A stretch of DNA of 37,484 bases. It comes from a virus. The stretch covers positions 1-37,484 of the IMG/VR virus record IMGVR_UViG_3300045988_013715. One strand, given 5' to 3'. The notes under the pieces were generated by a model. That model saw nothing but the letters and a program-made list of their open reading frames with translations. It did not search any database and was not told the DNA's origin. Shown one piece after another: positions 1-37,484 of the stretch. Each line of letters starts with the position of its first letter. The first letter of the stretch is position 1. The translations under genes and the position numbers were made by a program.

Positions 1-80
1 AGATCGGCAGTTCCGGCGATGCCGCGCAGATCGGCAGTTCCGGCAGATACGCGCAGATCGGCAGTTCCGGCGATGCCGCA
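1..80 (+). repeat. 27-nt in-frame tandem repeat (about 3 units), continuation of the array at 37321..37484
   Basis: Units (c)agatcggcagttccggc + gatgccgcg or agatacgcg, encoding QIGSSGDAA / QIGSSGRYA. Confidence 0.9.
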
Positions 81-305
81 AGAATTGTGATCGAGAATGT
101 CCACGGTGTAGCGGCGGCTGTCGGCAAGCGTGGGAAGATCAAGGCTCCCGTTGGTACATGGTGTACGCTCGCCGAGTATGGCAAATGGGACGGAGAGGGA
201 TACCCCTGCATCTGCGTGAAATCATATCAGGTGGACGGCGAGATCATCAAAGCGGATGTGTTCTACACCCTCCGCAACGGTGAGATCGTAGAGGCGGAAG
301 AATGA
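3..305 (+). CDS. C-terminal part of the QIGSSG-repeat protein (5' end is at 36940..37484 across the circular junction)
   Basis: Frame is open from the window start. Repeat units are followed by RIVIENVHGVAAAVGKRGKIKAPVGTWCTLAEYGKWDGEGYP. Stop at 303..305 overlaps the next ATG. Confidence 0.8.
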   Translation: MGSSGDAAQIGSSGRYAQIGSSGDAARIVIENVHGVAAAVGKRGKIKAPVGTWCTLAEYGKWDGEGYPCICVKSYQVDGEIIKADVFYTLRNGEIVEAEE

Positions 306-736
306 ACCGAGAAGTAATGTTCAGTTTCGCCACTGACGAATGGGCGACGCCGCAGGAGTTCTTTGATGAGCTGAACGGCGAATTTCATTTTACTCTTGAC
401 CCGGCGGCGAACGAAGCAAACCACAAATGCGAGACGTTCTTCACAAAAGAACAAAACGGGCTCACTTGTCCGTGGGGAGGCCACACGGTGTTCTGCAATC
501 CACCTTACGGGCGCGAGATCGGAAAGTGGGTGCAGAAAGCGTGGGAGGAACACAAGACGAGCGGAAACACCGTCGTTATGCTGCTTCCGGCTCGGACGGA
601 TACACGATGGTTTCACGAGTTCATCTATGGCAAAGCCGAGATTCGTTTTGTTCGCGGGCGTCTGAAATTCGGAAACGCAACAAACAGCGCACCGTTTCCG
701 AGCATGGTTGTTGTTTGGGGAGGTGATACCCGATGA
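302..736 (+). CDS. Phage Dam-type DNA N6-adenine methyltransferase
   Basis: ATDEWATPQEFFDELNGEFHFTLDPAA and FCNPPYG (NPPY catalytic motif), about 144 aa, typical of the small phage N6A-methylase family. ATGA overlap with the upstream gene. Confidence 0.85.
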   Translation: MNREVMFSFATDEWATPQEFFDELNGEFHFTLDPAANEANHKCETFFTKEQNGLTCPWGGHTVFCNPPYGREIGKWVQKAWEEHKTSGNTVVMLLPARTDTRWFHEFIYGKAEIRFVRGRLKFGNATNSAPFPSMVVVWGGDTR

Positions 737-1167
737 TCTACATCGGCATAGACCCCGGCAAGAACGGCGCTCTTGCCATTCTGAACGGGGAGGAAGTCCA
801 GACGTTCCGGTACGACCGCGACACCTACCGATGTGTCCTATCCGATCTGCGCGGCGAAAAGGCGGTGTGCTGCTTGGAGCACGTCGGCGTGATGCCGAAG
901 AACGGAAGCGTGTCCATGTTCCACTTCGGGGAAAACTTCGGTTGGCTGCAGGGCACGTTGGAGGCGTTCGGCGTACCCTATGAGCTGGTCAAGCCGCAGA
1001 AGTGGAAGAAGGAATTTTCCGTCACGGCGGACAAGAACACGTCCATAGAGGTCTGCAAGCGGCTCTTTCCCGGCGTGAATCTCATCCCGCCGGGCTGCCG
1101 CAAGGAGCATGACGGAATGGCGGAATCTTTACTCATGGCGCTCTACGCCAAGCGGAGGCTCGGATGA
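733..1167 (+). CDS. RuvC-like Holliday junction resolvase
   Basis: N-terminal MIYIGIDPGKNGA (RuvC/RNase H-fold first acidic motif) and C-terminal HDGMAESLLMALYA. Size is about 144 aa. Confidence 0.7.
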   Translation: MIYIGIDPGKNGALAILNGEEVQTFRYDRDTYRCVLSDLRGEKAVCCLEHVGVMPKNGSVSMFHFGENFGWLQGTLEAFGVPYELVKPQKWKKEFSVTADKNTSIEVCKRLFPGVNLIPPGCRKEHDGMAESLLMALYAKRRLG

Positions 1168-1805
1168 AACGAATTGACCTGACCGGGCAGCGCTTCGGAC
1201 GCCTGACGGTCATACGATACGACCACTCCGAGCACGACGGCGCACACTGGCTCTGCAAATGCGATTGCGGAAACGAAAAGGTTGCCGCCGGGTATTCCCT
1301 GCGGAGCGGAAACACAAAATCCTGCGGCTGTCTGAACTCCGACGCTTCGCGGGCAAAGCTCGAAAAAGCAAGGGAAGCTCTGAAAGCAAGACCGAGAAAA
1401 GACCTGACAGGTCAGCGGTTCGGGCGGCTCGTCGTTCTCGGCCTTGCCGACGTGCCGGACAGGAAGGGATTCATTTTCTGGCGCGTCCGGTGCGACTGCG
1501 GAACGGAAAAAACGGTCATGCAGAACAACATCATTTACGGGCAGACGCGTTCCTGCGGCTGTCTCTCCAACGAAATGAGAGCGGCAAGAGCCGAACACAT
1601 GAGGCAGGGCAGAAAGCCGAAAAAAGCGCCTGTGGAAGTCAGGAAGCCGAAAAGCGAAAAAACGGCCCCTGTCCGAAAGGTTTACCCAACAAGAACCGCC
1701 GCAGAGTTTTTCCGCTTCTCAAAAGCGCACGGATGCAGCATGTGCGCGGATAGGAAGGACTGCGACATGACATTCTGCAAATACGAAAAGGAGCTGACAT
1801 TGTGA
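1164..1805 (+). CDS. Hypothetical protein with an internally duplicated FGRLTV/zinc-ribbon module
   Basis: Two copies of DLTGQRFGRL[TV]V...W.C.CDCG.EK.V...G.T.SCGC, then a basic Lys-rich tail and a Cys cluster. Confidence 0.7.
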   Translation: MKRIDLTGQRFGRLTVIRYDHSEHDGAHWLCKCDCGNEKVAAGYSLRSGNTKSCGCLNSDASRAKLEKAREALKARPRKDLTGQRFGRLVVLGLADVPDRKGFIFWRVRCDCGTEKTVMQNNIIYGQTRSCGCLSNEMRAARAEHMRQGRKPKKAPVEVRKPKSEKTAPVRKVYPTRTAAEFFRFSKAHGCSMCADRKDCDMTFCKYEKELTL

Positions 1806-1957
1806 ACGAAAAACAAGAAAAGAAACGCCGGTACAACCTACGCCTTGAGTACATCGCGCGTTTCAACAAGTGGCTGGACAACGAGCCGCCCCAGTGGCGC
1901 TTTATCCGCTGGCGCAAGTGGAAGAACAGCCGGCCAGTATGGGAGGACGCGGCATGA
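1802..1957 (+). CDS. Small basic Trp-rich hypothetical protein (51 aa)
   Basis: GTG start 8 nt after AAGGAG. Overlaps the upstream stop, and its own stop overlaps the next ATG (ATGA). Below the ORF-track size cut-off. Confidence 0.45.
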   Translation: MNEKQEKKRRYNLRLEYIARFNKWLDNEPPQWRFIRWRKWKNSRPVWEDAA

Positions 1958-2271
1958 CCTACGAAGAAGCAAAACGAATCCTTCACCCGGACACTACGCG
2001 GGAAGCGCTTGCCGAGATCGAGTTCTTAGGAGGTTTCAAAGGCAAGGAGAAATTGCAGGATGCGGTAGACGAGGCTTGCCTTATGGCGTGTGAGGCGCTG
2101 GACAAGCAGATGCCGGAGCCACCGGTTGTGTTAAACCAAAAAGGCTCTAAGCACTTTTACTGCGTGGATTGTGGCATGAGATTTGTGTCCGAAATTAACG
2201 GGGAGCTCTGCGCTGGGAGAAAAACCCGCTTCTGCCCTAATTGCGGACAGGCGATTGATTGGGAGGGCTGA
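1954..2271 (+). CDS. Zinc-ribbon hypothetical protein
   Basis: ATG 8 nt after GGGAGG. Contains CVDCG...CPNCG. The upstream part of track ORF 1870..2271 is Ala/Pro-rich read-through. Confidence 0.6.
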   Translation: MTYEEAKRILHPDTTREALAEIEFLGGFKGKEKLQDAVDEACLMACEALDKQMPEPPVVLNQKGSKHFYCVDCGMRFVSEINGELCAGRKTRFCPNCGQAIDWEG

Positions 2272-2273
2272 CA

Positions 2274-2498
2274 ATGGAGAAGATTAAACCTTGCCCGTTC
2301 TGCGGCGGAGGCCTGTACATAAGGGCGATTACATTCAGCGATACATGTTGTACAGCCGATGAAACAACGACTGAGTATGTCAAAAAATATCGCGCAATAT
2401 GCGACAATGTGCTCTGCTTATGCCACCCACAAACACGGCTTTTCTCTACGCCGGAAAAAGCAATCAAAGCATGGAATAGGAGAGTTGACAATGTCTGA
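2274..2498 (+). CDS. Lar-family restriction-alleviation-like protein
   Basis: KPCPFCGG near the N-terminus and AIKAWNRR near the C-terminus, the two signature motifs of Lar-type proteins. About 74 aa, with a GGGAGGG RBS. Confidence 0.65.
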   Translation: MEKIKPCPFCGGGLYIRAITFSDTCCTADETTTEYVKKYRAICDNVLCLCHPQTRLFSTPEKAIKAWNRRVDNV

Positions 2499-2721
2499 AT
2501 ACACGAAAATGAAAACAGCGCGGACGATCATCTGCGAATTATGCAACGAGCTCTATCCAGACGATCCTTGCGAATCGGCAGACTGTGACTGGCTGCGGAT
2601 GCTCGAAGAGGACGCGCTTTCCTGCGACAACTGCAAATGGCTCGGCAAGCGTCACCAGAAGTGCTCCTGCTGCCGGAGAAATTTTGGCATGAAAGACAAC
2701 TATGAGGGGAAAACGCCATGA
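2491..2721 (+). CDS. Cys-rich hypothetical protein
   Basis: ATG after AGGAGA. Contains CELC...C..ADC...CDNC...CSCC. Confidence 0.55.
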   Translation: MSEYTKMKTARTIICELCNELYPDDPCESADCDWLRMLEEDALSCDNCKWLGKRHQKCSCCRRNFGMKDNYEGKTP

Positions 2722-2885
2722 CACACAAAGACTTTTCAACGATTCAGCGCATGTTAGGCTTCATCGAGGGCGCTATATTTGGCCTCGACGAAAGCGTAAG
2801 CTGCGGCATTCTCGACGCTATTGAAGTTATCGACACAACGCTTGAAAAAGAAGTTCGGACGGATGGAGGCGATGACAATGACTGA
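2718..2885 (+). CDS. Small acidic hypothetical protein (55 aa)
   Basis: ATGA overlap with the upstream gene, GAGGGG RBS. Fills an otherwise non-coding gap. Confidence 0.45.
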   Translation: MTHKDFSTIQRMLGFIEGAIFGLDESVSCGILDAIEVIDTTLEKEVRTDGGDDND

Positions 2886-3087
2886 ATACATAAAGCGCGA
2901 GACGGTGATTAACCATCTGGACGCTTGCATGGATACGATTTGGAAGCCGGAAATTGTCGCATTGAAGTGCTTTGTTGAAGGGATTCCTGCTGAGAAAACC
3001 GCTTGTCACAACATAGCCCATGCGCTGTTCTGCATAGCCGATGCGTTATGGCTCGCGGTCATAAGCAAGATTTTGGGATGGTGGTAA
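2878..3087 (+). CDS. Hypothetical protein (MTEYIKRETV... family)
   Basis: ATG 8 nt after GGAGG (2865..2869). The N-terminus resembles the small phage proteins at 4653 and 4879. Confidence 0.55.
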   Translation: MTEYIKRETVINHLDACMDTIWKPEIVALKCFVEGIPAEKTACHNIAHALFCIADALWLAVISKILGWW

Positions 3088-3089
3088 AC

Positions 3090-3221
3090 ATGAACGACTG
3101 TGAATCCTGCATCAACTATCCGCCGAGCGCTGCGGACGGGAAGCCCTGTTGCTTCTGCGATTCGAGAGACCCGCTGCTGAATTGCTATCAGAGAAAGGAT
3201 GAACACAATGACGAACCGTGA
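3090..3221 (+). CDS. Small Cys-rich hypothetical protein (43 aa)
   Basis: MNDCESCINYPPSAADGKPCCFCD. The start is uncertain. Confidence 0.4.
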   Translation: MNDCESCINYPPSAADGKPCCFCDSRDPLLNCYQRKDEHNDEP

Positions 3222-3414
3222 GAAAATCGTGCGCGACCTTTGCAACTGCGATATATCCGCCTTGTTAGTCTATATTGCGCAGATGAAAGAATGCGTTTTC
3301 CCGGATAAGCTCAACTGCACCGTCTGCCCATTTTTCCACCTTTGCATGTTCGTAGAGTTTCCCGAGGAGGACATAAGAAAATGGCTCGAAAGCGAGGTAG
3401 AAACTGATGTATGA
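3208..3414 (+). CDS. Hypothetical Cys-containing protein
   Basis: ATG 9 nt after AAAGG. The alternative ATG at 3199 is too close to the RBS. Confidence 0.55.
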   Translation: MTNREKIVRDLCNCDISALLVYIAQMKECVFPDKLNCTVCPFFHLCMFVEFPEEDIRKWLESEVETDV

Positions 3415-3715
3415 AGAAAAAATCATCTGGCACGAGATCACAACACGCCCGTTGACAGAGGAAGAAAAAGCCGAGTACGCCGAGCGCGGGTACGCTGACT
3501 ATGAAATCCCGGAATATATATTTTCCTGCGAAATGCCGGATGACGGGCAGAATATTCTTATCGCCACAATCTTTGGAGTGTCGCAGGATATGTGCATGAG
3601 CGACCGCGACGAATACGGCGACAAACTGTTTGAGCTTGAAGAACATGGCGACTGGGACGGCGTGAAAGCATGGGCGGACATGCCGAAGTATAAAGGCGGT
3701 GACATCGATGCATAA
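3407..3715 (+). CDS. Hypothetical protein, DUF551-like
   Basis: IIWHEITTRPLTEEE...ILIAT...WADMPKY pattern resembles small phage DUF551 proteins. GAGGT RBS. Confidence 0.5.
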   Translation: MYEEKIIWHEITTRPLTEEEKAEYAERGYADYEIPEYIFSCEMPDDGQNILIATIFGVSQDMCMSDRDEYGDKLFELEEHGDWDGVKAWADMPKYKGGDIDA

Positions 3716-3772
3716 ACCATGCTACGGCAAATGCCATCGCTGTGTGTGGCGGTGGAATGGGGGGTGTTCGGA

Positions 3773-4666
3773 ATGGCAATGACGGATTTGGAGCAGACCG
3801 CAATGGAGCGTCTACGTCTTGCATCGCAAATGTCAATAAAACTGCACAAGAAGCCGTTGCTTTTGACAGACAGCGGCGGCAAAGATAGCGCAGTAATCTG
3901 CAAGCTTGCCGAAAATGCCGGAATCCCGTTTGAAATATGCCACTCCCATACGACTGCGGACGCGCCAGAAACAGTATATCACGTGCGAAAACGCGCCAAA
4001 GAGTACGAAGAAAAAGGCATCAAGTACACGATAATTCTTCCGACATATCAGGGGAAACGCACTTCGATGTGGGACTTGATACCGAAGAAACTCATTCCGC
4101 CGACGCGAATTGCACGATATTGCTGCGCGGTATTGAAAGAAACAGCAGGCAAAGACCGATTCGTCGTCACAGGTGTCCGGTGGGCAGAATCTACCAAAAG
4201 AGCAACAACCAGTGGGGCGCTGGAAGTGCAAAATTCTGACCGCAAGAAAAAACTAATCCTAAACAATGACAACGAGGAAGACCGACAGCTTTTTGAAAAT
4301 TGCCAGATGAAAGGCAAGCGTGTCTGCAATCCCATCATCGACTGGACGGATCGTGACGTGTGGGATTACCTTACCGATCAAAAGGTCGAAGTGAACCCGT
4401 TGTACAACGAGGGCTTCTGCCGCGTTGGTTGCGTAGGATGCCCAGTGGCTAGGAAAAATCGTTACGCCGAATTTGCTCGATATCCTGCATATCAAAGGAA
4501 TTACATACGAGCTTTCGAGCGAATGCTCGAAGCGCGAAAAGCCAGCGGGAAGGCTAACGATATGCGCTGGGGAACAGGAGAAGACGTGTTCCACTGGTGG
4601 ATGGAGGACGGCGTTCTTCCTGGACAAGCAAACATTTGGGAGGATTATGACAATGCGCTTGATTGA
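3773..4666 (+). CDS. PAPS reductase/PP-loop ATPase family protein (IbrA/DndC-like)
   Basis: PP-loop motif LLLTDSGGKDSAV, RIARYCC, NPIIDWTDRDVWDYL, and a C-terminal CRVGCVGCP cluster. Start chosen at MAMTDLEQ. Confidence 0.8.
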   Translation: MAMTDLEQTAMERLRLASQMSIKLHKKPLLLTDSGGKDSAVICKLAENAGIPFEICHSHTTADAPETVYHVRKRAKEYEEKGIKYTIILPTYQGKRTSMWDLIPKKLIPPTRIARYCCAVLKETAGKDRFVVTGVRWAESTKRATTSGALEVQNSDRKKKLILNNDNEEDRQLFENCQMKGKRVCNPIIDWTDRDVWDYLTDQKVEVNPLYNEGFCRVGCVGCPVARKNRYAEFARYPAYQRNYIRAFERMLEARKASGKANDMRWGTGEDVFHWWMEDGVLPGQANIWEDYDNALD

Positions 4667-4892
4667 CGCTGACGATCTGCTTGCTGAATACGACCGGCAG
4701 CACGAAGGAGAGCCGGGGAAAGCCCGAAAACTGATAGAGGATGCGCCCACCGTTGCCGCTGTTCCCGTGTCCAAAATCCTCGCCTTGCGCGACGCTCTCT
4801 ACGAAGCCGATGCTGTCACAATGCGAGGACTGCGCAATCTCAATATGCTGATCGCCAAATATGAAGGAGGAAAAGACCATGCGCTTGATTGA
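4653..4892 (+). CDS. Hypothetical protein, MRLIDAD family (paralogue 1)
   Basis: ATG 9 nt after GGGAGG. MRLIDADDLL...APTVAAVPV. Confidence 0.6.
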   Translation: MRLIDADDLLAEYDRQHEGEPGKARKLIEDAPTVAAVPVSKILALRDALYEADAVTMRGLRNLNMLIAKYEGGKDHALD

Positions 4893-5175
4893 CGCAGAAA
4901 GCCCGCAGAACGGAATATACGTTTCCGATCTCGTAATCGAGGAAATGAAAAAAATTCCGACAGTCGATATTGACCGCCCCACCCGCAGCCAGTTTAAGCG
5001 CATGGCGGTGCAGCTGGGGTATGAAAAGGTTGTGCATTGCAAGGACTGCAAACACCGAGACCCGGAAGACGAGCGGTGTGATTGTGGATGCTGGCACACA
5101 CCGTTCACAACAAACGATAATGATTTTTGTAGTTACGGAGAAAGGAAGAACAATGGCAGCGAAGATCGTGCGTGA
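4879..5175 (+). CDS. Hypothetical protein, MRLIDA N-terminus + CKDCKH...FCSYGERK module (paralogue 2)
   Basis: ATG 8 nt after GGAGG. The 17-nt atgcgcttgattgacgc is shared with 4653. Confidence 0.6.
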   Translation: MRLIDAESPQNGIYVSDLVIEEMKKIPTVDIDRPTRSQFKRMAVQLGYEKVVHCKDCKHRDPEDERCDCGCWHTPFTTNDNDFCSYGERKNNGSEDRA

Positions 5176-5434
5176 CAACTGCAAGGACTGCGCTTCCAGC
5201 TGCGAGCACGCCGGAAAAGACCGGGAGTTTGTTTGCGTAAAAGGCGCCTCCTGCAAAACCGTAAAGCCAAAGCTGGAGATGGTCGCTGTTGTGCGGTGCA
5301 AAGACTGCAAGCACAAAGACACATGGCAAGAATCAAAAATACGTGATTGGTTCTGGTGTGGCGTAAGTGGATTGCAGGTCGTTGAAGATATGGACTTTTG
5401 CAGCTACGGAGAAAGGAGAACCGATGAGCAGTAA
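5153..5434 (+). CDS. Cys-rich hypothetical protein with CKDCKH...FCSYGERR module (paralogue 3)
   Basis: The C-terminal half parallels that of 4879..5175. Confidence 0.55.
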   Translation: MAAKIVRDNCKDCASSCEHAGKDREFVCVKGASCKTVKPKLEMVAVVRCKDCKHKDTWQESKIRDWFWCGVSGLQVVEDMDFCSYGERRTDEQ

Positions 5435-5654
5435 ATCAAAACGCAAGCCGAAATACGTATCCATGCACAAGGCCGTGTCCATCGCCATGACGATCTTCGT
5501 CTGGGCGTGGATGTCCTGCTTCAATCCTACGCAGGAGGACGTGAACCGCATGTCCGACGAGGTGCGCAACATCCGCGAGAGCGTGAACAGCAAGAACCTC
5601 AACATCTGGGAAGTCAGAGACGCCATAAAGGACGAGTTCGGGTGGGAAACATGA
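5424..5654 (+). CDS. Hypothetical protein with one predicted TM helix
   Basis: AAGGAGA RBS. MSSKSKRKPKYV, then the hydrophobic stretch AVSIAMTIFVWAWMSCF. Confidence 0.55.
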   Translation: MSSKSKRKPKYVSMHKAVSIAMTIFVWAWMSCFNPTQEDVNRMSDEVRNIRESVNSKNLNIWEVRDAIKDEFGWET

Positions 5655-5893
5655 TGAACTGCCCGAACTGTGGAGCTCCGATCACCGGGAGCGTGTGCGA
5701 GTATTGCGGAACAAGACACGGGATTAGGGTCTTCGTTTCCGCGCCGCCCCCGCCGCAGATGCTCTGCGATACGCTCTTGCTTTCACGTCAAATGCAGCAA
5801 TGCAGCAGTACGGAATTTGAAAATCTGCAAACGAGGCTCGCAAGAGAGGCCGCGAACGCTTCGGAAATCCGCGCTTATAAATTCACACGATAA
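5651..5893 (+). CDS. Zinc-ribbon hypothetical protein
   Basis: MMNCPNCGAPITGSVCEYCG. ATGA overlap with the upstream gene. Confidence 0.55.
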   Translation: MMNCPNCGAPITGSVCEYCGTRHGIRVFVSAPPPPQMLCDTLLLSRQMQQCSSTEFENLQTRLAREAANASEIRAYKFTR

Positions 5894-5943
5894 AAAGAAA
5901 AACGCTGCACAGAGCGTTTAACATTGAATGACGAGGTGAGAAA

Positions 5944-6381
5944 GTGAACGAACTCTGGAAAATGAAATGCAAGGCCGACCTCTTCAACCTGCGGAAAAAC
6001 GAGGCGGCGATCCAGTCCATACCGGAGGAGATCGACATGGAGCGCGACCGCATGACATCCATCAAGAGCGCAGCCACGGGAACGGCCCCGGTGCAGGGCG
6101 GCGGCACATCGTACGAGGAACGTATGAACAACAGCATCTGCCTGATTGATTTGCTTTCCGACAATCTGCGTTTTGCAGAATCGGAAGTGCGCCTGACGAA
6201 GAAAGCCCTTGCCGCGCTGACAGAAGAGGAACGGCGAATCCTGGAAGTGCTGTACATCGACAAGCAGAGGGACGGCGTTGATCGGCTGAGCAATGAGTTG
6301 GGCTGCGATGAGCGAACGGTATGGCGCAAGGCGACACGAGCGCTTGAGGGGTACAATATTGCACGGCACGGAGGAAGGTAA
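5944..6381 (+). CDS. Sigma-70 region-4-like / ArpU-RinA-type late transcription regulator
   Basis: GTG 5 nt after GAGGTG. LTEEERRILEVLYIDKQRDGVDRLSNELGCDERTVWRKATRAL is an HTH of sigma region-4 type. Sits immediately upstream of the packaging genes. Confidence 0.6.
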   Translation: MNELWKMKCKADLFNLRKNEAAIQSIPEEIDMERDRMTSIKSAATGTAPVQGGGTSYEERMNNSICLIDLLSDNLRFAESEVRLTKKALAALTEEERRILEVLYIDKQRDGVDRLSNELGCDERTVWRKATRALEGYNIARHGGR

Positions 6382-6399
6382 ATTGTCAGTATTCTGTCA

Positions 6400-6428
6400 G
6401 TGACATTCCGGAAAACCCGTGATATAAT
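6400..6428 (+). promoter_or_regulatory. Strong sigma-A-type promoter (GTGACA - 17 nt - TGaTATAAT)
   Basis: -35 at 6400..6405, a consensus TATAAT -10 at 6423..6428 with an extended TG at 6420..6421, and an exact 17-nt spacer. Confidence 0.6.
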
Positions 6429-6438
6429 GTTAATAAGC

Positions 6439-6495
6439 AAAGCCACGCAGAGACGCCGGACGATCACCGAGCGCCAAAGCGTGGCTTTTTATTTT
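6439..6495 (+). terminator. Intrinsic terminator-like hairpin directly downstream of the promoter
   Basis: Perfect 10-bp stem aaagccacgc (6439..6448) / gcgtggcttt (6479..6488) with a 30-nt loop, followed by TTTTTATTTT. Confidence 0.5.
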
Positions 6496-6546
6496 GGGCG
6501 AAGCCGAAAGGCGGGAAAGCCGTACGCAGCGGAGGGGGCGGCGGAG

Positions 6547-7671
6547 ATGGAGAAGATTATGGACGTTAAGAATATTCCAATCAAGGAAATCGTGCCGTAT
6601 GCGCGAAACGCGAAGAAGCACGATAAACGGCAGATCGACAACGTGGCGGAGAGCATCCGGCAATACGGATTTGTCCAGCCTGTAGTAATCGACCGCGACG
6701 GCGTGATCGTCATCGGGCATTGCCGCGTTCTGGCGGCGAAGAAGTTGGGAATGGAAGCCGTTCCGTGCGTCTGTGTAGACGATCTAACGCCGGAACAGGT
6801 CAACGCCCTGCGCCTCGTTGACAATAAGACCAACGAGAGCGATTGGGACATGGATCTTCTGTCGATGGAGCTGCCGGAGATCGACCTGTCCGCGTTTGAT
6901 TTTGACTGGGGATTGCCAGAAATCACAGAAGAAGTTATTGAGGACGAAGCACCCGAAGTTGACGAGGATGCAGAGCCGATTACAAAGCTGGGCGATATTT
7001 GGAAGTTGGGAAGACATAGGCTGATGTGCGGGGATAGCACCGATAAAGAGACGGTGCAAGCATTGATAGACGGTGCAAGCATTGATATGGTTTTTACAGA
7101 CCCTCCGTACAATGTTGCATTTAATGGAAGAAGTGGAAAGTTTGATGTTATCGAAAATGACGATTTGGCAGATGATGACTTTGAAAACTTTATTTCTGCT
7201 GTTTGTGATGTAATTAAGTTTATTGCACCGAAGCACTATTATGTGTGGTGCAACTGGAAGTTCTATGCAACACTTCAAACAAAGTTAGATTTTAAGTCTT
7301 GTATTGTTTGGGCAAAGAATGTGTTTGGGCTTGGGAAGGGATACAGACATCAACACGAATTTTGCTTATTTAATGGCGAGATTGACGATAGCGTTAAAAA
7401 CGAGAGCGATTTGTGGGAAATTGCGAAGGACACAAACTATGTGCATCCAACACAAAAACCCGTTGCACTTATTGGCAGGGCGCTGAAAAACCATAAGGGA
7501 GTAAAAACCGTGCTTGACTTGTTTGGTGGTAGTGGATCTTCTTTGATAGGTTGCGAACAGTTAGACCGCACTTGCTATATGATGGAACTCGACCCGAAGT
7601 ATTGCGATGTCATTATCAAACGATGGGAAAAATTCACTGGCGAAAAGGCGGTGCTTTTGAGTGACGATTGA
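6547..7671 (+). CDS. ParB-like nuclease domain fused to a DNA methyltransferase (N6A/N4C, DPPY type)
   Basis: N-terminus: IPIKEIVPYARNAKKHDKRQIDNVAESIRQYGFVQPVVID...GHCRVLAAKKLG (ParB/Srx fold). C-terminus: RLMCGDS, FTDPPYN, HPTQKPVAL, DLFGGSGSS. ATG after GGAGGGGG. Confidence 0.85.
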   Translation: MEKIMDVKNIPIKEIVPYARNAKKHDKRQIDNVAESIRQYGFVQPVVIDRDGVIVIGHCRVLAAKKLGMEAVPCVCVDDLTPEQVNALRLVDNKTNESDWDMDLLSMELPEIDLSAFDFDWGLPEITEEVIEDEAPEVDEDAEPITKLGDIWKLGRHRLMCGDSTDKETVQALIDGASIDMVFTDPPYNVAFNGRSGKFDVIENDDLADDDFENFISAVCDVIKFIAPKHYYVWCNWKFYATLQTKLDFKSCIVWAKNVFGLGKGYRHQHEFCLFNGEIDDSVKNESDLWEIAKDTNYVHPTQKPVALIGRALKNHKGVKTVLDLFGGSGSSLIGCEQLDRTCYMMELDPKYCDVIIKRWEKFTGEKAVLLSDD

Positions 7672-7766
7672 AGAAGCGAAAGCAATCATAGCGAAAACGA
7701 ACAGCCCGTATCTAAAACGGGACATGCAGAAATTCATTCGGCGCCAGCGAAGAAAGGGTGGCGATT

Positions 7767-16866: not shown

Positions 16867-19124
16867 ATGTATTTGACCTTTTTGCCAAACTCACCCTCGA
16901 TACGTCCGATTTCGACAAGCAAGTCACCGATGCGTCGAAATCGTTCGACAAGCTCGGCGGCGCTGCCGAGGACATCCCCGGCGACACCCAAAAGGCGGAA
17001 AAGGCCGTTGATAAGTTCACGAGATCCGTTGAAGAGGCCACTACCGAAACAAACCAGGCCGAGACCGCGTTAAACGACGCAGAACGCTCCCTGCGCGATG
17101 TTGGGAAAGAGGCCGACAAAGCGACCCCGCCAATCGAAGATGCCGCAGACGGCCTGAAAAATGTAGGAGAAACGAGCGGCGGAGCGGACGGCGCCCTGTC
17201 CGGCCTCGGAAAGACCATTACAGGCGCCGTAACAAAAGGCCATCTTCTCGCCGCTGCAATTGAGGTCTCGGTTTCCACGATCAAAAGCTTTGCGGAAGCC
17301 GTATGGAACATGGACGAATCCACGGAGGAGTTCCGCGTCTCCATGGGCAAGCTCGACACTGCGTTCGAGACAATGGGCTACTCCACCACCAGCGCGCGAA
17401 AAACGTTCCGCGAGTTCTACAAGCTCCTCGGCGATACCGGCACAGCGGTCGAGGCCTCGCAGCTCCTCGCCCGCCTGACCACCAGCACAAAGGAACAGGC
17501 GCGTTGGACGGAGATCGCCGCCGGTGTTTACGGCACGTTTGGCGATTCCCTCCCCATAGAGGGCCTCATTGAGGCTGCAAACGAAACCGCCAAGGTCGGG
17601 CAGGTCACGGGCGTTTTGGCCGACGCGCTCAACTGGGTCGGCATTTCCGAGGACGATTTTAACATCCGCCTCGCCTCCTGTGCCGATACGGCAGAGCGCA
17701 CCGCCCTCATTACCGACACCCTCGCCGCCGCGTATGACGACGCCGCCGCTGCCATGCATCGCAACAATTCCACCGTCATGAACGCCCGCGACGCGCAGCT
17801 TGAGCTTGAAGAGGCGCAGGCTGGTGTCGGCGAACAGATTTCGCGTTTGAAAACCGCGTTCAGCGGCATTTTGACCCCGTCCATCGCAAAAGTGCTCGGC
17901 TGGGTAGAAAAGCTCACAAGCGGCTTTGCCGACGTCGCCGAGAGCTGGGCCGAAACGGCGGACGAGTTTAGAAACCCCCTCCCTACAGAAAGCGTTGAGG
18001 ATGCAAGGGCGCAGCTTGAGGCGTGGAACGACGAGCTTGTCCGCCTGAAAACAGAGCTTGCTGGTGTTAGCGAGGCGACGGACGCGGACACGTTCTGGCG
18101 CCTATCGTATCAGGTCGACGACCTGACCGGGAAAATCAGCCGCGGCACGGAACAGCTTGCCGATATGGAAGCGGCGGACGCTTCCGCCGCAGAAACCGCG
18201 AACGTAACCGCCGCCGCCGTCGATAAGATGACGATCAGCGCTAACGGCTTTTCCGTCGAGCTCGCCAACAGCAACCTCACCATGGAGGAGGCCACCGAGC
18301 GCCTACAGACCTATACAGACGCGGCGACGAACATGTTCTCGCGCATCAACACGGAGAGCGAGCTATCGTATCAACAGATGCTCGATAATCTGCGCCACAA
18401 CATCGACGCGACAAACAATTTCGCCGACAACATGGCATCAATCGCCGGTGAGCTTCCGGCGGAGATTGCGGAGATGTTCTATGCCGGCGGTCCAGAAGTA
18501 TACGCCGGAATTGTTGCCACGCTCGCCGCGGCAAACGAAGGAGGAGAGGAAGGCCTCGCCGAAATGCGTGCGATGTGGCAAGAGGGCGGGGAAGCCGCGA
18601 AAGATGCGTTCCTGCAATCCGTCGGCGCGGTGGATGTGACGGAGAACCCCGGCACGAAAATGGCGGAAGCCATGGACAGCGATGTTTCCGCCGAGCAAGC
18701 CGGGCAGAACCTCGTGAACCGAACCGCCATTGCCGTCTCCGATCAGGTGAACGTCGCGAGCTTTTACGTTTCCGGTATCGCCGCGGTAGACCGATTCATC
18801 GCCGGACTGAGCAGCCGCTCCGAGGCGGCACGCAGAGCCGGAGAATCCATCTCCAACGCGGCGGCTACCGGCATGAGCAGCGGCGGTACAGGCGGTCATT
18901 CCTCCGCCGGTGGCCTGGATTATGTCCCGTATGACGGATATCCGGCGGTTTTACACCGCGGCGAATCTGTTCTGACAAAGGCCGAGGCGGAAGACTGGCG
19001 GCGCGGTACGCCCAACGCCGCGGGCATCACCATCGTGCAGAACATCCAGAGCGTCCCGCAGACGCCTGTGGAGCTTGCCGCGGCCACGGCTGCGTATTTT
19101 GAGACGGCGAGGTGGGCAATGTGA
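16863..19124 (+). CDS. Tape measure protein
   Basis: 753 aa, Ala/Glu-rich and helical, follows the G/GT chaperone. Confidence 0.85.
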   Translation: MNVFDLFAKLTLDTSDFDKQVTDASKSFDKLGGAAEDIPGDTQKAEKAVDKFTRSVEEATTETNQAETALNDAERSLRDVGKEADKATPPIEDAADGLKNVGETSGGADGALSGLGKTITGAVTKGHLLAAAIEVSVSTIKSFAEAVWNMDESTEEFRVSMGKLDTAFETMGYSTTSARKTFREFYKLLGDTGTAVEASQLLARLTTSTKEQARWTEIAAGVYGTFGDSLPIEGLIEAANETAKVGQVTGVLADALNWVGISEDDFNIRLASCADTAERTALITDTLAAAYDDAAAAMHRNNSTVMNARDAQLELEEAQAGVGEQISRLKTAFSGILTPSIAKVLGWVEKLTSGFADVAESWAETADEFRNPLPTESVEDARAQLEAWNDELVRLKTELAGVSEATDADTFWRLSYQVDDLTGKISRGTEQLADMEAADASAAETANVTAAAVDKMTISANGFSVELANSNLTMEEATERLQTYTDAATNMFSRINTESELSYQQMLDNLRHNIDATNNFADNMASIAGELPAEIAEMFYAGGPEVYAGIVATLAAANEGGEEGLAEMRAMWQEGGEAAKDAFLQSVGAVDVTENPGTKMAEAMDSDVSAEQAGQNLVNRTAIAVSDQVNVASFYVSGIAAVDRFIAGLSSRSEAARRAGESISNAAATGMSSGGTGGHSSAGGLDYVPYDGYPAVLHRGESVLTKAEAEDWRRGTPNAAGITIVQNIQSVPQTPVELAAATAAYFETARWAM

Positions 19125-19969
19125 GCAATCTTTCCAAAACCTTCCGCTACGTCAATTCGGACGGCGGCGAGATCGTCTTTGAGTATGCAAGCGGGTTTCT
19201 CATCAACAAGCCCGCGGGCATTGATACCGTCGTCTGCAAGCTCAACGAAGCGCAGGGCATCGACCAGACCGGAACAACCGTACAGAGCGTTAACGTGCAG
19301 TCCCGCCCCGTGACGATCAGCGGCATTCTCGTCGGAGAATTTCAGGCGGAGAACAAGGACGCGCTCCTCTCCGTCGTGCGCCCTGACCTCTACGGTCGGC
19401 TCTACGCCGATGACTACTACCTCGAAGTACGCCCAACGGCCACCCCGACCATCGAGGCGCGCCCGGTGTTCGCTGCGTTTCAGTTCTCGCTGACCGCGCC
19501 GTATCCCTATTGGCAGCAGGACGCATCCGCCGCCGCCACGCTCTCCGGCGTGGAATACGGCTTCAAATTCCCGTGGAATCAGTCCCGCCCGTACCGCTTC
19601 GGAACGGTCGTCCGGACACAGTTCATCAACGTCAAAAACGGCGGACAGGTGCCCGTCCCGTATACCCTAACGTTCACCGCGCTCAACGAGGTCGTCAATC
19701 CGCAGATCCTCGACGCGGCAACCGGGAAATTCATCCGTGTCAACAAAACGCTCGCCGCCGGGGAACGTGTCGTGATCGAGATCACGCACGACCGGACGTA
19801 TGTTACCTCCAGCGTGGACGGCGAGTGCCGCGGCGCGCTTGAGTTAACGTCCAGCCTCTACCGGCTTTCCGTCGGGGACAATGTTTTGAAGCCGACCGCG
19901 GACAGCGGCCTTGACAGCCTGCAGGTCGCCGTTGACTTTGCGCAGGAGATCGTGGGGATAAGCGTATGA
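19121..19969 (+). CDS. Distal tail protein (Dit-like)
   Basis: Follows the tape measure gene, about 280 aa, beta-rich. GTG 8 nt after GAGG, with an alternative GTG at 19112. Confidence 0.7.
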   Translation: MSNLSKTFRYVNSDGGEIVFEYASGFLINKPAGIDTVVCKLNEAQGIDQTGTTVQSVNVQSRPVTISGILVGEFQAENKDALLSVVRPDLYGRLYADDYYLEVRPTATPTIEARPVFAAFQFSLTAPYPYWQQDASAAATLSGVEYGFKFPWNQSRPYRFGTVVRTQFINVKNGGQVPVPYTLTFTALNEVVNPQILDAATGKFIRVNKTLAAGERVVIEITHDRTYVTSSVDGECRGALELTSSLYRLSVGDNVLKPTADSGLDSLQVAVDFAQEIVGISV

Positions 19970-21015
19970 GTTTTGAAATCTATCCCCCCGATTTCTCCAC
20001 ACGATACCAGTTAACACACGCAATTTCCGTCCAGATAACCGAGCACTACAACGCGATCGGAAAAATACAGGTCGTTGCCCCCGTGGACGATTACAACATC
20101 GCCGCCCTCCGTGAGGGGTCGGTATTGTACAACACCACCAGAGGCACGACCTACGTTTTGGTCAACGTCAAGCATGACACGGTGCAGAACCGCATCACCG
20201 CCAATGGCTACACATCCGACTGGCTCTTAAACAAGCGCGTTGTTGCGGCAAAAACGGCCATCACGACCATCGAGACGGGCGTATATGGCCTCATCAACGA
20301 CAACCTCCGCGGCCTGACACGCATCCATACGGCAACGCCAACCGGCATGACCGAGCAGTTCCAGCCGGAGGACGACGAGGACAACACCGTTTATGGCGGG
20401 CAGCTCCTCGATAAGATCATGGACGTTCTCGACACCGCCGAGCTCGGCCACCGGATGGACTGGGACGGGAATACCCTAACGCACACCTTCCGCGTCATCA
20501 AAGGCACCGACCGCACGACCGGCATTCACCGCGTTGCGTTTGTTGAAGAGCAGGGGACGTGTAGCGACCTCGTCATCAGCAAAGACGTGAGCACGTTTAA
20601 AAATGTCGCTTATGTGAAATACAAGCTGACCGACGAAACCGAGCCGGTCGCTGTCGTTGGCAGCGCCTCCGGCGACGACCGCTTCGAGCGTTGGTTCGAC
20701 AGCTCGATCTCACAGGAATCGGACGGCACCGCCGACGACGCTGCCAAGTCTGCAAAGTCCTTCGGCAATATGGAGCTTGGAAAGTATATCAAGCGATCCA
20801 GCTTCGACGTTGTCATCGCCCCGTCCGAGCTCGGCATCCGCTATGACCTCGGCGACGTCGTGTTGTGCATTTCCGTCCGTTTCGGCGTGTCATTTGCTGC
20901 GCGAATCACAGGTCTGAAATACACCCTCGACCGCACCGGCGAGAAAACGCAGATCATCCTCGGCGACCCCATCCTTGACGCACTAAGTGAGGAGAAACTA
21001 AATGGCAAATATTAA
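19966..21015 (+). CDS. Tail-associated/baseplate protein (Sipho_Gp37/Tal-like)
   Basis: ATGA coupling to Dit, 349 aa, in the canonical Tal position. Confidence 0.6.
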   Translation: MSFEIYPPDFSTRYQLTHAISVQITEHYNAIGKIQVVAPVDDYNIAALREGSVLYNTTRGTTYVLVNVKHDTVQNRITANGYTSDWLLNKRVVAAKTAITTIETGVYGLINDNLRGLTRIHTATPTGMTEQFQPEDDEDNTVYGGQLLDKIMDVLDTAELGHRMDWDGNTLTHTFRVIKGTDRTTGIHRVAFVEEQGTCSDLVISKDVSTFKNVAYVKYKLTDETEPVAVVGSASGDDRFERWFDSSISQESDGTADDAAKSAKSFGNMELGKYIKRSSFDVVIAPSELGIRYDLGDVVLCISVRFGVSFAARITGLKYTLDRTGEKTQIILGDPILDALSEEKLNGKY

Positions 21016-21799
21016 ATCTTTCCCGAACAACCGCGACGAATACGTCGGCGCGGAATACGCCATGCGCTGGCTGCATGGCCGCACCTCCGGCGTGTTCGCC
21101 GCGAATAACAACGCCGCCGTCGCCGCCGTGCAGAACGCCATGGCGGTCACGGTGTCAGACGGTGTCGGCTGGATCGCCAATTCAGAAGCAAACGGCGTTG
21201 TCTGGTGGAACGACGCCGAAAAAACCAACGGCGCAAAAATGCAGCTCACCGTTGACGCGGCGGACGGCGTTCTAAACCGCATCGACCGCGTAATCGTTGA
21301 ATGGAAAACCACCGATTACGCCGACCTTCCGGAAATTAAAATTCTCAAAGGCATACCGGCGAGCGCGGCGGCTGCTCCTGCTCTAACAAACAACACCACG
21401 CAGCGGCAGTTGAGCCTAGCGCAGATCCTCGTCGCCGCCGGTACGACATCTATCACCGCCTCTATGATTACGGACGAGCGGCAAAACCCGGAAGTCTGCG
21501 GCCTTGTAACCGACACGTTGAGCATCGACACAAGCGTCATCAACGCGCAGTTTACCGAGCTCCTCGATCAGCTCCGCGCCGCCATCGAACAGGCGGGAAG
21601 CGGCGCTTTGCCTGACGGAACTGTAACAACGCCAAAGCTTGCCCCGAAATCAGTTACTGCCGAAAAACTTGCAGACGATATCCCGTACACCAAGTTCGGC
21701 CTTTCCGCCGATCAGGTACGGCACATCTACGCCGGAACGACGGAGCCGGACGCCGGTCTCGGCGTGGACGGGGATATCTATATCATGTACGCGAATTGA
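21002..21799 (+). CDS. Putative tail fibre / receptor-binding protein
   Basis: Position after the Tal-like gene. LNRIDRVIVEWK and a C-terminal GVDGDIYIMY. Confidence 0.55.
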   Translation: MANIKSFPNNRDEYVGAEYAMRWLHGRTSGVFAANNNAAVAAVQNAMAVTVSDGVGWIANSEANGVVWWNDAEKTNGAKMQLTVDAADGVLNRIDRVIVEWKTTDYADLPEIKILKGIPASAAAAPALTNNTTQRQLSLAQILVAAGTTSITASMITDERQNPEVCGLVTDTLSIDTSVINAQFTELLDQLRAAIEQAGSGALPDGTVTTPKLAPKSVTAEKLADDIPYTKFGLSADQVRHIYAGTTEPDAGLGVDGDIYIMYAN

Positions 21800-21809
21800 G
21801 GTGAGCTGA

Positions 21810-22316
21810 ATGGCATGGTCACAGACAGCGCCGGAGCTTCCAAGCGGCAGCGCTTGGGAGCAGGAAAAGAGCATTTCGGGATGGTCAAACCACTGGAACT
21901 TTACCGGAAAGCTCTATATCGCCCGTTTGAATGGCAGGCAGTTTGCTGTTAAAGCAGTGCTTACGAGCGCAAACGGCAGCTACGGCACGTATTACCCGCC
22001 GAGCAAATGGAAACTCCGGTGCGATATCGGAGACGTGACCGGAACAGAGGATACGTCCTTCGACGTCTCCAAGGGGACGACCACATTCTACTTTATCGGC
22101 GAAGCCGGAGAGGGCGTAAATATCACCGTCAAGGTCGGCGGCGTAGACGCCGCGGTCGCTGTCCAAACCGCGACCTTTACCGCGCCGGCGTTGTTCGGCG
22201 CTACTGTTTACGTGAAAATTGGCGGCGGATGGAAGCCCGCGCAAGTCAAGGTCAAGATCGGCGGCGTCTGGAAGGACGCCGTGGCAAAAATCAAGGTCGG
22301 AGGGACATGGAAATGA
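21810..22316 (+). CDS. Tail-fibre-associated protein with C-terminal KIGGxWK repeats
   Basis: VKIGGGWKPAQVKVKIGGVWKDAVAKIKVGGTWK at the C-terminus. Confidence 0.55.
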   Translation: MAWSQTAPELPSGSAWEQEKSISGWSNHWNFTGKLYIARLNGRQFAVKAVLTSANGSYGTYYPPSKWKLRCDIGDVTGTEDTSFDVSKGTTTFYFIGEAGEGVNITVKVGGVDAAVAVQTATFTAPALFGATVYVKIGGGWKPAQVKVKIGGVWKDAVAKIKVGGTWK

Positions 22317-23065
22317 ACGGTATTGACGTTTCCGAGCATCAGGGCGATTTCGATTTCACGCCGTACAAGGATGGCTTTGTCATCATCCGCGGGGGCTACG
22401 GCGTACGAACCGTTGACCTGTGGGCAGAACGCAACATTGCCAAATGCGACGCGCTGGGCATTCCGTGGGGCGTCTACTGGTACAGCTATGCGCTGAATGT
22501 GCAGACGGCTAAATTGGAGGCGGAGCGGTGTCTGCGCTTCCTCAATGGCCGGAAGCCCCGTCTCGGCGTGTGGTTCGACATGGAGGATGCCGACGGGTAC
22601 AAGGCAAAGAACGGCTTCCCGGAGAATGAGACGATCACCGCCATGTGCAAGGTGTTCTGCGCGGCTATGGAAGATGCGGGGAACAGAACCGGCGTGTACG
22701 CCAGCCTGAGCTGGTTTGATACGCACATCGGCGAGACAGGGTACGACCGCTGGATCGCCGCGTGGGGCGCGAACGACGGCGTGCATTATCCCGACCTTTC
22801 CGGAAAATGCGTCATGCAGCAGTACCGGGGCAGCCCGCTGGATCTGGATATTTTGTATGTGCCGCTTTCGCATTTTGACGATGGCGCGGCGGGCGGAGCA
22901 GAGCCCCGCCCCTACGAAAAGGACGGGGAATGCGTAAGCGTCTCGGCGATGGCGCAGGAGGTGCTCGACGGAAAGTGGGGCAACGGCGAGGAGCGAAAGC
23001 AGAAGCTCGGCGCGTGGTTTTACGATCTCGTGCAGGGCGAAGTAAACAGAATCATGGGGGCTTGA
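22313..23065 (+). CDS. Endolysin: GH25 muramidase + CW_7 (Cpl-7-type) cell-wall-binding repeat
   Basis: MNGIDVSEHQGDFDF...IIRGGYG...GVYWYSY (GH25), and a C-terminal VLDGKWGNGEERKQKLGAWFYDLVQGEVNRI (CW_7 motif). The upstream part of the track ORF is read-through. Confidence 0.85.
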   Translation: MNGIDVSEHQGDFDFTPYKDGFVIIRGGYGVRTVDLWAERNIAKCDALGIPWGVYWYSYALNVQTAKLEAERCLRFLNGRKPRLGVWFDMEDADGYKAKNGFPENETITAMCKVFCAAMEDAGNRTGVYASLSWFDTHIGETGYDRWIAAWGANDGVHYPDLSGKCVMQQYRGSPLDLDILYVPLSHFDDGAAGGAEPRPYEKDGECVSVSAMAQEVLDGKWGNGEERKQKLGAWFYDLVQGEVNRIMGA

Positions 23066-23066
23066 C

Positions 23067-23339
23067 ATGACAGAAATGGAAATGGTGCGCACACTCGCTG
23101 AACTCATTGCACTCGGAACCGCCATTGTTGTGCCGATTTTGAAACTCAACGCGAACATCGTCAAACTTACTGATGCTGTAAACGGGCAGAAAGAGGCAAA
23201 CGGCAAACTGGAGGAATCCAACACGGAAGAGCATAAGCAGCTTCACGAACGAATCAATCACCGTAAAAGAGAAAACGAGGAGCTGGACGACCGCGTGACC
23301 GACCACGAGAACCGTATCAGCATTCTCGAACACAAATAA
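23067..23339 (+). CDS. BhlA/UviB-like holin-type protein (N-terminal TM + coiled coil)
   Basis: LAELIALGTAIVVPILKL TM helix followed by a charged coiled coil. Adjacent to the endolysin. Confidence 0.5.
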   Translation: MTEMEMVRTLAELIALGTAIVVPILKLNANIVKLTDAVNGQKEANGKLEESNTEEHKQLHERINHRKRENEELDDRVTDHENRISILEHK

Positions 23340-23356
23340 TTTTAGGAGGAAAGACC

Positions 23357-23677
23357 ATGAACGAGATCATCACTACCTACGGCATGGAAATCATCAAGTA
23401 CATCATCCTCGCCATCTGCGGCATTGCCGCGTCCTACGCCGCGAAGCTGTACGAAAAGTACGTCAACACCGATACCAAGCGCAAGGTAGCGGCAACTACC
23501 GTTGCGTACATTGAACAGGTGTATAAGGATATCCACGGCGACGAGAAACTGTCCCGCGCCATGGCTGTCGCTGCCTCCATGCTCGAACAGAAGGGCATCA
23601 AAACCACGGAGGACGAGCTTAAGGTGCTTCTCGAAGCCGCCGTTAAGGAAATGAACGATAAGTTCAAAGCCGCCTGA
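23357..23677 (+). CDS. Holin, LL-H family-like
   Basis: N-terminal TM helix IIKYIILAICGIAASYAA, then VAYIEQVYKDIHGDEKL...LLEAAVKEMN, typical of LL-H type holins. Confidence 0.7.
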   Translation: MNEIITTYGMEIIKYIILAICGIAASYAAKLYEKYVNTDTKRKVAATTVAYIEQVYKDIHGDEKLSRAMAVAASMLEQKGIKTTEDELKVLLEAAVKEMNDKFKAA

Positions 23678-23814
23678 CGGCAACAAAAACTTTGTAAACC
23701 GACACTACGGAAAGATGAAAGAATCCGTAAAAACGTTCTGCCGCATCAATGGCGTCGAGGCGTCTGAAAGCCTCGCAGAGACACTTTTTGAAGCATACAT
23801 GGAGAGTGTAGCCA

Positions 23815-24078
23815 ATGACGACAGAGAGCCTCCTACGGAGTTTAACAACGCCGGGGACAAAGATTAAGCTGCAATTCCCGCGCGAGCTACGCGAACAGTT
23901 TGAGCGGGACTGCGGCTTTACCGACGAAGAATTAAAAATCTTCCGCCTGCGGGCAAAGGGCATGAGCGTTTTGCAAATCTCCTTTGCTATGCAGACGGAC
24001 ACGGAACTGTACGGCACAGAGAAAGTCGAGCGCCGTATACGGGCGATCAAGGACAAGATCGCCGCTGCAATCGAATGA
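23815..24078 (+). CDS. Small sigma region-4/LuxR-type HTH regulator
   Basis: FTDEELKIFRLRAKGMSVLQISFAMQ...EKVERRIRAIKDKI. Confidence 0.6.
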   Translation: MTTESLLRSLTTPGTKIKLQFPRELREQFERDCGFTDEELKIFRLRAKGMSVLQISFAMQTDTELYGTEKVERRIRAIKDKIAAAIE

Positions 24079-24097
24079 TGGATTATTGATGGATTAT
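24076..24097 (+). repeat. Perfect 11-nt direct repeat TGATGGATTAT x2 overlapping the stop codon
   Basis: tgatggattat tgatggattat tga, read directly from the sequence. Confidence 0.9.
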
Positions 24098-24098
24098 T

Positions 24099-24131
24099 GA
24101 GGGCTAACCGATGGGTTAGCCCTCTTTTTTT
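24099..24131 (+). terminator. Strong rho-independent terminator (end of late/lysis transcription)
   Basis: Perfect 11-bp stem gagggctaacc / ggttagccctc, 4-nt loop, T7 run. Confidence 0.85.
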
Positions 24132-24163
24132 GTGCGAAAATTTTGGTAGTGGGAGGCGACCGC

Positions 24164-24532
24164 ATGAAATATTTCAACCCGAATCCGGCAGGCAAGGCCG
24201 TGGGCGATTGCGTGATCCGCGCGATTGCTAAGGCGACCGGCGACAGCTGGGGCAAGGTGTATATGGACTTGGCGGCGACTGGACACGAGCTGTCCGATAT
24301 GCCGTCATCTAATGCGGTCTGGGGCGCGTATCTCCGCCGTCGTGGATTTGCGCGCTCCGCTCTCCCGGATTACGACGGCTATACCGTCCGGCAGTTTGCC
24401 GCCGAACACCCCCGAGGCGCATACATTCTCGCCTTGAGCGGCCACGTCGTGGCGGTCGTGGACGGAGAGTATTTTGACGCCTGGGATTCCGGCAACGAAA
24501 CACCAATCTACGTTTGGGAGGAAAAACGATGA
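24164..24532 (+). CDS. Hypothetical protein with a papain-like Cys-His-Asp arrangement
   Basis: ATG after GGGAGG. Contains GDCVIRAIAKA ... LSGHVVAVV ... FDAWDSG. Confidence 0.6.
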   Translation: MKYFNPNPAGKAVGDCVIRAIAKATGDSWGKVYMDLAATGHELSDMPSSNAVWGAYLRRRGFARSALPDYDGYTVRQFAAEHPRGAYILALSGHVVAVVDGEYFDAWDSGNETPIYVWEEKR

Positions 24533-24915
24533 ACTATCCGCCGTATTACCAGCCGAGCTACCAACAGCCATACGCCCCGCCGATGATGGATCAGCTCGCG
24601 CAGCTCCGTGCGCAGCAGCCCGCCCCGAACCCGATGATCTGGGTGCAGGGCGAAGCCGCCGCCAAGTCCTACCTTGTCGCGGCTGGGAACACCGTCCCGC
24701 TGTGGGACAGTGAGAACATGTGCATCTATGTCAAGTCCGTTGACGCTTCGGGCGTTCCATCCATGCGCATCCTCGACTACACCGAGCGAGCCAAAGCCGC
24801 GCCGACACAGACACCAACACCGGAGTATGTCACCCGCGCGGAATTTGAAGCGTTCGCGGCGCAGTTCGCGCCGAAGAAAACCGCAAAGAAAGCAGAGGTG
24901 CCCGAAAATGAGTAA
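24529..24915 (+). CDS. Hypothetical protein with a Tyr/Pro/Gln-rich N-terminus
   Basis: MNYPPYYQPSYQQPYAPP, then MIWVQGEAAAKSYLVAAGNTVPLWDSENMCIYVKSVDASGVP. ATGA coupling. Confidence 0.6.
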   Translation: MNYPPYYQPSYQQPYAPPMMDQLAQLRAQQPAPNPMIWVQGEAAAKSYLVAAGNTVPLWDSENMCIYVKSVDASGVPSMRILDYTERAKAAPTQTPTPEYVTRAEFEAFAAQFAPKKTAKKAEVPENE

Positions 24916-25114
24916 CCCCCTGTTTCAGGCGCTCGGCGGCGGGCAGAACAACCAGTTCGCCCAGCTTGTCCAGCAGTTCCAGCAATTCCGAAACACCTTT
25001 CGCGGCGATCCGCAGCAGGAGGTGCAGAAGCTGTTGCAAAGCGGCAAAATCTCGCAGCAGCAGCTAAACCAATTGCAAAGCGCCGCGCAGCAATTCCAGG
25101 CGCTCTTACGTTGA
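24908..25114 (+). CDS. Small Gln-rich helical hypothetical protein
   Basis: QFAQLVQQFQQFRNTFRGDPQQEVQKLLQSGKISQQQLNQLQSAAQQFQ. Confidence 0.55.
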   Translation: MSNPLFQALGGGQNNQFAQLVQQFQQFRNTFRGDPQQEVQKLLQSGKISQQQLNQLQSAAQQFQALLR

Positions 25115-25161
25115 ATTTATCCGGCCGGATAAAAAATATTTTTTGAAAGGAAAATTGAACA

Positions 25162-25866
25162 ATGTCTCTTACCGACGGTGGTATCCAGCCCACCATGCCC
25201 GTAACTCCTACCGGCGTGAATAACGGCGGCTGGGGCGGCTTCGGCGGCGACGGATGGTGGATCATCCTCTTCTTCATTGTCCTCTTCGGCTGGGGCGGCA
25301 ACGGCTTCGGCGGTAGTCGTGGCGGTGTGACCGATGGTTACATCCTCGCCTCCGACTTTGCCAACATCGAGCGCAAGCTCGACGGCGTGAACAACGGCCT
25401 CTGCGATGGTTTCTTCGCGCAGGCGCAGCTCATCAACGGCGTGCAGCAGAACCTGAGCAACGGCTTTATGTCCGCCGAACTCTCCCGCGCGAACCAGCAG
25501 TCTGCCCTCATGGCGCAGCTCTTCCAGATGCAGATGCAGTCGCAGGAGTGCTGCTGCGAGAATCGCGCCGCCGTTGCGCAGGTGCGCTATGACATGGCAA
25601 CGCAGGGCTGCGAAACCCGCAACACCGTGCAGAACGCCGCGCGCGACATCATCGACAACGCCAACGGAAACAGCAAGGCCATCCTCGACTTCCTCGTGCA
25701 GAGCAAGATGCGCGATCTCGAAAGCGAGAACCAGTCCCTCAAGCTCGCGGCCTCCCAGGCGGCGCAGAACAACTACCTCGTCTCTGCCCTCCGTCCGTCG
25801 CCCATCCCGGCGTATCAGGTCGCAAATCCATATTGCTGCAGCTACGGCTGCGGTTGTAGCGCCTAA
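25162..25866 (+). CDS. Membrane protein with a Gly/Trp-rich N-terminus, a CCCENR motif and a Cys-rich C-terminus
   Basis: GGWGGFGGDGWWIILFFIVLFGWGGNGFGG, QECCCENRAAVAQVRYDMATQGCETR, and a C-terminal NPYCCSYGCGCSA. Confidence 0.65.
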   Translation: MSLTDGGIQPTMPVTPTGVNNGGWGGFGGDGWWIILFFIVLFGWGGNGFGGSRGGVTDGYILASDFANIERKLDGVNNGLCDGFFAQAQLINGVQQNLSNGFMSAELSRANQQSALMAQLFQMQMQSQECCCENRAAVAQVRYDMATQGCETRNTVQNAARDIIDNANGNSKAILDFLVQSKMRDLESENQSLKLAASQAAQNNYLVSALRPSPIPAYQVANPYCCSYGCGCSA

Positions 25867-25928
25867 ACTTAATACCGAGAGCTTGCCCCCAGCGGCATGG
25901 TCGGCATAATGCCGACGCTTAACACACG

Positions 25929-25960
25929 GCGGCGGGGCATTATACCCCGCCGCTCTTTTT
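25929..25960 (+). terminator. Intrinsic terminator/attenuator inside the accessory island
   Basis: 9-bp GC stem gcggcgggg / ccccgccgc, 7-nt loop, then tcttttt. Confidence 0.6.
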
Positions 25961-25977
25961 GAAAGGAGAAAACCACA

Positions 25978-26400
25978 ATGGCTGAATTTATCAACGCCTC
26001 GACGTCGCTTGTCGCCGCCGGGCAGAACGTCCCCCTCACCGAAACAGCAGTTGCCGGGAATTGCGGTATCGTCCACCGCGAGGGCGCGGGCATCGTCACC
26101 CTCCGAGGCCTGACGAATCAGTGCCGCGCTCGGTACAAAGTGTCCTTCGGCGCAAACATCGCCATCCCCACCGGCGGAACGGTCGAAGCAATTTCCCTTG
26201 CCCTCGCCGTCAACGGCGAGCCGCTTGTTAGCGCCACCGCCATCGTTACCCCCGCCGCCGTCGGCGATTACGGAAACGTGTTTGTTTCCGCAAACGTCGA
26301 TGTTCCCCGCGGCTGCTGCCTGACTGTCGCGGCGGAGAACATCAGCGGACAGGCCATCAACGTTGCCAACGCCAACATGATCGTTGAGCGCGTGGCGTGA
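25978..26400 (+). CDS. All-beta hypothetical protein, BclA-C-terminal/C1q-like by pattern
   Basis: AAAGGAGAAAA RBS. About 140 aa of alternating hydrophobic beta pattern (IVTLRGL...YKVSFGANIAI...ISLALAVNGEPL...VFVSANVDV...LTVAAENIS...ANMIVERV). Confidence 0.55.
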   Translation: MAEFINASTSLVAAGQNVPLTETAVAGNCGIVHREGAGIVTLRGLTNQCRARYKVSFGANIAIPTGGTVEAISLALAVNGEPLVSATAIVTPAAVGDYGNVFVSANVDVPRGCCLTVAAENISGQAINVANANMIVERVA

Positions 26401-26413
26401 AAGGAGAAAAACC

Positions 26414-26815
26414 ATGAGTGAATATGCAATGAAGTCTATCCGCGAAAAGCTCTGCCGCGAGCTGGACGAAGTGGCCCGTAAGCCCGACCTCGGCGCTGGC
26501 GATCTCGATATCCTCCACAAAATCACCGACACCGTAAAGAACATCGACAAAATCGAAATGCTCGAAGACGGGGACTATTCCCGCGCCGGTGAGTTGGAGG
26601 CGGATATGCGCGGAACCTACGGTCGCGGCAGCAGCTACGCCCGCCGCGGTACGCACTACGTCCGCGGCCACTACAGCCGAGACGGCGAGGGCGACCGCTA
26701 CAGCGAACGGTACAGCCGCGACGGTATGCGCGAGCATATCGAGGGCATGATGCGCGACGCGCAGGACGACCGTACCCGCGAGGCGCTGCGACGCTGCCTC
26801 GACGATCTCGGCTGA
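26414..26815 (+). CDS. Hypothetical protein with Tyr/Arg/Ser/Gly repeats
   Basis: AAGGAG RBS. IDKIEMLEDGDYS, then HYVRGHYSRDGEGDRYSERYSRDG. Confidence 0.6.
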   Translation: MSEYAMKSIREKLCRELDEVARKPDLGAGDLDILHKITDTVKNIDKIEMLEDGDYSRAGELEADMRGTYGRGSSYARRGTHYVRGHYSRDGEGDRYSERYSRDGMREHIEGMMRDAQDDRTREALRRCLDDLG

Positions 26816-26816
26816 C

Positions 26817-27140
26817 ATGCTGGACGCACTCGAGATTCGCAAGGAGATAGCGAGACTCGAGTATGAGGAGTCGAGCTATCCCAATTATGCCAAGTTAGCC
26901 ACGCTCTACACCATCCGCGCCGAAATGAACAAGGCAAACGAGCCGCAGAGCGCCGCGCCGCGAGGGCAGTCCATCCCGGCCTATTCCGGCGCGGCCTACG
27001 GAAACAGCGAATTTCTCCGCACCATCTCGGATAAAGAGCCGCGAGACGCATGGCGGGTGATGGATGAGCTGATGGAGAGCCTGAGCGTGATGCAGCCAAA
27101 GACCTACGCCGCGGTCATGAACAAACTAAACGATCTATAA
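26817..27140 (+). CDS. Hypothetical protein (last gene of the accessory island)
   Basis: Starts 1 nt after the upstream stop. No recognisable family. Confidence 0.55.
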   Translation: MLDALEIRKEIARLEYEESSYPNYAKLATLYTIRAEMNKANEPQSAAPRGQSIPAYSGAAYGNSEFLRTISDKEPRDAWRVMDELMESLSVMQPKTYAAVMNKLNDL

Positions 27141-27146
27141 GCAAGA

Positions 27147-27173
27147 AAACGCTGGGGATTAACCCCAGCGTTT
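27147..27173. terminator. Bidirectional terminator between convergent genes
   Basis: 11-bp stem aaacgctgggg / ccccagcgttt with a 5-nt loop and T-rich flanks on both strands. Overlaps the integrase stop codon. Confidence 0.7.
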
Positions 27174-28787
27174 CTTTCGCGGTATGCTGAATCTCAGCAG
27201 CCCGCCCGCGATGGAAAAGTTATGGAAATTCGTGGTACCGGTGAGGGGACACCCTGAATTTTCGTCCCCTCGGTCTATTGGTTGTAGGTCAATGTTTATT
27301 CCATCTTCGGAAAAGTCAAAATGTCCGTTAGGGTCTGCGTCCAGAAGCGTCCATACAACGATTTTGTCTTTGCCGACTTCCACGCGCATTACCAACGACA
27401 AAAGCGCGTTTACATCGTCTCCTGCGGCGTTTAACAACGTCCTAAGACGATCCTCTGGTATCTGCGTACCATCGGCGCTGTGTTTCAACGTTGTCATTTG
27501 CTGGTCAATTTCCGCAAGCTCTTCTTCAAGCTCCTGCATCTTCGTTTTCAATGTCTGGCTGTGCAGCCCCGCAAGAATCGCATTTGTTCCCGCTTCGAGC
27601 TGCCGGTTGATTTCCATCCTTCGGGCGAGAAGAATTTGCATCCGCTGTGTGGCGACGTTGATTATTTCGTTTTTTTCTTCTCGGATAATGCTGATAATGT
27701 TTTCTATGTTTCCCGGATTTCCCAGGATTTCGCGTATAGCATCAGCGACGATGTTTTCCAGCTCTCCTGCGCCGATCTGCGGATTATCACATTGCCCGGT
27801 TCGCTTTTTCCCGGAACATGCGTAGTAGTAATACGTCTTTTTCGAGCTAACGATCGTCATGGCGCTTTTGCATTCGCGGCAGAACACTTTCCCCTTGAGC
27901 GGGTATTCTCGTGCCTTCGGTGGCCTGCCAGCCTGCACACGTCGGTTATCTTCCATCTTCTTCTGCACCCTTTCCCACGTTTCACGGTCGATGATTGCCG
28001 GGACGGCGTTCTCCATCCGCATTGTTCTGACAGAAAAAGAATGCGAATTTCGCGTACCGTCCGGTCGGCGCTCGCTCCTGCCGTACACAATATTCCCGAT
28101 ATACTTCTCATTCTTCAACAGGTCATGCAGGCTGTTCGTTCCGAAGCATCCGCCGCGTTTTGTGCGCGTCCCGGAATCGTTCAGCCATTTTATTATTTCC
28201 CGATACGATTTCCCCGCGGCGTACTGCCGGAATATCTCCCGTACGGTTTCAGCCTCATCATCGTTGATGACAAGGCGCTCGTCCTCTACGTCGTACCCCA
28301 GCGGCGGCTTTCCGCCCGTGTGCTTGCCCTGCTCCGCCATGTAACGCATCTTTTCGATGACCTTCTGCCGCGTTTGTAGCACCCACATCTGATTCATCAG
28401 AGCCATGCTGCCCTCGGACAGAAACGTCATCGGGTCGCGCAGGTCGCCGCCGATGATCGGCTGCGTCACGGCCACGACGCGCACACCATAGCACGCCATC
28501 TGTTCGCGGAATTGAAACCACGCCGTCAGCTTGCGGAACATTCGAGACTGGTCGTAAATAACAACCGTGTCCGCCCCGCCCTCGGCGAGCTGCCGCATCA
28601 TGCGGGCATACTCCGGTCTTGTGTTCTTCATGCCGGATGTAGCCTCGTCAGCGAACACGTCCAGTACAGAAAGGTGCTCCCGTGCGCACCACTCGCGGCA
28701 CTTCTGCACCTGCACGTCGATGCTGTCCACCTCTTGATTGTCGGTTGAGAAGCGAGCAAGAATGTACGCTCCGTGTGTCAGTCTCAT
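27159..28787 (-). CDS. Large serine recombinase (phage integrase)
   Basis: N-terminal resolvase domain with YILARFSTDNQ (catalytic Ser), recombinase domain, a zinc-ribbon (CRECKS...CSGKKRTGQC) and a coiled coil. 542 aa. Confidence 0.9.
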   Translation of the reverse strand: MRLTHGAYILARFSTDNQEVDSIDVQVQKCREWCAREHLSVLDVFADEATSGMKNTRPEYARMMRQLAEGGADTVVIYDQSRMFRKLTAWFQFREQMACYGVRVVAVTQPIIGGDLRDPMTFLSEGSMALMNQMWVLQTRQKVIEKMRYMAEQGKHTGGKPPLGYDVEDERLVINDDEAETVREIFRQYAAGKSYREIIKWLNDSGTRTKRGGCFGTNSLHDLLKNEKYIGNIVYGRSERRPDGTRNSHSFSVRTMRMENAVPAIIDRETWERVQKKMEDNRRVQAGRPPKAREYPLKGKVFCRECKSAMTIVSSKKTYYYYACSGKKRTGQCDNPQIGAGELENIVADAIREILGNPGNIENIISIIREEKNEIINVATQRMQILLARRMEINRQLEAGTNAILAGLHSQTLKTKMQELEEELAEIDQQMTTLKHSADGTQIPEDRLRTLLNAAGDDVNALLSLVMRVEVGKDKIVVWTLLDADPNGHFDFSEDGINIDLQPIDRGDENSGCPLTGTTNFHNFSIAGGLLRFSIPRKKRWG

Positions 28788-29344
28788 TTCTTTCTCCCTT
28801 TGCGGATGCTTTTGAACGCGTAAATGATGGTTGCGACGGAGGCGTTCAGTATCAGGGCGAGGACGCCCGCAAGAACGCTTGTCCCCGCCGAGCGGAAAAT
28901 ACCGGCGGTCTCTACCTGGATGTCAAATATGACGTACCATACAACGGCGCACAAAAGAATACTGCATACGCCTATGAGCATATAAATTGTCCTTGTGTGT
29001 GTTTCCCCCTGCTTTTTCATCCCTGCGTTCATTTCTTGCAGGTGCTTTACCTCGCCGGATAACCGCACGTTCTCCAATTCCAGCTCATGGACATACTGCG
29101 TGTCCGGCTGCTCATCCAGACCGACAAGCTCATTCAGCGACAGATTCAATACCTTGCAAGTAGCAGCGGCATAAAAAAGGAGCGGGTGCTTGACCCGCCC
29201 TGCATTTGTGTCGCAGATGTTGTTATAGGGGACGCCGGACAGGTCGGACAACTCTTGCAGGGTAAAGCCGCTGGCATTTTTCGCCTTGCGAATTTTGGTG
29301 GGATAATCGTCTAAGTAAGGCTGTAGGTCTGTGAGCGCGGACAC
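28784..29344 (-). CDS. Membrane-anchored XRE-family HTH protein
   Basis: GTG start after GGAGATGG. HTH (FTLQELSDLSGVPYNNICDTNAGR), a coiled coil, then two hydrophobic helices (IYMLIGVCSILLCAVVWYVIF and VLAGVLALILNASVATIIYAF). 4-nt overlap with the integrase start. Confidence 0.7.
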   Translation of the reverse strand: MSALTDLQPYLDDYPTKIRKAKNASGFTLQELSDLSGVPYNNICDTNAGRVKHPLLFYAAATCKVLNLSLNELVGLDEQPDTQYVHELELENVRLSGEVKHLQEMNAGMKKQGETHTRTIYMLIGVCSILLCAVVWYVIFDIQVETAGIFRSAGTSVLAGVLALILNASVATIIYAFKSIRKGRKK

Positions 29345-29544
29345 TTTTTATCCATCTCCATTCAGTTGTTGTTTTTCCCAACAGTTTTGGGAACGGTTCT
29401 TGAGTTTTCCTCCTGATTTGTGATTTACAACATGGACTTTATAAACAGAACGGGGTACGCTTGATTCGTGGCAGACGTGTCGGTTTACCACCTTTCTCAA
29501 AGCCCCGGCAGAGGTTGCCGCCAATGCCGGGGCACTTCTCAAAG

Positions 29545-30162
29545 TTAATCGACGTATTCAGCGCCGATTGCGTCGGCGATGTTTTTGCCGGATACGGTTT
29601 CAACTTCAACGCCCATCTCTTTCAACTTTTCGGCGGTAACGTATTTTGTCGCGCTCTCCATTCCGTAAAGTTTATTTCGTCCCTCGATAAGGACAGAGGA
29701 ACCGTTAACAATCTCCGAAAGTGTCTCCCCGGCATATAGACCGCTTGAGCTAACCCAGTCGAAATGAACGCAAGTAAAAATATTTGTTGCCTTTGACCCG
29801 ACAACAGTAAAACGGTTAATGTCACCGTATATTTTCATTCCGTCCGAATTGGCGATGTTATTCTTCAATGTCAGGCAATCGGCGACTATAGGAAGCTCCA
29901 TGTACTGTTCTTTCGCCGCGTCAAGCGCCGTCGTATCCGCGGCGGTCTTTTCTTCATCGGTAAGCGCGTCGTAAGCATCCATCGCGGCGCGGATTGTGTC
30001 CCAACTGTCGTATGTGATCTCCGTAGGCAGAGCGTCGACGGCGGTTTCGTAGTCCGTCATTTCCTGCGACTTCTGTGGCTCTTTCGGTGCCGCCGCGCCG
30101 CACGCGCAAAGCGTGAAAACGAGCGCAAAGACTAATGCAAGGGCAAGCAGTTTCTTTCTCAT
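29545..30162 (-). CDS. Secreted lipoprotein (candidate superinfection-exclusion factor)
   Basis: MRKKLLALALVFALVFTLCACG signal peptide with a lipobox-like LCAC. Located between the integrase and the repressor. Confidence 0.7.
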   Translation of the reverse strand: MRKKLLALALVFALVFTLCACGAAAPKEPQKSQEMTDYETAVDALPTEITYDSWDTIRAAMDAYDALTDEEKTAADTTALDAAKEQYMELPIVADCLTLKNNIANSDGMKIYGDINRFTVVGSKATNIFTCVHFDWVSSSGLYAGETLSEIVNGSSVLIEGRNKLYGMESATKYVTAEKLKEMGVEVETVSGKNIADAIGAEYVD

Positions 30163-30199
30163 AATATCCCACTCCTATTAAATTTTTGTTGTGGCTGTG

Positions 30200-30228
30200 T
30201 TCAGAATAACGCTTTTCATCGATAGAAT
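30200..30228 (+). promoter_or_regulatory. Candidate promoter TTCAGA-17-TAGAAT for the 33-codon ORF
   Basis: Hexamers at 30200..30205 and 30223..30228 with a 17-nt spacer. A mirror-image weak promoter (TTGATT-17-TATTCT) on the minus strand would serve the lipoprotein gene. Confidence 0.35.
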
Positions 30229-30271
30229 CAAGTTTAAATTTGTCGAAAGGCAATAAAATAAGGAGGAAGCA

Positions 30272-30373
30272 ATGGAAAAGGAACGCCAAATCGAGAAGAT
30301 CATCCGTCTTTTGTACCTCATGGACGAAAAACTCCTGCGCCTCTTATACATCACCGCGCTCAACATGCTGTAG
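30272..30373 (+). CDS. 33-aa micro-protein MEKERQIEKIIRLLYLMDEKLLRLLYITALNML
   Basis: Perfect AAGGAGG 6 nt upstream of the ATG. Followed immediately by a strong terminator. Confidence 0.55.
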   Translation: MEKERQIEKIIRLLYLMDEKLLRLLYITALNML

Positions 30374-30387
30374 CCGAATAGAGAATT

Positions 30388-30421
30388 GCCCGGTACGGAT
30401 CACTCCGTATCGGGCTTTTTT
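30388..30421 (+). terminator. Rho-independent terminator (overlaps the 3' end of the repressor gene on the other strand)
   Basis: 11-bp stem gcccggtacgg / ccgtatcgggc (one G-U pair), 6-nt loop, T6 run. Confidence 0.75.
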
Positions 30422-30792
30422 ATTGTCTCGGCAAACCGCCGCAGGGCGCGGGCGAGAGTTTCCCATTCCTCTACCGGCGTTTCCGCCATGAACTTGATGA
30501 TGCTCTCCTCAATGTCCGTGATATGCCCGCCGGTGATCTTGCCGACGTACGCCGCGATGGTGTCCTCGCGCGAGAGCTGCATGAACGGCTCGCCCGTGCC
30601 GTCCCGCAGCCAGTCCTCGTTGACGTTGTATACGCGGCATATATCGGCAATCGTTCGGTCGCTCGGTTGCTTAGTCCCGGCGCAAACGGCGGAAATAAAC
30701 TGCGGCGATACGTTGATGCTCTCCGCAAACTGAGTCTTGGTCATTCCCTTTGCGTGGATTAGAGCGGCGATTTGCTTATTTAAGATATCCAT
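30400..30792 (-). CDS. XRE-family phage repressor (CI-like, no peptidase domain)
   Basis: IAALIHAKGMTKTQFAESINVSPQFISAVCAGTKQPSDRTIADICRVYNV (HTH_XRE). Divergent from the early operon. Confidence 0.8.
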   Translation of the reverse strand: MDILNKQIAALIHAKGMTKTQFAESINVSPQFISAVCAGTKQPSDRTIADICRVYNVNEDWLRDGTGEPFMQLSREDTIAAYVGKITGGHITDIEESIIKFMAETPVEEWETLARALRRFAETIKKPDTE

Positions 30793-30816
30793 TTTTCGTT
30801 ACCTCCTTTCGCTATC

Positions 30817-30845
30817 AATATAACACTGGCGGGCGTGATAGTCAA
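30817..30845 (-). promoter_or_regulatory. Leftward (repressor) promoter TTGACT-17-TGtTATATT
   Basis: On the minus strand: -35 at 30840..30845, -10 at 30817..30822 with an extended TG. AAGGAGG RBS at 30803..30809. Confidence 0.6.
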
Positions 30846-30851
30846 GAAAAT

Positions 30852-30915
30852 TTTAAACCTAGTTTCAAAAAATGCTTGACATTTAAACTAAGTAGCGTTA
30901 AAATGAAACCAAGTT
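30852..30915. promoter_or_regulatory. Three copies of an operator-like motif TTTAAAC-N2-AGT
   Basis: TTTAAACCTAGTT (30852..30864), TTTAAACTAAGTA (30882..30894) and ATGAAACCAAGTT (30903..30915). Copies 2 and 3 cover the spacer, the -10 and the start region of the rightward promoter. Confidence 0.5.
30876..30904 (+). promoter_or_regulatory. Rightward early promoter TTGACA-17-TAAAAT
   Basis: Consensus -35 at 30876..30881, 17-nt spacer, -10 at 30899..30904. Confidence 0.65.
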
Positions 30916-30966
30916 GAGCGAGCAACCAACCCCCGCCTGTCATGGCGGCAGAAAGGAGGCGAAAAC

Positions 30967-31428
30967 GTGAAGTTTACGAAAATACCCGAAGCCCCGTTTA
31001 TCGAGGCAAAGCAAGAGCTTCAAAGGAAGGTCTACCGGCTCTGGAAGCGACAGGTTGAGCAGTTGGAAGCAACAGACCTCAGCTGCCTTACACCGACGGA
31101 GCTTGCCGCCGCCATGGACGCAACAACGCAGATGTGGCGCGAAATGGAAAAGACCGGCTGGCATGACGATGTTTGGGAAGGAGACAAAAACGTGAAAGCC
31201 GTAAAGATCACCCTCAAAGGCCGTGCGTTGACGGCGGCGGTCGAATCCGGTCTTATCCGCCGGAAGCTCTCCGGAGACATCCCGATGCGGAAGTTTGAGC
31301 GGTTCTGGGCGCTGTTTTCCCCGTGGCTATCGACCGACGCGGAACAGGGCGACGATCTCTACCAAATGGTCGAAGCACCAGCCGACAGCGCCGCCGATGA
31401 CGAGAAACAGGAAGTCACGCCAGAATGA
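30967..31428 (+). CDS. First early gene, hypothetical protein
   Basis: GTG 7 nt after AAAGGAGG. 153 aa with an acidic C-terminus. Confidence 0.6.
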   Translation: MKFTKIPEAPFIEAKQELQRKVYRLWKRQVEQLEATDLSCLTPTELAAAMDATTQMWREMEKTGWHDDVWEGDKNVKAVKITLKGRALTAAVESGLIRRKLSGDIPMRKFERFWALFSPWLSTDAEQGDDLYQMVEAPADSAADDEKQEVTPE

Positions 31429-31677
31429 CCGCCGCTTCTCTTTCCGCTGCATTTCCCGCAGAAACAGGTAGTTTTTCCCGGCTTCGTTTATTTTCGCACC
31501 GTGAGCAAACCAGCCGTTTGCCGTGGTTTCATACTTCTCGGCAAGCCCTAAGCGGATGAGATTGTCCAGCGTATCGGCGTTTTCTTTATCCCGCAGCACA
31601 GCGCCGGAGGTCAATTCCGCAAGCGCTTCCGCCTCGTTCTTCGGCAGATCGACATTCAGCAAATCCGAAATATTCAA
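31327..31677 (-). CDS. Opposite-strand hypothetical protein (winged-helix-like region + C-terminal hydrophobic segment)
   Basis: Fills a roughly 300-nt gap with no plus-strand ORF. TTG start preceded by GGGGGTGG, with TGgTATATT (extended -10) about 18 nt upstream. Contains LDNLIRLGLAEKYETTANGWFAHGAKINEAGKNYL. The 3' end overlaps 30967..31428 by about 100 nt. Confidence 0.45.
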   Translation of the reverse strand: MNISDLLNVDLPKNEAEALAELTSGAVLRDKENADTLDNLIRLGLAEKYETTANGWFAHGAKINEAGKNYLFLREMQRKEKRRSFWRDFLFLVIGGAVGWCFDHLVEIVALFRVGR

Positions 31678-31735
31678 AATACCACCCCCGCCGCCAATAT
31701 ACCACACGGCGGACGGGAAAGAAAGGAGAAACCCC

Positions 31736-31879
31736 ATGAGCGAAAAGGAAAAGCAGGCTGCAAAGGAAGTCATCGACAGCCTGAAACAGATTCCCCCGGA
31801 TGGCGCGGATTATGTCCGCGGCTATTTGCAGGGCAGACTTGACGGCATCAAATCCGAGAAGAAAGAGGATAAAGAATGA
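31736..31879 (+). CDS. Small hypothetical protein (47 aa)
   Basis: ATG after AAAGGAGA. MSEKEKQAAKEVIDSLKQIPPDGADYVRGYLQGRLDG. Confidence 0.55.
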   Translation: MSEKEKQAAKEVIDSLKQIPPDGADYVRGYLQGRLDGIKSEKKEDKE

Positions 31880-32241
31880 ACTGGTTAATTCTATCTTGCG
31901 TATGCGCTCTCGTTTCCGTGGCGGCTGGTCTGTTAACGCGAAAGTTTGCGTATGACGACAGGCCGATTTCTGTTAGCGCTGCATATGCGGTGGCCGCGAT
32001 TGCATGCATCGTCTTTTTTCTCTTACTCGCCGTTAGTGATAGAACGGAAGAAAGCGTGTTTGCAGAGCAGAAAAAGTATATCGAATCCCATGTTTCGCAA
32101 ACCGAGATCGAGGACGCGGCACTAACGTCGAAGAAAATCGAGCTGAACGCATGGCTTTACACGGCGCAGTACATAAAAAGCCATTATAAAAGATGGTCGT
32201 GTTACTCGGATGAGATTCTGGATTGGGAACCGATACAGTAA
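31876..32241 (+). CDS. Hypothetical membrane protein (two TM helices)
   Basis: ATGA coupling. Hydrophobic segments WLILSCVCALVSVAAGLL and AYAVAAIACIVFFLLLAV. Confidence 0.6.
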   Translation: MNWLILSCVCALVSVAAGLLTRKFAYDDRPISVSAAYAVAAIACIVFFLLLAVSDRTEESVFAEQKKYIESHVSQTEIEDAALTSKKIELNAWLYTAQYIKSHYKRWSCYSDEILDWEPIQ

Positions 32242-32254
32242 GGAGGGAGAGTAA

Positions 32255-32410
32255 ATGCTCATCATTGATCGCAAGACCGGGGCGATCAAAGCACGGGAAA
32301 TCACGCAGGAGCAGCGCGACACCCTCTGGGGCGAGCTTTTACGGAATTACATCCACAAGCACCCCGAGGCGCTGGCCGAGAAGGACAAAGGCGATGATCG
32401 CCCCTTGTAA
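32255..32410 (+). CDS. Small hypothetical protein (51 aa)
   Basis: ATG after AGGAGGGAG. Overlaps the next gene start by 17 nt. Confidence 0.5.
   Translation: MLIIDRKTGAIKAREITQEQRDTLWGELLRNYIHKHPEALAEKDKGDDRPL

Positions 32411-37484: not shown

Follow-up and report, generated by a model that had tools for sequence, protein, structure and literature searches.

A widespread gut-phage protein with a highly conserved cysteine triplet and a coiled-coil rod of stepwise length

The 234-residue protein examined here, hereafter the target, is a very widespread uncharacterized gut-phage protein encoded in a multigene cassette that is conserved between the lysis genes and the integrase. Its body is a coiled-coil rod of stepwise length, because every difference in spacing between its conserved anchor motifs can be composed of steps of 7 and 11 residues; this quantized rod, set against a Gly-rich linker whose length varies freely, is a new observation. 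The window, by which we mean the whole 37,484-nt stretch of DNA that was analyzed, belongs to a temperate siphovirus that infects gut Clostridia. Our explanation, which is tentative and which we rate at somewhat less than an even chance, is that the target is a membrane-tethering, rod-shaped core subunit of a multiprotein accessory module in the siphoviruses of these hosts. No known kind can be assigned to the protein, and "new" here implies no demonstrated new mechanism. The features discussed below are collected in Table 1.

Table 1. Features of the target gene and the surrounding cassette, with positions in the window
Feature	Position	Strand	Description
Holin	23357..23677	+	Pfam Phage_holin_6_1, E=1.2e-17; lysis-side border of cassette
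g87	23815..24078	+	Small HTH ORF at cassette head; probably sigma-70 region-4-like
Hairpin between g87 and g129	24099..24131	+	Terminator-like; abuts g129 ribosome-binding site
g129	24164..24532	+	PHROG 3754 (no known function); soluble, Cys-rich; invariant Asp-Cys, His, Asp
g133	24529..24915	+	PHROG 21718 (no known function); Q/P/Y-rich N-terminus and small domain
gQ	24908..25114	+	PHROG 22984 (no known function); 68 aa, Q-rich; between g133 and target
Ribosome-binding site	25145..25151	+	GAAAGGA, 10 nt 5′ of target ATG; read from sequence
Target ORF	25162..25866	+	ATG start; 234 aa; PHROG 16490 member (no function annotated)
N-tail, residues 1–21	25162..25224	+	Acidic, no K/R, differs between clades; mean conservation 0.49
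Gly/Trp-rich segment, residues 22–51	25225..25314	+	Sole hydrophobic core W32–W44 (nt 25255–25293)
Gly linker and box YxLxSDFxxxERKxD..N, residues 52–78	25315..25395	+	Linker length free across family
Coiled-coil arm 1, residues 79–129	25396..25548	+	Begins GLCDGF with C81; AlphaFold helix 84–125
CCC triplet, C130–C132	25549..25557	+	Most conserved feature of family
Arm 2, residues 133–213	25558..25800	+	C150; motifs TRDIIDNxN, AILD, LAASQxAQNxYL; AlphaFold helix 146–209
Pro-rich RPxPxPAY..NPY and Cys tail, residues 211–234	25792..25863	+	C225, C226, C230, C232
Terminator/attenuator hairpin and T-run 3′ of target	25928..25960	+	Stem 25928–25954, then CTTTTT
g140	25978..26400	+	PHROG 20016 (no known function); soluble, probably beta-rich; conserved QC, GCC
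g143	26414..26815	+	Weak PHROG 28802 match; helical N-terminus, then Y/R/G/D-rich region
g107	26817..27140	+	Last gene of cassette
Hairpin between convergent cassette and integrase genes	27146..27174	.	Overlaps integrase ORF 3′ end
Large serine integrase	27159..28787	-	Pfam Resolvase, Recombinase, Zn_ribbon_recom; PHROG integrase E=3.7e-104; lysogeny-side border

The target gene and its family

The target ORF is a real gene under selection, far beyond what chance would give. Its GC3 is 0.83, against 0.84 for the major capsid gene, and its codon bias resembles that of the capsid gene; an overlapping antisense ORF of 477 aa has a noncoding GC pattern, and an ORF in another frame (25574–25909, 111 aa) lacks a hydrophobic leader. 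All of the motifs quoted in an earlier, sequence-only reading of this DNA are present in the translation, namely GGWGGFGGDGWWIILFFIVLFGWGGNGFGG at residues 22–51, QECCCENRAAVAQVRYDMATQGCETR at residues 128–153 and NPYCCSYGCGCSA at the C-terminal end (residues 222–234). Homologs fall into at least 7,947 clusters at 90% identity and 1,542 clusters at 50% identity, every one of which is named "hypothetical protein."

The PHROG 16490 profile, a family without functional annotation, matches residues 1–222 of the target (E=5.4e-37) and was hit by 56 of 56 diverse relatives (best E=4.4e-59). Neither Pfam nor NCBIfam, the latter including the YjcZ-like Gly-rich small sporulation membrane proteins, gave a match for the target or for those relatives; sequence and profile searches of the PDB returned no relative of the target, an Rfam search found no family, and the literature yielded no description of the cassette. 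That the earlier reading could assign the protein to no characterized family is thus borne out by the Pfam, NCBIfam, PHROG, PADLOC and PDB searches. All 20 phage-record matches are uncultured, and every genome match is a metagenome-assembled genome (MAG) or a metagenome bin. By host bin, 13 of 15 genome loci belong to Clostridia, Lachnospiraceae or Oscillospiraceae, with one of the other two binned to Phascolarctobacterium and one to Paludibacteraceae, and the binning of phage contigs into MAGs is uncertain.

Few unannotated gene sets are as common as this cassette among the temperate phages that infect gut Clostridia of humans and animals, hosts that dominate the gut. Its conservation at the junction of lysis and integrase genes means that it probably affects the behavior of lysogens or infected cells, and possible effects include exclusion of other phages, control of lysis, and changes in envelope or spore properties. 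The near-invariant CCC triplet, the 7/11-residue length steps and the obligate neighbor offer experimental handles on the target.

Rod, linker, and cysteines

The region between the anchor and the tail had been described as a long Asn/Gln-rich helical stretch; its helical nature holds, and the description is here refined to a coiled-coil rod with a 7/11-residue register. Arm 1 ranges from 11 to 84 residues across the family, and all 14 of the 14 distinct length differences lie on the 7/11 lattice. Taken modulo 11, these differences occupy classes 0, 4 and 8 only (chi-square p=3e-43), whereas those of the Gly linker, which served as a control, are uniform (p=0.21). Length differences in arm 2 are also quantized. 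Two AlphaFold2 runs, with alignments of 43 and 69 sequences, gave mean pLDDT values of 42.8 and 47.9, from which secondary structure alone is usable, and both models contain two long helices with the CCC loop between them. AlphaFold thus gave no confident tertiary or oligomer model of the target (pLDDT 43–48), and a Foldseek search of the PDB with the target model returned no match. We rejected an antiparallel, length-matched hairpin of the two arms since their lengths are uncorrelated (rho 0.17, p=0.19).

The nine cysteines that had been counted in the target are all present (residues 81, 130, 131, 132, 150, 225, 226, 230 and 232) and are laid out as a lone C81, the CCC triplet with C150 18 residues on, and a four-Cys tail. 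This number is unusual for the phage (P=3.5e-4 against a background of 0.92% Cys in nine other proteins). Among 56 diverse members, the three CCC positions are Cys in 93%, 93% and 98%, C81 in 79%, C150 in 82%, and tail residues C230 and C232 in 88–89%, and this conservation supports the functional role that had been suspected for the cysteines. In a set of 120 representatives, 111 carry CCC and the others retain one Cys at that place; the last 25 residues hold two to five Cys in most members and none in 11. Conservation of at least 90% is also found at S198, Q199 and Q202 in arm 2 and at P214, P216, A217 and P223 in the Pro-rich motif.

A thiazole/oxazole-modified or other Cys-rich RiPP precursor was considered and rejected: no YcaO- or radical SAM-type enzyme domain occurs in four neighbor contexts or in the window cassette, and the tail Cys are absent from those same 11 members. 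A double-glycine leader was likewise rejected. The N-terminal SLSDIAAVTG(G/N) occurs in some clades only and is absent from the window copy, so the motif is not conserved, and it shows no correlation with the presence of g129. Nor does the cassette offer a C39 peptidase with an ABC exporter, since g129 has no Pfam C39 match and the neighborhood has no ABC transporter.

Membrane anchor and topology

Hydropathy bears out the single hydrophobic helix flanked by Gly and Trp that had been noted at the N-terminus. The best 13-residue Kyte–Doolittle window spans residues 34–46 (score 2.43), and the only hydrophobic segment is residues 27–49, with no second segment or C-terminal transmembrane anchor in the target. 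Within the Gly/Trp segment, conservation reaches at least 90% at G28, W33, G43 and G48. Both AlphaFold models are most confident at the anchor, which in one of them is a helix at residues 32–42 (pLDDT 74).

The same reading had placed the cysteines on the outside of the membrane, a placement that the evidence does not support. The N-tail, which has a family mean of 0.56 K/R and none in the window copy, is acidic and shows no Sec-type signal, and by a crude test the conserved cassette partners have neither a signal peptide nor a transmembrane segment, a segment of that type occurring among the conserved cassette proteins in the target only. With no K/R in the N-tail and no signal peptide on any partner, the C-terminal domain is favored as cytoplasmic, and disulfides are therefore unlikely and metal or thiol ligation more plausible. 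Charge bias and crude signal-peptide tests thus favor a cytoplasmic rod whose thiols would bind metal or partners over disulfides outside the cell; charges are nearly absent on both flanks of the anchor, which makes the positive-inside rule weak for this protein.

The anatomy of the target is either shown or strongly indicated. After a short acidic N-tail, a ~13-residue helix bracketed by Trp and Gly anchors it in the cytoplasmic membrane. Beyond the flexible, free-length Gly-rich linker, a ~135-residue rod of two coiled-coil segments with CCC between them leads to the conserved Pro-rich motif, and Cys residues in a CxC-type arrangement close the protein. From these features we infer the mechanism, including its topology, scaffold and partner-binding steps. 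The target would insert in an N-out/C-in orientation, with the rod and all cysteines facing the cytoplasm. The target may oligomerize in the cytoplasm and serve as a membrane-bound scaffold, the thiols of C81, CCC, C150 and the tail ligating either metal or the Cys-bearing partners g129 and g140 (or the MACKN-type substitute of the latter), and the always-adjacent g133 and gQ proteins may bind the rod. A known phage protein of similar design is phi29 p16.7, in which an N-terminal membrane anchor is followed by a cytoplasmic coiled coil and which acts as a membrane-bound organizer for soluble partners. Unlike the target, p16.7 is made early, is ~130 aa long, binds DNA through its C-terminal domain and is devoid of Cys clusters; we detected no homology between the two, and the target gene lies at the lysis/integrase junction.

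An opposite orientation, N-in/C-out, would make the target an extracytoplasmic stalk whose rod spans the wall zone and whose Pro/Cys tail lies outside, joined by disulfides or metal, where it might cover a receptor or serve as surface decoration. Discrete steps in rod length over so wide a range would suit a spacer for an envelope layer; the window rod would measure ~20 nm, assuming 1.5 Å per residue for ~135 residues, the C-terminus is conserved and Pro-rich, and the gene is adjacent to those of holin and endolysin. We nevertheless consider this arrangement unlikely, if worth keeping in view, as there is no positive n-region ahead of the hydrophobic segment and partners without signal peptides could reach an external rod only after lysis. 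The hosts are also strict anaerobes, and in their reducing habitat one would not expect disulfides outside the cell.

The cassette and its possible role

Synteny shows that the target is no lone oddity and is instead the membrane component of a conserved multigene cassette. Upstream, g133 is present in 22 of 22 loci and, in a stricter run, in 94 of 101, the other 7 being explained. Directly after the target, a Cys-bearing protein of ~140 aa, of either the g140 or the MACKNxCxLC type, follows in 98 of 99 loci; these two types were rejected as homologs of one another (hhalign probability 0.3%). Among 102 loci, g129 is found in 88, g143 in 84 and g107 in 65. Three of the cassette proteins are Cys-rich. 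The invariant Cys, His and Asp of g129 recall a C39 or papain-like peptidase, an assignment that we dropped since g129 has no Pfam, NCBIfam or PDB match. A jelly roll of the BclA/C1q type, suggested for g140 by a similar C-terminus, received no support from phmmer and profile searches of the PDB or from Pfam, which returned nothing and do not disprove it.

At the head of the cassette, the window copy of g87 has no Pfam match; its positional equivalent in phage L002 matches Sigma70_r4 (E=3.9e-6), homologs occur in L007, L009 and L012, an analogous 86-aa ORF is found in L018, and in two lineages a sigma-region-4-type ORF and terminators flank the cassette. Downstream of the target stands a hairpin whose stem is formed by 10 pairs, of which 9 are G-C (ΔG -21.5 kcal/mol), which agrees with the terminator that had been assigned to this gene; a hairpin stands at this position in most clades, its position being conserved across them while the stem sequences differ. 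The ribosome-binding site and ATG of the next gene directly abut it, leaving no space for a promoter. We suggest that this hairpin would hold the target product in excess over its downstream partners and that the cassette would be driven by its own small sigma-region-4-type regulator.

In most loci the late/lysis operon precedes the cassette and shares its strand, and an integrase is within 4 kb in 51 of 65 loci; endolysin and integrase types have been exchanged around an unchanged cassette. A 58-kb phage that encodes a DNA polymerase of its own and lacks an annotated integrase carries the cassette too, and this occurrence, with the position after the late operon, fits a function in the lytic cycle as well as in the lysogenic one. 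For the membrane-tethered scaffold, our best guess is an envelope module expressed in the lysogen or late in infection. It would lie outside both the virion and the core lysis machinery and would have an envelope-associated accessory function, such as phage exclusion or defense or the control of late membrane events; this role is the least certain part of the explanation.

The proximity of the lysis genes raises the question of whether the target is instead a membrane-anchored coiled-coil partner or regulator of holin and endolysin, with a part in lysis timing or in the final stage of envelope disruption. In every variant-A locus, as in phage L002, which is apparently nontemperate, the cassette comes directly 3′ of the lysis genes and on their strand, and a hydrophobic, coil-like small ORF after the target in some variant-B loci could be read in the same sense. 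Its anatomy also recalls the i-spanin Rz of phage lambda, which has an anchor at the N-terminus, a hinge between its two coiled-coil segments, a gene beside holin and endolysin, and conserved cysteines that are needed for oligomer linkage. Unlike Rz, the target has a Cys-rich tail and a CCC triplet but no gene for an outer-membrane lipoprotein partner (the cassette has no o-spanin gene and no ORF with a signal-peptide-like N-terminus), its hosts are mostly monoderm Clostridia, and between it and the lysis genes stand a terminator and a regulator gene. The likely topology is opposite too: an anchor and a coiled-coil register are present in the target, and the N-in/C-out orientation that spanins require is not favored. 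Firmicutes phages encode lysis-associated proteins of the PBSX XhlA and BhlA/UviB types beside holin and endolysin, and these share with the target a membrane segment and a coiled coil; at ~70–90 aa, they are unlike it in lacking a ~135-residue rod and conserved Cys clusters. A holin of the Phage_holin, BhlA or XhlA type was itself rejected, there being no Pfam match, a length of 234 aa with a soluble domain of ~180 aa, and a separate Phage_holin_6_1 gene. Given that a canonical holin and endolysin are already encoded, that variant-B prophages carry the cassette at the integrase end, distant from the lysis genes, and that neither the target nor its relatives match a spanin or other lysis family in Pfam or PHROG, we regard a lysis accessory as decidedly unlikely.

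Position beside the integrase is also consistent with defense, as the prophage edge is a usual place for accessory and defense genes. The target would then be a membrane-damaging effector of abortive infection, expressed from the prophage and checked or triggered by the soluble cassette proteins. The regulator and terminators of the cassette agree with this, and a short Trp-flanked hydrophobic helix is marginal as a stable transmembrane segment. However, PADLOC 2.0 (2023 library) returned no significant match for the 8 cassette proteins tested, none carries an ATPase, nuclease or nucleotide-signaling domain, the capsid-like GC3 of the target speaks against recent import, and the 58-kb phage carries the cassette with no annotated integrase. 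We therefore give a defense effector little credence.

Equally improbable in our estimate is a cassette that builds a cross-linked protein layer or fiber on the membrane, by covalent bonds or metal, comparable to a spore coat or cornified envelope. In that case the target, anchored in the membrane, would nucleate the structure, and its rod would set the spacing; g133 (Q/P/Y-rich), gQ (Q-rich) and g143 (Y/R/G-rich) would serve as matrix substrates, with the Cys-rich proteins of the g140 or MACKN type as building blocks and g129, with its invariant Cys-His-Asp set, as the cross-linking or processing enzyme. Such a layer, if it exists, could harden lysogen cells or spores or compartmentalize late infection.

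We find it very improbable that the target is a virion protein whose hydrophobic Gly-rich peptide is buried in a particle oligomer and inserted into the host membrane at infection. Its codon usage is like that of structural genes, the hairpin 3′ of it hints at abundant product, and its Gly-rich hydrophobic peptide, with a long helix after it, is similar in composition to viral fusion peptides such as those of influenza HA2 and HEF2, which the family profile matched over this region (E=0.004–0.9). These matches were lost on removal of residues 1–56 (best HA2 E=5.1), and homology was rejected in favor of compositional likeness. Unlike HA2 and HEF2, the target has no C-terminal transmembrane anchor, its arm lengths are uncorrelated and the virus is unenveloped. 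None of the 102 loci has the gene within the head-tail module, and a "minor tail protein" PHROG match was weak and confined to 1 of 56 members (E=5.7e-4).

Variant-B loci carry diverged gQ equivalents of 75–90 aa, and in some of them a small ORF 3′ of the target encodes a hydrophobic segment and, after it, a coil-like region.

Target protein and family

The target, a 234-residue ORF, starts with ATG, has a GAAAGGA ribosome-binding site (RBS) 10 nt upstream, and at third codon positions has the GC content of the major capsid gene (0.83 and 0.84, respectively). A 477-residue antisense ORF over the target and its neighbor g140 shows a non-coding pattern (codon-position GC 0.72, 0.48 and 0.59) and was rejected as a GC-rich artefact. 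The sequence-only reading had described three motifs in the target, nine cysteines and a GC-rich terminator, and these observations are confirmed: the motifs occupy residues 22-51, 128-153 and 222-234, the cysteines are at 81, 130-132, 150, 225, 226, 230 and 232, and the terminator has 10 pairs, 9 of them G-C, followed by a T-run (dG -21.5 kcal/mol). Nine cysteines in 234 residues is unusual for this phage (background 0.92%, P = 3.5e-4).

The claim that the protein falls outside characterized families also held: neither the window copy nor any of 56 diverse relatives matched Pfam, NCBIfam or PADLOC. No solved structure is related to it in sequence, a weak profile similarity to influenza HEF2/HA2 turned out to reflect composition, and a literature search found no description of the target or its cassette. 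It belongs to PHROG 16490, a family without assigned function; homologs form at least 7,947 clusters at 90% identity and 1,542 at 50% identity, with proteins of roughly equal size and every one unnamed or "hypothetical protein," and in the phage record collection only 20 phages, all uncultured, encode the target. What emerges is a genuine phage module, abundant and uncharacterized.

Anatomy and topology of the target

Two AlphaFold runs gave low-confidence models (mean pLDDT 42.8 and 47.9); the better one had no Foldseek match. Common to both are helix 32-42, the best scored, helix 84-125, a loop at 126-145 that carries the CCC, helix 146-209 and a non-helical tail. We took anchor-to-anchor distances on unaligned sequences of the 50%-identity representatives. 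The GLCDGF-to-CCC distance is 11-84 residues, and its 14 distinct deviations from that in the window (-40, -25, -22, -18, -14, -11, -7, -3, +4, +11, +15, +22, +26 and +33) are without exception sums of 7s and 11s, occupying only classes 0, 4 and 8 modulo 11 (chi-square p = 3e-43, inflated by shared ancestry). The CCC-TRDIID and TRDIID-ASQxxQ distances likewise change in steps of 4, 7, 11, 18, 22 and 33, and the Gly-rich linker from the anchor to GLCDGF, an internal control, has lengths in every residue class (p = 0.21). Insertions and deletions in 7/11 register are a hallmark of coiled coils with heptad and hendecad periodicity; the target body is accordingly a rod whose length evolves by whole repeat steps. 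A simple antiparallel hairpin with matched arms is disfavored by the uncorrelated lengths of the two arms (rho 0.17, p = 0.19).

Among 56 diverse members, conservation is 79% for C81, 93% for C130 and C131, 98% for C132, 82% for C150 and 88-89% for C230 and C232, and members without the full CCC keep one cysteine there; G28, W33, G43, G48, S198, Q199, Q202, P214, P216, A217 and P223 also reach at least 90% conservation. There is good support for a coiled-coil rod that is oligomeric, tethered to the membrane and equipped with conserved thiol sites, forming the membrane component of a conserved multi-protein module.

The cysteines had been read as disulfide cross-linked or metal-binding on the outside of the membrane. 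Their conservation indicates that they matter, whereas the outside location is doubtful. The hydrophobic core is short (~13 residues, W32-W44), with Gly, Trp and Asn on its flanks; Lys and Arg are nearly absent on both sides (N-tail mean 0.56 K/R, 2.9 D/E), leaving no Sec-type signal peptide. Under the positive-inside rule, this composition favors N-out/C-in only weakly. The target is the sole conserved cassette protein with a membrane-type segment, and a crude hydropathy and charge test found no signal peptide in g129, g133, gQ, g140, g143 or g107, so that the cassette proteins, if they act jointly, would most simply do so in the cytoplasm. In the cytoplasm of strict anaerobes, Cys clusters are usually Zn or Fe-S ligands rather than disulfides. 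Taken together, the weak orientation preference, the partners without signal peptides and this background tilt us modestly toward a cytoplasmic rod. An external stalk would share the rod anatomy and agree with the original placement of the cysteines; against the missing Sec-type signal and partner signal peptides, we consider it unlikely.

The cassette and its regulation

The window's cassette runs g87 (a small HTH protein, 87 residues), hairpin, g129, g133, gQ (68 residues, Q-rich), target, hairpin, g140, g143, g107, hairpin and integrase. Each of 22 loci has a g133-family gene directly upstream of the target. In a 102-locus survey, a protein of ~130-140 residues follows within 900 bp in 98 of 99 loci, being g140 in 86 and a MACKNxCxLC-starting protein in 12. 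A serine or tyrosine integrase lies less than 4 kb away in 51 of 65 loci, and the upstream endolysin may be of CHAP, Amidase_2 or other type; the cassette thus moves as one block between flanks that are swapped. Dulem virus 33 has an endonuclease gene on the opposite strand, inserted between gQ and the target in a cassette that is otherwise intact. Many g129 relatives carry a CP(D/E/T)C motif; the protein averages 6.4 Cys in ~130 residues, and searches of Pfam, NCBIfam and PDB gave no relative. The N-terminus of g133 is Q/P/Y-rich, like a prion-like low-complexity domain, and g143 has a Tyr/Arg/Gly/Asp-rich stretch (GSSYARRGTHYVRGHYSRDG...); judged by composition, both look typical of cross-linked matrix or phase-separating proteins.

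In a second version, variant-B (L005, L009-L014, L017 and L002), g133, a small Q/M/N-rich protein and the target are retained; next come a MACKN-type protein, a g143 relative that is longer and Y/R/G-rich and, mostly, a small HExxH protein. The MACKNxCxLC family (CX3CX2C, ~130-140 residues, five invariant cysteines) replaces g140 directly after the target, and homology between the two was rejected (hhalign probability 0.3%); one slot is taken by either of two unrelated Cys-bearing proteins. The HExxH protein (~110 residues), with weak Pfam matches only (SprT-like, Peptidase_M78), comes last, in the place of g107. Variant-B prophages have their cassette next to a tyrosine integrase on the same strand, or at the prophage boundary with host genes, and the location on the circular phage map is the same, between the lysis and lysogeny modules. 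In L009 and L012, the cassette directly follows a g87-like HTH gene and a tyrosine integrase gene on its own strand, so transcription from the integrase side may extend into it in the prophage state. L002, a circular phage of 58 kb, encodes a DNA polymerase and a helicase of its own and has no annotated integrase; its late operon ends with the cassette.

The positional equivalent of g87 in L002 matches Pfam sigma-70 region 4 (Sigma70_r4, E = 3.9e-6); the window copy has no Pfam match. Both internal window hairpins are followed directly by an RBS and start codon, leaving no room for a promoter, and L018, from a widespread lineage, has the same layout. The g87 gene and its hairpin may serve the cassette as an attenuation or antitermination switch. 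In most clades, a strong hairpin lies 30-120 nt past the target stop; its position is conserved and its stem sequences differ, which suggests attenuation or 3′-end protection, with target product in excess over downstream partners.

Coordinates of features in the window and related loci
Feature	Record	Position	Strand	Remark
PAPS-reductase-like gene	window	3719-4666
ParB-like/methyltransferase gene	window	6400-7671
Low-GC stretch	window	7001-8000
Endolysin ORF	window	22007-23065
ORF overlapping endolysin	window	21810-22316
g87 + hairpin	window	23815-24131
Hairpin g87/g129	window	24099-24131	+	abuts RBS of next gene
g129	window	24164-24532	+	small, soluble; PHROG 3754; invariant Asp-Cys, His, Asp (papain-like spacing)
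g133	window	24529-24915
Antisense ORF	window	25117-26550	-	rejected
Target	window	25162-25866	+
Hairpin after target	window	25928-25960	+	next RBS and start immediately after
g143	window	26414-26815
Endonuclease gene	L001 (Dulem virus 33)	5046-5597	opposite
86-residue ORF	L018	6346-6606
Hairpins	L018	6580-6619, 6727-6748
HTH gene + integrase	L009; L012	3247-4672; 3330-4751
MACKNxCxLC protein	L009; L002	6958-7365; 6734-7153		also L005, L010-L014, L017, L098, L101, L102
HExxH protein	L009	8088-8438		equivalents in L007, L010, L011, L012, L017

Likely role and genomic setting

The window amounts to an almost complete genome of a temperate siphovirus, with replication genes (Erf-like, NinB-like, O-like, ParB-methyltransferase fusion), large terminase, portal, major head protein, tape measure, Dit and other tail proteins, endolysin and holin; the lysis genes lead into the target's cassette and then to a large serine integrase on the opposite strand. 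Nearly all related loci found in genomes come from gut Clostridia (Oscillospiraceae, Lachnospiraceae, "Clostridium sp. CAG:413"). We favor an accessory role associated with the envelope and controlled by the cassette's own regulator, such as phage exclusion or defense or control of late membrane events, because the cassette lies beside the integrase or attachment site, is bounded by terminators and is independent of lysin type. An abortive-infection effector would suit the same surroundings; known defense systems were tested and did not fit, and we consider this reading very unlikely. Co-orientation with the late operon and presence in a phage without annotated integrase leave room for a lytic-cycle role. 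We consider a lysis accessory quite unlikely and a virion penetration protein highly improbable.

Among known proteins, the lambda Rz i-spanin comes closest in anatomy, with its N-terminal anchor, two coiled-coil segments, functional cysteines and place in the lysis region. Unlike Rz, the target has no lipoprotein partner, mostly monoderm hosts, no sequence match and a likely reversed topology, and on these grounds a spanin was rejected. Holins, XhlA/BhlA, double-glycine peptides, RiPP precursors and YjcZ-like proteins were each tested and did not fit. The module's importance would be high if the cassette proves to build a covalently or metal-cross-linked protein layer on the membrane, nucleated by the target, or to embody a new exclusion mechanism.

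Elsewhere in the window, the endolysin ORF, as listed from an upstream ATG, overlaps the preceding ORF; because its PHROG match sets in only around residue 100, translation probably starts further inside. A PAPS-reductase-like gene in the early region belongs to PHROG 424, in the category "moron, auxiliary metabolic gene and host takeover." The fused ParB-like and DNA methyltransferase gene is followed by a low-GC stretch (0.43 vs ~0.56 elsewhere) just before the large terminase, which may be a packaging-site or small-terminase region.
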